This document shows, piece by piece, positions 1-42,792 of a DNA stretch of 42,792 nt. The stretch spans positions 1-42,792 of IMG/VR virus record IMGVR_UViG_3300030372_001680; one strand, written 5' to 3'. Position numbers and translations under genes: made by a program. This DNA comes from a virus (taxonomy: Duplodnaviria; Caudoviricetes). How positions within the stretch are numbered: the stretch's first letter is position 1; every line of letters begins with the position of its first letter. Under the pieces are notes generated by a model, which ran no database searches, had not been told where the DNA came from, and saw only the letters and a program-made list of their open reading frames with translations.

Positions 1-100
1 GTACTAATAACAGCATCGCTATATCCACGAGGCGATTCTGAGGGCAGGTAAAGCGGGGCTAAGGTTTCGTTAACTTCGTTAAAGTTCGAGATCCATTTTT
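1..100. repeat. Terminal direct repeat with 42693-42792 (99/100 identical); circular-assembly overlap
   Basis: GTACTAATAACAGCATCG...GAGATCCATTT is present at both window ends, and the RNAP reading frame runs through the join. Confidence 0.95.
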
Positions 101-701
101 GGGTAGCTTCTGTGGGTTTTAAAGTTAGGACACGCTTATTGCCGCCGCTGATGATAGTATAAACTTCTATGAGCCCTGTTTCTTGGATGAACAGGTGAAC
201 CATTGTTGACCCAATCTTGATGCGCTCGTTTGTAGTCCACCCTTTCCAGTTTATCCCGTATCTTTCAGCCAGCGATCTAGACGAGTACTTTCTGTATTTG
301 AACCCAACACGCTTGTTTAAAGAGAGCTTTAGGTATTTCCAATCGTCTGGTCTAGTTTCCTTGAAAAGCCTGAGCCTACTTTCCTCTTCTAGAAACGAAG
401 CTATTTTTATGGCTGTAGCTGTAAGCGGTTGTTCGATACTGACGCTATCGAGTATGACTCGGCACGTTATGTCGGTGACAACCTTTGAGGGGATGTTATG
501 AAGAAGGAGGACTAACCCTTTGTTGTAACCTGCTTTATCTTCGGTTAGCCATTTGTGTATCTTTTTGTCTAACGCAGGGATACAAGCTTTAGCTAACTTT
601 CGTCCATATTTAGTAGAGGCTTCGCACTGTTTTTCTTTAAGCTTTTGATTTACTGAGCGGTATCTTTTCCGCCCCATGTCGTTCATTTCCTGTTCCTTCA
701 T
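1..701 (-). CDS. T7-like single-subunit RNA polymerase, N-terminal part (continues across the join into 42692-41183)
   Basis: Manual translation from ATG 701 (MKEQEMNDMGRKRY...WTTNERIKIGSTMVHLFIQETGLIE...APLYLPS) is open to position 1 and in frame with the 41183 ORF. Joined length is 2211 nt = 736 aa. Alternative start is ATG 686. Confidence 0.9.
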   Translation of the reverse strand, partial: MKEQEMNDMGRKRYRSVNQKLKEKQCEASTKYGRKLAKACIPALDKKIHKWLTEDKAGYNKGLVLLLHNIPSKVVTDITCRVILDSVSIEQPLTATAIKIASFLEEESRLRLFKETRPDDWKYLKLSLNKRVGFKYRKYSSRSLAERYGINWKGWTTNERIKIGSTMVHLFIQETGLIEVYTIISGGNKRVLTLKPTEATQKWISNFNEVNETLAPLYLPSESPRGYSDAVIS

Positions 702-948
702 TCGGATCTAATCCCCAACCGTCCCATTCCTGTTCTGTTCCTTCCATCGGCTCAAAGGAGCCACGGCTATTTATTGTTCCAAAGTCTAGGATACCAGAGC
801 AACCTTTAATGCAATCTATATCCTTGATTCGAAGAATAGCTTTACGAGTTTTGTCAACTCGAAGTCTAACCGCAGTAGCAGCTTTAGGCGGTTTTGGAAG
901 GAAAAGCTCAGGCACGGTTTCTAGAGCGGTTAACTGATTTACGCACAA
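637..948 (-). CDS. Hypothetical protein (start uncertain, possibly GTG near 915)
   Basis: ORF fills the gap between HNH and RNAP on the coding strand and overlaps both; no motif recognised. Confidence 0.4.
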   Translation of the reverse strand: MCVNQLTALETVPELFLPKPPKAATAVRLRVDKTRKAILRIKDIDCIKGCSGILDFGTINSRGSFEPMEGTEQEWDGWGLDPNEGTGNERHGAEKIPLSKSKA

Positions 949-1135
949 TAGCTAGATTAGAATGAGAATTATTACTAGGGTTATGGTCTTTATGGTGTAC
1001 GTCTTTACCGTCACCTTTTTTAACACGACCCATAGCCATCAACCTACGGCGAGCTTTGTTACGCATTGCCCTACGTTTCTTTTGCTCAGGTTTCCCTTGG
1101 TAGTTATCGTACTCTAGTCTGTAATTCCTAGCCAT
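908..1135 (-). CDS. Small HNH endonuclease-family protein
   Basis: GDGKDVHHKDHNPSNNSHSNL...VNRSRN HNH signature, basic N-terminus, AGGA RBS upstream. Confidence 0.85.
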   Translation of the reverse strand: MARNYRLEYDNYQGKPEQKKRRAMRNKARRRLMAMGRVKKGDGKDVHHKDHNPSNNSHSNLAIVRKSVNRSRNRA

Positions 1136-1216
1136 TTGATATTCCTTCTAATCTAAATATTATTTTTAGTCAAGGTTCGCATGCTCAGCGGCGTTGATGA
1201 TAGTAGTTGATAACCT

Positions 1217-1545
1217 GAGCGACGAGCGACGAGCGACCGACCGACGTAGCGAGCGCAGCGAGCGGAGGAGGGAGGGAGCGAGGAGCGAGGAGCGGGTTTG
1301 TTCCTTGGCCTGTCCGGCCTTGAGGACTTCCGATGCAACTGGAAGTTGCCTCCCGCCGAGCGAGCTTGCGAGCGAACGGGTGAGCCGAAAAGCAATCTGA
1401 GCGCAGCGAAGGTAGCTTTGACCGACTGGCAGCTCCGGTTGGGCGAGGCGAGACCGAAGGTCTGGGGAGCTGCCAGGCGGTCTGAGCAAAGCCCAGATGA
1501 GCGCAGCGAATCCGGGCTCTTGCGAGAGCGACCGTAGGGAGCGAA
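1217..1545. repeat. GC-rich, strand-biased GAGCG repeat tract; candidate origin or single-strand initiation element
   Basis: More than a dozen GAGCG copies on the + strand; GAGCGCAGCGA at 1251, 1399 and 1499; overlapping ORFs are low-complexity. Confidence 0.6.
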
Positions 1546-1572
1546 TGGTTTGAATGGTTGATTTGAAGGCAC

Positions 1573-1613
1573 AAAAAAAAACCCCGAGATTCCCTTACGG
1601 GAACCCCGAGGTT
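1573..1613 (-). terminator. Intrinsic (rho-independent) terminator ending the early operon
   Basis: Minus strand AACCTCGGGGTTCCC-GTAA-GGGAATCTCGGGGTT then a T run: 15-bp stem with G-U pairs and a GNRA loop, just after the stop of 1622-1843. Confidence 0.9.
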
Positions 1614-1621
1614 GTGTTGGT

Positions 1622-1843
1622 TTATCTTAGATTGATAAACTTATCTTCATCTGGATTTTCTTCTGTAGGATTATCTAAGTGATAGTATTTTCTATATCTG
1701 TCTAGGTGTTCTTGAGTCTTAGTATCTTCCATGAAGTACTTAATGGTACAAGTTACTAGAAACGATATAATCACTGTACATACAATCCACAATGCGAATG
1801 CCAGTATGGTTCCTATTGTTGGATGTATGTTAGATAACTTCAT
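1622..1843 (-). CDS. Small early membrane protein
   Basis: One hydrophobic segment (IGTILAFALWIVCTVIISFLVTCTI); overlaps the GATase stop; followed by the terminator. Confidence 0.7.
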   Translation of the reverse strand: MKLSNIHPTIGTILAFALWIVCTVIISFLVTCTIKYFMEDTKTQEHLDRYRKYYHLDNPTEENPDEDKFINLR

Positions 1844-2828
1844 GGTTTTCTATGCCACACCCCATACCGTAGTAATCGGTAGGCTTGGCTTTAGTGTACG
1901 AGTTAGTTCCTGTTTTGACGTAAGTACTGCCTTTTGTTGTGCTGTAGTTCTTTTTCTTTTTACCGCTTGGTTTGTAACTAATCTTCGGTTGATTTTCTTC
2001 AAAGGCCATGCTTGCTTGTGTGTACCCCAAGCTACCTCTGTTGAATGAAGGCATATCAGTGAACTTCTCCACTTTGACTTGCCCTTCTTCGTTTATCCTG
2101 CAAGCCCAGTTATCCTTTAGTTCGAACGCTGGAGTTGCTACCAGTTCTAGTGATTTTGCTAATTGAGATATGTAGTCTTTGCGTGTTGCAAATACCAAAC
2201 ATCCATTGTTTAAAGAAGGTATAGCTCCTGCGTACAGTGAAGCTCTTTCTCCTTTTGCTACAATGAACTCATTATCTGGTGTGATAGTAAGTGTAGCTGC
2301 ATAACCAGTTAGGTAGTCACTCCATGTGTGGTGTCCTGCTTCGTAGACGTAGGAGTTTAATAACCACTCTGAGTCGCAAGTTGAGTATCGTTTGTGCAGA
2401 TACTTTAGGTCGTCTTCGTTACCTTCGAAGTCAACTACACCGTTATGTACCATAGCGTACCCTTTCTTACGGAATGGGTGTGTGTTAGCTATAGTTTTAC
2501 CGTTGGTTGCAATACGTCCGTGTGCAATGAACGCACCAGTAGGAGCATCTGCGTGTCCACTGGACAGCATATCCATTTCTATTGCGTTACCTAGTTTGCC
2601 TAGGTGTTGTTTGGTGTAACCAACTGATCCAATACCTTTGAAGTCTGTAGGATTTACATACTTTTCACAGTAGTATGAGTGTTTTTTGGTTTGCCTTTGC
2701 TTTGTTGCGTAGGCGAATCCAAATCCATCCCGTTGACTAGACACTAACTTTTGAGAAGTTAATGCTAAAGTGTTGAGTTGTTTTCGGGTTAAACCCTTTA
2801 CGTTAGATAGTCCAATAATTTGACACAT
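1830..2828 (-). CDS. Class II (Ntn-fold) glutamine amidotransferase
   Basis: N-terminal nucleophile Cys2 (MCQIIG) and the motifs RDGFG, HGRIAT, NTHPF, HNG, CDSE. Confidence 0.9.
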   Translation of the reverse strand: MCQIIGLSNVKGLTRKQLNTLALTSQKLVSSQRDGFGFAYATKQRQTKKHSYYCEKYVNPTDFKGIGSVGYTKQHLGKLGNAIEMDMLSSGHADAPTGAFIAHGRIATNGKTIANTHPFRKKGYAMVHNGVVDFEGNEDDLKYLHKRYSTCDSEWLLNSYVYEAGHHTWSDYLTGYAATLTITPDNEFIVAKGERASLYAGAIPSLNNGCLVFATRKDYISQLAKSLELVATPAFELKDNWACRINEEGQVKVEKFTDMPSFNRGSLGYTQASMAFEENQPKISYKPSGKKKKNYSTTKGSTYVKTGTNSYTKAKPTDYYGMGCGIENHEVI

Positions 2829-2855
2829 GATAGTATTCTTTCTTTCTGTTAGTTG

Positions 2856-4061
2856 TTATTCGTTTTCTGCCATAGTTTCTGTCGGAGTATCTGTACTTAG
2901 CTCCAACTTGTTTAGTTCGTAGTGACGTTGCACTACCCATTGTTTTAGCTCTGGTTCAGCTTTGGATGACATGAAGTCACTCATGCTTCCCAGAGGTGTG
3001 TAATGATCCTTGATGAACAGTAGGAGTTCTGCCCACTTGATTATCTTGTGTGGGTTGAGTGATCCCGAGTGCAGTCGGCATTCTATTGCCTTGCGGCTAC
3101 TTACATGAGAAGTGAATGCGTAGTACTTCTCTGTTGATGAGTAACCTAGCGCACAGTACCTGTTGTTACGTCTGCTTGCTGGTACGATTTCTTTTAACCA
3201 CGGTAATGCACAAGCGAACCTTTTACCTCTGGTATGCATAGCCTCTGTACTGAGGTCACGCATATCTAAGTGAACGTGAAGCCCACATTCTTTGGAGAGT
3301 TCACATTTATTTTTTCTTAGGTGGTCTGTTAACTTGAATAACCTGCCCCACCTACCTTGTTGTAACATGATGCGAACCTCTTGTCCTCGGTGGAACTGAT
3401 GTTCTGCTTTAGGTGATACGGATACGTCATACCCCCAGCTAACACCATAGAGTTCTTTGGTTGTGTCTGGGAATTGGAAGTCGATGTCGCCTCGTTCGTA
3501 CACAATGCGTCCATCGTCATCTTCTCTTGATTTAGCTCTAGCAATGTACTCTAGTTCTATACCTATAGCAGTTCCGTGAGGTAGAACACTTTCCATTACT
3601 CTGTTTGGACTCATTGTGTTCCAAGACTCTTTGAATTGAGCTACTTTATCAGAATATGATAGTACGTTTTCATTATACTCCCGTCTGTACCATGTACGTT
3701 CGTCTTTGATTGTTCTCGCAATCTTACGGGCGAACTTGGCTATACGAGGTGTGACTCCATTTGATTCTAGTAGAGCTTTATCTCCATCGGTTAGGCAATC
3801 TCTCCAATTATAGTCGTAACCAGATCTGAGCTGACCCCCTGTTCTGTAAGGAGATGATAAGGAATCAATACCGTGGTTATCTTGTATTCGTTGGATTAAC
3901 CCGTAGTTTTTTAGGGCTGTGATGACCATGCCTTTGTTGGATAGGACTCTCGTACCATCGTTAAGGACATCGTATTCTAGAGGGATTCTTGAGTTGAACT
4001 CTCCTCTTTCGATTTGTTTGTGCAGAGCTAGGTTTATCTGTTGTTTTTTCTTTATGTTCAT
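2856..4061 (-). CDS. Putative amidoligase (COOH-NH2 ligase, glutamine synthetase/glutamate-cysteine ligase fold)
   Basis: Motifs GIELE, DVSV, CGLHVH, NRYC, IECRLHSGSL; adjacent to a class II GATase, as is typical of this family. Confidence 0.85.
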   Translation of the reverse strand: MNIKKKQQINLALHKQIERGEFNSRIPLEYDVLNDGTRVLSNKGMVITALKNYGLIQRIQDNHGIDSLSSPYRTGGQLRSGYDYNWRDCLTDGDKALLESNGVTPRIAKFARKIARTIKDERTWYRREYNENVLSYSDKVAQFKESWNTMSPNRVMESVLPHGTAIGIELEYIARAKSREDDDGRIVYERGDIDFQFPDTTKELYGVSWGYDVSVSPKAEHQFHRGQEVRIMLQQGRWGRLFKLTDHLRKNKCELSKECGLHVHLDMRDLSTEAMHTRGKRFACALPWLKEIVPASRRNNRYCALGYSSTEKYYAFTSHVSSRKAIECRLHSGSLNPHKIIKWAELLLFIKDHYTPLGSMSDFMSSKAEPELKQWVVQRHYELNKLELSTDTPTETMAENE

Positions 4062-4065
4062 AGTG

Positions 4066-4299
4066 CTAGTTATTTTTGATGATAGTTTCTACTGTTGGCT
4101 TGCCCTTTAGTGCATCATCGGCCACTTCAAGGGTAAGAGTTACTGCGGTGACGTAGGCTAGGAACCTACTCCGAGATATTTCTTTGATCTCTCCTTCATC
4201 AAGTCCTTTGAGTAGCTTTACAGATGTTTTGTGTGCCATCTGTACGGCTTCTCTTGCTTGGATTAGTTGAGCGTCTGTTAGGTTATCTATTATAGACAT
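4066..4299 (-). CDS. Hypothetical early protein
   Basis: 77-aa ORF tightly packed in the early operon. Confidence 0.7.
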   Translation of the reverse strand: MSIIDNLTDAQLIQAREAVQMAHKTSVKLLKGLDEGEIKEISRSRFLAYVTAVTLTLEVADDALKGKPTVETIIKNN

Positions 4300-4385
4300 A
4301 GGTATAATCTGTAGATGAATGCTGTTATTACGGTGATAGTACCTGCAAGGCAGATAACTCCAGTGATTAGTTCAGTTAGTTTCAT
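4290..4385 (-). CDS. 31-aa hydrophobic peptide (not in ORF track)
   Basis: MKLTELITGVICLAGTITVITAFIYRLYLCL*; its ATG overlaps the upstream stop (TAATG) and it fills the gap exactly. Confidence 0.6.
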   Translation of the reverse strand: MKLTELITGVICLAGTITVITAFIYRLYLCL

Positions 4386-4750
4386 TATGCGTCCTCCTTT
4401 GGAAAGAGTTCGTTCCATCGTTCAGGTGTGATTCCGGTCATTAGGAACTCACGTTCTTCTGCGGATAACTCAGCGAATGCGTGTTGAATGAGATCACCTG
4501 ATTGCCAGAGTAGATACTTATGTAGGAACTTAAGCATACCCATGTTTATGGTCATCTCGCCTTGTCCAGCTACGGTTGATCGTTGGACAACCACAGATCC
4601 GGTAGCCTTTTGTCCGTTCTCGTGAACAAGAAACTCACCATCTTTGGTTGCGAAGTGTGGTATTGGAGCTATGTGGCTCTTTCTTGAGTTGTGGAAATGT
4701 AAGTAGTTTGGGTGTCTTACATCTATTAGTGTTTGTTGTGTAGTTTTCAT
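4385..4750 (-). CDS. Hypothetical early phage protein
   Basis: Likely start ATG 4750 (AATACT-ATG). The C-terminal LIQHAFAELSAEEREFLMTGITPERW resembles a motif common in uncharacterised phage proteins. Confidence 0.75.
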   Translation of the reverse strand: MKTTQQTLIDVRHPNYLHFHNSRKSHIAPIPHFATKDGEFLVHENGQKATGSVVVQRSTVAGQGEMTINMGMLKFLHKYLLWQSGDLIQHAFAELSAEEREFLMTGITPERWNELFPKEDA

Positions 4751-4791
4751 AGTATTATATATGATAGTATTTATTGTCATTTGGTTTAAAG

Positions 4792-4831
4792 CCAAGGTAA
4801 GCCCGACATTGTGGTATCGGACTTACCTTGG
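4792..4831 (-). promoter_or_regulatory. 17-bp RNA stem-loop between early genes (RNase III-type processing site or weak terminator)
   Basis: CCAAGGTAAGTCCGATA-CCACAA-TGTCGGGCTTACCTTGG pairs fully on the minus strand using 2 G-U pairs; only a short U tail follows. Confidence 0.6.
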
Positions 4832-4843
4832 GTGAGGAGATGG

Positions 4844-5179
4844 TTAGGAACGTGTGTCGAACCAAGATTTAATATCAAGAGATTTGATGCCGCCATGTGC
4901 ATCACGAGACGCACGAGCTGTGATCCACATCACCTTGGTAGGTACATCACCGGAAGTTGGGAAACCAGACGGAGCTGATTCGTCCCAATCAATAGGAGGC
5001 AGAATAGTACCAATGAAGTCGTAGCTTTTACCGTCAGCAGCACGAGTAAGTTTACCTTCACCCATCTTGTCAGCGACAATCTTTTGTAATTGAGTCGTGA
5101 GTGTTACCTGTTGCTTGAGTTTCAGTTCGAGTTCAGCAATACGTTGTTTGTCTGTTGTTTCCTTAGTTTTATTAGGCAT
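4844..5179 (-). CDS. Hypothetical protein, first early gene
   Basis: Likely start ATG 5179 (AATACTATC-ATG, MPNKTKET); N-terminal coiled coil. Confidence 0.7.
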   Translation of the reverse strand: MPNKTKETTDKQRIAELELKLKQQVTLTTQLQKIVADKMGEGKLTRAADGKSYDFIGTILPPIDWDESAPSGFPTSGDVPTKVMWITARASRDAHGGIKSLDIKSWFDTRS

Positions 5180-5238
5180 GATAGTATTTTGATGTCCATC
5201 ATTTGATGCCAGAGACCCGATCCCTGATCTTATCAAAT

Positions 5239-5269
5239 AATATACGTCCCTATTGAATAGGTGAGTCAA
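5239..5269 (-). promoter_or_regulatory. Candidate host sigma70-type early promoter with a palindrome in the spacer
   Basis: TTGACT-19 nt-TATATT upstream of the first early gene; the spacer holds CCTATTCAATAGG. Spacing is non-optimal. Confidence 0.35.
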
Positions 5270-5980
5270 GGGCTGGCGACTCAGCCTGTGGCTTGCGGCA
5301 GAGGTTTCTCAGTCTCACTGAGACCTCAGACATATAAGCCAAGCAAGCTGCGGTTATCCTCGGTGCTTACTCCGTGGATCACCCAGTTACTTGGCTTATA
5401 TGACGGTGACGCAAACACTGAGCGTGTCGCCAGTGCATTTTACCCTTTACCACCTATTCACCATAGAACCCGCGTACTGGCGCCAGTTGTTTCTGATGCT
5501 GGAAATTCAAGATCAAGGGAAAAGCCTTGGCTTTTAGGCATAGGAAACTCGCGGAGCAACCACGGCAAAGCTGTGGTTGTCGCGGAGTTTGCTTGCCGAC
5601 CGGATCTTTAGGCATTGCTTGTGCTACCGTGTGTTTCCCCAAGAAAATAAGATAAAAAATAAACCGTGCTTTCTCTGTTTATTTTTTAAAACCAACGCGA
5701 CTAAAAGACGTTGGCTACAAAGAAGATGATAGTATGTTAACTTTTAGTCTCGTTGGTTGGTCTTTTTTCTTTGGAAACAGTAGGTAAGCAGAAGCTATGC
5801 CTGAATTTCCTGCATCAGGTCGTGTTATTTTTAGACAAATCCAAAGAGAGTTTGAGATTAGCCGACATATGGTCTCGAGGCGGGCTAGGCGATGTCGAGT
5901 AATCTCTCAACTCTCTTGGATTTGGCGTGAAGAAAATAACACGGCCCAAGTCGCTGGTTGGAGCTTGCGGCAGCACACTG

Positions 5981-6163
5981 TAATCCAATGAGCAGAATCA
6001 TTGGTGGTAATCCAACGAGCCAAAGCGTTGGTGGTTGATCAATCTAGCCAAAGAGATTGTCGTAATCCAATGAGCGAAAGCATTGGTCGTGATCAATCGG
6101 CGAAACGATTGTGGTAATCCAACGAGCCAAAGCGTTGGTCGTGGTACAGCGGCGAAACGCTGT
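5981..6163 (+). repeat. Tandem array of 7 hairpin units (~27-nt period)
   Basis: Stems start at 5985, 6012, 6040, 6067, 6094, 6119, 6146; loop core GCNRAA; linker T(G/C)GT(A/G)AT. Confidence 0.9.
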
Positions 6164-6380
6164 CTGCCCTTTTGATGGCAAGGTGAATGGCGCGTGTAAA
6201 TTAAAATGATAGTAGTTTAAGTTGCTGGTTTTCTGGCGCTAGTGGTGTACTGTTGCAATGGGAGTCATACGGTCGTACTCGCCGCGAGGAGCGGATACTG
6301 GATTTACCTAGTGGATTTCTTTGGATGTTCTCGAAGAGGTTATCCGAATAAATACACGGTGACATCGTAAGGGCAGTCGG

Positions 6381-6483
6381 AATCCAACGATCGAAAGCGT
6401 TGGTCTTGCGGAAGCATCGTGATCCAACGGCAAGACGTTGGGCCTCGCTGGCAAGCGTAGTGGTCAAGCGGCGATACGCTTGA
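6381..6483 (+). repeat. Second cluster of 3 related hairpin units
   Basis: CCAACG-ATCGAAAG-CGTTGG (6384), CCAACG-GCAAGA-CGTTGG (6424), TCAAGCG-GCGATA-CGCTTGA (6464). Confidence 0.8.
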
Positions 6484-6910
6484 GTTGATATTAATTTGCG
6501 AGATGAGTGAACCGAAGGGAACGAAGGAGCAACTGGTTACGCTGGCATCCTTTGAGTTATCCGAAGGATAACCTTGGGCCAAAGCCCAAGATGCAATCAA
6601 CAGGTAAGGACGCAACGACGTCGGTAACCACAGAAACTGCTAGTAACTGAAGATACCCCCCTCCCCCCTTGAAGTTTTCTGCGGGTAGTCCGTCCTGTTG
6701 ATTGTATTCAAAGGATGACAGCGGGGGTTGTTCCTGCTACCGGATAACGATATACCCCCTCGAATTATTTCGTGAAAAACCACAGTTTCTCCATAGAGAA
6801 ATTTCTGAAAACTCGAAAATACCCGATCACTTTTGATCGGCTACAGATTTTGCCGATCATTTTAATAGAGAAATAATCATCAATAAAAAAGAAGAATACC
6901 TCTTGACAAC

Positions 6911-8617
6911 CTAAAGGTTCATCCATAGGTTCTCCACAGGTTTCCTACCGAATACATGCTCTTGAAACCTTTCAAGTTCTCTAGTTATTCTAGTATCCTC
7001 TAGTTCCTTCTGTGCTTCTTCTCTAGTTCTACTGAGGTGTTCTACCCAATAACCACAGGCCATACTTAAAGCATCTAAACGGTCATCATGTCGTAAACTT
7101 CCTTTATCTCTAGTGAGTCTACTAAGTTGATAACATAAGGAGTAACTTAAGCCTGTTTTATTTATAGTATCTTTATTACAAGACCTATAATCCTCTAAGA
7201 TAACCTTAGGGTCTATAATGAGGTGATGATTATTAAGAAGAGGTTCTAGTGTGTCTATTATCCTAAGTTCTTTCTGCTTACTGTGTCTTATTTCTTCTAA
7301 GGTAACTGGATAATTAAGTTTTTTAAGGGTTTGTCTTAATAATTGAGAAAACATCCCATCTCCGAAGTTAGACTCAACAATGATCCTGTTTATATTCTGA
7401 TCTTTGGCTATTTGAGCTAATTTAGTCAGTGTTGTCTCATCGTAGCCTCCCTTAAGACCTCCAGCCTTAGTGACAAACAACTGAGAGGCCAGTATTTTCA
7501 CTACAGCATACCCTGTTTCGTCTTGTCCTCTTCCTGAGGGGTCAATAGCCATGACTGACCCTGTGTATTTCTCATGGCCTTCTGAGACCTCCATAGGGCG
7601 ATAGAAATAATCACCACTAAAACCAACGCTAGGTAGATCTTTGAGAACCAGTTCAGGACTAGAAGCCCACACTAGCTTTGGAGAAGCTACGTCATTACTG
7701 AGGGGATGGACTACAAGATCAGTAAGTTTCAACGGGTATCTCTCAAGGTCACTCAGGCGGCTATCCAGCATGAACTGTAGGGCAAACCCCATCTTACCAT
7801 AGGACATCTCTCGTTCCTGAAGGTCTATATCGTCGAATCTGTCTGGATCTGTAGGCCGTAAAGCTAGTGATTTATCACTGTCTAGCTTTTCGTGGATATA
7901 AGGAGCCAATCTGTCTCCGTAAACACTATTTACGTCTTTATCGGGGTACTTCGCTGGCCATATTCGTGTTGTATATCCTCTTTGAAGGAGTTCGTTGTAG
8001 AGTGTTTCTTCTGATTGGGGAGTACCAAGAAAAATAATCCTACCGTCAGGCTTCAGAACAGCCTCAAACTCCTTAACGGTTTCCCCCAGACGATCCCTCA
8101 TTAGCTGAGTCATGCTGTTATTGGCCGACTCAACGTCATCAGCAATGATGATGTCTGCACGAGAACCCGTAAGCTGCCCTGTGATCCCCACAGATTTAAC
8201 GCTGGGAGCGTGAGCAGCAGGAGCTGGGCCTACATCAAAGCTAATCTTAGATGATCTCTGGTCTTCATGGGGCTTCAGATGCTGCAATATGGGCATTTCT
8301 GAGATTAACCTCAGGGTAAACGTACTAAAGTCGTCAGAACGGGTCTTAGAAGCAGAAACAACCAGAAAGTTAAGCTTAGGATTCAGGAGAAGCTGGTGAA
8401 CCACAAAGGCACTGGTAATCCAGCTTTTGCCTACCCCACGGAATGCTTGAATAACTAAACGCCTTGGGCCATGCTGAACGAACTGAGCGATGTCGTTCTG
8501 AATAGGCGTAGGGTTTGGCAGGTTCAGGTGCTTCCAAACAAGAAAAAGGAAGTTTCTGAAGTCTTTCAATCTGGGGTCTATACCAGATGTGCGTTTCTTG
8601 GAGCGTGAAGGGGTCAT
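6911..8617 (-). CDS. terL: Terminase large subunit (T7 gp19-like)
   Basis: Walker A AFRGVGKS, GSRADIIIADDVE, nuclease motifs IDPSGRGQDETG and HDDRLDAL. Confidence 0.97.
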   Translation of the reverse strand: MTPSRSKKRTSGIDPRLKDFRNFLFLVWKHLNLPNPTPIQNDIAQFVQHGPRRLVIQAFRGVGKSWITSAFVVHQLLLNPKLNFLVVSASKTRSDDFSTFTLRLISEMPILQHLKPHEDQRSSKISFDVGPAPAAHAPSVKSVGITGQLTGSRADIIIADDVESANNSMTQLMRDRLGETVKEFEAVLKPDGRIIFLGTPQSEETLYNELLQRGYTTRIWPAKYPDKDVNSVYGDRLAPYIHEKLDSDKSLALRPTDPDRFDDIDLQEREMSYGKMGFALQFMLDSRLSDLERYPLKLTDLVVHPLSNDVASPKLVWASSPELVLKDLPSVGFSGDYFYRPMEVSEGHEKYTGSVMAIDPSGRGQDETGYAVVKILASQLFVTKAGGLKGGYDETTLTKLAQIAKDQNINRIIVESNFGDGMFSQLLRQTLKKLNYPVTLEEIRHSKQKELRIIDTLEPLLNNHHLIIDPKVILEDYRSCNKDTINKTGLSYSLCYQLSRLTRDKGSLRHDDRLDALSMACGYWVEHLSRTREEAQKELEDTRITRELERFQEHVFGRKPVENLWMNL

Positions 8618-8634
8618 AGAGACGTTTTTATACC

Positions 8635-8943
8635 ATGAGTGAGTCCGAACAGCCTGAACACCTTAAAGAGCCTCCTAAGCCCTATTCTGCGCGATACAGA
8701 GGGTACTACCTGATTGAGAAGAAACTGGGTCGGGAGAAGGCTTTTGGAGAAGCTCTGTATCCTGAAAAAACTATTTTCATAGATCCTCGTCAAAATTCTA
8801 AAGAAATGATGGATACAATTATCCACGAACTGTTTCATGTTATGCCGTTGAGTCGGGGGTGGAGTGAGGAGGATGTGTGTAAGTCTGCTGAGATTGTGAC
8901 GTATTTTCTATGGAAACAGGGCTACCGGAGAATACAGAAATAG
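8635..8943 (+). CDS. Small HExxH zinc-metallopeptidase-like protein
   Basis: IFIDPRQ...DTIIHELFH...EE motif; the only credible plus-strand gene. Confidence 0.7.
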   Translation: MSESEQPEHLKEPPKPYSARYRGYYLIEKKLGREKAFGEALYPEKTIFIDPRQNSKEMMDTIIHELFHVMPLSRGWSEEDVCKSAEIVTYFLWKQGYRRIQK

Positions 8944-9355
8944 GATTAAAATAAGTACGAAGGGTTTCTAGAAACTCCAGCCAAGTTTTAAGGTCAGCAT
9001 CAGATTTCCCAAAGTTTGCAAAGCGACAGCAAAGAACCACGTTACCTTCGATGTAACCTAGATTTGAATCCACTCGATCCAGAGAAACTCTTTGGGGATG
9101 TTTCGGGAGACAGGAAGTCAAGATGGGAACCTTAGTCCAGAAACAAAGTCCTTTTTGATGATGCCAGAGATGATCTAAGTAGCTCTTTTCAATTTCTACT
9201 TTAATCAAATCTCTCTTTTTACGGATTACAACAGAACACCAAAGCCTGTACTGCCAGTTTCTAGTACAATACTTTCTTTGAGATTTTCTATGATTCTCAG
9301 CCTCCGACTGAGATAATTTTGTCCTCCGAGTCGTCATAGGGTAAGTCCTCTGCAA
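8840..9355 (-). CDS. His-Me finger/HNH-like endonuclease
   Basis: QKGLCFWT...SLDRVDSNLGYIEGNVVLCCRFANFGK; start may be ATG 9337. Confidence 0.75.
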   Translation of the reverse strand: MQRTYPMTTRRTKLSQSEAENHRKSQRKYCTRNWQYRLWCSVVIRKKRDLIKVEIEKSYLDHLWHHQKGLCFWTKVPILTSCLPKHPQRVSLDRVDSNLGYIEGNVVLCCRFANFGKSDADLKTWLEFLETLRTYFNPISVFSGSPVSIENTSQSQQTYTHPPHSTPDSTA

Positions 9356-9536
9356 TGTTAATCAGAGGGCTACTGGATTCAGCAGAAACTGTTATATTAT
9401 TATCCTTCAGCATTTGTCGAGCAACATTTAGGTCTGTAGGGGTAGCAGTACCTTCCTGAATGCGGGTCAACAGTTCTGACGCCAGTGATTCGTGAATCTT
9501 TGCTAGGGTTTCTTCGGATAGATCACTCACTTTCAA
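9297..9536 (-). CDS. terS: Terminase small subunit (T7 gp18-like)
   Basis: LLTRIQEGTATPTDLNVARQMLKDNNI motif, size and position. Confidence 0.85.
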   Translation of the reverse strand: MKVSDLSEETLAKIHESLASELLTRIQEGTATPTDLNVARQMLKDNNITVSAESSSPLINIAEDLPYDDSEDKIISVGG

Positions 9537-9729
9537 TCCTTTGTTCTAATCGGTTAATATAAAGACCCAAAGCTTTAACAAAAGCTGCTCCCTCTTCAGA
9601 TTCCACCGCCATCTCCAAGCCCTTCGGATGAGCTTCCGCTATCTCCTGAAAGCCGTTCAGCTTCACGCTGACGCAACCTCCGCTCACGAGCAGTAGCAAT
9701 AAGATCAATAAGCACTTTATCTTTTTCAT
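9523..9729 (-). CDS. Lipoprotein, possible o-spanin
   Basis: Basic N-terminus, hydrophobic core, lipobox-like VSGGC; overlaps 9596-9835 in another frame. Confidence 0.6.
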   Translation of the reverse strand: MKKIKCLLILLLLLVSGGCVSVKLNGFQEIAEAHPKGLEMAVESEEGAAFVKALGLYINRLEQRIESE

Positions 9730-9835
9730 CTTTTCGTTGTTGGGCAGCTATGGCTGTTCCCAAGTCTCCTAGCCGCTCCAAAGCGTCCACAATTCGTGGT
9801 ATGGCTTTGGCAGCAGCTAGAAGCTCGGTGAACAT
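9596..9835 (-). CDS. Hypothetical protein, possible i-spanin-like partner
   Basis: Helical and charged; overlap arrangement recalls Rz/Rz1, but the N-terminal membrane anchor is weak. Confidence 0.45.
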   Translation of the reverse strand: MFTELLAAAKAIPRIVDALERLGDLGTAIAAQQRKDEKDKVLIDLIATARERRLRQREAERLSGDSGSSSEGLGDGGGI

Positions 9836-9853
9836 GGTAGCGAACCATTTTTA

Positions 9854-10075
9854 CTAAGGCCGATGAGTTACGTCACCATCTTTACCAGACGATGCGTATT
9901 CTTTCATAGCGTCCACGATTCCCTGTCCTCCAATGTAGGCAGGGACGATTATAATTACAGCACTAACCAGTTGCTCCGTCAGTTCAGGAGAAAGGTTGAG
10001 CCATTCAGTAGCGGCAACGGTCAAAAGACCGCCTACAGCCACCCACAGTTTTCTGCTTTTTAGTTTATCTTTCAT
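9854..10075 (-). CDS. Holin-like membrane protein
   Basis: Start at MKDKLKSRKLWVAV; two hydrophobic helices and AYIGGQGIVD, typical of small phage holins. Confidence 0.7.
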   Translation of the reverse strand: MKDKLKSRKLWVAVGGLLTVAATEWLNLSPELTEQLVSAVIIIVPAYIGGQGIVDAMKEYASSGKDGDVTHRP

Positions 10076-10076
10076 G

Positions 10077-10298
10077 TTATTCTCCACCAAACAGTTTAGA
10101 GAAAGCTGCTGCCCCACCCGCAGATCCAAGCCCAATGGCCCCTACGAGCTTCCAACGAAATTCTTCGAGATACTTCAGCCTTAGCGAGTGATTATTCATC
10201 CGCTCCGCAATCTCATCGAGGCGATCAGCTATAGCAATTTGGCGGGACTCAATCCGAGCCAACTGTGCTGACAATGAATTGGGATCATACTCCGCCAT
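10077..10298 (-). CDS. Coiled-coil protein with C-terminal membrane segment (lysis-module associated)
   Basis: Heptad N-terminus, then WKLVGAIGLGSAGGAAAF. Confidence 0.65.
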   Translation of the reverse strand: MAEYDPNSLSAQLARIESRQIAIADRLDEIAERMNNHSLRLKYLEEFRWKLVGAIGLGSAGGAAAFSKLFGGE

Positions 10299-10752
10299 CT
10301 TTAGGTTCCTCCGCGTTCTCTATCCGATCAAGGCTAGCCTGTTGATCTGGATCTAAGGGCCATTCGGGCTTGATTTTATCAAAGTCTTCGTAGGTTTCCG
10401 CAGCAACATACGCCACTTCTAGCCGATCCGCTTCCGCAATTACAGCGGCACGGAATGTTGCCCAATCTTCAGCTACCACTCGGCTACGCTCTACATTAGC
10501 AATAACCATCCAATCAGATTGAGCCAACAGTTTGCCAGCGGTATCCTTGGCCTTCATTACTGCGGTGGACTTTTCACGATCAACTGGCGCACGGACTACT
10601 GGAGGCTCCTCAGGCGTAACCCAAGTAATGCCTTGAGCTTCCTTGGCTGCCGCTGGTGCTGTTCGCAACCAATTAGAAGCAAATTTTATGTTGTTGTGAG
10701 TGAAACTTTTGTCCATCGGGAGCGCCCGACCTTCTGTTGTGATATATGGCAT
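10285..10752 (-). CDS. Tail fibre assembly chaperone-like protein
   Basis: LLAQSDWMVI...WATFRAAV...WP motif directly after the fibre gene. Confidence 0.65.
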   Translation of the reverse strand: MPYITTEGRALPMDKSFTHNNIKFASNWLRTAPAAAKEAQGITWVTPEEPPVVRAPVDREKSTAVMKAKDTAGKLLAQSDWMVIANVERSRVVAEDWATFRAAVIAEADRLEVAYVAAETYEDFDKIKPEWPLDPDQQASLDRIENAEEPKDGGV

Positions 10753-10761
10753 GATTAAATC

Positions 10762-13700
10762 CTATCTTGCGTTGGCGTGTTTTAGGGGTGACTCGCTGAA
10801 ACAGGCATACACGAAACTCGTATTGTTTTGGTTTGTAACAGACCCCGAACCCCTCAACTTAAATCCGTTAGCTGTGAAATCCGCTTTGTTCGAGGCTGCG
10901 GTGTCTTCGTCGTTACTTGTGTTTGGCTCAAGAAATTTATCAACTACGTTGTAACCATCCCGCTTGTTGTCTAACAGAAACCAATCCTGTGATGCGCCTA
11001 TGTTTTTTATTAGCACAAAAGCTGGTCGGAATCCGGTGTAGATAAATGGCCCATCCGCGTCTCCATTGCCCGTGTAACTCCCAAACTTTGAATAACCTTC
11101 GACGCCATCCCATCCGTAGAAGATAAAGTCTTTATTGTTTTTAACTGGTTGGATAGAGCCAGACCCACTACTGTAATCAACCCAATAAATATTTGTTAGC
11201 TCTGCTTGGTGTTGGGTGTCATCGTTTTTGTTGGTAAAAAATCCTGATGATCCTGTGCTATACGCAACTCCGTAGTTATCAAAAAATATTTGGTAAGAAG
11301 CATCGCCTAAATCTTTATGCCAAATTAGCCAGTCTGTTGAGTCATCATCCCTGTTTTTACAAATTACAAAATCTAGGGGTACGCCGAGTGAATGATTAAA
11401 CAGCATCGAGTCTGATTGAGAGTCAGAATTACCCGTGTAGGTAAACATCGTGAACCCAGCCGCAGCGTTATACTTCTCGGAGTTCGAGCTTACGGTTGTC
11501 CCACCCCCAGCGACCACAGTTCCAGTAGTTGATTCATTGGCCGTGCTGTAGCTAGAGTGTTGGTAAAACGTATCACCATCGCTAAACTCTGTAGAAGAGT
11601 CCCCATCATCGTAGTAGTAGCTTTGAAGGTTATTGCTGCTATCGTCATCAAGAGATACGTCTATGTTATACCAATCAGAAAAATCGCTATCGCAATCCCA
11701 TACTATTTTAATCTTTTGAGGGTCGTTTGTTTTAATATCCCACTCGTTTGAATAACCACCGCTACCGTCATCTGTAGTAGGTTGCCCAACTTCCCCAATC
11801 TCTGCTGTGCCTTCGTAGACTTTTAACTTTGTATTTCCCCAGCCATCAGTTTCACCAGACATATAATCTGATACTGTAAGGGTAAGCGTGTCGGAATAGC
11901 TTGCTGAAGCAGAAGGAGTTTGGTGGGCTTTCCAGTTCCAGCTAATGAAATCTTTACCAGAAGCATTTGTGTAATCGTAAGACCCTGAAGCAAGAGTGAA
12001 ACCTTCACTTCCAGTGTCGCTATCAAAGGACGCTACACGCTGGGTGTTATCCTCGTTGTCCCTGCTGTTAGACGCTAATGCCCCAGCAGAGAGTCCACGG
12101 GCTGAATCATACAGGCCGTGGTAGTAATTCGAATCCTCTCTGCGTTTAATCCAAGTAAGGGCTGGAGTGAATCCAAGGTTTATTTCTTCACCACCACCTT
12201 CACCCTCATACGCTTTTGCCTCGAAATGCTCTGACGGGGTGACGGACGGGTCATCGAAATTGCTGGTGTTAAGTGCGGTAGCTGTTGTGCTTCCTATATC
12301 TGGAGCAGTCCCCCACCATTCACCAGCTTCAAAATATCCGGTAATCTGGTCTATGCCATTATCGTGCGAGGTGGCTGTAAATGTTGCACTACCATCAAAA
12401 TCAATGCTGTCGGATGATGTAAGGCTTTTAAGAAGTGTCTTGGTTCCATCTGATTCAACTTCGTAAAAGTCGGCTTTGTTGTTGGCTCCGTCAAACGCGA
12501 TGCCTAGACGGTTGCTGCCAACTGCGGTAACTGAATGACTGCCATCTGGCGATTGGACAGTGCCGTCTGACCCGTAGTAACATCCGTTGGATGAGTGAGC
12601 ATAACCAGTGTGTCCATCATTCCACCTTGCCCGAACCACTCCCGCCCCAGAGATGCTCGATGTGCCACTACCACTACTTCCGGTTTTGGAAAACGCAAAC
12701 TCCGCATAATGAACGCCGCTGGACGCGATGGTTGTGGATGTGTGGGCTACGCCCCCAGTGTAGGTGGCTACTGTGTTGCCCTCGCTGTATGTGAAAACGT
12801 GAGTAGTGCTATCTAAACGCCTAATTAAAGGGTTCCAAGTTGCGTGATTTTTGAGGGGATTGTCCTCGCGGATGTCCGTTGAATTAAGGTTAGTTGGCTC
12901 GAAGTGGTTCTTGTTGCCCGATTGGTCACCACCGATATAGACGGGGTTAAGCTCGAATGGGGCTGATTGTAAGGAGCTACTGAAGTTGGTGGTGTAACGC
13001 GCTGTGCCTTTTGTGATTCGGACATCAAAGATATAACCAGTAAAGGCAGCACTCGTTCCTCCGTCAGCCGTTGAGCCAAGTCGCGGTTTGCTGTTTTCGG
13101 TCAGGTTATTACTAAAAGATTGCGTAGTTCCGGTGGCTGTTCCGTCTATGTATGCGTAAAGTGTTCCGCTATCTCTAACCAATGCAATGTGATGCCAAGT
13201 GTTAGTGGATAATGAGCCGCCTAACACATAGTTACCACCGGAGTAAACCTTTACCCCATTTGTTGTGTCTGTTGAAAACGCAAACGTGTCAGTGTCTGTG
13301 TTATTAGTTGGGCGCAAATCAATCAGCATTGCATCAGTGCTGCTCGGGATGGACTCAAAGTACCACCATCCTTCTACAGTGAAATCCCCTGTACCAAACG
13401 CAAAGTCGCTGGATGCCGCCGCTACAATTGTATCCCCGTTGCCGTCAAAATACATCGCAGTACCAGAGCCAAAAGGATTACCAACAGTGTTGTCGTGATG
13501 AGTGTTTCCGCTGACAGTTAGCACATGCCCCTTTGCCGCATCAGCAAACAACGTGTCGCCATCATTGCGGTCAATGGAGGATACGAGGAGGTCGGCATCG
13601 TGGGCTGGCTGTGCGTCGATGTGGAATCCGTTTGTACCGAATGCTCCGGTGTACTCTTTGGGTTTCAGGCCACCAAAGCCATTCGATTCCGTAAACGAGG

Positions 13701-14202
13701 TGTGGTCGAGTGCGCTACCCTCGATTCCGTATATGTCTGCGAGGTAGCCGTCAAAATTGTAGCTAGTGTTGCCGCTCCAACGCCCGAAATAAACATTACC
13801 CCAAGCTGGGTAGGAAACGCTAGAGGATAGGGCGTGAGCTACCCCGTTAACATAAATGGTTATTGTTCCAGCATTGCATGAAATCGTGAGTTGATACCAA
13901 CTTGATGTATCTCTGAAAACGGCGGTAGTGTACCTGTAAGCTGATCCATTCCAAATTGAAATTCGGTCGGAAGAGTCAAAGTTGATTCCATCTCCACCCC
14001 AGCTAAAGAAGTATTGCAGTGAGGACAGTTTGGAACGCTTAACCCACATTGCCACTGTCCAAGTGGTGTCCGTGCTGCCTGTCGCTTTGTAGAGATTAGA
14101 GTTGTTCCCATCATCCCACCGCAGCGAACGAGTCACAGGGTCTTCGGCTGGGGTTGAGTCGTCAGCCGCTGATGTGATTAAACTGGAATTAAAGAGAGGC
14201 AT
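10762..14202 (-). CDS. Tail fibre / receptor-binding protein with concanavalin A/LamG-like domains
   Basis: LamG-type motifs (WTVAMWVKR, FGTGDFTVEGW, WHHIALVR, GYIFDVRITKG) and C-terminal GSYTGNG...IYTGFRPAFVLIK repeats. Confidence 0.8.
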   Translation of the reverse strand: MPLFNSSLITSAADDSTPAEDPVTRSLRWDDGNNSNLYKATGSTDTTWTVAMWVKRSKLSSLQYFFSWGGDGINFDSSDRISIWNGSAYRYTTAVFRDTSSWYQLTISCNAGTITIYVNGVAHALSSSVSYPAWGNVYFGRWSGNTSYNFDGYLADIYGIEGSALDHTSFTESNGFGGLKPKEYTGAFGTNGFHIDAQPAHDADLLVSSIDRNDGDTLFADAAKGHVLTVSGNTHHDNTVGNPFGSGTAMYFDGNGDTIVAAASSDFAFGTGDFTVEGWWYFESIPSSTDAMLIDLRPTNNTDTDTFAFSTDTTNGVKVYSGGNYVLGGSLSTNTWHHIALVRDSGTLYAYIDGTATGTTQSFSNNLTENSKPRLGSTADGGTSAAFTGYIFDVRITKGTARYTTNFSSSLQSAPFELNPVYIGGDQSGNKNHFEPTNLNSTDIREDNPLKNHATWNPLIRRLDSTTHVFTYSEGNTVATYTGGVAHTSTTIASSGVHYAEFAFSKTGSSGSGTSSISGAGVVRARWNDGHTGYAHSSNGCYYGSDGTVQSPDGSHSVTAVGSNRLGIAFDGANNKADFYEVESDGTKTLLKSLTSSDSIDFDGSATFTATSHDNGIDQITGYFEAGEWWGTAPDIGSTTATALNTSNFDDPSVTPSEHFEAKAYEGEGGGEEINLGFTPALTWIKRREDSNYYHGLYDSARGLSAGALASNSRDNEDNTQRVASFDSDTGSEGFTLASGSYDYTNASGKDFISWNWKAHQTPSASASYSDTLTLTVSDYMSGETDGWGNTKLKVYEGTAEIGEVGQPTTDDGSGGYSNEWDIKTNDPQKIKIVWDCDSDFSDWYNIDVSLDDDSSNNLQSYYYDDGDSSTEFSDGDTFYQHSSYSTANESTTGTVVAGGGTTVSSNSEKYNAAAGFTMFTYTGNSDSQSDSMLFNHSLGVPLDFVICKNRDDDSTDWLIWHKDLGDASYQIFFDNYGVAYSTGSSGFFTNKNDDTQHQAELTNIYWVDYSSGSGSIQPVKNNKDFIFYGWDGVEGYSKFGSYTGNGDADGPFIYTGFRPAFVLIKNIGASQDWFLLDNKRDGYNVVDKFLEPNTSNDEDTAASNKADFTANGFKLRGSGSVTNQNNTSFVYACFSESPLKHANAR

Positions 14203-16103
14203 TAAGTAAGAGCTTTAGAGTTAGTAAGACAAACTTTTGTACCGTTACAGATATAACTAATTAAGAATGTACCCGAAACTCCGCTAATTGTATTAACAAC
14301 ATCAGCATGTGTAAGAGTAGTGCTAGTGCTGAATGATATAGTCCCACCAGCGTTAGTAAGCAGAATAAAACCGCTTTGCCCGTTAGCGTCAGTTAACGCA
14401 GCAGTAGTGGAGTTTAATTCAAAGGTAACTCCACTAGCCCCAGACGAAGTAACAGTCCAAGTCCAGTTTTGAGCTGTGTCCGTGTAGAACGTAGTAGTGT
14501 CATCGGCATAAGATGTATTAAATGCACTACGTTGAGTTGCTGTCCATGCTTGTTGTTGATCGTACACAGCATTGTTAGCTGCGTGTTGCATTACGTCAGT
14601 ACCAATGACTAACCCAAGAGTAGTTCGTTGAGCAGCAGCATTTGCATCGTCAAGCAGGTCTTTACCAGCAGCAGTTAAATCGTAAGTAGCCGCTGTTCCT
14701 GAGCCTGTAAACTGAATGCCTTTATCAGCAGCAGAAGTCAGTCCTGCAAGAGCAGTTAGCTCATCATCTAAAGGTTGGTAACTATGGGCGTGAGCTGCTT
14801 CGGCAAACGTACCTCCGACTGCTGCTAAGTTTACATCCCGATCACCCATAGTGATGACCCGTGTAGTGCCTGTGGTAATAGCTCCTGCATCAATACGGAC
14901 TTGCTTAGTAGCGTCTGTGGGGTCTTTGACGACTGCTGTAGAATCTGCGATTGGCAGGGTGTCGCCTCCGCTTGCCGTAGAGGCTATAGTTATTTCACTA
15001 CCGCTATCGGTAACTGTAATGTTTGATCCTTGAGCAATCTTTTTAAACTCTAGGTCAGTACCAGTTTTTTGTTTAAATACTGTACCTTCACCAGTGCCTA
15101 CGTTGCTACCAGTGTTAGCTTCACCTCCGCCAGATCCCGGAGCTGCTGCCCACACGGCATTCCCAGAAGAGTTCTTAGTTAAGACATAGTTATCCGTAGC
15201 CCCGCTACTTTGGGTAAGAGCGTCAATCGAAGCTTGGGCTGTAGTTTGGCCCGTGCCTCCACTTCCTAAAGGAACTGTTCCCCCTGTAATTGCCTGACCA
15301 GAGATTGTCAGGTAGTTCTCATTGACTAGAGTTACAGGAGTGGAGTTATCCGTACCAGAAACGTCTACCCCTAGAGTAGTGCGAGCTGCTGCGGCATCTG
15401 CATCATCTACGACAGTTTTACCGAAGTCCGATATAGTGGTGTTAGCTGGTAAAGACAGTGTTTTAATATCAGCGTCCACCTCAGAGTCCATCAAGGCTCC
15501 TGCTGCGGTTACGTTAGTGGTGGTTGTTACATCAGCGTTTTCTTCAATGTTAGTAAGCTTAGTACGCTCACCAGAAGTAATAATGGCCCCTGAACCTGCG
15601 TCAGTTACATCAGCTAACTCAGTTACGTTGTGAGTGCCTAAGTTTACTACTGTATCGGCAGAGCCTGAGATACTGGCAGCAATAGTGCCGTCTTCTAGTA
15701 ATGTTACTTTATTATCCTCTAACTCTTGCACCATTTGGCGAAGGTGAGTTTGAGAATCGTCAAGATTAGCTTCGGTTACTGTGGCTCCGTCAGTGTAATC
15801 GACACCGTTAGTTGTTAACCCAGTGTTCCGACGAACTTCAATTTGGTAAGTAGATCCATTAGCTAGTACAGCAGCAGCAAGAGTAATTACTTTATTGTCA
15901 TCAATCGTGTATTGACTTGGATAAGTCAAAGCACTGACAGAATCAGCAGCAAGACGAGTCTTAAAAGCAGTCAGAGTTTCGCCAGCGTTTGAAACCCTGA
16001 CTTCAATCTGAGATTTCTTTAAGTAATCAAATGTAATAGCAGCTAGATTTTCTGTACCATCTGCTCCTGCTACACTTGTTTTGTATTCTACTGAGTAAGC
16101 CAT
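14202..16103 (-). CDS. Tail fibre protein with T7 gp17-like N-terminal anchor
   Basis: [16 protein letters not shown] and [14 protein letters not shown] in the N-terminus; Ala/Thr/Gly-rich shaft with AAAxRTTLG repeats. Confidence 0.85.
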
Positions 16104-16135
16104 TTTTTGTACCCTCTTATTGTTGAGTTAAAATA

Positions 16136-19100
16136 TCAATCTTTTTTGTTCTTTAATCTATTTATTTGAAGCATTAGATCCAATTCTTTATTTGCTTCTC
16201 TAATTGTTTTTTCATCTGCTGACGTTGCTCCCGAGTTCCCTTCTGCTATAATAAGGTTCCGTTCAAAAGCGGGCCAGTATGTTCCTAAAACTCCAGTGTA
16301 ACCAACAATAGAGTTTTTAGTAGCGAGTTCCATGTTTTTAAATTCATCTTCTCCTAACCTAAACGAAGGTGAACCTTTAATTTGATCCCAAGCAGCTTTT
16401 CGATATTTATCGAGTATTGTTTGAATCATTGTTATTTGTTGAGGAATAATACCTGCATCTGCATCTCTATAAGAAGATAACTCTTGATACTTATCAGATT
16501 TGATAAGTTGCGTAAGACTTTCTCTAAGAGTTAAACCAGCAGATCCATCTGAAAGTTTCTTTTTAAATTTCAGTTTGTTTGGAGATGTTTTATCTATTTC
16601 ATAGAAATATTCTTTTCCTATTTTTTCTACACCTCCTAATCTTATCTTAGAAGAAAGATCTAACCAATAATCGTAAACAGACTGACCTTCTTGGATGCCT
16701 AATTTTTTAGCTATAAGATATTCTCTACTACCTACTTTGCCTATATCAGCAAAAGAAAGAGTTCTATCTAGATTAGAACTAGCATTTAACTCTGGATCAG
16801 GTTTTCTTTGAGAAAACATTAAAGCTGCCAGTTCATTAGCAACAATATCTTCGTTATAAGGAAGAAGAGGAGTAGGATTTAAGTTTTTCTGTAACATCTG
16901 CCAACGAGCATTCCCGTGTTTATAAGCAGGTTCTCCTAAAACATTTCTTTCTGGCGGGTAATAAGCCCTAGTTTTAATGTTAGGCGTAGGAATTTTACCG
17001 AAAAAAGGTATATCTAGTTTATCCGCTTCTCCTACTGCATAAGAGGGTTTAGCCTGACTTCCGATAAGTCTCGGATTATCCTTATCAGGCATAGCATTCA
17101 TATCAGCATCGTCTTGTAATTCTTTTACAAAGAAAGGAACTCCAAACATTTTTACATTTAAAGCATCAATGTAATCTAAAGTTTCTCTCATCATAGGATC
17201 TGTCGATTGAGAAAAATCTTTAGCAATCGTAGGAATATGAGCAGCAATACGTTGCTGCATATACCTTCCCATTTTCCTGTCAGGAGCAGTAATAGCTTCC
17301 GCAGCGTTTGTTATATTTTTAATGTAACTCTTATCTAAACCTGACTTAACTAAAGCCATTGTATAAATAGTGGCATACTCCATTAATACTAATTTTTCTT
17401 GTTTAGAAACTGCTCTAGTATGCGCGTCTTTAATAGCAGCAGGAACCGCAAAAAAAGTAGCAATAGGATCAGCCCTATTATAAGGAACGAATCCAACTGG
17501 AGTTCTAAAAGCAAAAGGTTCGTTTACACCATTTCCTTTCCAATTATCTCGTTCGTCTTTATTTAAAGGGCCGTATCCAGTAGTAATACCTGAATAGGCA
17601 GCTCCAGTACCAGTAATCCACAGAGCTGTTCCGGTAAACAATCTTCCAAAAGCTTCGGAAAACTGTTCTTCATTGCCAGAATATAAATCTTGTTTTAACT
17701 GCTGATGCCATTTGCGAACAAGAGGAAAGTTAAAAGGCACACTATGTTGCCCTATAAATTTCATTAGATTAGCTGGAGTTAAAACAAAAGGTTGATGGGC
17801 AGAAATAGCAGGATGCCTAATAGTCTGCTGAACATGGTGCGTAAATGTACCCCATTGATAATCTTCGAACATTCCTCCAGTTACATCTGTGTCTCCAGAT
17901 TCTTTTAGAGATTTTACAGCAGCTAAAGCTGGTTTTTGCCAAGCTGAATCTTTAGCTCTAGTAAAGCTCCTGACACACATTTCCTCTAATTCTTGAGGAT
18001 TCATTCCTGTGGTACGCTTTATATTTAAAATTTCAGCTTCCATAGCAATTTTCCAGTCGTCTCCGTGACTGTCTATGCATTGCTGAACAAGTCCTTTCCG
18101 AGTAAAATGCTGTCCATTAGCTAAAGTAGATGCTTCTACTAAATTATTTACTCTTTCGGCTATCTGCTCGACATTGACATTAGGGCCAGTAAGTTTTCCC
18201 ATTTGATGAAAATCCGCTATTATAGCAGATCTAATATGAGTTCTGTAGTTTACTTGTTTAATAAACTCATCGAAATAAACCATACCTTTCATCGGCAATC
18301 CTGCTACATTTTTCATAGCAAAATCAGCACCAGCTAGAATATCGTCAGCAAGCCTTCCTTCTCCTACTCCAAGTTTAGAAGCTAATTTAGACATATACTT
18401 ATGCCTAAAATCGTCCTTACCTCCTATTAGTGTTTCTGTTAAAGAGTTTGCATCAAAGCCTACTTGTCCACTGGACATATCCCAACTACCTAAACCAGTT
18501 GTTAGTCCTTCTTTAGAGATGCCTTGAGCTGTGCCTGATCCTACTTCTAATGTAGAACCTCCTTGACCAGCAGATTTTCCAGCGGCTTCGACCGAATTTA
18601 ACAAATCTCTGTGAGTTGCTGCCGAAGGGTCTGAAGTCGGTACGTCACCTACATTTCTTAAAGGTCTCAAAGAATTTTCTGCAAATTCTCCCCTAGAGAG
18701 ATGCTTTAAAAACGTCAGATACATATCATTTAAGTTAGCAAACATAGCGTCTGCGTAAGCATCCGACCAATCTGCTATAGATTCTCTATCTTTTCCTTTC
18801 CACGCCTTAGCAAACTTAGGATCTTTGAGACGGCTTTCTGCTGCCCAAGAAAAATAAGGAGTTCTCATAGCCCAAGCTCCTGCTTTAATGTTTGCAACAT
18901 TAATATAAGACCTTAAAGCGGTGCTAAGGATGTTTACTCCTTGTGTTTTAGGGCTACTTAACATGGCGTTAACCATGTAATCGTTTTTCATAGCCATGAT
19001 ATTCCTAAATAAAGGAACTGATCGAGTGGTCTCTAAAACTCTGAGTAATTTAGTACTTTCGTCTGCGCTTTGTGTGTTAACAGTAGCAGCTATTAATTCT

Positions 19101-22100
19101 GCGTTTTTAAAGATTTCTTCTAAACCTCCGTTTTCATCTAAGACGGCTAACTGAACTTGCCTTAAAACATCATCATCCATTAATGGCTGTCCGTCTGGCC
19201 CTTTGACATCCATCAGTTTCTTTTGAAGCGATTGACCTGCAAGACCCCAAGACCTACGGGCTAATTTCAAAGCTGAAATATCTTCTTTAAGAGCGGATTG
19301 TAATTCTATTAATCTGTTAGCTAATTGAATACCTTCTTCCGAAGCGATTGCTTCTGCTCCTTTTGCTTGGTTTTTCAATTTAGACATTTTAGTAACAACC
19401 TCATACATCTCCTGAGCGTTGCTTTCTATAACGAAACGGAAAGCACCCAACCGAGTGTGGAGGGAAGCTACATCTCCGTGAAGTAAACCATGTCTTTTTG
19501 ATCCTAGAATCGGATCTAGAACATCTTCAAATAGTCCTTCTCCATTTTCTATTTGATTTAGAAATCCTTCAGGATCTATCCCTAAAGAATCTGCTAGTTC
19601 TTCTAACTGCCTTCTATTTTCAGTAACTAACCAATCATTAATATCTCGTCCTGCTTTTATATCATCTGCCATTCCTAGCATTTTTTGCAGTTCATCTGAT
19701 TTAGTAGTTTTCTTTGCAAGAGCAGTAAGTTCTTTTTCCCAAATTTTTATTACAGTTGCTAAAGTTTTTTGAGAACCTCGACTTCCTCCTGCAAACATAG
19801 TATCAGGATTAAACACACCTGATCGGCGCATATCTTCCAAAGCTTCAGCCATAGTAAACCTACGGGGTTTACCATCGGCTCCTTTAATAGTTTTCTTACC
19901 AGAAATATATCGCCTAATAGAGTCTATGCCATTCGCAGGGTCTCTAAAAATATCTTTAGGTTCAAAAGGTTTAATTGAAGCATCGAAGTTTTCGATAAGT
20001 TTTTTACTAGGATTAGCAGCTAAAGTTTCTTCAGGTATTCCCAAACCTCTTTTGGGATCTGTTAAAGCTTCTTTAGTGACTTTCATCATTAACTGCATAC
20101 CTTTAGAAGAACCCATAGAAGGAAGAGTTCCTCCGCTCTTTCCTACTTCTTCGGCTAACAGTTTTGCCCTAGCGGCGAGGAACTTAATGTAAGCATTAGA
20201 CCCACCTTGAGCATCCAAAGCTTCTTTTAAACCGTCCGTGCTAAGCTCCATTGCATCAAGAATTTTTACTTCTTGATAAGCTCCATCGTGTTTACTGATG
20301 CCTTTAAGAAATTTGAAGTTATCTTCGTAATCTTTAATTATAGCATCTTGATCTAAAACAACATCAGTTCCGTGAACTTTCCACAAAACTCCTTGTTCTT
20401 CTAACAGGTTAGATTGGTAAAGTTTTTTACCCTCCATCAAATCACTTAGAGAAGCTCCTCTGCGACGTTCTAAGAAACGTCGTAAAGCAATTAGATTAAC
20501 GTGATTTTCTTCTTCTCCTACAGATTTATAACTACCTTTAGGTTTTAAACCTGCTTTTGGCCCTCGTGCGTGAACTCTTTCGTGTTCAATAATAAATTCT
20601 AAAAGATCATCTTTAGATTTAAAAATATCCCACCCGTCTTGTCTGGAAAATTTGTATCCTCCCCTTTTAAGCATATCTACTAAACGGGAATCGCTTTTTA
20701 AAAGCATAGATAAAGGAGCTGCATCTTTAACCTTAGGCTGTTCCCAAGCTTTATTAGTGTACATCTCTTCAAGAAAATCTTGATCTATGTACATTTTCTT
20801 AGTTCCTCTGTTGTACCAAGCTCCTACACGCCTTCCAGCACGTTTAGATTTAGCTTTAATAATATTTTGATGCTCTTTAACAGAGGAATCTAACACCGAC
20901 AATATTACGCCATCTCCATCTTCTGCTAGGCTTTCTCTTATAGCTTTCCAAGCAGCTTCAGGATCTACATCAATAGAAGGACGGGATCTTAAAACATCTC
21001 CTTTTAATAAAGAGTCCTCTCCTAAATTCATCCAGTGAGTTAAAGGAGTAGAATGGTTTTTATTATAGTTTCCTTGAAATTCTTCTAAAGATTTTCTGTC
21101 AATAGCTACTCCAGCGTCGAAAGCTTTTTTCTCTTGATCTGCAAGTTTAGAAAGTTTCTGCAAATAACTGTCGTGCAATGCTTCAGTCCAAGCTTTAGGA
21201 GACTTAGCGTACTGTTCGCTTAATTTTAAAACATCTTTAGAATACTTGTATGCCCAACCTTTGTGCCAAGAATAACGAAAAGCTTGAACAGCAGTTCCAG
21301 CCATTGCTCCTAAACCTGCTCCTTCAAGGGCTAAAACAAAACGTCCAGCTATTTCATCTGAAAATTTCTCTTCATTAAAATCTTCTGCATCAAAAGTTAA
21401 ATACTCAGCGATTTCTTTAATCTGGTTAGCTGAACTTTCGTGACCTCGGCCTCGCATATAAGTTTCTAAAGCAGGTAAAGCATGGGAACCTATAGAACCT
21501 GTTGCTGGATCAAAGGCTAACATATCTACTACAAACCCACGGGCCATTCCATCTTTTGCAGCAGCAACAAAGCTTTTAAAATTATAATCAAATTTTGCAC
21601 CTTTGTTTCCGCTTAAAATTCTTTCTTTCTGCTCTTTAGAAATAGTTTTATTAGCGTTGTAGTAAGCTTCACTTCCTTCTTTTTGAGCTTTTTTAGCTAA
21701 ATTAACTCTCTGCATTTTTCCTAATGCAGCGTAAGGAACTAAAAACTGTGATAAGCCTTTTGAAAGCTCTCCATAAATTGATTCAGTTTCAATAGTACCC
21801 ATTAAAGAAGGATCTATATCTTCAGCCCATTCGCGTAACCAAGGAAGTTTGTTTCCACTGGCAGCGTCAGCACCTTGTACAATAAAATTAGTAGTTTGTT
21901 TTGCGGCTTCAAGTGGCCCTTGAACTATTCCTCTTCCAACATCAGCTACGCCCTGTCCTAAAGAAGGATTAAATTTTTTATCCATCTCTTCCCGCTGACG
22001 CAGAAGAGTAGCTTGCATCCGCTCAAAATCTTGATCTGTTCCTACATCTTTTTGCAACCGCTCGTAATACCTACGAGTAGCTGCCATTCGATCGGCTGTA

Positions 22101-22210
22101 TTAGGAGGCAAAGGAGTACCTTTAGGTTTTTGCGGAAGACTTTCACTCACCACTTCGTGCATTTTATAAGGATCTTCCTCCTTATTTTTATTTTTAATTT
22201 CGTCGGCCAT
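16136..22210 (-). CDS. Large internal virion (ejection) protein, gp16-like position
   Basis: 2024 aa immediately upstream of the tail fibre; NAMLSSPKTQGVN, DEFIKQ, PFVLTPAN and YNRADP resemble C-terminal motifs of gp16-like proteins. Confidence 0.75.
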   Translation of the reverse strand: MADEIKNKNKEEDPYKMHEVVSESLPQKPKGTPLPPNTADRMAATRRYYERLQKDVGTDQDFERMQATLLRQREEMDKKFNPSLGQGVADVGRGIVQGPLEAAKQTTNFIVQGADAASGNKLPWLREWAEDIDPSLMGTIETESIYGELSKGLSQFLVPYAALGKMQRVNLAKKAQKEGSEAYYNANKTISKEQKERILSGNKGAKFDYNFKSFVAAAKDGMARGFVVDMLAFDPATGSIGSHALPALETYMRGRGHESSANQIKEIAEYLTFDAEDFNEEKFSDEIAGRFVLALEGAGLGAMAGTAVQAFRYSWHKGWAYKYSKDVLKLSEQYAKSPKAWTEALHDSYLQKLSKLADQEKKAFDAGVAIDRKSLEEFQGNYNKNHSTPLTHWMNLGEDSLLKGDVLRSRPSIDVDPEAAWKAIRESLAEDGDGVILSVLDSSVKEHQNIIKAKSKRAGRRVGAWYNRGTKKMYIDQDFLEEMYTNKAWEQPKVKDAAPLSMLLKSDSRLVDMLKRGGYKFSRQDGWDIFKSKDDLLEFIIEHERVHARGPKAGLKPKGSYKSVGEEENHVNLIALRRFLERRRGASLSDLMEGKKLYQSNLLEEQGVLWKVHGTDVVLDQDAIIKDYEDNFKFLKGISKHDGAYQEVKILDAMELSTDGLKEALDAQGGSNAYIKFLAARAKLLAEEVGKSGGTLPSMGSSKGMQLMMKVTKEALTDPKRGLGIPEETLAANPSKKLIENFDASIKPFEPKDIFRDPANGIDSIRRYISGKKTIKGADGKPRRFTMAEALEDMRRSGVFNPDTMFAGGSRGSQKTLATVIKIWEKELTALAKKTTKSDELQKMLGMADDIKAGRDINDWLVTENRRQLEELADSLGIDPEGFLNQIENGEGLFEDVLDPILGSKRHGLLHGDVASLHTRLGAFRFVIESNAQEMYEVVTKMSKLKNQAKGAEAIASEEGIQLANRLIELQSALKEDISALKLARRSWGLAGQSLQKKLMDVKGPDGQPLMDDDVLRQVQLAVLDENGGLEEIFKNAELIAATVNTQSADESTKLLRVLETTRSVPLFRNIMAMKNDYMVNAMLSSPKTQGVNILSTALRSYINVANIKAGAWAMRTPYFSWAAESRLKDPKFAKAWKGKDRESIADWSDAYADAMFANLNDMYLTFLKHLSRGEFAENSLRPLRNVGDVPTSDPSAATHRDLLNSVEAAGKSAGQGGSTLEVGSGTAQGISKEGLTTGLGSWDMSSGQVGFDANSLTETLIGGKDDFRHKYMSKLASKLGVGEGRLADDILAGADFAMKNVAGLPMKGMVYFDEFIKQVNYRTHIRSAIIADFHQMGKLTGPNVNVEQIAERVNNLVEASTLANGQHFTRKGLVQQCIDSHGDDWKIAMEAEILNIKRTTGMNPQELEEMCVRSFTRAKDSAWQKPALAAVKSLKESGDTDVTGGMFEDYQWGTFTHHVQQTIRHPAISAHQPFVLTPANLMKFIGQHSVPFNFPLVRKWHQQLKQDLYSGNEEQFSEAFGRLFTGTALWITGTGAAYSGITTGYGPLNKDERDNWKGNGVNEPFAFRTPVGFVPYNRADPIATFFAVPAAIKDAHTRAVSKQEKLVLMEYATIYTMALVKSGLDKSYIKNITNAAEAITAPDRKMGRYMQQRIAAHIPTIAKDFSQSTDPMMRETLDYIDALNVKMFGVPFFVKELQDDADMNAMPDKDNPRLIGSQAKPSYAVGEADKLDIPFFGKIPTPNIKTRAYYPPERNVLGEPAYKHGNARWQMLQKNLNPTPLLPYNEDIVANELAALMFSQRKPDPELNASSNLDRTLSFADIGKVGSREYLIAKKLGIQEGQSVYDYWLDLSSKIRLGGVEKIGKEYFYEIDKTSPNKLKFKKKLSDGSAGLTLRESLTQLIKSDKYQELSSYRDADAGIIPQQITMIQTILDKYRKAAWDQIKGSPSFRLGEDEFKNMELATKNSIVGYTGVLGTYWPAFERNLIIAEGNSGATSADEKTIREANKELDLMLQINRLKNKKD

Positions 22211-24090
22211 TACCGTTTATCTCCTTGTCTTAAAACTCGTCGAGCAGTCACGCTGTCTTTAGGTTCTTCTATATCTTGCTTGGCTTCTTCTACAGTTTTT
22301 CCTAGCGAAGCTGCAACAGCTTTCTCAGCTTCAGGGCTGGTGTCTACTTCAGCTTGTAAAACATTTACATCAGTAGGAGTAGCTTTTCGAATAGCATCTT
22401 TTGAAAATCCCATTTTAGCTGCATTTCCTTCTGGCCCTGTAGGCATAGAAATAGCACTAACAGTGTCAGGAGATAAATCAGTTACTAAATTATCAGTGTG
22501 TTTACTGAAAGTAGCCTGAGCTAATGGATTTTGTTTTAGTTGTTTTTGTAATTCTTCTCCTAATGTAGCTTCGTAGGCTAAAGCTCGTGTAACATTTTCA
22601 TTAGTATCCTCTAAATAAGAGTATTTACTTTCATTATTTTTTCTTAACAAAGAGCCTTTTCGTGTAACTCCTTGCCTATAGCTTCGGTTCCGAGCTTGAA
22701 ACTCATCTGCCCAAACATCAGCAGGGCTTTTTTCAGCTTGTTGTATTTGACCCAGCTTTAAAGAATTTATCGTAGTCAGAACTTTTTGATATTCGTCAGT
22801 CCAACTACTTTCGTCAGATGCTTTATAAGTAGCATACTCCTGCATAAAATCCCAAGGAGGAGTATCAATAATATCGTCATCTTCTATCTGTTTACCTTCA
22901 ATTTCTAAACCGCTTTTCATTAACGATCGCTGGTATCCACCTAAAGGTCTATCTCCCCAATCTTGCATTATTTGTAAAAGAGTGTGCCTTTTTCTTTCTG
23001 CGGCGTCTCTTTCAACAGAAAGAAAACCAGAAGAAAACCCTCCTTTATACTTTCCATTTTCTACTTCTAACACTGGAGTAGTAAGTTCCATAAGATTTAA
23101 ACTATTAAAAAGAAAGTCTCTACCTTCAGTACCATTTTTTAATTGAGGTACAAATTCAGACAAAGCATCGAAAGTTTGTTTAGCTACTTCTCTTTTCTGT
23201 TCATAAGCATACTTAGCTCCAAAATTAATATCGCTAGTATTAATTAAACTATATTTAAGAACATCGTTCATCACTTTTTCACCGGCAGTAAACTCATTAC
23301 TACCGTCCCAAGGAAAAGTGTTTCTAGAATTTCTATCTTCCATCCATTTAAAAATGTCGTCAGACGTAATTCCTTGTGGATATTTTAGATGACCTTTACT
23401 TTCAACTTTTTCAGAAAAAGCGTTGAATGAATTTGTAAAAACTTCTTTAAAAGTTTTTTTATCTTTCTCATCTGTTATTTCATCCAGATAAGCCCAGTAT
23501 GTATCTTTTATGTTTCTTTGAGTAGCTGGTTCGAATCGACGAATAAGGGGATCGTTGTAATAGTGCTGCATTAAATTTCGCAACTCTTCGGGATTTCTAA
23601 AAATTTGAGCAGTACTAGGTATGGAAATATTTAAACTTTTAATATCTACGTCTTCACCTCCCACAGAAATAGAACCTTTTAGTAGGTCAGTGTAATGAAG
23701 AGTACCCGCTCCAAGGTAAGCTCTAGCCATTACAATTTGTTTAAGAAGCGGTTCTTTAGCTCCTTCAAATTCAGGATTAGAACTCGCTTCTGAGTACGCT
23801 TCAGATAGATTATTATCTAGTGTAATAACTCTTTTTTGAAACTCATGTAATTTTTCTTGGTGATTCAGATCAATCTGGTGGTTAAGTTTCCAGCTTAAAT
23901 TTTTAATTCGGAGTAATCTTAATCTTTCTTTTCGAAGACTATTGTACTCGTCCATAAAACTAGCAGACCCAAATCCAACGCTTTGACTAGATGGAGTCGC
24001 GCCTTTACTGGCATAGAGCATATGAGCTAAACCATGATCTACGTTTTTGTAGGGTAACTCGTCTTTAGATTTAGGATCAATATCAGGCAT
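22210..24090 (-). CDS. Putative internal virion protein
   Basis: 626-aa ORF in the ejectosome block; positional call only. Confidence 0.55.
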   Translation of the reverse strand: MPDIDPKSKDELPYKNVDHGLAHMLYASKGATPSSQSVGFGSASFMDEYNSLRKERLRLLRIKNLSWKLNHQIDLNHQEKLHEFQKRVITLDNNLSEAYSEASSNPEFEGAKEPLLKQIVMARAYLGAGTLHYTDLLKGSISVGGEDVDIKSLNISIPSTAQIFRNPEELRNLMQHYYNDPLIRRFEPATQRNIKDTYWAYLDEITDEKDKKTFKEVFTNSFNAFSEKVESKGHLKYPQGITSDDIFKWMEDRNSRNTFPWDGSNEFTAGEKVMNDVLKYSLINTSDINFGAKYAYEQKREVAKQTFDALSEFVPQLKNGTEGRDFLFNSLNLMELTTPVLEVENGKYKGGFSSGFLSVERDAAERKRHTLLQIMQDWGDRPLGGYQRSLMKSGLEIEGKQIEDDDIIDTPPWDFMQEYATYKASDESSWTDEYQKVLTTINSLKLGQIQQAEKSPADVWADEFQARNRSYRQGVTRKGSLLRKNNESKYSYLEDTNENVTRALAYEATLGEELQKQLKQNPLAQATFSKHTDNLVTDLSPDTVSAISMPTGPEGNAAKMGFSKDAIRKATPTDVNVLQAEVDTSPEAEKAVAASLGKTVEEAKQDIEEPKDSVTARRVLRQGDKR

Positions 24091-24091
24091 T

Positions 24092-26623
24092 TTATCTAGC
24101 TAGGATTACAAAGTATTTGAGCATTAAAGGAGAAACTCCGTCACTACTCCATGAGTCCCAATACCCGTGGTTCTTTGCTTTTTGTTCTACGTTTTCTCGT
24201 AAATCAGAACCTTTAGGTAACAAGACATCAATAGGCTGTTTTGTGTTTAGCTCTTTGTTAACTGTTTGAGCAATACTTTCGGGCTGAACAAAAACCGCTG
24301 GATCGTCTCCAACTTGAGGCATCTCAATTTTTATAGGTTTATCGGAATCGTCCCAACCACTTTCAAATAATTGAGCCCACAACCCCGAAGCTAAGGCATC
24401 TTCCAAGGAAATCCCTCTTTCATTTAGCATCTTAACTTTTTTAGTTATTTCTCTTCTGACAAGTGGCCTGTAAAGCATATCTACTTGAGCGTTAAGAATA
24501 GCTAAATTGTCGTCTGTCTTATCGTCACGGTTCTGAGTATAAACATTAATTAATTTAACTAACTCAGGATTTTTTGATATTTGAGCCTGAACTAAAGATT
24601 TGTATAAGTCTCGATTCATCGGTAAGGACAAATCTGTAACCTTTTTTAAGGTTCCTAGTTTTTCTTTAGAAACTAAATCCAGTAAATTTGTTTTTTGAGT
24701 AGGGGAGAGATAAGCATCTTGAAGAATATTTTCTCTTAATTTACCCATATTAAAATTAGAACTATTTAAAACCTCATCTAAATAAGATGTGAAGATTTCA
24801 TCTTCATCTACTATAGAGTAGCCTCTGTTTTCTAACTGTTTAGTTAAATCTGAAAAAACATTATCTAAGGAAAAGTTAAAAGTACCCTGTTTAGAAATTC
24901 CGTTTACATTAGCTAAAAAAGAATTAAGAAATTTCTCTCTATCTAAATCTTCTTCAATTTTTTTAGCAAAACTTTCAAAATTTTCTTTAGTAATTTTTTT
25001 ACCTTTAGATAAATTCTGTAAATTTTGAGTTAAAGCTGCTTCTATAAACGAGCTTCGTTTATCTTCTGCTTTTATTTTAATTTTATCTGAAAGAAATTTT
25101 TGATGTGCTTGTTTATCTCTTAAAAATTGTAATCCATCAGCCAAAGCTTTATTTTGATTCCTAAGAATAAAACCTTTAGTTAAAACATTAGCAGCATCAG
25201 CCGAAGGTGGGCCAAATGCGCTTCCTTCTCTGTATTCAAAACCAAAAGTTTCTACTCCCTCAACAGGTTCAGAACCAGCGGGGCCATCTAAAGTTACGTT
25301 GTTATTTTGAAACTGCTCCATCAAATAATCTTGATGTGCTTTATCTGTTAAATCGAAAAACTCTCCATTAGGCAGTTTAACTCCATTTTCATTCCACCTT
25401 CTAGCTACTTCCGAAACAGTGGAAGAAAACCAATTAGTTGCATCGGTGTTGACTTTTAGCTGCACTCTTGCTTGGTCTTCTCGTGCGGCTATTAATTGTT
25501 TTTGGAGATCTTGACTCAACAAATCTAGAGATTGTGCTTCAGGCCCGTCACCTAATCTCGTTCCTGTTCCATGTAGTTTTTGATTTATAAACCTGTTTAA
25601 ATTATCCAGCGCATTTTCAATCGAAGTGACTCTTTGAGAGTGTCCTTGAGGGAAAACTTTGCTTTGTAACCATTCTTTATAAGTGTCTACATAAAATTGT
25701 TTACCGTTTAACTCCACTGGGAGAACTTTCATTGGAGGAATTTCCATATTATAGGTAGCGGCTTGCCTATCTTCAGGGGTCATTTCAATTCCAATGCGTT
25801 CCATTGAGTCCAAATCTTTAGGGCCGATGCTATAAGGCGATTCTGCTAAAACTCCTGTTGCATAATAGCGACTAGCTTTGTCAAAATTTCCCTTATCGTC
25901 CCAATAAGAAGCTCCTCCTCCTAGTTCTGAATTGTATTCTTTACCCGCAATCCAAGAAGTTTCAAAAGCAAGTCTCAATCCTTGCTTAATCATTTTTACG
26001 TTTCTTCCCTCAACAGCTTTAGCATAATTACTCTGAGCAGCTACCATCATAGCTTGTATTTTCTGCTCTGCTGCGGGATAAAATCCGAAATCTAAAGTTA
26101 TAGGATTTTGAGGGAGTTCGGATACAGACTCTTGTACTTTATTAGAAAAATGATCTCGAATTAAATTCTGAAATTCATCGGATGGAACCATGTTTTCAAC
26201 AGATTCGTTAATTAAACCATCAATGCCTTCTAAAACATTAGCATTAAAAGCTTCGGACATTGCGTAATTTCGTCCGTAGTGCAGAGCAAAACTGTCTTTT
26301 ACATCAGGTCTTTCGCCATTAAAAAGACCTCTTTGCTCCGCATTGATAAAAGCATTAGTACCTTCTTTTCGTAGTTGAATCCCGTGTTTAATAGCTAAAG
26401 CTCTCCCTTTAGCTTTATCTTCAGCACTCTGCTCATTTAAAATATCTTCTAAAGCTTTTCCTGCGCTAGACCCAAGAGATTGCAACCCTGCCGCAAGAGC
26501 TTTCCAATCGCTTTGATTAGAAATCTGACCCCCACTTACTCCAGAACTTTTTAAAATCTCTGACTGAGGCTTAACTACAAGCCCCTTTTTTTCTGGATCT
26601 AATCCTTCTGTAAGTAATCCCAT
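24092..26623 (-). CDS. Internal virion protein, gp15-like position
   Basis: 843 aa, helical, follows the gp14-like gene. Confidence 0.65.
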   Translation of the reverse strand: MGLLTEGLDPEKKGLVVKPQSEILKSSGVSGGQISNQSDWKALAAGLQSLGSSAGKALEDILNEQSAEDKAKGRALAIKHGIQLRKEGTNAFINAEQRGLFNGERPDVKDSFALHYGRNYAMSEAFNANVLEGIDGLINESVENMVPSDEFQNLIRDHFSNKVQESVSELPQNPITLDFGFYPAAEQKIQAMMVAAQSNYAKAVEGRNVKMIKQGLRLAFETSWIAGKEYNSELGGGASYWDDKGNFDKASRYYATGVLAESPYSIGPKDLDSMERIGIEMTPEDRQAATYNMEIPPMKVLPVELNGKQFYVDTYKEWLQSKVFPQGHSQRVTSIENALDNLNRFINQKLHGTGTRLGDGPEAQSLDLLSQDLQKQLIAAREDQARVQLKVNTDATNWFSSTVSEVARRWNENGVKLPNGEFFDLTDKAHQDYLMEQFQNNNVTLDGPAGSEPVEGVETFGFEYREGSAFGPPSADAANVLTKGFILRNQNKALADGLQFLRDKQAHQKFLSDKIKIKAEDKRSSFIEAALTQNLQNLSKGKKITKENFESFAKKIEEDLDREKFLNSFLANVNGISKQGTFNFSLDNVFSDLTKQLENRGYSIVDEDEIFTSYLDEVLNSSNFNMGKLRENILQDAYLSPTQKTNLLDLVSKEKLGTLKKVTDLSLPMNRDLYKSLVQAQISKNPELVKLINVYTQNRDDKTDDNLAILNAQVDMLYRPLVRREITKKVKMLNERGISLEDALASGLWAQLFESGWDDSDKPIKIEMPQVGDDPAVFVQPESIAQTVNKELNTKQPIDVLLPKGSDLRENVEQKAKNHGYWDSWSSDGVSPLMLKYFVILAR

Positions 26624-26626
26624 GTC

Positions 26627-27274
26627 TTAGCCTTTTAATTGGTAGAATGTCCCAGCGTTTCCTTGAGCGGGTTCGTAGATACCGTCATGGCCTACTACCT
26701 CTCCTAACGAACTACCTCCCCACATACCTTCTTTTTTACCTACTGCATAAGTATTATATGCGTTATCTCCGATGAATCCTAAGATTGCTCCTGCTGCGCT
26801 TGGTTCGGAAACAGGTTTGTTAGTTGCTATGTTACGCTGTAAAGCGTTGAACCTTAGATGATCTAAAGCTCTGCTGTGATGAGCAGTAGCCATTCTTTGT
26901 TCTTCAGATAAATTGTGTAACAACTTAGACCGATCAGCACTATACTGATTCATCGCCTGAGTAAACGTAAGTCCACTTGCGCCTGATTCTGAAATTTGAA
27001 GCTGAGCTTGAGAGCTTTTAACTAGACCTCTTTGACGAATCTGTTCACCTTGTTGGACTCTAGCTGTAGCTTCCTCTTGATGTTTAAGGTTCCGAGAACG
27101 AGCTTCCATTAAAAAAGCTTCGTTTTCAGCGTTTTGTATATCTTGTTGATACTTTCTCTGAGAAGCGGCTTGCTGTTTCTGCCCTCGGTATGCAATGGCA
27201 GCGGAAGCTGCACTAGCTACTAAGGAAATAGCAAGCATAGCAGGAGCCCCACAGGCTAACATAGGTTCAATCAT
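26627..27274 (-). CDS. Internal virion protein, gp14-like
   Basis: Hydrophobic Ala-rich N-terminus, Gln-rich helix, ESGASG motif, size and synteny. Confidence 0.75.
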   Translation of the reverse strand: MIEPMLACGAPAMLAISLVASAASAAIAYRGQKQQAASQRKYQQDIQNAENEAFLMEARSRNLKHQEEATARVQQGEQIRQRGLVKSSQAQLQISESGASGLTFTQAMNQYSADRSKLLHNLSEEQRMATAHHSRALDHLRFNALQRNIATNKPVSEPSAAGAILGFIGDNAYNTYAVGKKEGMWGGSSLGEVVGHDGIYEPAQGNAGTFYQLKG

Positions 27275-27803
27275 TATCTAAATCTCCTTTGTGCATAAAA
27301 AACTGATAAAAAGGACGTTTTTCTACACCAAACTTTTCTAACGGAGCTTCTGCAAAAGTAAACCCTATCCATTTTAACCAACGAATATGTTTTTTATTTC
27401 TGCAATCTACTACGTTGAAGAGAATCTCATAGTTTTCCATGAGTTTGTCCACCCAAAACTTTGAGTTCCGAATGAAAGACACTCTTGCTGCTTTAAACAT
27501 ATCTTCAGATCCTAGTAACCAAATCATACCTGATGTTGCATTAGCTGTAGTAACTCCAAAAGAAGCATATATTTCTTTTCCGTCTAAACTCGTTACAGAA
27601 TACGTTTTAGCCGAGTCCCTAATGGAAGCTTCCAAAACAATTTCTGGAGACAATCCTAAGAGAGCTTTAATTTCTGCTTTATCCGCTTTCCTCAAATGAG
27701 GTGCTAAAATTTTTGCATCAGAAACTCTGGCTTTCCTTATTAGGACATTCTCGTAAATCCATTTATCCCGCTCTTTGCGAACGTGCGTAGTACAAGGCTT
27801 CAT
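27267..27803 (-). CDS. gp13-like internal virion / GNAT-fold protein
   Basis: LRKADKAEI, IWLLGS, LFNVVDCRNKKHIRWLKWIGFTF. Confidence 0.8.
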   Translation of the reverse strand: MKPCTTHVRKERDKWIYENVLIRKARVSDAKILAPHLRKADKAEIKALLGLSPEIVLEASIRDSAKTYSVTSLDGKEIYASFGVTTANATSGMIWLLGSEDMFKAARVSFIRNSKFWVDKLMENYEILFNVVDCRNKKHIRWLKWIGFTFAEAPLEKFGVEKRPFYQFFMHKGDLDND

Positions 27804-30384
27804 ATTCTACAGTTAAAAAACTACTCGGAAACGGCGTGTCGTTTATCAATTTAATCGAAGTTGTTTCTCCCTTCGATTGTACTGGAAATTTAAAAGTCCC
27901 GTCTGCAACTGTAGGTGCTGCACCCACTACAAATGATCCTGATTTTCTAGAATCAAATACATGAGTACGGGTACTCCTTCCTTCTGGGGTTACTTCTATT
28001 TTAAAAGACACCGAGTTATCGAAAGTAAGAGTACCGTTTCTTATCTGGTATCTACCGGAAGCTACTGAACCTGATCCTCCTCCTTCGGATTGCTCTTTAA
28101 GTGTAGGTTTACTAAGGGTAAAACTTGAGGTGTACTTCTCACCTATAAAAAACTTACGAGTTTGAAGGTCTCCCTCAACAACTAGAGTAGATCCCGATTG
28201 CTGATGTACTTTGAATACAACTCCTCCGTTTTCAACTCCGCTAACCGCTCGGCTGACGACTTGCATTGTACCGGACGCAGAAAATGGTAACGTAATCGTT
28301 GTCCTTCCAGTGTCAGAGTCAAAGGAAAGTGCCACTCCGCTGGTTGCCTCTGTAATTCTTCGGTCAAGACGCACGGTAAAATCAGAGTCACTGTCGGATT
28401 CTCCAAGTCTGAACGACACTCTTTCCACAAATAATCCATCGTTTCTTTTGACAGAAACGTAGAGGTCTTTCCCGATAAAGTCTGCTGACCGAACAGTGGC
28501 GTCTGATCCGAAATCAAACTTTGACCACGAGGCTTGTACTTTTTTATTTCCACTGGAGTAGTAGGCGTAAACATATACGCCTGTTGTATAACTACTAGAA
28601 GTTACTACTAAAAGTGGATCATTGGAATTAGAAGATATTCTAGTGATATTGCCGTCAATATATTTAGGCACATGGGCTGTAACATCTGAGCCTTCCATTT
28701 GCTCAGTTTCAGGGGAGATATAATACTCCATTATTCCGCTGTAGCTCCCCCTAGCAAAAGGAAAATAAACATTTTTACCTGATACTACAGGTACAGTGTT
28801 TGTATCTGAATCGTACTCTGTTTCTTGGCTAATACTAATAGTGTCAGGACTAAGAACGTCACCTCCAGTAAGCATAAACTGAGTTCGATCACTAAACAGA
28901 ATTAGATTTCTGTTAAAAGGTATTGCTGAATGTAAGTTCGATACTTGATTGTGGCTTGCTCGGACATCTAGAGGATCTGACCCTAGAATTGAAGTTAAAG
29001 TAGTACGGTAAAAATTAAAGTATTCCCCTGCTTCGGATAGACTTACGTTTTCTCCGCTTAGAAACCCAAGCCGATCTCTAAATAAAACAATGCCTTTAAT
29101 TTTTGCTCCAACAAATGACGGAGCTGGGGATGATAAAGAATCTCCAGCATCTCGGTCTGCCCAAGTAGCTCTATCTAAAGTAAAGGAACCGTCAGCATTT
29201 CTTACTAATGTATGAGGCATTGTAGAAGAATCTAAACTATAGGGAACTCCGGTTCCTACAGATTCTGCCCAAGTGCCTCCTCCAAAAGGAGCGTTAGAAA
29301 TATCTTTCGCAGTAAATTTTACATAGTAATCATCAGCATTAGAATCTACATCGCCAATTACTTTAACTATCCTGCCATGACGGCAGTAAGCAGGTAAAGA
29401 AGTGAACCCATCGGCTTCTTCTTTTACAACTCCCATAGCTGTATTGCCGAGTCCGTCTTTAACGGATACTGCAAAAGCTGTGGAGTTAGATAACTCTAAA
29501 GTAGAGCCTACTCTAGTAACTGTAAGACCTGTTTCTGATCCATTGTCTATTTCAGTTTTTAACCGATTAGCAATATATTCTGTATCTATTTGAGGGCGTT
29601 CAGTAGCATCGTCACCATCATTAGTAGTATGAGTATATTCTGTTCCGTTATAAATAACAGTATATTTAGTTCCATAGTCTCCCTGTTTTATGTAAACGTA
29701 AGCTCGATGATCTGGGTTAGTGTATGTAGCAGAATCTTCTGCCACAGTTACAGTATTATTAACAATAAAAGTATAGTCAGCTATTGTTGTAGTTTCAAAT
29801 ACAATACTAGGAGTATCGTTGATTAAATAATCACACCCATTTGTAGTAGTAACTGTAGCTGAAGTTCCGTTTAATAGATCAATTACAGAAATAGGATCAA
29901 GACTGACGTTCTGAGTTCCCGTTCCAGCGTCACTTATGGTAACAGCAGAACCTCCGCTGGTCGTAGCTACTTGAAAGGTGTTTGTAGCGGGGTTTATAAC
30001 ATAGTACCGATCAGTCTGATTTAAACTGCCGAGGTCAGACCCGTGGAATCTAACCTCATCCCCCGCTACAAACGGATGGGAAGTGCAGTTAATCAGATCA
30101 CCCGAGGTATCCAAAGTAACCGTTTTCTTTTCGGAAGAACGCACGGCTACAGAATAGTTTTCCGTAGAATCTCTATTTATAACGTGTGAGTAAGTGTCCG
30201 ATGTGCCTGAATTGGTATCAAACTGCTTGGCAATATGAACAGAAGGGTTCCTTTTAAGCAGTCCATCAACAGGAGATGAATGCATATTAATTTGCTCATC
30301 TCCCTGACTAGGGTAACGCTGAGTATCTGCTTGCTGGGATACTCCGTTAAGTAGGTTCTGTATTTTAGAAGTTATTAAGGGCAT
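27763..30384 (-). CDS. Tail tubular protein B (gp12-like)
   Basis: NLLNGVSQQ, TMPHTLVR, PSFVG, FRDRLGFLSGENV, QASWSK. Confidence 0.93.
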   Translation of the reverse strand: MPLITSKIQNLLNGVSQQADTQRYPSQGDEQINMHSSPVDGLLKRNPSVHIAKQFDTNSGTSDTYSHVINRDSTENYSVAVRSSEKKTVTLDTSGDLINCTSHPFVAGDEVRFHGSDLGSLNQTDRYYVINPATNTFQVATTSGGSAVTISDAGTGTQNVSLDPISVIDLLNGTSATVTTTNGCDYLINDTPSIVFETTTIADYTFIVNNTVTVAEDSATYTNPDHRAYVYIKQGDYGTKYTVIYNGTEYTHTTNDGDDATERPQIDTEYIANRLKTEIDNGSETGLTVTRVGSTLELSNSTAFAVSVKDGLGNTAMGVVKEEADGFTSLPAYCRHGRIVKVIGDVDSNADDYYVKFTAKDISNAPFGGGTWAESVGTGVPYSLDSSTMPHTLVRNADGSFTLDRATWADRDAGDSLSSPAPSFVGAKIKGIVLFRDRLGFLSGENVSLSEAGEYFNFYRTTLTSILGSDPLDVRASHNQVSNLHSAIPFNRNLILFSDRTQFMLTGGDVLSPDTISISQETEYDSDTNTVPVVSGKNVYFPFARGSYSGIMEYYISPETEQMEGSDVTAHVPKYIDGNITRISSNSNDPLLVVTSSSYTTGVYVYAYYSSGNKKVQASWSKFDFGSDATVRSADFIGKDLYVSVKRNDGLFVERVSFRLGESDSDSDFTVRLDRRITEATSGVALSFDSDTGRTTITLPFSASGTMQVVSRAVSGVENGGVVFKVHQQSGSTLVVEGDLQTRKFFIGEKYTSSFTLSKPTLKEQSEGGGSGSVASGRYQIRNGTLTFDNSVSFKIEVTPEGRSTRTHVFDSRKSGSFVVGAAPTVADGTFKFPVQSKGETTSIKLINDTPFPSSFLTVEYEALYYARSQRAG

Positions 30385-30980
30385 TAGGTGTATCTCCGAT
30401 AGGACATTACGGTAGCCGCTGGAAGATAAGAGTCAAATACTGAGGCATCCTCAGTGTTAGAATCAAATTCTCTTAAGGAAGCTAGTGCTGCCATCTCTTC
30501 TCTAATGCCTATCTGAGTTAAACCTTCGGCCCCTACTTGCCTATCTTGGAGGACTCTAGCTGCTCGCAAGTTAATGTATCTTCGGGCAGGTTCGGGTAAA
30601 GTATCCCAATCTAAAAGAGTTACAGTTTCCCCTTTTAATTCTTCATCAAATTCGTAGGTGTGGTCAGACCTGTTGTAGAGTTTCTGTCCCTTAAGAACCA
30701 CATCAACATTTGGATAACGAGATACGCTAACATCGACACGCACAACGGTATCAGAAAAAACAATATTATTGCTACCGTCAGGAGTAAAAGTGACATCATA
30801 TTCTGTATTAAAGTGCCAACCTTGGGATTGTACTTCTCGGCTTATTTCGTCCAAAACTTTCTCAGCCATTGGAGCGTCTCCGACACCAGTAGCTTCTTCC
30901 AAGGAAGCTAAGGGAGCTTCGCCGATAAACCCCAGCATTGTGTTAACTGCTTCTAGTTTTGTAGTTTTACCAAGAGCCAT
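30384..30980 (-). CDS. Tail tubular protein A (gp11-like)
   Basis: TKLEAVNTMLGFIGEAP, VQSQGWHFN, LPEPARRYI. Confidence 0.93.
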   Translation of the reverse strand: MALGKTTKLEAVNTMLGFIGEAPLASLEEATGVGDAPMAEKVLDEISREVQSQGWHFNTEYDVTFTPDGSNNIVFSDTVVRVDVSVSRYPNVDVVLKGQKLYNRSDHTYEFDEELKGETVTLLDWDTLPEPARRYINLRAARVLQDRQVGAEGLTQIGIREEMAALASLREFDSNTEDASVFDSYLPAATVMSYRRYT

Positions 30981-31018
30981 AATTTATACTGCATATAACC
31001 AGACGGATCAAATTACAA

Positions 31019-31053
31019 CAAAAAAAGAGAGGAGTCCACTAGGGACTCCCCTC
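31019..31053 (-). terminator. Terminator after major capsid gene (T-phi equivalent)
   Basis: GAGGGGAGTCC-CTAGT-GGACTCCTCTC followed by a T run. Confidence 0.9.
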
Positions 31054-31074
31054 ATTGATTTTTATGAACAATTT

Positions 31075-32127
31075 TTAGTCGTTCATCAGTACCACGCCGC
31101 ACTCAGGACGCAGACCGCCGTGGCCCATAGCGTACTTAGCGACCATCAACGTACCTTGGCGTTGGATCTGGTACTCACTCTCGGTGGCGAGGTCTTGCAA
31201 CTTCACCGTACCGACTGCGGATTTATGGAACACAAGGCCCATAATATTAGCACCGAACTCAGCATGGTAATCTTGAGCTGGCCCAGTTTCTTCAGTGATA
31301 TTGCCAGAAGGCAGGTGGTTAGTTTTAATAACCGTAATACCTGCGACCTTCAGCACGGAACCTTCGGCATACGAACCACGACCATCCCAATCACGATTGA
31401 TTGCGAGGGCAGCACCACCACTGGTCTCGGCTTGCACCAAGTTGTAGTAGCGTTGTGGGTTCACCAGCACACAACGATCCGACTGAGGAACATCCTTCTC
31501 ATCGAGAAGTTGAGCCGCAGCATAGATCGCTTTAGCGAGGCGAGTACCGTTGGTGTCCATGTCAGCGGAACCGTTACCAAGATAACGAACATCATCGGTA
31601 TCAGTACCAGCAGTAGCACTAACCACGCTGCCGTTTTTGTTACCAGTAATGGTAGCAGAAGCAGCAGTAGCAGCACCGCCGCTGAAGCTAGCAGCGTTAA
31701 GCAGAGCCGTCTGGATTACCTGACGGTCAAACTTGTTAGCCAGCGCACGGCCCAATTCACCGGAGTAAATCGAACGAACATCGTAGTGGTTACGCAGCTC
31801 ATCGAGGTTAGCGATAAACGTCGAAGCCACAAGCAGTTCGTCGATGTGAATAAGTTTCTCAGCGTGTTTGATCTGCTGAATGCCGCCGGGATTGGAAGCA
31901 TTAATAAGATCATTCCCAACAACGTGGTAGCCAGCGGTTGCTGTACCAGTGACGGGGAACTGAGCGGATTTACCATTGTTAATGGTACGAATAGTGTGGA
32001 GGGGTTTCATCACATTCGTTTCTTCGAATGTCGTGAGAACCTCCCCAGCGAATTTCTTCAGGAAGATAGCCTTTACATCACCAGAGGTGTTGATTTGGCC
32101 CAACCTTGACGGAGTAGCATCTGCCAT
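31075..32127 (-). CDS. Major capsid protein (gp10-like)
   Basis: IFLKKFAGEVLTTF, RTINNGKSAQFP, YDVRSIYS, KYAMGHGGLRPE. Confidence 0.97.
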   Translation of the reverse strand: MADATPSRLGQINTSGDVKAIFLKKFAGEVLTTFEETNVMKPLHTIRTINNGKSAQFPVTGTATAGYHVVGNDLINASNPGGIQQIKHAEKLIHIDELLVASTFIANLDELRNHYDVRSIYSGELGRALANKFDRQVIQTALLNAASFSGGAATAASATITGNKNGSVVSATAGTDTDDVRYLGNGSADMDTNGTRLAKAIYAAAQLLDEKDVPQSDRCVLVNPQRYYNLVQAETSGGAALAINRDWDGRGSYAEGSVLKVAGITVIKTNHLPSGNITEETGPAQDYHAEFGANIMGLVFHKSAVGTVKLQDLATESEYQIQRQGTLMVAKYAMGHGGLRPECGVVLMND

Positions 32128-32292
32128 CGTTAGAACTTTCTTCTAAGGGTTATTAATATAATTAGGTTTCACACAACCTCGTCGTATTCGATTGCAATTA
32201 GTTGTCCCGCCGTAGCTAGGGCTAACTCCTATCGCCATACCACACAGTTGGCTTAATCAAAATAAAGTCCATGTTATGTAAATCGTCAACAT

Positions 32293-32327
32293 AAAAAAGA
32301 AGGGCTCAGTATAGACTGAACCCTCCT
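32293..32327 (-). terminator. Intrinsic terminator between scaffold and capsid genes
   Basis: GGAGGGTTCAGT-CTAT-ACTGAGCCCTTC then TTTTTT; the wobbles fit the minus strand. Confidence 0.8.
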
Positions 32328-32383
32328 TAGTACTATGAACGACTAACTATTATGACTATCTGTCAGGCTACACTGACAAGCCA
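32293..32383 (-). ncRNA. Candidate 3'UTR-derived antisense sRNA (hairpin + seed + terminator)
   Basis: 5' hairpin TGTCAG-TGTAGC-CTGACA, then CATAATAGTTAGTCGTT (complement of the SSB start region), then the terminator. Confidence 0.5.
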
Positions 32384-33136
32384 TTAGATAACACCTTCAC
32401 GAGTATTGGCAAGCTTCCTTTCAACTCGCTCTCTAAAAGCAGGGTCTTCCTTGTACTCAGGTTTTCTCATGTCAGCAATCATTTCTGCTTTAGAAGAGTA
32501 ACCTCCTACAGTTGCTTTGCCAGTGCCGCTTACTAACGTAGGATTGTTCTGACTGTACTTAGCTTGCAGTCCCATTAAAGCCAGCTTAATAGATTGAGTG
32601 CTGCCTTCTTTAATGACGTTGTTGTAGGCATTCATGTCCTCGTCATTAAGATGTTCTCCAGCCCATTCCATTATGGATCTATAATTTTCTTCTCCTCCTA
32701 CGGAAGAAAAAACATCTAAAGCTTGGGCATCGGCTTTAGCTGCCTGACCTTCAATAAATAGATCAACGAGTTCTTTAGAGAAGTTAAACTTTTCGCTTAA
32801 CTCGTTGTAACTTTCTTCAGTTAAGCTGCCATTTTCAGCGTACTCTCCTGAGTATTTTTCAAATGCATCTGAACCGATGATGTTCTTAACATTCTCTCCT
32901 TGGTCATCGGCATTTGTTTCGGCTGATGTTTCCTCTGATTCGGAAGGTGTTTCCTCGGCAGAGCCGCTTCCCATTTTCTTCTGCAACTCATTGTAAGCTT
33001 GTTGCAAAGCTTCTGGTGACTCGAACTTTTCGTCAAGCCATTCGGGTCGAGAAGAATCAGGTTGTTGTTGGGGTTCTGGAGCGTCGGCTCCTGCGGTGTC
33101 GCCAGCAAAGGCGAATGTAGTTTGTTCTGATGCCAT
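32384..33136 (-). CDS. Capsid assembly scaffold (gp9-like)
   Basis: Acidic; RPEWLDEKF, VGGEENY, C-terminal YSSKAEMIADMRKPEYKEDPAFR. Confidence 0.9.
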   Translation of the reverse strand: MASEQTTFAFAGDTAGADAPEPQQQPDSSRPEWLDEKFESPEALQQAYNELQKKMGSGSAEETPSESEETSAETNADDQGENVKNIIGSDAFEKYSGEYAENGSLTEESYNELSEKFNFSKELVDLFIEGQAAKADAQALDVFSSVGGEENYRSIMEWAGEHLNDEDMNAYNNVIKEGSTQSIKLALMGLQAKYSQNNPTLVSGTGKATVGGYSSKAEMIADMRKPEYKEDPAFRERVERKLANTREGVI

Positions 33137-33142
33137 ATAGTT

Positions 33143-34714
33143 TTACTGTGGTGGTTGAGGCATAGCTTCAGGATTTTTCATTGCTTCTTTAGCAATGCCT
33201 CCAGCAGCAGTAATTCCCGAAGGAAGTCCTTGCTGAATCATAGCCTGTTGCTGTGCCATTTGTTGTTCTTCTTGGATTTGTTCTTCGGTTCTAATCAAAC
33301 CTTCAGTATCAATTCCAATAGAAGTAGCTCGTCGTTGTAAGTACTCAGACATATCTACATACGTTGGGAACTCCTGACCTAGTAGTTCAGAAGCACCAGC
33401 AATAAACATATCCAGTTTGTTTAAATCATGTCCTCTTCCTAAAGCTTCGAGTCCTGTTACAATAGCAGGTTTAACAATCTTCTTAGGAAGCTTTGGAAGT
33501 CGCCGTTGTTTAGTCATTTTGTCCATGACACGGTTGACTAAAGGCAACTGAAACTCTTGAGAAAGAATAGAATAAACACCGCCAAGAACATCTTCTAGTT
33601 CTTGAGCCATGAATCTAATCTCTTCCGCTGTGACTCGTTCAGCGTTCCGTTGAATCGAGGTGTTCATTAGGAATGCAAAGCCGAGCCTTTCTTTAATCAT
33701 CCCGATGACATCGTAGGCTACTTTAAAGTCAGCAAACTTTTGCACTTGAAGGGCTTGAACATCTTCAGCATTACCCTGAACGATAGCACCGTTACTTGAT
33801 TTAGCTATAGTGTTGATGCGGGTTGACCCATTAGGGTTAACTAAGAACAACACTTTAGCAGCAGCAGCAGAACCCTCTACGATAGCACGGGTTAAACTTT
33901 CTAAGCTCCGAAGGTCGCCTAAGTATTCTTCAATGAATCCTCGGCCATAGTGTTCGCCATCAATACGACTAAATCTCAGAGGTATAAATGGGTTTTTGTT
34001 TTTAGAATATACTCCCTTAGAGGAGGGAATTTCTACGCTGTTGATCTCTTGGCAAACGTGCCATTTGTTTTCATTAAGGTAGACACAAGTATAGAGATCT
34101 AAAGCTTCGGTTTGATTCTTAGTGTAACCTTCAGAATCTTCGTTACCTACAACCAGTTCTTTGGTAGCGGGATCAAGTACATCAGGGGTTACGCTCTCTT
34201 TGGTAGCAAGTGCTACTAAGTTTCCAGATGGATCACGTTTACAAACAAAAGAATCTAAAGAAAAGACACGGGCTTCTCCTTTGTCTGGCACATAAAGCAA
34301 AGCGTTGCCGCTTACAATCAGATGCTTTAAGGCTTCGAACACAGTTACCCGTAGGTTTCCTGTCTCAAACTCAGCCTGAACAGCACGTTCTACTTGACCA
34401 AGAGACTGCTCAATGTCTGCCTGTATCTCCTCGATAGGTACACCTTGATTCTTGATCGAGAAGTAATCGACTTTGAATCTAAAGAACGGAGCATTGGGAG
34501 GCAGCAAAGCAAGCAACAGTTTGCTTGAAAGATTGTTTACACCCCTAGCACCCATCCCCTGAAAGGGGGTAGGGTAAGTAGTAGAAGAAGTATTACCTTC
34601 AGGCGGAACTAGGTAAGGCAAGGTAAGTTCAGCAGCTTCCCTTGCTCTATCTAAAAACAATCTTCGATCGTCGCTACACTGATCGTAGAAACCTCTGATG
34701 TTATCTATGTACAT
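33143..34714 (-). CDS. Portal / head-tail connector (gp8-like)
   Basis: GARGVNNLSSKL, YGRGFIEEYLGDL, ERVTAEEIR, TGLEALGRG. Confidence 0.97.
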   Translation of the reverse strand: MYIDNIRGFYDQCSDDRRLFLDRAREAAELTLPYLVPPEGNTSSTTYPTPFQGMGARGVNNLSSKLLLALLPPNAPFFRFKVDYFSIKNQGVPIEEIQADIEQSLGQVERAVQAEFETGNLRVTVFEALKHLIVSGNALLYVPDKGEARVFSLDSFVCKRDPSGNLVALATKESVTPDVLDPATKELVVGNEDSEGYTKNQTEALDLYTCVYLNENKWHVCQEINSVEIPSSKGVYSKNKNPFIPLRFSRIDGEHYGRGFIEEYLGDLRSLESLTRAIVEGSAAAAKVLFLVNPNGSTRINTIAKSSNGAIVQGNAEDVQALQVQKFADFKVAYDVIGMIKERLGFAFLMNTSIQRNAERVTAEEIRFMAQELEDVLGGVYSILSQEFQLPLVNRVMDKMTKQRRLPKLPKKIVKPAIVTGLEALGRGHDLNKLDMFIAGASELLGQEFPTYVDMSEYLQRRATSIGIDTEGLIRTEEQIQEEQQMAQQQAMIQQGLPSGITAAGGIAKEAMKNPEAMPQPPQ

Positions 34715-34716
34715 CG

Positions 34717-34935
34717 TTAATAATTAACTCCAGTTCCAGAAGATTGAGTAGACACTCCTGATGTACGGCGGATTACCATGCCTTGACGGGCGGAACCTCG
34801 TCGCCGCTTTCGGCCTTCCCGATCTTTAGGACGAGCCTTTGTCTCAAGGCGAGACACAGTTACCGGAGTAGGCGCAGGGGGTGGGGGCGGGGGTGCTGTT
34901 GTATTATTAGATCCTCCTCCTCCTCCGATACACAT
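34717..34935 (-). CDS. Small virion assembly protein (gp7.3-like position)
   Basis: MCIGGG start, Pro-rich then basic, immediately upstream of the portal. Confidence 0.65.
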   Translation of the reverse strand: MCIGGGGGSNNTTAPPPPPPAPTPVTVSRLETKARPKDREGRKRRRGSARQGMVIRRTSGVSTQSSGTGVNY

Positions 34936-34937
34936 AG

Positions 34938-35138
34938 CTATTCCTTTACGTTAAAAATGTTGTTGTTTTGTTCTTCACGAACGTCTTTTAACAGTCTTAC
35001 TACCGAAACTTGTCCTTGTAAACGACAAATATCACTCAAAGTCTCCTTATCAAGGGGCATTTTGTCAGGAAACCGTAGTTCTAGTGCGCTTATTAGCTCC
35101 TCACTTACCAAAGGAAAGTCCTGAAACTCATGCGTCAT
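34938..35138 (-). CDS. Conserved hypothetical protein of T7-like phages
   Basis: LISALELRFP...GQVSVVRLL motif; syntenic position. Confidence 0.7.
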   Translation of the reverse strand: MTHEFQDFPLVSEELISALELRFPDKMPLDKETLSDICRLQGQVSVVRLLKDVREEQNNNIFNVKE

Positions 35139-35667
35139 CTTTAATTTCTCCTATAATTAAAGGCCATTGTATTTCCAGAGACTTTTCCCCATCGTTAGTT
35201 AGCAGGTAGTCTGGAAGGATGTCATCGAGTTCTGTTTCAGACTCATGCATATGGTGTTTGCCTATTCTGAATGTTTTAGGCGGCTTCACTTTAACAATTT
35301 TACCCTTTAGATTCCTGACATACTCTGCCTCATTGTGGAATCTTACATCAGTAAACACTATTACATCAGCCTGTTCTGACAGGAACTTAACTTGAAGTTC
35401 AATTTTTTTAATCCAGTAATCAGGATCTACACTTCTACGATATTCTGTTCCCCACCTTTGAAGCTCCTCTCTAAAAGAACTCTTCTTAGATTCAAGTTCT
35501 TCAACGTCGATGTTAGATGCTTCGGCGTATTCTTTTTTAACTTCATCTCCGAAGGCAACTCGCACTACTACTTCAGGTTTAAGCAAGTCTTTGAGTACTT
35601 CAAATGCTGTGTCTTTACCTGACCCTGCTTTACCTACCAAACCTACTACTTTTGTGGTGGATTCCAT
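35128..35667 (-). CDS. Deoxynucleoside monophosphate kinase-like P-loop kinase
   Basis: GKAGSGKDT, RxxLQRWGTE, DVRFHNEA, HESET. Confidence 0.85.
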   Translation of the reverse strand: MESTTKVVGLVGKAGSGKDTAFEVLKDLLKPEVVVRVAFGDEVKKEYAEASNIDVEELESKKSSFREELQRWGTEYRRSVDPDYWIKKIELQVKFLSEQADVIVFTDVRFHNEAEYVRNLKGKIVKVKPPKTFRIGKHHMHESETELDDILPDYLLTNDGEKSLEIQWPLIIGEIKDDA

Positions 35668-36416
35668 AGCTTTACCTCCTTGGTTTGAAAGTCATAGTCA
35701 TCGCTTCTAAGTATGTATGCCATACGAGCTTGAGTAAGGATGGCTTTAGACGATGTGACCCCTGACTTGTTAAAGGTTTCTTTGACTGCATCCCAAGTGT
35801 GACCAAAGGACTGCCTGTTGACTAGCTTGCCTAGAATTTTTTCAGCAGTCTTAGGCCCAATTTTAGGACACCCGCCATAGTTATCTGTACTGTCTCCGGT
35901 AAGAGTTTGGATCATATGATTATAGAAAGCAGCACCTTCGTTTATAGTAATGATACCTTCGTCAGCTTTGTCAGGATTAAACAATCTACAAGGAACAGTT
36001 TTAAAATCCTTATCAACACTAACTACGATCCTGTCGTAAGCATCTTTAACTGTCGCTTCAATGCCGATGTAATCGTCAGCTTCTAACCTGTCCTCACACA
36101 AAGCACCCCATTCTTTTTTCATATGATCCCTCAAGGCAGGGAGAATCATAGGCTTACGGACAGATTTCCTGTTAGCTTTATACTCAGGGTAAAGTTCTTT
36201 CCTGAAATTCTTAGGAGAAGAAAGATACACAGATACTTTCGAGGCGATAAGCTCGTCTTGAAGCATCTCAATAAAATTATCTACCTGAATTTTTCCTTCT
36301 TTAGCATCAGCGTGTAGAGTCCACTGGTCGTCTCCCCAATGAACAGGTTCTTCGCAAGACGCTGCAACTTTGTAAGCAATGATGTCTCCATCAATTAATA
36401 GGTGTCGTTTAGTCAT
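35646..36416 (-). CDS. 5'-3' exonuclease (gp6-like)
   Basis: LLIDGD, YKANR, LEADD, DKD, GDSTDNYGGCPKIG. Confidence 0.93.
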   Translation of the reverse strand: MTKRHLLIDGDIIAYKVAASCEEPVHWGDDQWTLHADAKEGKIQVDNFIEMLQDELIASKVSVYLSSPKNFRKELYPEYKANRKSVRKPMILPALRDHMKKEWGALCEDRLEADDYIGIEATVKDAYDRIVVSVDKDFKTVPCRLFNPDKADEGIITINEGAAFYNHMIQTLTGDSTDNYGGCPKIGPKTAEKILGKLVNRQSFGHTWDAVKETFNKSGVTSSKAILTQARMAYILRSDDYDFQTKEVKLWNPPQK

Positions 36417-36718
36417 AGTATTTTTTGTTTACCTACGAACAATTCGTAGCGTGTTTTCAGTACAGGGTTGTTAAAGGTATAGTCGTCCCATTTTTTAAGG
36501 GCATAAACTATAGTGTCGTAATTTTTATTAAACACTTTGGCTATTAGATTTACACTGTACCCTTTGTTGTGGAGGTACTGATACAACATAGCTCTAGCGT
36601 CTACTGCATCCTGCAATCTTGTAGGAGACTTCAGTAATCTCGTGCTGATACCGAAGATGTACGCAGCATCCGCAATCATCTTGTGTAAGTGAGGTATCTT
36701 TATATCTTTTTTATCCAT
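36413..36718 (-). CDS. Stand-alone DnaA C-terminal (domain IV)-like helix-turn-helix protein
   Basis: LKSPTR...VDARAMLYQYL...SVNLIAKVFNKNYDTIVYALKK parallels DnaA domain IV; likely start MDKKDIK. Confidence 0.7.
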   Translation of the reverse strand: MDKKDIKIPHLHKMIADAAYIFGISTRLLKSPTRLQDAVDARAMLYQYLHNKGYSVNLIAKVFNKNYDTIVYALKKWDDYTFNNPVLKTRYELFVGKQKIL

Positions 36719-36719
36719 G

Positions 36720-38522
36720 TTAGTGTGTGTCAGCCCAGTTAGTTCCTGCTTTAGCTTCTCCATCAAGAGGACACTTGAACTTAAAGTAATCTCCTGCCTC
36801 TCGAATAGATTCCACAGCTAGAGCCATGACTTTATCTTTATTCTCAGGCCAAACTTCTAGTTGAAACTCATCGTGAACGTGAGCAACAAAGGAGAAGTCC
36901 TTGCCCTGAATCAGACCTTCTGTCTGAAGTTTTTCCCACAGATTAACTGTGGCTTTCTTCATTACCAATGCCCCAGCAGATTGAAGCAGAGTGTTAAGTG
37001 CGGCGTGGTTACTCCGTATCTGAAGTTTCCTACCGTCCAGACCCATAAGGTAATCCCGACCCTCTAAAGCTTTGAAAATTTTTTCCTTCAAAACTCTCAG
37101 GCTAGGTAGAGATTCAAGAAACCTTTTCTTAATGGATGCCCCCTCCTTTGAGGAACCTCCTATGATCTCTCCAATCTTGGCGTCACCAGCACCATAAAGA
37201 AACCCATAGATAAATGTCTTTGCATTGTCCCTAGTAGGAAGTCCCGCTGCCTTCTGATTAACAGTATGAATATCATCCTCAAGCAGCTTGTGAGTGTATT
37301 CAGGATCGTTCATGTAATGGGCCAAGCATCGAAGCTCAAGGCCACTGGCGTCACACCCAATGAGTACCTTTCCCTCGGAGGCTGTGAACAGGGATCGGTA
37401 CTCAGGCTCACGGGGTACTTGAGCCATGTTGGGGTATCTGTGGGTGCAACGTCCAGTGACCGCTCCATTAGTCACAACGTGACCATGAAGTCTCCCCTGT
37501 CTCTCCAGCTTCATCCAGCCGTTAGCACCGTCAGCTAACTGGCCCATGCGCTTCTGAAGAGTCAGGTAACGAGCGAGCTTCTTTGCTTCTGGGTAGGGTA
37601 GCCCAACCAAAACTGTTTCATCTACCTTAGGCTTACCTCCCTCTGTAAACTGATTAGGTTCCCATCCTTGGGCCATAAGCCTTTCAGATATGTGATCCCT
37701 ACTGGCAGCGTTAAAAGGAATGCGCTTAACCTTATGATCTCCCTTAACTATTTCCTTAGGCTTATACCCAGCAGCTATAGCAGCAGACTTAGTAGAGAAC
37801 TGCTGACCACCAGCAATCCACCAAGTCATCTTCATTTGGATAACCTTGGGAGGAAAGAGACTCTGGAACTCACTCTCCAGTTCTATCTTTTCGGTAGCCA
37901 GTTTAGCGTACAACTGCTCGGCAGACTTAACATCAAATGCAAACCCGTTGAGTTCTTGCTCAGTCATTATCCAAGCAAAGTCATGCTCCAGTTTAATAGC
38001 TTCTTCGGAGTACTTCTTAGACTCAAGATGATTGAGCAACTCCAGAGTAACCTTCACATCCTGCTCACAGTAATCCTCCAGTTCTTTAGTCCACTTAGTC
38101 AGGTCACTTGACTCCAAGTAAGTACCCTTGAGCATATTCAAACGATAGCCCCAAGCTTTAAGGCTGTGACTCCCAGTTATATTGGTAGGGTAGTCATCCT
38201 CCTTGCGGGATCTGTTGATGTCGTAATCCCTAATGTCCGTGTGAATCAGGCGACTCATGGTAAGAGTGTCCCGAACCAGCGCAGAGGGAACCCAGTTATA
38301 GAGTTTTCTCAAAGCTGGAAGATCAAAATTAATAATATTATGACCCACTATAACATCAGCTTCGTCCATCATCTTGAGACCGTCCTCAATAGGTGGGCCT
38401 TGCATTGTGCTGTTGAACCTAAACACCTCTCTGGTATCAGCGTCCTGCAACACTAGGCAATGACACCTGTGCAACTTGGGAAGCAAGTCGTTGGTTTCTA
38501 TGTCAAAGACAAGCCTCTTCAT
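36720..38522 (-). CDS. Family A DNA polymerase (gp5-like)
   Basis: Exonuclease motifs FDIET and GHNIINFD; polymerase motifs DASGLELR, AKTFIYGFLYG (Tyr at the T7 Y526-equivalent site) and VHDE. Confidence 0.97.
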   Translation of the reverse strand: MKRLVFDIETNDLLPKLHRCHCLVLQDADTREVFRFNSTMQGPPIEDGLKMMDEADVIVGHNIINFDLPALRKLYNWVPSALVRDTLTMSRLIHTDIRDYDINRSRKEDDYPTNITGSHSLKAWGYRLNMLKGTYLESSDLTKWTKELEDYCEQDVKVTLELLNHLESKKYSEEAIKLEHDFAWIMTEQELNGFAFDVKSAEQLYAKLATEKIELESEFQSLFPPKVIQMKMTWWIAGGQQFSTKSAAIAAGYKPKEIVKGDHKVKRIPFNAASRDHISERLMAQGWEPNQFTEGGKPKVDETVLVGLPYPEAKKLARYLTLQKRMGQLADGANGWMKLERQGRLHGHVVTNGAVTGRCTHRYPNMAQVPREPEYRSLFTASEGKVLIGCDASGLELRCLAHYMNDPEYTHKLLEDDIHTVNQKAAGLPTRDNAKTFIYGFLYGAGDAKIGEIIGGSSKEGASIKKRFLESLPSLRVLKEKIFKALEGRDYLMGLDGRKLQIRSNHAALNTLLQSAGALVMKKATVNLWEKLQTEGLIQGKDFSFVAHVHDEFQLEVWPENKDKVMALAVESIREAGDYFKFKCPLDGEAKAGTNWADTH

Positions 38523-40123
38523 AGCTCCTCACCTTCCAGTTCTAGGTGTTCATTCATGCGTCCAGTTTCAGTATCGTACTCCAGCCTAGTGGCTATGCCC
38601 GTTTGACCTGACCAACGATTCTTAAGAATACGCACCGTAGATATGTGGCATGACTCGTTGTCCTGCTGATCTCTCTCCAGACCTACGACCATATCACTAA
38701 GCTGCGCTATGGCAGCAGACCCTCGGAGTTGTGAGAGGCTGGTAACTGCTCCATCCTCGTGACCCCTACCTTCAGGGCGACGAAGGTGACTCACGAGAAT
38801 CAGTGCAAAGCCTAGCTCCTCCACCATAGACCGGAGGCGAGTCATGGTGTTGTCGATAAGACGCCGCTCGTCTCCGCCTTCCATACCACTGACCACAATA
38901 GACAAGTGATCCAAGAAAATTGTGGTACAACCGCAGCCTGTAACCATGTACCTCACACGGTTAAGCAGGTTATCGCTATCGAGTGAACCAAAGTGGTCGT
39001 ACATATAGCACCGTCCACTACCCACGGTAGCTTCGAAAGCGATCCTCTTTTCTTCATCCGACACAGTGGTAGGATCAAGATGAAGAGGACGGTTGCAATG
39101 GAGACCCATCAAGCCCAGCGAAGTACGCCTGACGTTTTCCTCAAGAGCGATGTATCCTATCGTTTCGCCAGAACTGAGGAGGGAATAAGCAACCTCTTTA
39201 CACAACTGGCTTTTACCGATTCCAGAACCCGCACAAAAAGTAGCGATCTCTCCCTTGCGGATTCCGTGCGTCAAATCATTCATTGACTGCCACGGATAAG
39301 GGAGGGATTCGCATACGATTTCTTTAGAGACGGTCTCCCACAAATCAACGCCGTCTACAATACCATCAGGTCTGTAGGGTCGGGCGTTGAAAATTGATTG
39401 CACTACTTCTGCTGCCCTCCCAGCTACCAACATTTCGTTAGCATCCTTGAGGGGGAGAGTAGCTATTTTAGCTTTGCCCACAGGCAGGAGAGAAGCGCAG
39501 TCTGTCGCAGCTTTCTTACCAGCCTCGTCATTATCGAACATCAGAATTACTTCTTCAAAGTTCTCTAGATAATCGAGACTAGAAGTAAGCACCTTCCGTG
39601 CTGCCGAAGCACCATTAGGAAGAGAAACCACAGGCCATTTGTGGTCGTTTATCTGAGAGACCGACAGTGCGTCGAGTTCTCCTTCAGTAATGACAAGCTT
39701 CTTGCCACGACTCCAAAGATGAGACCCGTAAAGACCTGCTTTAGATATGTCACCCACAGAACGGAAGTCCTTCTGAGGCAGTCGTATCTTCTGAGCTATA
39801 GTCTTACCGGACTCATCCTTGAAGTTAGCAATGTGGCACACCTTTCCTTCAAAGGAGCCGACCTTGTATCCCCATCGTCGGCAAGTGTCCTCGGTTATGC
39901 TTCTTCTAGAAAGCTCCTGAAAATCTCCCTCTGCGAAAGCGGAACCGACAGGCTGTCTTTCATGTAGCTGGCTAGATCCTTGGTTGATATTGTCAGTTTC
40001 TCCATTCTCATACGCTTCGCAGACGAAGCAGTAGGAATGACCGTCGCTGTAGGTAGCCCGTCCGTCAGACGAGCCGCATTTCTCGCAGGGTTCATGTGAT
40101 ATAAATGTTGATTCGTTGTTCAT
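38519..40123 (-). CDS. Primase-helicase (gp4-like)
   Basis: Zinc finger CEKC...CFVC, TOPRIM EGELD and FDND, AGSGIGKS, LDHL, LRGS, KNRWSG. Confidence 0.97.
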   Translation of the reverse strand: MNNESTFISHEPCEKCGSSDGRATYSDGHSYCFVCEAYENGETDNINQGSSQLHERQPVGSAFAEGDFQELSRRSITEDTCRRWGYKVGSFEGKVCHIANFKDESGKTIAQKIRLPQKDFRSVGDISKAGLYGSHLWSRGKKLVITEGELDALSVSQINDHKWPVVSLPNGASAARKVLTSSLDYLENFEEVILMFDNDEAGKKAATDCASLLPVGKAKIATLPLKDANEMLVAGRAAEVVQSIFNARPYRPDGIVDGVDLWETVSKEIVCESLPYPWQSMNDLTHGIRKGEIATFCAGSGIGKSQLCKEVAYSLLSSGETIGYIALEENVRRTSLGLMGLHCNRPLHLDPTTVSDEEKRIAFEATVGSGRCYMYDHFGSLDSDNLLNRVRYMVTGCGCTTIFLDHLSIVVSGMEGGDERRLIDNTMTRLRSMVEELGFALILVSHLRRPEGRGHEDGAVTSLSQLRGSAAIAQLSDMVVGLERDQQDNESCHISTVRILKNRWSGQTGIATRLEYDTETGRMNEHLELEGEEL

Positions 40124-40128
40124 AGTGC

Positions 40129-40497
40129 TTATTCCTTTTCAAACCATTCCTTTGGTGGATTTTTATGGCCCCAAAGAAAGCCATTCTTGTCAGCCCAATC
40201 GCAATAGCGGGTATTACTGCGCTTGGATAATTTTAAGTATGCGTTTTGAAATACAAACCTGAGGTCTATCTCTGGATGCTGATCTCTGATCCAAATATGT
40301 TTCTTCCTATCTTTCCCGCTAAACAGACCCTTAGCTTCAATATAAAAATTAAACTCAGGTAGGTAGAAGTCGGGGAGGTAGTTAGATTTTTGCTCAGGCT
40401 TAACGTATTTAATATTGTGTGGTTCGTAGTCCACCTGCCGCCCTCCCCTTGCGAGGAGGACGGCGAGGTACGCTTCGTACTGCGAACGGTATGCCAT
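40129..40497 (-). CDS. Endonuclease I / Holliday junction resolvase (gp3-like)
   Basis: YRSQYE, YLPDF, IEAKG, DRKKH, DLRFVF. Confidence 0.93.
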   Translation of the reverse strand: MAYRSQYEAYLAVLLARGGRQVDYEPHNIKYVKPEQKSNYLPDFYLPEFNFYIEAKGLFSGKDRKKHIWIRDQHPEIDLRFVFQNAYLKLSKRSNTRYCDWADKNGFLWGHKNPPKEWFEKE

Positions 40498-40501
40498 CCT
40501 T

Positions 40502-41146
40502 TTACAGATCGTCCACAGTAGTCACGGACTCCTCATGGCTACTGAAAGTAGCTTCCTCCTTGGCTGCATCAGCAGCTTCTTCAGGAGCCTTGTAGCCATC
40601 CTCCTTGGCTGTAAAACCAAAGCCAGCCGCACTGTTGGATTGGTACTCAACCAACTCCACAACCTGAACGGCGTTGAGTCGCAGAGTAATGCCACAACCC
40701 ATAGTAGGCGTGTAGTACGTTTGCGGGGCAAACTGAATGACAAGCTTGCTGCCGCCACCGATCACTGGGCCTGTGAATCCCTTCAACTGAGAATCAACAA
40801 TCTTAGGACGTTGCGTCCAACTCTTGCCAGTGCGTGTAGTGACGTTGTGCTTCAACTTAAACTTGAAGTCAAACTCGCCAGTAGGGTTTCCGTCATCGTC
40901 GTGAACCTCAGTGTAAGGGAGGTTAGCTTTTTTGACAGAAGGTTTGCGAAGCCGCTTAACTTCTTCAGCATGGAAACCGTCAAGCTTTGCTTCTAGTTTT
41001 TCAACAAGCTTCGCACCATCTTCAGCAGAGAGACGAAGGTTAACCGAGAACACTCCGTTAGGATCAAACTTAGTGTCGGGCTCGTTGAGTCGAGGGTAAA
41101 CAGCTACACCCTCAGGTGTAGTCCAGTATTCAATGTTGTTAGCCAT
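40502..41146 (-). CDS. ssDNA-binding protein (gp2.5-like)
   Basis: Start MANNIEY; TPEGVAVYP, IGGGS, GITLRLNAVQV; acidic tail. Confidence 0.92.
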   Translation of the reverse strand: MANNIEYWTTPEGVAVYPRLNEPDTKFDPNGVFSVNLRLSAEDGAKLVEKLEAKLDGFHAEEVKRLRKPSVKKANLPYTEVHDDDGNPTGEFDFKFKLKHNVTTRTGKSWTQRPKIVDSQLKGFTGPVIGGGSKLVIQFAPQTYYTPTMGCGITLRLNAVQVVELVEYQSNSAAGFGFTAKEDGYKAPEEAADAAKEEATFSSHEESVTTVDDL

Positions 41147-41182
41147 AATAGTTAGTCGTTGCGTTGCAACTCCGTGCTGCAA

Positions 41183-42792
41183 CTACGAATACATATACTT
41201 TGAGTGCCAAACTTCGTCAACTGAAAACTTTCCAATAATTTTGGAGAGATCTTTTTGAAAGTCATAATAACACTGTTTTTCCAGTGTTTTTCGAGTAAAA
41301 ATTTTTTCGAAAAAAATGTTAGAATCATTTCTAAAAATTTTTAGGTACGCTTGTTTCACATTTTTTATTAACTCAGGAAGGTTTGGAGCATGAGTACCAA
41401 AGCAATCGTGAATCGAGTACACATCAGTCAACGCCGTTGATGATAGTGCCATATGCATAATTGAAGCATCGAGGCTGTGAACAAAATTTGGAGCAAAACT
41501 TCTAGCTATTTTTGTTCTGTCTAGCTTGTCTGTAGGCTCCCTGTAAGTGAGGCTATGTGACTTACCAAGAATGTAAGATGAGCATTTGTGTATTTTTTCC
41601 TTGCGGTAGTCGAGGGTAATAGGGAATCCTGACGGCGACAGCCAACTCACTTCACCTTCGTGACCTTCTGCGAGTCCCTTAAGATACCTTAGTACCTTAG
41701 GATACTTAGGGTATAACCTAGAGAATATATTTATTATAGTCTTAGCTATAGTATCTGCTTTATCTAAGGTATCCTTAGTGTACTTAACTCCTAACCAAGC
41801 TTTAGTTATTTCTATTGCTCTGAAGGTAGTACAACCATAAGGGATGGTCATCACAATGGACTTCACCAAGTCTCTTGTTATCGGGATGTTTAACTCAGCT
41901 TCGACTTCGGTTTGTATTCTTGAATAGATGTCGTGCTTAGAATCGTTGGTCAGGTTTGTCCATAAAGCACCTTCTTCGTCCTTAAGGATTAAGCTTAAAA
42001 TCTGTAGCCCGTTAGAAGAAGCATCAGCAGAAACCGGAAGAGAGGTTTCCCCTGTCTCCACAGCATTAGCATAATCAAAAACCCACGCTAAGAATTGCCA
42101 AGGGTTTTTAGCGTCTGCCCACCACAAAAACCCAGTAGGGTTATACAAAGTTTCCTTCACCTTTTCCTGCCAATCAGAGTCGAAACCTCCGTACAAGTTT
42201 GCGCCATGTTCGATTAGGTTAGACATGGATTGTCCTACCTCTACTTTCCTCTCAAACTTTAGCAAAGCTCTGGCTAGATCTGGGCCTTGTGGGTTCAGGA
42301 AATTGGGTATGCAGTATGCCCTTCCTCTGAAATCCATTTGATGCGGGAAGTACATGGTCTTTTCCATGTATTCCCTAGCTACCCAGAGCATCTTAGAAAC
42401 CCTAAGCCTAGAAGACCGTAGTGCGTGGTCTTCTCGGTAGTACTTAGCGGCTTCATACTTCCATTTCTTTTTAGCTTCTTCGTTGGAATCAAAGTCAGCA
42501 GGTTTGGGCGGTATGTTATCTAAAGCAAACGGAGGAAAGTCAGCTACTTGGTATTGGTTAGCCCAAAAGTAATGAGCTACGTCATACACCTCTTGGTTTA
42601 CGACCCAAGGAGTGCTTTTTAATTTACCTACAGCTTGGCGAGGTATTGTTAGGTTTACTCGGTCGAGAAGTTCCCACTGTTTTTCTGATTTAGTACTAAT
42701 AACAGCATCGCTATATCCACGAGGCGATTCTGAGGGCAGGTAAAGCGGGGCTAAGGTTTCGTTAACTTCGTTAAAGTTCGAGATCCATTTCT
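41183..42792 (-). CDS. T7-like RNA polymerase, catalytic C-terminal part
   Basis: DFRGRAY; motif A DASSNGLQ; motif B RDLVKSIVMTIPYG; PNFVHSLDAS; motif C IHDCFGTH. Frame is open to the window end. Confidence 0.96.
   Translation of the reverse strand, partial: KWISNFNEVNETLAPLYLPSESPRGYSDAVISTKSEKQWELLDRVNLTIPRQAVGKLKSTPWVVNQEVYDVAHYFWANQYQVADFPPFALDNIPPKPADFDSNEEAKKKWKYEAAKYYREDHALRSSRLRVSKMLWVAREYMEKTMYFPHQMDFRGRAYCIPNFLNPQGPDLARALLKFERKVEVGQSMSNLIEHGANLYGGFDSDWQEKVKETLYNPTGFLWWADAKNPWQFLAWVFDYANAVETGETSLPVSADASSNGLQILSLILKDEEGALWTNLTNDSKHDIYSRIQTEVEAELNIPITRDLVKSIVMTIPYGCTTFRAIEITKAWLGVKYTKDTLDKADTIAKTIINIFSRLYPKYPKVLRYLKGLAEGHEGEVSWLSPSGFPITLDYRKEKIHKCSSYILGKSHSLTYREPTDKLDRTKIARSFAPNFVHSLDASIMHMALSSTALTDVYSIHDCFGTHAPNLPELIKNVKQAYLKIFRNDSNIFFEKIFTRKTLEKQCYYDFQKDLSKIIGKFSVDEVWHSKYMYS

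What the first reader, a model, noticed from the sequence alone, without database searches (positions are those of the whole stretch)
5254..6742. ~1.5-kb multi-domain structured non-coding element, folding on the strand opposite to the phage genes
Seen: nested long-range helices form separable domains. Domain 1: 5254-5263 pairs with 5451-5460 and encloses CTGGCGAC/GTCGCCAG and a perfect 13-bp CATATAAGCCAAG (5331-5343)/CTTGGCTTATATG (5390-5402). Domain 2: 5494-5509 pairs with 5802-5817 and encloses 5690-5707/5741-5758 and CAACCACGGC/GCTGTGGTTG. Domain 3: 5818-5831 pairs with 5933-5946 around a long rod. Then comes the hairpin array. Domain 4 is closed by 6221-6235/6631-6647 and holds a junction with GTTATCC-GAA-GGATAAC and CTTGGGC-CAAA-GCCCAAG. 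The informative non-Watson-Crick pairs are G-T on + (they would be A-C on -), whereas the terminators in this genome have their wobbles on -. Known: large ornate phage-associated ncRNAs exist (GOLLD, ROOL), but I recognise no such family and no intron, tmRNA or RNase P signature here, and T7 has no comparable element near its ends. Inference: an undescribed giant phage ncRNA transcribed divergently from the early operon, or a structured ssDNA element at the genome end.
Basis: partly seen in the sequence, partly recalled or inferred. Interest (0 to 1): 0.9.

Follow-up and report, generated by a model that had tools for sequence, protein, structure and literature searches.

The report
Self-folding DNA strand at phage end
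The first 1.5 kb of this marine T7-like phage genome has evolved to fold back on its template strand, and in seven relatives the fold pairs the whole first gene with a worn inverted copy; a one-strand motif resembling known phage nick sites punctuates the opposite strand, so this is likely folded single-stranded DNA rather than an RNA, which would keep the first gene readable as the genome enters the cell.

Summary
The folding is real (z −17 as RNA, −24 as DNA, + strand) and selected: natural variants keep pairs or delete whole helices. It lies at the predicted left (leading) genome end, between the terminal repeat and gene 1. It is a clade trait: 20 of 24 members of one terminase clade have long inverted repeats here without shared sequence, against 5 of 47 loci outside. 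In seven, gene 1 pairs with a degenerate inverted copy (rods spanning 770–960 nt; G·T 147 vs A·C 45 on the template strand). The loops lean towards DNA type. Contigs stop just past it (13 of 30, expected 10%). Best reading: a nick-bounded leading end becomes single-stranded and folds into a pseudo-duplex, working like plasmid Frpo promoters. No single-stranded phase or nick is shown directly, and a + strand ncRNA remains possible (0.2). There is no Rfam match. The scan noted structured ends on unrelated phages (e1-247564), but not this system.

The parts
5254..5460 (+). Domain 1; its outer helix overlies the -35 box of the predicted gene 1 promoter
   Evidence: variants keep pairs by G.T, and T5448G turns the partner arm into a TTGAC copy
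5494..5817 (+). Domain 2, branched; displays loop GTGCTTTCTC (5666-5675), seen on different stems in relatives
   Evidence: compensatory change 5655/5686 and loss of the sub-hairpin 5530-5591 in one variant
5818..5946 (+). Domain 3, imperfect rod
5973..6163 (+). Array of short hairpins with 6- and 8-nt purine-rich loops on varying stems; further copies at 6372-6483
6164..6376 (+). Dispensable domain; shares GGATGTTCTCG/GAGGTTATCCGAA words with L002 and L030
   Evidence: absent (6128 joined to 6394) in runs X5, X7, X11
6540..6723 (+). End domain: a perfect four-way junction with no unpaired bases; pairs predicted terminal-repeat sequence with unique left-end sequence
6600..6606 (-). TACCTGT, like the ATCTGTT that follows the T7 terminal repeat; marks the inner edge of the predicted repeat
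   Evidence: T7 bases 161-167; L008 and L049 end at this word; its pause function in T7 is recalled
6607..6761 (-). Predicted direct terminal repeat, about 155 nt; outer edge inferred from conserved GAGGGGGTAT
   Evidence: spacing 156-182 nt between the two words in the window and 7 relatives; inferred, not mapped
6207..6214 (-). TACTATCA, predicted nick site
5727..5734 (-). TACTATCA, predicted nick site; two differing X5 contigs begin at 5730, the base after TACT
5179..5186 (-). TACTATCA overlapping the gene 1 start; first site beyond the fold
152..4769 (-). Nine further ACTATCA sites (4769, 4341, 4086, 3664, 2835, 2289, 1687, 1205, 159); a thirteenth at 41447 is contiguous on the circular map
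5239..5269 (-). Predicted host promoter of gene 1: TTGACT 5269-5264, 19-nt spacer, TATATT 5244-5239
   Evidence: only sense TTGACW in the first 2.2 kb; one RNA contig stops at 5232 (one study, weak)
4844..5179 (-). Gene 1, 111 aa: coiled coil plus small beta domain; possibly nucleic-acid binding (weak)
6911..8617 (-). Terminase large subunit, last gene before the predicted repeat

Best explanation
The template strand of this phage's predicted leading end has evolved to fold on itself, and it likely does so as single-stranded DNA: the coding strand is predicted to be nicked at TACT^ATCAY about every 500 nt, its pieces would be removed as the genome enters the cell, and the freed strand would fold into a pseudo-duplex that likely resists nucleases and would keep gene 1 transcribable. 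In the window, L005 and L030 the fold rebuilds the -35 box only. In seven relatives it rebuilds the entire gene. Shown: the folding, its strand, its clade-wide spread, the gene-length inverted copies, the polar motif, and contig ends near the motif. Inferred: the genome end, the nicks, the single-stranded phase, its timing at entry, and transcription from the fold.
For: (1) Strand: G.T 64 vs A.C 18 in 14 regions; 147 vs 45 in seven gene rods, expected share 0.56, P 6e-9. (2) Selection: of 14 window changes at paired positions seen in related populations, 7 keep the pair (3 by forming G.T, 1 more by T.G, 1 wobble to Watson-Crick, 2 as one compensatory pair), and 2 give a tandem G.A motif. Deletions remove whole helices. 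(3) Clade trait: inverted repeats of 100 nt or more in 20 of 24 clade members vs 5 of 47 outside. (4) Seven loci pair intact gene 1 with a degenerate inverted copy nearer the end. (5) Loops: GNA triloops 9 vs reverse complement 0 among 45 triloop hairpins; GCGNAGC 18 vs 1 and 23 vs 4 in 25 regions; GNRA 2 and UUCG 0 of 44 tetraloops. These mini-hairpins are stable and nuclease-resistant as DNA and mark ssDNA origins and N4 promoters (PMC13037366, passages). (6) Motif: ACTATCA 13 in the first 8.3 kb sense, 0 elsewhere on either strand, P 7e-14; 99 sense vs 0 antisense downstream of terL in 23 clade loci, 0 in 76 kb upstream. TACTATCAC differs by one base from TACT/ATGAC, a mapped top-strand nick of phage tf. 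(7) 13 of 30 contigs end within 50 nt past the motif, expected 0.098, P 2e-6; the best of 107 control words gave P 0.045. Two X5 contigs that differ within their first 30 letters both start at 5730. (8) A motif follows the gene-side end of the fold within 100 nt in 13 of 20 loci, P 1e-5, and in all 7 gene rods at 31-100 nt.
Against: No nick, single-stranded intermediate or transcription from the fold was observed; there is no isolate and no host. A 500-bp duplex piece does not fall off unaided, and no enzyme that strips it is identified. T7-like phages are held to inject duplex DNA (recalled). The proven nicked phages tf and phiKMV show 0 nt, and LUZ24 80 nt, of such repeats in their first 2 kb, so nicks do not imply folding. 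Folding stops at gene 1 while the motif runs on to 8 kb; early coding windows fold no better than late ones. The -10 box is not rebuilt in the window, and a TTGAC in the fold is clear in only a few loci. Contigs of X2, X7 and X11 span the sites they cover, X3 stops near 1 of 4 sites and X5 near 2 of 3. Contig ends could mark strain-divergence points instead of breaks. Seven of the 14 changes at paired positions break a canonical pair (two of them the G.A motif), and 29 variant rows were not shown. G.T bias fits RNA equally well. The window's own loops are GNRA-compatible; 6 of the 18 mini-hairpins come from L012; and 12 CCGAAG words could be sense-strand UUCG loops. Relatives are not independent samples.
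Confidence: 0.45

Rival explanations
1. The same strand folds as single-stranded DNA, but during replication or concatemer processing rather than at entry. The phage 5' exonuclease would resect from the end or from nicks, and the folded 3' strand, with its four-way junction beside the terminal repeat, would protect or self-prime the end.
For: The end domain pairs repeat sequence (6694-6723) with unique sequence (6540-6604) as a perfect junction. The genome encodes an exonuclease, endonuclease I and an endonuclease VII-like gene. In phikF77 nicks are repaired early and reappear late (PMC3517423 Discussion).
Against: It does not explain why seven relatives duplicate exactly gene 1, or why the fold reaches the gene 1 promoter.
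Confidence: 0.2
2. The element is a long non-coding RNA made leftwards from near gene 1, like a transcript from T7's leftward A0 promoter. It would act as a protein decoy or scaffold through its repeated loops.
For: G.U-compatible bias; multi-domain folds; a constant loop GTGCTTTCTC on changing stems in the window and 4 related phages; repeated hairpins; RNA-library contigs lie on parts of the element, strand unknown; T7 has a leftward promoter.
Against: No + strand sigma70-like promoter upstream; no conserved family sequence or architecture; few RNA-type tetraloops. In seven relatives the RNA would be a self-masked antisense copy of gene 1. It leaves the motif's placement unexplained.
Confidence: 0.2
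3. The motif is a Chi-like signal for the host RecBCD/AddAB enzyme, read on the + strand. Processing from the left end would spare the 3'-ending template strand, which then folds.
For: An 8-nt, polar, coding-independent word repeated near one end, in the orientation Chi needs (Chi polarity recalled). It predicts the same folded strand.
Against: Chi would not break DNA in samples, yet contigs stop at the word. The word nearly equals a proven nick motif. The host is unknown, so host enrichment was not tested.
Confidence: 0.1
4. The repeats are relics of inverted duplications at a fragile genome end, decaying by strand-biased mutation, with no function.
For: Sequence turns over quickly; domains are dispensable; deamination of an exposed strand would also give G.T excess.
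Against: Compensatory and helix-respecting changes, recurrence in 20 of 24 members, and conserved loops on different stems. Strand-biased deamination itself needs a single-stranded phase.
Confidence: 0.05

Closest known systems
Frpo/ssi single-strand promoters of conjugative plasmid leading regions (PMC11541004, passages read)
   Same: First DNA to enter; one strand folds to mimic duplex over promoter elements in front of the first genes.
   Different: Here the carrier is a tailed dsDNA phage with no known single-strand transfer. The fold is 0.6-1.5 kb; only the -35 box is rebuilt in the window, and an entire gene in seven relatives. Sequence similarity to Frpo was not tested.
Site-specific virion nicks of tf, LUZ24/PaP3 and Rembedalsseter (TACT/RTGMC, WACTRTGAC), phiKMV-like phages and T5 (PMC3517423, PMC11780129)
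   Same: One-strand motif beginning TACT, on the coding strand, concentrated in the early part, often at gene starts. Amidoligase and glutamine amidotransferase genes lie in the early region here as in tf and LUZ24.
   Different: C instead of G at position 7; about 500-nt spacing; confined to 8 kb. The other strand folds here and not in tf, LUZ24 or phiKMV. Nicks here are predicted only.
DNA mini-hairpins of phage G4 origin, ssiA and N4 virion-RNAP promoters (PMC13037366, passages)
   Same: GNA-loop hairpins biased to one strand, here the template strand.
   Different: They are embedded in much larger folds; this phage has a T7-type polymerase and no N4-type virion polymerase was annotated.
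Large phage-associated ncRNAs GOLLD and ROOL (properties recalled)
   Same: Long, multi-domain, non-coding, in a phage.
   Different: No Rfam match; no conserved sequence or architecture across relatives; tied to the genome end and to gene 1.
T7 left end (terminal repeat, concatemer-junction signal, promoters A0-A3)
   Same: Gene order, a junction-like word after the repeat, and a gene-free leading stretch.
   Different: T7 has 0 nt of long inverted repeat in its first 2 kb. Here a single TTGACW promoter sits after the folded stretch.

Membership tests
Rfam RNA families (GOLLD, ROOL, introns, tmRNA, RNase P) | Covariance-model score above the family threshold | tested here: not met
   0 hits in the window and in 18 relatives; three sub-threshold hairpin matches; no tRNA or tmRNA
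Large structured ncRNA in general | Discrete stranded transcript | not testable with these tools
   Only unstranded contigs were served
Large structured ncRNA in general | Alignable family with covarying shared structure | tested here: inconclusive
   One compensatory pair and wobble-keeping changes among about 96% identical variants; no alignable homology at 75% terminase identity
tf/LUZ24-type nick system | Motif on one strand only, enriched in the early part | tested here: met
tf/LUZ24-type nick system | Exact consensus WACTRTGMC | tested here: not met
   Consensus here is TACTATCAY; one base differs
tf/LUZ24-type nick system | Physical nick after TACT in virion DNA | tested here: inconclusive
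   Indirect only: contig ends and two X5 contigs starting at 5730; other runs span the sites
Frpo/ssi ssDNA promoters | Fold rebuilds -35 and -10 as duplex | tested here: inconclusive
   -35 yes in the window, L005 and L030; -10 not in the window
Frpo/ssi ssDNA promoters | Located on the T-strand of a conjugative element after oriT | tested here: not met
   Complete T7-like phage gene set with no conjugation genes annotated
Frpo/ssi ssDNA promoters | RNA polymerase initiates on the folded single strand | not testable with these tools
   Needs in vitro transcription
Chi sites | Over-represented and skewed in the host chromosome | not tested
   Host unknown; the genome scan gave one distant prophage
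PC4-like/DUF736 single-strand-binding fold for gene 1 | Significant profile or fold match | tested here: inconclusive
   No Pfam or PHROG family for the beta domain; DUF736 TM 0.47/0.58 for L001; Pur-alpha Z 3.6, rmsd 3.2, 53 aligned, tied with unrelated folds
T7-type short direct terminal repeat | Physical ends flanking a 150-200 nt repeat | tested here: inconclusive
   L008 and L049 stop at the junction-like word; no read pile-ups for the window itself

The most novel reading that the evidence does not exclude
A clade of marine T7-like phages has a programmed single-stranded phase. Its virion DNA is nicked every 500 nt on the coding strand of the leading end, that strand is shed on entry, and the template strand folds with a built-in decoy complement, up to a whole inverted gene copy, to be transcribed as a pseudo-duplex. 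This would give phage DNA nicks their first function and extend plasmid-style ssDNA promoters to tailed phages.
Probability: 0.4. Interest if true: 0.95.

Novelty: categorically new. Interest (0 to 1): 0.85.

Why it matters
Site-specific nicks in phage DNA have been known for about 50 years with no established function (PMC11780129 section 3.9, read). Here a nick-like motif is paired, across a clade, with an evolved fold on the opposite strand, which makes the question testable: map the nicks, look for the single strand, and transcribe the fold. A tailed dsDNA phage that runs its first gene from folded single-stranded DNA would change the picture of genome entry and of how phage ends avoid end-processing nucleases and restriction. 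Even if the molecule is RNA, gene-length imperfect inverted copies of the first gene, kept in seven lineages, were not found in my literature searches.

Tried and rejected
Homologue searches for the element. Blastn against 50,697 annotated phage records gave only a chance 44-nt hit. Two exact patterns from the element found 0 in viral contigs. The amidoligase query found no viral contig. Six of the 15 hits to the end-word pattern were inspected; they show no polar motif and look unrelated. L047 has a 99% identical terminase, but its last bases do not match the window, so its end was not used.

RNA runs. X8 and X20 (one sample, one study) carry contigs over many phage genes and over parts of the element; the bins over 5201-6000 had little or no cover, and X21 had none at all. 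Unstranded contigs cannot show level or absence, so I use this neither for nor against an RNA.

Motif as a sigma70 -10 box or phage promoter. Rejected: no conservation outside positions -1 to +7 in 68 contexts, and it often abuts the start codon.

Folding across the whole motif zone, or in tf and LUZ24. Not seen in 200-nt windows. Fixed windows understate long helices.

Nicking enzyme. The 75-aa HNH and the endonuclease VII-like gene have no tblastn match in tf or LUZ24; none is assigned.

Gene 1 as a single-strand-binding protein. The window model is poor (pTM 0.32). The L001 core model (pLDDT 77) has no significant match; the profile finds mostly its own members. Acidic tails ending VPF, LPF or PVF in L005, L030 and L054 are a lead only.

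Loop GTGCTTTCTC as an anti-ribosome-site. Its complement GAGAAAG occurs 8 times on the sense strand and matches none of the 37 listed gene starts closely; not supported.

Host. Not identified; best isolate terminases are 57-60% identical.

The careful tree did not finish; the quick tree is used.

Literature searches for a prior description returned nothing relevant. Subscription journals are largely missing from the library, and no supplements were read.

Full report
Context. The window is a complete, circularly permuted T7-like phage of 42.7 kb with a 100-nt end overlap; all annotated genes lie on the minus strand. The runs that hold it are marine. Its nearest isolate terminases are 57-60% identical, and the host is unknown. 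The finding lies between the terminase stop (6911) and the first early gene (start 5179).

The observation. Domains 1-3 and the end domain fold far beyond shuffles (z -9.0, -9.5, -7.6, -5.7), and the whole element gives z -17 as RNA and -24 as DNA on the + strand, against -10 and -18 on the minus strand. The array (z -2.7) and 6164-6500 (z -2.2, -1.2) are weaker. Rfam has no match in the window or in 18 relatives.

Selection on the fold. Related populations in three other studies (X5, X7, X11; about 96% identical) carry 28 listed changes in the element; 29 further rows over the stretch were not shown. Fourteen of the listed changes fall at paired positions. Seven keep the pair, including the compensatory pair 5655/5686 and four changes that give G.T on the + strand. 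Two turn adjacent pairs into a tandem G.A motif, and five break a pair. Both single changes from the RNA runs also break a pair. Deletions remove whole helices (5530-5591; 6129-6393), and in X7 and X11 gene 1 is replaced up to 5252, the edge of domain 1.

Where it lies. In T7, ATCTGTT follows the terminal repeat directly. A similar word lies at 6606-6600 here and in most relatives, and two contigs (L008, L049) end exactly at it. A conserved GAGGGGGTAT lies 156-182 nt before it in eight sequences. I infer a terminal repeat near 6607-6761. The element is then the first 1.5 kb of the left end, and the folding strand is the template strand, whose 3' end is at that terminus. This was not mapped from reads.

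A clade trait. A quick terminase tree gives a 24-member clade (SH-aLRT 99) that holds the window. Long inverted repeats (100 nt or more in the 2 kb after terL) occur in 20 of 24 members and in 5 of 47 other loci; T7, phiKMV and tf have 0 nt and LUZ24 80 nt. The sequence is not conserved. Some members have branched domains. Seven (L001, L016, L068, L074, L079, L080, L081) have rods spanning 770-960 nt in which intact gene 1 pairs with a degenerate inverted copy lying nearer the end; in L001 and L016 the copy runs from the ribosome site into the terminator. Mismatches favour the template strand: G.T 64 vs A.C 18 in 14 regions (three of 17 left out of the total), and 147 vs 45 in the seven rods after allowing for composition (P 6e-9). 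In the window, L005 and L030 the outer helix covers the TTGAC box of the gene 1 promoter, and the variant T5448G perfects that copy. The -10 box is not rebuilt in the window.

DNA or RNA. G.T bias does not decide this. Loops lean to DNA: GNA triloops 9 vs 0 reverse complements among 45, GCGNAGC 18 vs 1, and only 2 GNRA and no UUCG among 44 tetraloops; 23 vs 4 in a wider set. A review (PMC13037366, passages read) reports that such mini-hairpins are far more stable as DNA, resist nucleases and occur at ssDNA origins and N4 promoters. Against this, the window's own loops are GNRA-compatible, L012 supplies 6 of the 18, and 12 CCGAAG words could be sense-strand UUCG loops. No + strand promoter-like site precedes the element. 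The RNA runs are unstranded contigs and do not decide.

ACTATCA occurs 13 times in the first 8.3 kb of the sense strand and never elsewhere on either strand (P 7e-14). In 23 clade loci it occurs 99 times sense and 0 antisense after terL, and 0 times in 76 kb before it; outside the clade the counts are 20 and 14. The consensus is TACTATCAY with median spacing 495 nt. Phage tf is nicked on its top strand at TACT/RTGMC (PMC3517423, passages and Discussion read), and Rembedalsseter at WACTRTGAC, with function unknown (PMC11780129, passages and section 3.9 read). An Autographiviridae phage, Andromeda, is nicked at an unknown motif (10.1101/619015, passages). Among 30 clade contigs that end after a motif (13 with no motif before the end and 2 flank-limited were set aside), 13 end within 50 nt past it, against 9.8% expected (P 2e-6); none of 107 control words came close. 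In run X5 two contigs that differ at 5709 both begin at 5730, the base after TACT. Other runs span the sites, so breaks would be partial or library-dependent, and strain divergence is an alternative cause. A motif follows the gene-side end of the fold within 100 nt in 13 of 20 loci, and in all seven gene rods; repeat detection in that count is noisy.

Mechanism. The simplest account joining these facts is that the coding strand of the leading end is cut into pieces of about 500 nt and removed up to the nick just beyond the fold. The template strand then pairs with its built-in complement. That would shield it and give RNA polymerase a duplex promoter or gene, as Frpo does for plasmid leading strands (PMC11541004, passages). 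Gene 1 may bind single strands, but the evidence is weak. What strips the strand is unknown, folding ends at gene 1 while the motif continues, and proven nicked phages lack the fold. I give this full account 0.45, the same fold acting in replication or packaging 0.2, a + strand ncRNA 0.2, Chi-like processing 0.1 and neutral decay 0.05. About three quarters of the weight is therefore on DNA.

Novelty. It is not a member of any Rfam family, not Frpo by context, and one base off the tf nick consensus. Nine paper searches found no description of a folded leading strand or an inverted copy of the first gene in tailed phages; subscription papers and supplements were not seen. Earlier scan notes hold no look-alike of this stretch or its terminase, though they mention structured ends in unrelated phages. 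GOLLD and ROOL properties, Chi polarity, the T7 junction pause and duplex injection by T7 are recalled, not from calls.

Noticed in passing
window 1153-1574, + strand: A second non-coding stretch inside the motif zone, rich in GAGCG repeats, with three GCGNAGC mini-hairpins and one GCGNNAGC on the template strand. L012 has a similar stretch next to its terminal repeat.
   Followed up: partly
window 6546-6717: Perfect four-way junction with no unpaired bases, a possible substrate or decoy for the phage's junction-cutting endonucleases; L014 has a similar tight multi-way junction.
   Followed up: no
window 5666-5675; L007, L009, L030, L048, L145: Identical loop GTGCTTTCTC shown on different stems, up to three copies per genome; a likely protein-binding loop.
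   Followed up: partly
window 6904-6909, + strand: TTGAC[AT] at the terminase stop codon, pointing back into terL, kept in the close relatives.
   Followed up: no
window 1830-4061: Early amidoligase and glutamine amidotransferase genes, as in LUZ24-like phages that carry the related nick motif; also present in L007, L014, L016, L030.
   Followed up: partly
window 908-1135 and 8840-9355: A 75-aa HNH protein and an endonuclease VII-like gene between the terminase genes, the latter kept across the close relatives; candidate nicking enzymes.
   Followed up: partly
window 4788-5252: Gene 1 is replaced by 279 nt in X11 and by 51 nt in X7, while the folded domains stay.
   Followed up: no
L022 and L019, downstream of terL: Strong local folding (z to -13) outside the clade, near a homologue of the 75-aa HNH.
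   Followed up: no
L031, L134: Loci outside the clade with three sense ACTATCA copies each; L134 also has 208 nt of inverted repeat.
   Followed up: no

Follow-up and report, generated by a model that had tools for sequence, protein, structure and literature searches.

A lineage-restricted array of ten hairpins in the inferred left arm of a marine T7-like phage genome

We identified ten short hairpins in the non-coding DNA of a T7-like podovirus (IMG/VR virus record IMGVR_UViG_3300030372_001680, 42,792 nt, hereafter referred to as the window), which are real and represent a lineage-restricted, probably selected hairpin version of the left-end repeats of T7-type phages. Stem sequences change from unit to unit while both arms remain complementary, and this compensatory pairing points to the single-stranded fold as the selected property in this lineage. 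To our knowledge, the repeats beside T7-type terminal repeats have no settled function; hairpin units, in contrast to plain direct repeats, allow a direct mutational test of the fold. The regeneration of the left repeat itself is described as not fully understood (PMC3350473).

Ten hairpins with fully paired stems

A first-pass annotation of the sequence had reported one array of ten hairpins with always-paired stems at positions 5981–6483. All ten are present there, with the stems and loop cores it gave, and they are arranged in two clusters of seven and three units, 220 nt apart, rather than in a single array. Cluster 1 (5985–6163, + strand) comprises U1 (5985–6004), U2 (6012–6031), U3 (6040–6059), U4 (6067–6086), U5 (6094–6111), U6 (6119–6138), and U7 (6146–6163), separated by linkers of 7–8 nt. 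Cluster 2 (6384–6483, + strand) comprises U8 (6384–6403), U9 (6424–6441), and U10 (6464–6483). The reported period of 25–28 nt applies to U1 to U7, but the later spacings are 238, 40, and 41 nt. Likewise, the linker T(G/C)GT(A/G)AT is exact in four of the six linkers of cluster 1, whereas the linkers of cluster 2 measure 20 and 23 nt. Loop conservation holds only in the form G/T-C-N-N-N-A, as loops varied about as often as stems, and five of the loops described by six-nucleotide cores are in fact 8 nt long (A-core-G).

Stems measure 6–7 bp and loops 6–8 nt. Units of the 8-nt-loop type and the 6-nt-loop type largely alternate, which results in a two-hairpin higher-order repeat of 52–55 nt, and neighbouring stems differ at eight of the nine junctions. 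In an alignment of the ten units, all 60 cells are Watson–Crick pairs and none is G-U; both-side changes were found at five of the six pair positions, adding up to 11. Sliding the partners by 1–3 columns as a control reduced pairing to 18–57%. Between 5981 and 6483, ten 6-bp stems with 6–8-nt loops compare to 0.28 ± 0.53 (maximum 3) in 500 dinucleotide shuffles, a null model that takes no account of copies having arisen by duplication. Genome-wide, only two 503-nt windows scored above 4 (7 and 9).

All ten loops share one orientation. The form G/T-C-N-N-N-A is read on the + strand, on which the loops are purine-rich and G...A-closed. U4 contains the stable DNA mini-hairpin GCGAAAGC (at 6074) and is the only unit with the full GCGNNAGC/GCGNAGC mini-hairpin motif (1/10). 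In folding models, U2 and U6 each tend to pair with sequence around the other instead of forming their own stems (mean pair probability 0.02–0.17 on the + strand). The − strand folds the units too, and folding energies do not tell the strands apart.

In double-stranded form, tandem palindromes of this kind could also serve as operators for a dimeric protein, of the phage or of its host, with a CAA-N12-TTG-like site. The regular period of ~27 bp would suit such a function, CAAN-N10-NTTG fits seven of the ten units as read from the sequence, and the phage encodes a protein of the DnaA helix-turn-helix type (36413–36766). However, the arms change jointly to unrelated sequences (ACAGCG, CAAGCG, CAATCT), which recognition of a duplex does not require, and the half-site spacing varies by 2–4 bp; we consider duplex operators quite improbable.

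Genome context and placement by the inferred terminal repeat

The window is a complete circular assembly of 42,692 bp plus an overlap of ~99 nt. All recognised genes lie on the − strand, including those for RNA polymerase, SSB, endonuclease I, primase-helicase, DNA polymerase, portal, capsid, tail, and terminase. The sequencing runs containing the phage are marine, and the nearest terminases of cultured phages are at most ~60% identical to its own. A search for the host did not find one, the sole GTDB match being a terminase at 57%. The hairpins sit in a 1.7-kb non-coding gap between the stop codon (6911) of the terminase large subunit gene (6911–8617, − strand), the last gene ahead of the non-coding terminal region, and the ATG (5179) of the first early gene (4844–5179, − strand). 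Open reading frames within 5261–6926 had no family match.

The first early gene encodes 111 amino acids with a predicted coiled coil and three strands, for which no family was found. A single-sequence structure model (pLDDT 60) matched an identical record and coiled coils but no other fold significantly, and early-protein queries against IMG/VR yielded no relatives. The idea of a DUF736-like single-stranded DNA (ssDNA) binder was dropped, as neither Pfam nor PHROG supported it; a weak structural match to DUF736 (TM 0.47/0.58) occurred in the protein of clade locus L001 only, whose homology to the window protein is not established. Several further features of the genome were recorded. An early amidoligase and glutamine amidotransferase pair (1830–4061) is conserved in the clade, the first early gene by contrast being highly variable. 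A second GC-rich non-coding region (1170–1590), which precedes the genes for the HNH protein and RNA polymerase, contains a terminator, many CGCTCG-type repeats, one ACTATCAT octamer, and a TTGACT promoter, and is a possible origin region. The helix-turn-helix protein at 36413–36766 is small, matches the DnaA C-terminal domain with an E-value of 1e-5 (under the Pfam cut-off), and adjoins the DNA polymerase gene.

The placement of the array relative to the genome end follows from a short junction motif. In T7, ATCTGTT forms the first bases past the 160-bp terminal repeat; T3 and fPS-7 carry ATCTGT directly past theirs, and the marine phage P-SSP7 carries ACCTGTT. For SP6, a presumed terminal-repeat boundary was used in the comparison, and in phiKMV the junction motif was not seen at the boundary. 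ATCTGTT is the class II pause signal at the T7 concatemer junction (PMC11617373), and the 206-bp terminal repeat of P-SSP7 was mapped experimentally (PMC3350473). The window has ACCTGTT in the same context (6599–6605, − strand), 155 nt past a GAGGGGGTAT...CCCCC element at 6761. This GAGRGGGTAT...CCCCC element, which starts at 6761, is conserved in the clade. Among 17 clade regions, i.e., the window and 16 loci of ~67–78% terminase identity (near-duplicates and too-short loci excluded), the motif lies 154–181 nt past the GAGRGGG element in 12, as compared to ~0.009 expected in each, with motif and distance window picked after viewing the T7 context. In the other five regions, it lies at 212, 225, 287, or 301 nt, or is absent. 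From the context of ACCTGTT and its distance from the GAGRGGG element, we infer that the terminal repeat ends at 6606. By homology, it would be a direct repeat of ~165–185 bp (6606–6780, − strand) that includes the GAGRGGG element, its outer boundary being uncertain. The array would thus lie 123–621 nt inside the left arm, which agrees with the link to genome-end biology that the annotation had drawn. In one DNA assembly (X3), the contig 6135–6826 is comparatively deep (7.7 versus 4.3 and 4.8), which fits a terminal repeat but is too shallow to use.

The surroundings of the inferred terminal repeat vary among strains. The stretch separating the terminase stop from the inferred terminal repeat contains a triple inverted repeat (TGATCGG/CCGATCA; 6823–6862), which may correspond to the palindrome at the right end of T7; strain X6 lacks 72 nt here. 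Modules at 6491–6736 and 5529–5592 are swapped or deleted in close strains, and L045 diverges at 6714 as well, so part of the inferred terminal repeat is exchanged among strains.

Variation in close strains and relatives

An independent contig of 99.9% identity (L054) carries the array unchanged. Copy number does vary in close strains, an outcome that the annotation had named as a check: four strains from four studies (X6, X8, X9, and X10) have lost a 265-nt segment (6129–6393) between two identical 12-mers, one in U6 and the other in U8. The loss joins 6128 to 6394, fuses U6 with U8, and removes U7, leaving eight units instead of ten. X6 is the only strain with all substitutions in 5592–6128 listed, and none of its 19 substitutions falls within 5917–6128 (P ~0.002 under a uniform model, calculated for the 148 nt that belong to the array). 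Within 6394–6491, X10 has no difference and X9 has one. As X6 has another 235-nt stretch devoid of substitutions, recombination could account for the conservation of the array.

A covariance model of the unit, run on 85 sources, returned six of its own training units and one match at E 0.69. It detected no array in the 84 other loci, so the array is not essential clade-wide. A pattern search across the clade loci revealed no array either. The exact unit pattern had no match in IMG/VR, and a looser pattern (~119 stretches) gave, among the 80 matches listed, a single match each and no array. A blastn search of 5200–6950 against 50,697 phage records found nothing, and cluster 1 had only two short chance matches in plasmids. 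Allowing for very near records that these collections may lack, the array is lineage-specific. In literature searches covering papers outside subscription journals, no description of the array or the clade was listed.

Relatives at ~75% terminase identity lack the array, yet their left arms are rich in hairpins: perfect 6-bp hairpins per 1.1 kb of arm number 12 in the window, 3–11 in twelve clade loci, and 8 in P-SSP7. Arm modules are swapped freely between strains, and the left arms of the clade are mosaics of other hairpins. One of these is a hairpin with a AGAAAGCA loop (5653–5688, − strand), which shows a compensatory change (5655/5686) in close strains and recurs in the left arms of L007, L009, L029, L030, L047, and L050, with variable stems of 6–17 bp and at most three copies per genome. 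Its loop reads AGAAAGCC in L029, and Rfam returned no match to these hairpins. Another is a structured module between the two clusters (6290–6362, + strand), which the window has in common with L002 (3435–3520) and L030 (1770–1856), of ~77% and 70% TerL identity, respectively. Its internal loop, AAC/AAC (read as GUU/GUU from the + strand), is invariant, whereas its apical arm varies.

Selection or neutral expansion

Selection on the single-stranded fold and not on duplex sequence, as first suggested in the annotation, is likely; the 60 of 60 paired cells, the covariation, and the low divergence in X6 support it. Template switching can perfect palindromes without selection, and a neutral history was therefore weighed, in which a short palindrome within a hypervariable arm was multiplied by slippage, its two halves being kept perfect by template switching. 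Such a history would be in line with the confinement of the array to one lineage, the copy-number shift via 12 nt of identity, and the free swapping of arm modules between strains, and T7-like genomes are most variable near their terminal repeats (PMC5923468). On the other hand, 6-bp arms are barely enriched in non-coding DNA of E. coli (observed/expected 1.04–1.07; PMC5941160), and template switching inverts spacers as well (PMC8604942), yet all ten loops point in one direction. Since, in addition, the array diverged less than its flank in X6, we consider selection likelier than template switching, and neutral expansion improbable.

Promoters, transcripts, and the question of DNA or RNA

A host-type early promoter, TTGACT-18-GTATAT, is predicted at 5240–5269 (− strand), and the RNA contig that covers the early genes stops at 5232, which is no more than a weak hint. 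For the opposite direction, the weak candidate TTGATG-18/19 (6172–6202, + strand), a consensus match only, is a possible analogue of T7 A0; it lies inside the deleted 265-nt segment. Upstream of cluster 1, the search for a TTGAC-type promoter on the + strand was negative. As a separate observation, an antisense sigma-70-type promoter, TTGAC(A/T)-17-TA(G/A)(G/A)TT (6903–6931, + strand), overlaps the terminase stop, points into the late operon, and is present in 13 of 13 clade regions.

If a leftward antisense RNA like the T7 A0 non-coding RNA were made, the hairpins could titrate a host protein that binds RNA or acts in defence, in the manner of a multivalent decoy or sponge. Several observations are compatible with this possibility, which we nevertheless rate as rather unlikely. 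RNA-library contigs from two studies (X5 and X19 being one sample, from which this DNA may itself derive, and X20 the second study) cover 6242–6752, including U8 to U10, and the weak promoter at 6172 points in the required direction. A cGAAAg tetraloop is possible in U4 and U8, and the uniform orientation of the loops would suit a transcript. The module at 6290–6362 folds better on the + strand via G-U pairs in three genomes (−12.9 versus −4.7, −25.9 versus −18.0, and −29.9 versus −22.8 kcal/mol). Finally, of the eight mismatches in 23 long clade hairpins, four are A-C and correspond to G-T (G-U in RNA) on the antisense strand.

However, the RNA contigs are unstranded and may be DNA. Transcriptional read-through across the concatemer junction is expected in T7-like phages, so the same coverage is explicable without a dedicated RNA. 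Cluster 1 is covered by no RNA contig among those listed, but this carries no information, as the DNA assembly X3 breaks there as well. The candidate promoter has seven of the ten units upstream of it, and in all four deletion strains the array persists although promoter and module are both missing. Moreover, z-scores of the module are alike on both strands in L002 and L030. An Rfam search of 4000–8000 down to E 5 returned only a chance miRNA match (30 of 85 bits), and a search of ten relatives at the gathering cut-off returned none. The array's position and the lack of G-U pairs, a count that rests on about six independent changes, favour DNA over RNA. Further points for DNA are the 229 Watson–Crick pairs of the 23 long clade hairpins, among whose mismatches no gene-sense G-T occurs, the presence of related loops in both orientations within the left arm, the G...A-closed loops with one exact GCGAAAGC, and the negative search for a + strand promoter upstream of cluster 1. 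T7-type primase sites in the array number five on the + strand and none on the − strand (1.6 expected, not significant); their copies are not independent, and four of the five overlap a stem foot.

Processing of a gene-sense transcript into 27-nt RNAs, or mimicry of ToxI, CRISPR repeats, or boxB, had been proposed as well. The regular period, the single-stranded linkers, and the folding of the units on the − strand would allow for it. By contrast, the host-type early promoter comes only ~710 nt after the array, loops of 6 and 8 nt are mixed, and neither a family match nor a consistent pseudoknot was found; the 27-nt RNAs gained no support, and this group of explanations appears very unlikely. 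The cruciform array, also suggested before, is doubtful, as 6-bp stems with 6–8-nt loops would, to our understanding, hardly extrude.

A one-strand octamer brackets cluster 1

The polar octamer ACTATCAT occurs on the − strand at 6206–6213 and 5726–5733, so that two copies bracket cluster 1. All ten copies in the window lie on the gene-sense strand, and nine fall within its left 7 kb. Across 18 clade loci, some of which are near-duplicates, the 39.6 kb past the terminase contain 57 copies, the 64.4 kb before it none, and the antisense strand none. In the window, the pattern covers 158–6213 (− strand), and in clade loci (L001–L063) it lies downstream of TerL; copies recur every 300–1500 nt along the left arm and the early genes and often overlap start codons. 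The octamer pattern may apply more widely than the array.

The usual form, TACTATCA, has six bases in common with TACT/RTGMC, the consensus at which phage tf DNA is nicked on one strand, and with the TACTATGAC sites of LUZ24-like phages (PMC3517423). By its sequence, the octamer resembles a nick-type site, with a Chi-like word as the alternative.

Possible function of the array

We tentatively propose that the array provides ssDNA hairpin handles on the + strand of the left end, which would serve as repeated protein loading sites during end processing. Going by T7 biology, the + strand would end 3' at the left end. Incomplete synthesis of the lagging strand, together with resection by a 5' exonuclease, would leave it single-stranded prior to concatemer formation, whereupon the hairpins could fold on the exposed non-coding strand and offer repeated loading sites to a phage replication or packaging protein. 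The primase-helicase would be one candidate reader. Our search for a reader protein found none: no fold could be assigned to the first early protein, and nothing points to a virion RNA polymerase.

A different and unlikely route to exposure involves the octamer: nicks in the gene-sense strand at ACTATCAT would free the + strand, and the array would act, as an ssDNA platform or as a leftward RNA at entry, by loading a phage protein or by soaking up a host DNA-sensing protein, with the left arm built from swappable hairpin modules. If the array turned out to be a decoy, made of either RNA or ssDNA, it would constitute a new anti-defence element in the first DNA entering the cell.

Comparison with known systems

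Pseudo-ToxI, CRISPR-repeat mimics, and CsrB-type sponges are repeat RNAs that serve as phage decoys or sponges. The array resembles them in consisting of many short tandem hairpins in non-coding phage DNA, but differs by the absence of pseudoknots, of GGA in the loops, of G-U pairs, and of a promoter–terminator frame around it. The pseudo-ToxI reading of the annotation found no backing, as Rfam returned no match to E 5 and loops and linkers form no consistent pairing. The same applies to a CRISPR-repeat mimic: Rfam returned no match to such a family, GAAA lies inside the loop and not in a 3' handle, and the units differ. BoxB has a GNRNA pentaloop as its consensus, with boxA nearby. In the array, for which no boxB family in Rfam matched, hexa- and octaloops occur, three of them (GCCAAA) with C at a purine position, so that these and other loops do not fit, and boxA is missing.

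Mobile-element hairpins differ as well. attC sites have RYYYAAC...GTTRRRY cores at least 57 nt apart, L boxes, cassettes, and an integrase. RYYYAAC is found in four of the ten units, but these measure ~20 nt, no cassettes are present, and none of the 45 ORFs matches an integrase. REP/BIME elements carry a 5' GTAG-type tetranucleotide at the hairpin foot and are associated with a RAYT transposase, whereas our units have no fixed tetranucleotide there and no HUH transposase was matched.

DNA mini-hairpin sites, such as G4 hairpin I, RSF1010 ssiA, and the promoters of the N4 virion RNA polymerase, share short Watson–Crick stems and G...A-closed loops with the array (PMC13037366). GCGAAAGC is the stable mini-hairpin at the phage G4 priming site (hairpin I; same source), and as there, it lies out of register within a longer stem in U4. 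In contrast to these sites, nine units lack the full motif, there are ten copies instead of one to three, and the phage is double-stranded. N4-type promoters have a 5–7-bp stem, a 3-nt GNA loop, and a virion RNA polymerase, whereas the loops here measure 6–8 nt and four internal virion proteins matched no RNA polymerase HMM or motif.

The closest counterparts are the left short repeats of T7, T3, fPS-7, and SP6, the T7 region being termed 'SRL'. They occupy the same place, i.e., past the terminal repeat and junction signal and before the early host promoters. They are likewise short tandem units whose copy number varies among close strains (here 10 versus 8); fPS phages have 11–34 copies of the left-end repeat (PMC5923468). 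T7-type units are direct repeats of 7–13 nt without hairpins, whereas the window unit is a 27-nt hairpin with compensatory stems in largely alternating pairs. It has no likeness to the units of T7, T3, or fPS-7 and is not a short non-palindromic direct repeat, and T7-type arms contain 1–3 perfect 6-bp hairpins in their first 1.1 kb as compared to 12 in the window. By position and variability, the array behaves like the left short-repeat region of T7, with a different type of unit.

Follow-up and report, generated by a model that had tools for sequence, protein, structure and literature searches.

Regulatory RNAs carried at the end of an operon and acting on that same operon have been described in Vibrio cholerae, where CarZ and OppZ occupy the stretch from the last stop codon of their operon to its intrinsic terminator and pair with initiation regions within it, which for CarZ is that of the first gene (PMC7398697). 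The operons concerned are chromosomal metabolic operons of 2–5 genes, RNase E and Hfq are required, and for OppZ a trans route has been shown (PMC7398697). GcvB, a free-standing, conserved host sRNA, is a U/G-rich RNA that masks ACA-rich translation-enhancing elements (PMC3879156). For phages, a review covers the antisense RNAs OOP, sar, aQ, sas and PAK_P4as15 and the trans-acting RNAs PreS and VpdS (PMC12197685); it describes those with phage targets as antisense RNAs, most of them from temperate phages, and gives a host gene as the target of PreS. The same review tabulates 38 phage sRNAs without a function and PMC10914365 includes ncRNA tables, and both could bear on the novelty of the element considered here. 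In the literature searched, which lay mostly outside subscription papers, no operon-end autoregulatory RNA was found in a T7-like phage.

The element is the scaffold 3′UTR of a marine, T7-like phage, and the window is the whole 42,792 nt stretch that was analysed. Like CarZ and OppZ, this UTR lies between a last stop codon and an intrinsic terminator and is predicted to pair with an initiation region of its own gene run. Unlike them, it follows a run of 11 genes and 8.9 kb, the pairing is long and near-perfect, there are at least two predicted targets and the seed has been rewritten in each lineage. As with GcvB, a U/G-rich seed faces ACA/AAC-rich starts in the predicted duplexes, here starts without a Shine-Dalgarno motif, but the phage UTR has no sequence homology to GcvB (Rfam blank). 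It would share with OOP, sar, PreS and similar RNAs the tuning of a phage's own developmental genes by a phage-encoded, pairing RNA. However, it differs from the RNAs of the review in being encoded by a T7-like phage on the strand of its target, 8.8 kb away from it.

The window represents a whole phage genome, circularly permuted and with repeated ends, and all the identified genes are on the minus strand. They encode an RNA polymerase (RNAP), SSB, an endonuclease, a primase/helicase, DNA polymerase, a small HTH protein, an exonuclease, a dNMP kinase, two small genes, portal, scaffold, capsid, tail and terminase proteins, an amidoligase and an amidotransferase. The RNAP gene (736 aa; 41183–42692 and 1–701) crosses the junction and its palm motifs are kept. 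Eleven abutting genes (gaps of −22 to +6 nt; 5 nt between endonuclease and primase) make up a run of about 8.9 kb, the first being the gp2.5-like SSB gene (40502–41146; PHROG 112, PF21265) and the last the capsid assembly scaffold gene (32384–33136; PHROG 1052, PF05396). Identity to the nearest isolates is about 51 % for capsid and 55 % for primase. No lysozyme or amidase was detected among 44 proteins compared with PHROGs and 16 compared with Pfam. In GTDB genomes, relatives of the capsid protein were found at 38–53 % identity only, so no host was assigned, and the capsid-leader pattern had no matches there. The small HTH protein (101 aa; 36413–36718, minus strand) gave a weak Bac_DnaA_C hit (E 1.5e-5, under the curated cut-off); an ORF of 91–106 aa occupies its position in relatives and it is a candidate phage regulator. 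Separately, a gene-poor region between the terminase and the early genes (5973–6423) contains four degenerate 52-nt repeats, which are possible origin or packaging signals.

A predicted host-type promoter, TTGACG-17-TATATG (41192–41220, minus strand), lies in the 3′ end of the RNAP gene, with a predicted start at about 41185. TTGACG-17-TATMTG is present at this position in 7/7 lineages found by protein search, and all 15 matches in a scan with the SSB-promoter pattern were within the clade. A second predicted promoter, TTGACG-17-TTTATT (32261–32289, minus strand), parts the capsid gene from the run upstream, and TTGAC-18-TYWRTT precedes the capsid leader in 12/12 of the clade spacers listed. 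In a promoter matrix, the SSB and capsid sites scored 22.5 and 22.1, against 13.9 for the site ranked next, but the first two values are circular, since both sites were used for training. None of the top 22 matrix sites was inside the SSB-to-scaffold run, and no strong internal host-type promoter or terminator was found in it. An intrinsic terminator (32293–32328, minus strand), identified by a terminator scan and consisting of a 14-pair stem (32328–32297) and a U tract, is the sole long, U-tailed minus-strand terminator within 32250–42792. With the abutting run, the SSB promoter, this terminator and the separate capsid promoter, the simplest view of the UTR is as the terminal part of the transcript that starts at SSB. 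The first-pass annotation had placed it on a late transcript that silences replication genes. Replication genes are indeed the predicted targets, SSB first and primase second, but the UTR is most likely not a separate late transcript, and the logic would instead be that of feedback of the run on itself.

RNA contigs cover parts of this region. The capsid contigs, which are unstranded and come from 4/4 runs in three studies, begin at 32254, 32239, 32238 and 32230, near the predicted capsid start at about 32254, and this is a weak hint in support of the capsid promoter. Short structured RNAs are often lost from RNA data. None of the contigs from the four runs covers 32255–32376, though such holes prove nothing, and the end of a scaffold contig of low depth is at 32377. 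Neither the UTR RNA itself nor a transcript that spans the SSB-to-scaffold run was seen. Over SSB, the end of the X1 contig (41144) falls two bases short of where a leaderless mRNA would begin and 41 nt inside the start predicted for host polymerase, and the X2 contig stops at 41062; X4 had no coverage and X6 none over SSB.

The UTR itself (32293–32383, minus strand), located between the scaffold stop at 32384 and the capsid promoter, is a candidate regulatory RNA composed of a 5′ hairpin, an antisense stretch and the terminator. Its fold z-score is −4.19, and 0 of 200 shuffles folded as well. The predicted 6-bp 5′ hairpin (32361–32378, minus strand) is not common to the UTRs of relatives, which diverge widely in sequence and in most cases have a terminator-like hairpin. 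The seed had been described as unpaired between hairpin and terminator, and this depends on where the RNA begins. In an RNA starting at 32378 the seed is mostly open, but in one starting at 32383 it is partly occluded, with five seed bases (AGUCA) pairing with the 5′ end in a weak 5-bp helix. A search of the whole window with the covariance models of Rfam 15 gave no matches at E values up to 1.

The 17-nt sequence AACGACTAACTATTATG occurs on the plus strand at 32338–32354 and on the minus strand at 41160–41144, where its ATG is the SSB start codon, and these are the only copies in the window when up to three mismatches are allowed. Both this perfect match and its extension, in the UTR-to-mRNA direction, through one G-U pair had been recorded in the first-pass annotation, and all the coordinates were confirmed. 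The resulting 21-nt antisense stretch (32338–32358, minus strand; 20 Watson-Crick pairs and 1 G-U) is the top genome-wide alignment, with a score of 38 compared to a mean of 13.1 (SD 2.9). The main predicted target is thus the SSB initiation region from −14 to +7 (41140–41160, minus strand), which is A/C-rich and has no Shine-Dalgarno motif; directly upstream, fold prediction places a hairpin (41163–41183, minus strand) at the 5′ end of the SSB leader. The exact 20-mer was not found in viral contigs. As the UTR stretch and the target are on one strand and 8,781 nt apart, a cis-encoded antisense RNA of the OOP or sar kind is ruled out.

By itself the 17-mer is weak evidence, because an inverted pair of 17 nt was reached in 4/200 shuffles and the window contains a second perfect one (38606/41939), coding against coding. 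It is the position at the start codon, together with the relatives, that makes the SSB match more than chance. The G-U pair had also been said to work only in this RNA–RNA direction, and this argument was not upheld, as the energies in the reverse direction are equally strong. For SSB they are −19.7, −19.6, −20.7 and −15.7 in the four lineages compared, and for primase the reverse direction is stronger in three of the four. The ratios of G-U to A-C (3:2, 4:3, 2:0 and 2:2) show no asymmetry across the tested lineages, and the direction test is uninformative.

Overlapping the SSB stretch is a second one (32328–32340, minus strand) that is antisense to the primase, exonuclease and amidoligase starts, matches equalled by 1, 2 and 6 of 100 shuffles, respectively. 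The matches previously reported, 12/13 between TAGTACTATGAAC and the amidoligase start (4068–4056) and 10/11 between an 11-nt core and the primase start, were reproduced, and the mismatch in each is a C opposite A rather than a G-U. The primase/helicase start (40118–40128, minus strand; −12.4 kcal/mol, 1/100 shuffles) is the secondary target, and the pairing is much stronger in the relatives L030/L199 and L108/L018 than in the window. The exonuclease start (36397–36420, minus strand; −16.1, the best of 6 lineages; 2/100 shuffles), a match that was absent from the earlier list, is a possible target. For the amidoligase start (4056–4068, minus strand), the match stands but its role as a target is borderline, since 6/100 shuffles equal it, and it is at most a possible weak target. 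The capsid start was correctly reported to have no match (−6.9 kcal/mol, fourth of seven).

The both-strand alignment scan also revealed that the capsid stop region (31070–31092, minus strand) matches the UTR at 20/23 positions with one gap. This match is specific to the window (−17.1, compared to −6.5 in L024), and the region could be the source of the UTR sequence or a decoy site on the capsid mRNA. Pairing of the UTR with a motif in the capsid leader was considered and rejected, both for its weakness (energies of −0.8 to −11.2 across 9 loci) and because the leader itself folds the motif into a stem.

Relatives were collected by scans, and the clade so defined has capsid identities of 72–100 % and, outside the window's own strain group, SSB identities of about 57–62 %, in both cases among the matches listed. 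At least seven lineages include both regions, namely the window, L030/L199, L108 or L197 with L018, L189/L281, L028/L017, L025 with L190, and L019. L025 and L190 are single contigs holding both regions, and contigs were paired at 99.7 % identity over 6.7 kb for L030/L199 and 100 % over 123 nt for L028/L017. The pairings of L018 with L108 (95 % over 107 nt) and of L189 with L281 (abutting at exonuclease codon 87 with a 5-nt overlap and a common sample number) were inferred, not assembled. L024, L195 and L193 (without an SSB partner), L027 (long inserted spacer), L019 (in which there is no scaffold 3′UTR) and near-identical duplicates were outside the cognate tests. An extra ORF-like insert lies between the scaffold gene, or its terminator, and the capsid promoter in L027 (931–1112) and L195 (3975–4088).

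If the UTR and the SSB start are partners, the two sites should co-vary, and they do so in four of the six testable lineages, but L025/L190 and L028 have no SSB match. For each of the four UTRs concerned (window, L030, L108 and L189), the cognate SSB start was the best of 12 SSB starts, with energies (next best in brackets) of −21.9 (−11.2), −20.3 (−13.4), −23.0 (−15.0) and −15.6 (−12.7), respectively. Seed shuffles outdid the cognate start in 0, 5, 0 and 4 cases per 150, in the same order, and the L189 pairing is weak. When partners were permuted over the four lineages, for which the floor is 1 in 24 and with seed limits set by eye, the true pairing ranked 1/24 for SSB, 1/24 for primase and 1/6 for exonuclease. 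Control genes ranked, out of 24, 3 (endonuclease), 4 (portal), 4 (capsid), 6 (scaffold), 16 (DNA polymerase), 19 (tubA), 20 (g66) and 21 (tubB).

Compared with the other starts of the same phage using two-strand ensemble energies, SSB ranked 1/42 in the window, 1/19 in L030/L199, 2/14 in L108/L018 and 1/16 in L189/L281, and 12/15, 10/13 and 18/21 in L028, L025 and L190. In L199, primase outranks SSB once the primase start is set by homology. The alignment scan, in which both strands are scored symmetrically and G-U pairs receive no bonus, had the SSB or primase start codon as its top hit in the window (8,496 windows), L030 (4,310), L108 (2,724) and L197 (2,615) and as its second in L189, and found no start-codon match in L025 and L190. 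Raw duplex energies are too noisy for U/G-rich seeds; without an accessibility correction, the SSB window ranked 44/1,242, 13/1,364 and 512/1,828 in three relatives. The relatives' matches are gapped and their registers differ, extending over −23 to +8 for SSB and −7 to +26, inside the coding region, for primase. ATGGCTAA opens the SSB gene in the three paired lineages with GTTAGTYG in the UTR, and is missing from all other SSB starts listed for the clade. The L195 UTR contains blocks antisense to the SSB start of the window and its upstream motif (−21.6). Judged from these comparisons of sequences, the complementarity between UTR and SSB is real and is selected in part of the clade. In ten distant T7-like loci (portal 47–55 % identical; two others were dropped as they had no SSB start) the arrangement was not found, SSB ranking first in only one, where the stretch is coding-like, and the element therefore seems confined to the clade. 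A plus-strand mini-ORF was rejected, as the stretch has no ATG in L108, L024 or L195.

In the UTRs of L028 (1741–1822), L029 and L193, an anti-Shine-Dalgarno-like CCUCCU replaces the U/G seed. Pairing of the L028 CCUCCU loop with the DNA polymerase start (L017) had an energy of −11.6, the best of 7 lineages, but was set aside, as 26/100 shuffles match it.

That the inverted copies arose by template switching, or reflect shared A/C-rich composition, and have no function is quite unlikely. The window UTR does look pieced together from the SSB start and the capsid end, a chance 17-mer is present in the window, U/G-rich RNA readily pairs with A/C-rich starts, and the element is missing or different in 3/7 lineages. 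However, cognate partners surpass non-cognate ones for SSB and primase and not for the eight control genes, the cognate pairings beat dinucleotide shuffles, and independent copying events would each have needed the same two start codons.

The first-pass annotation also offered the alternative that both copies are promoters for the phage RNAP, giving a leaderless SSB mRNA and an antisense transcript into scaffold and portal. The likeness to the T7 promoter core, 11/12, agrees with the consensus quoted in PMC10134795. The window copies are identical at 20/21 positions, ungapped over −14 to +7, and one directly follows the RNAP gene. In these features they recall the T7, LUZ19 and LUZ100 promoters (PMC10914365, PMC10134795). 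In LUZ19 a phage promoter directly follows the RNAP gene and a further one is oriented antisense (PMC10914365), and LUZ100 has two phage promoters before SSB (PMC10134795). The capsid-end site agrees with the plus copy at 15/17 positions, the L018 primase upstream region agrees with the L108 UTR at 20/23 without gaps, and the largely ungapped matches in the window and in L108/L018 fit a promoter reading, as do the lack of G-U asymmetry and the X1 contig end at 41144. The X1 capsid contig stops 24 nt inside its predicted start, so contig ends are loose and do not show where a transcript starts. We nonetheless consider phage promoters unlikely. An ungapped 18-mer scan found the UTR copy only in the window (17/18) and L018/L108 (13/18) and in none of 7 other sets. 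No repeated promoter family precedes other operons, the window having two copies and one 13/18 site, and SSB already has a host-type promoter upstream. In relatives with very similar specificity loops, the −17 to −1 sequences are unrelated; the gapped L030 primase match, reaching +26, would start a transcript inside the coding region, and the best block in L189 is at −40 to −33. T7 RNAP positions 746, 748, 756 and 758 are promoter specificity contacts. The window RNAP has K, S, H and a gap there, 0/4 in common with T7, so the likeness to the T7 core is probably chance. The alternative thus retains its core likeness, but differs from the T7, LUZ19 and LUZ100 promoters in having no multi-copy ungapped family, no motif kept among relatives, whose matches are gapped and out of register, and no T7 specificity residues. 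The RNAP retains its palm motifs, but the promoters before SSB and capsid are of host type and the scans revealed no family of phage promoters.

Binding sites, on DNA or RNA, for a phage regulator such as the HTH protein (36413–36718) would offer another account of the matches, with RACRACTAA as the core. The sense strand contains six copies of this core (1.25 expected), among them those in the SSB leader, the capsid leader, the capsid end and the region upstream of GATase, and the UTR contains one inverted copy. The Bac_DnaA_C hit (E 1.5e-5, under the curated cut-off) would suit such a protein. However, RACRACTAA is missing from the L199, L018 and L281 SSB starts, exactly where the long match holds. 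The copy in the capsid leader is paired in a conserved stem, and the capsid-end copy encodes N-D-stop. Such sites would also leave the 20–30-nt lineage-specific matches over start codons unexplained, and this reading is very unlikely.

A late sRNA that is transcribed on its own, from a promoter located where the scaffold gene ends, appears highly improbable. TTGCCA, TTGGCA or TTGCTA is found in Leu-Ala codons of 6/6 seed-bearing lineages listed, and GTTAGTYG starts 7–8 nt past a TATYTA-like hexamer in L024, L030, L189 and L195. However, L027 has TTGGCA too, the TATYTA-like hexamer overlaps conserved V-I-stop codons, and in the promoter matrix the scaffold-end site ranks 1,027/2,922 in the window, with no site in L024, L030, L189 or L195.

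On balance, we think it probable that the UTR is a CarZ/OppZ-like autoregulatory 3′-end antisense RNA that blocks initiation at SSB and, more weakly, at primase. The observations that enter this reading are the complementarity and its lineage-specific upkeep, the terminator hairpin, the abutting run and the conserved promoter-like motifs before SSB and capsid. From them we infer that all 11 genes are co-transcribed and that the RNA is released and acts as a repressor, and also the polarity and timing of the effect, as follows. Host polymerase would start near 41185 and transcribe about 8.9 kb from SSB to scaffold, so that the U/G-rich tail would emerge only on the finished transcript, after a delay of minutes. 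The tail would accumulate as a terminator-protected 3′ fragment, a host nuclease being the candidate for its release, or, in a sub-variant, would pair from the intact mRNA end. It would cover the SSB and primase start codons along with their initiation regions, which are A/C-rich and free of Shine-Dalgarno motifs, and loss of initiation at the first gene may then lower the whole run by coupling, polarity or decay, as with CarZ. The capsid gene, with its own promoter and no match, would escape the feedback. Overall, feedback would bring about a middle-to-late switch in a phage in which no T7-type lysozyme was detected.

T7 relies on phage polymerase promoters and lysozyme for the class switch in which it leaves its replication genes behind. 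Lysozyme inhibits T7 polymerase (PMC10134795). In the present clade SSB and capsid appear to be expressed from host-type promoters and, as no lysozyme was detected, some other off-switch is needed. This would be provided by a feedback RNA at the operon end, with a delay set by transcript length. A broader proposal, which we advance tentatively and as somewhat short of an even chance, is that the clade has replaced protein-based middle-to-late control with an RNA timer, in which the 3′ end of the finished 9-kb operon silences its own first, key genes. The seed would have been rewritten repeatedly to track or swap targets, SSB and primase in four lineages and perhaps the DNA polymerase Shine-Dalgarno site in another. 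A feedback RNA at the operon end would in itself carry 3′UTR autoregulation beyond the metabolic operons of bacteria and into the programme of a lytic-type phage. The lineages also form a natural set of orthogonal RNA–target pairs, so that coevolution of sRNA and target is directly testable by cross-lineage swaps.

Further features were noted around the capsid gene. The capsid genes look swapped between lineages, as L107 is 93 % identical in capsid and 98–100 % elsewhere, and L024 and L030 are 92 % identical in capsid and 47–49 % in scaffold. The capsid leader (32128–32254, minus strand) is conserved and structured, with 83 % column identity in 8 clade members and 29 predicted pairs, two of which have double-sided changes; L019, L028 and L193 have a variant form. 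It had no Rfam match and is a possible translational operator. After the capsid terminator, most relatives include a TTGTTGTAATTT motif (30981–31026, minus strand) 16–18 nt before a TATA-like hexamer, which is possibly a weak host-type promoter for the tail genes.
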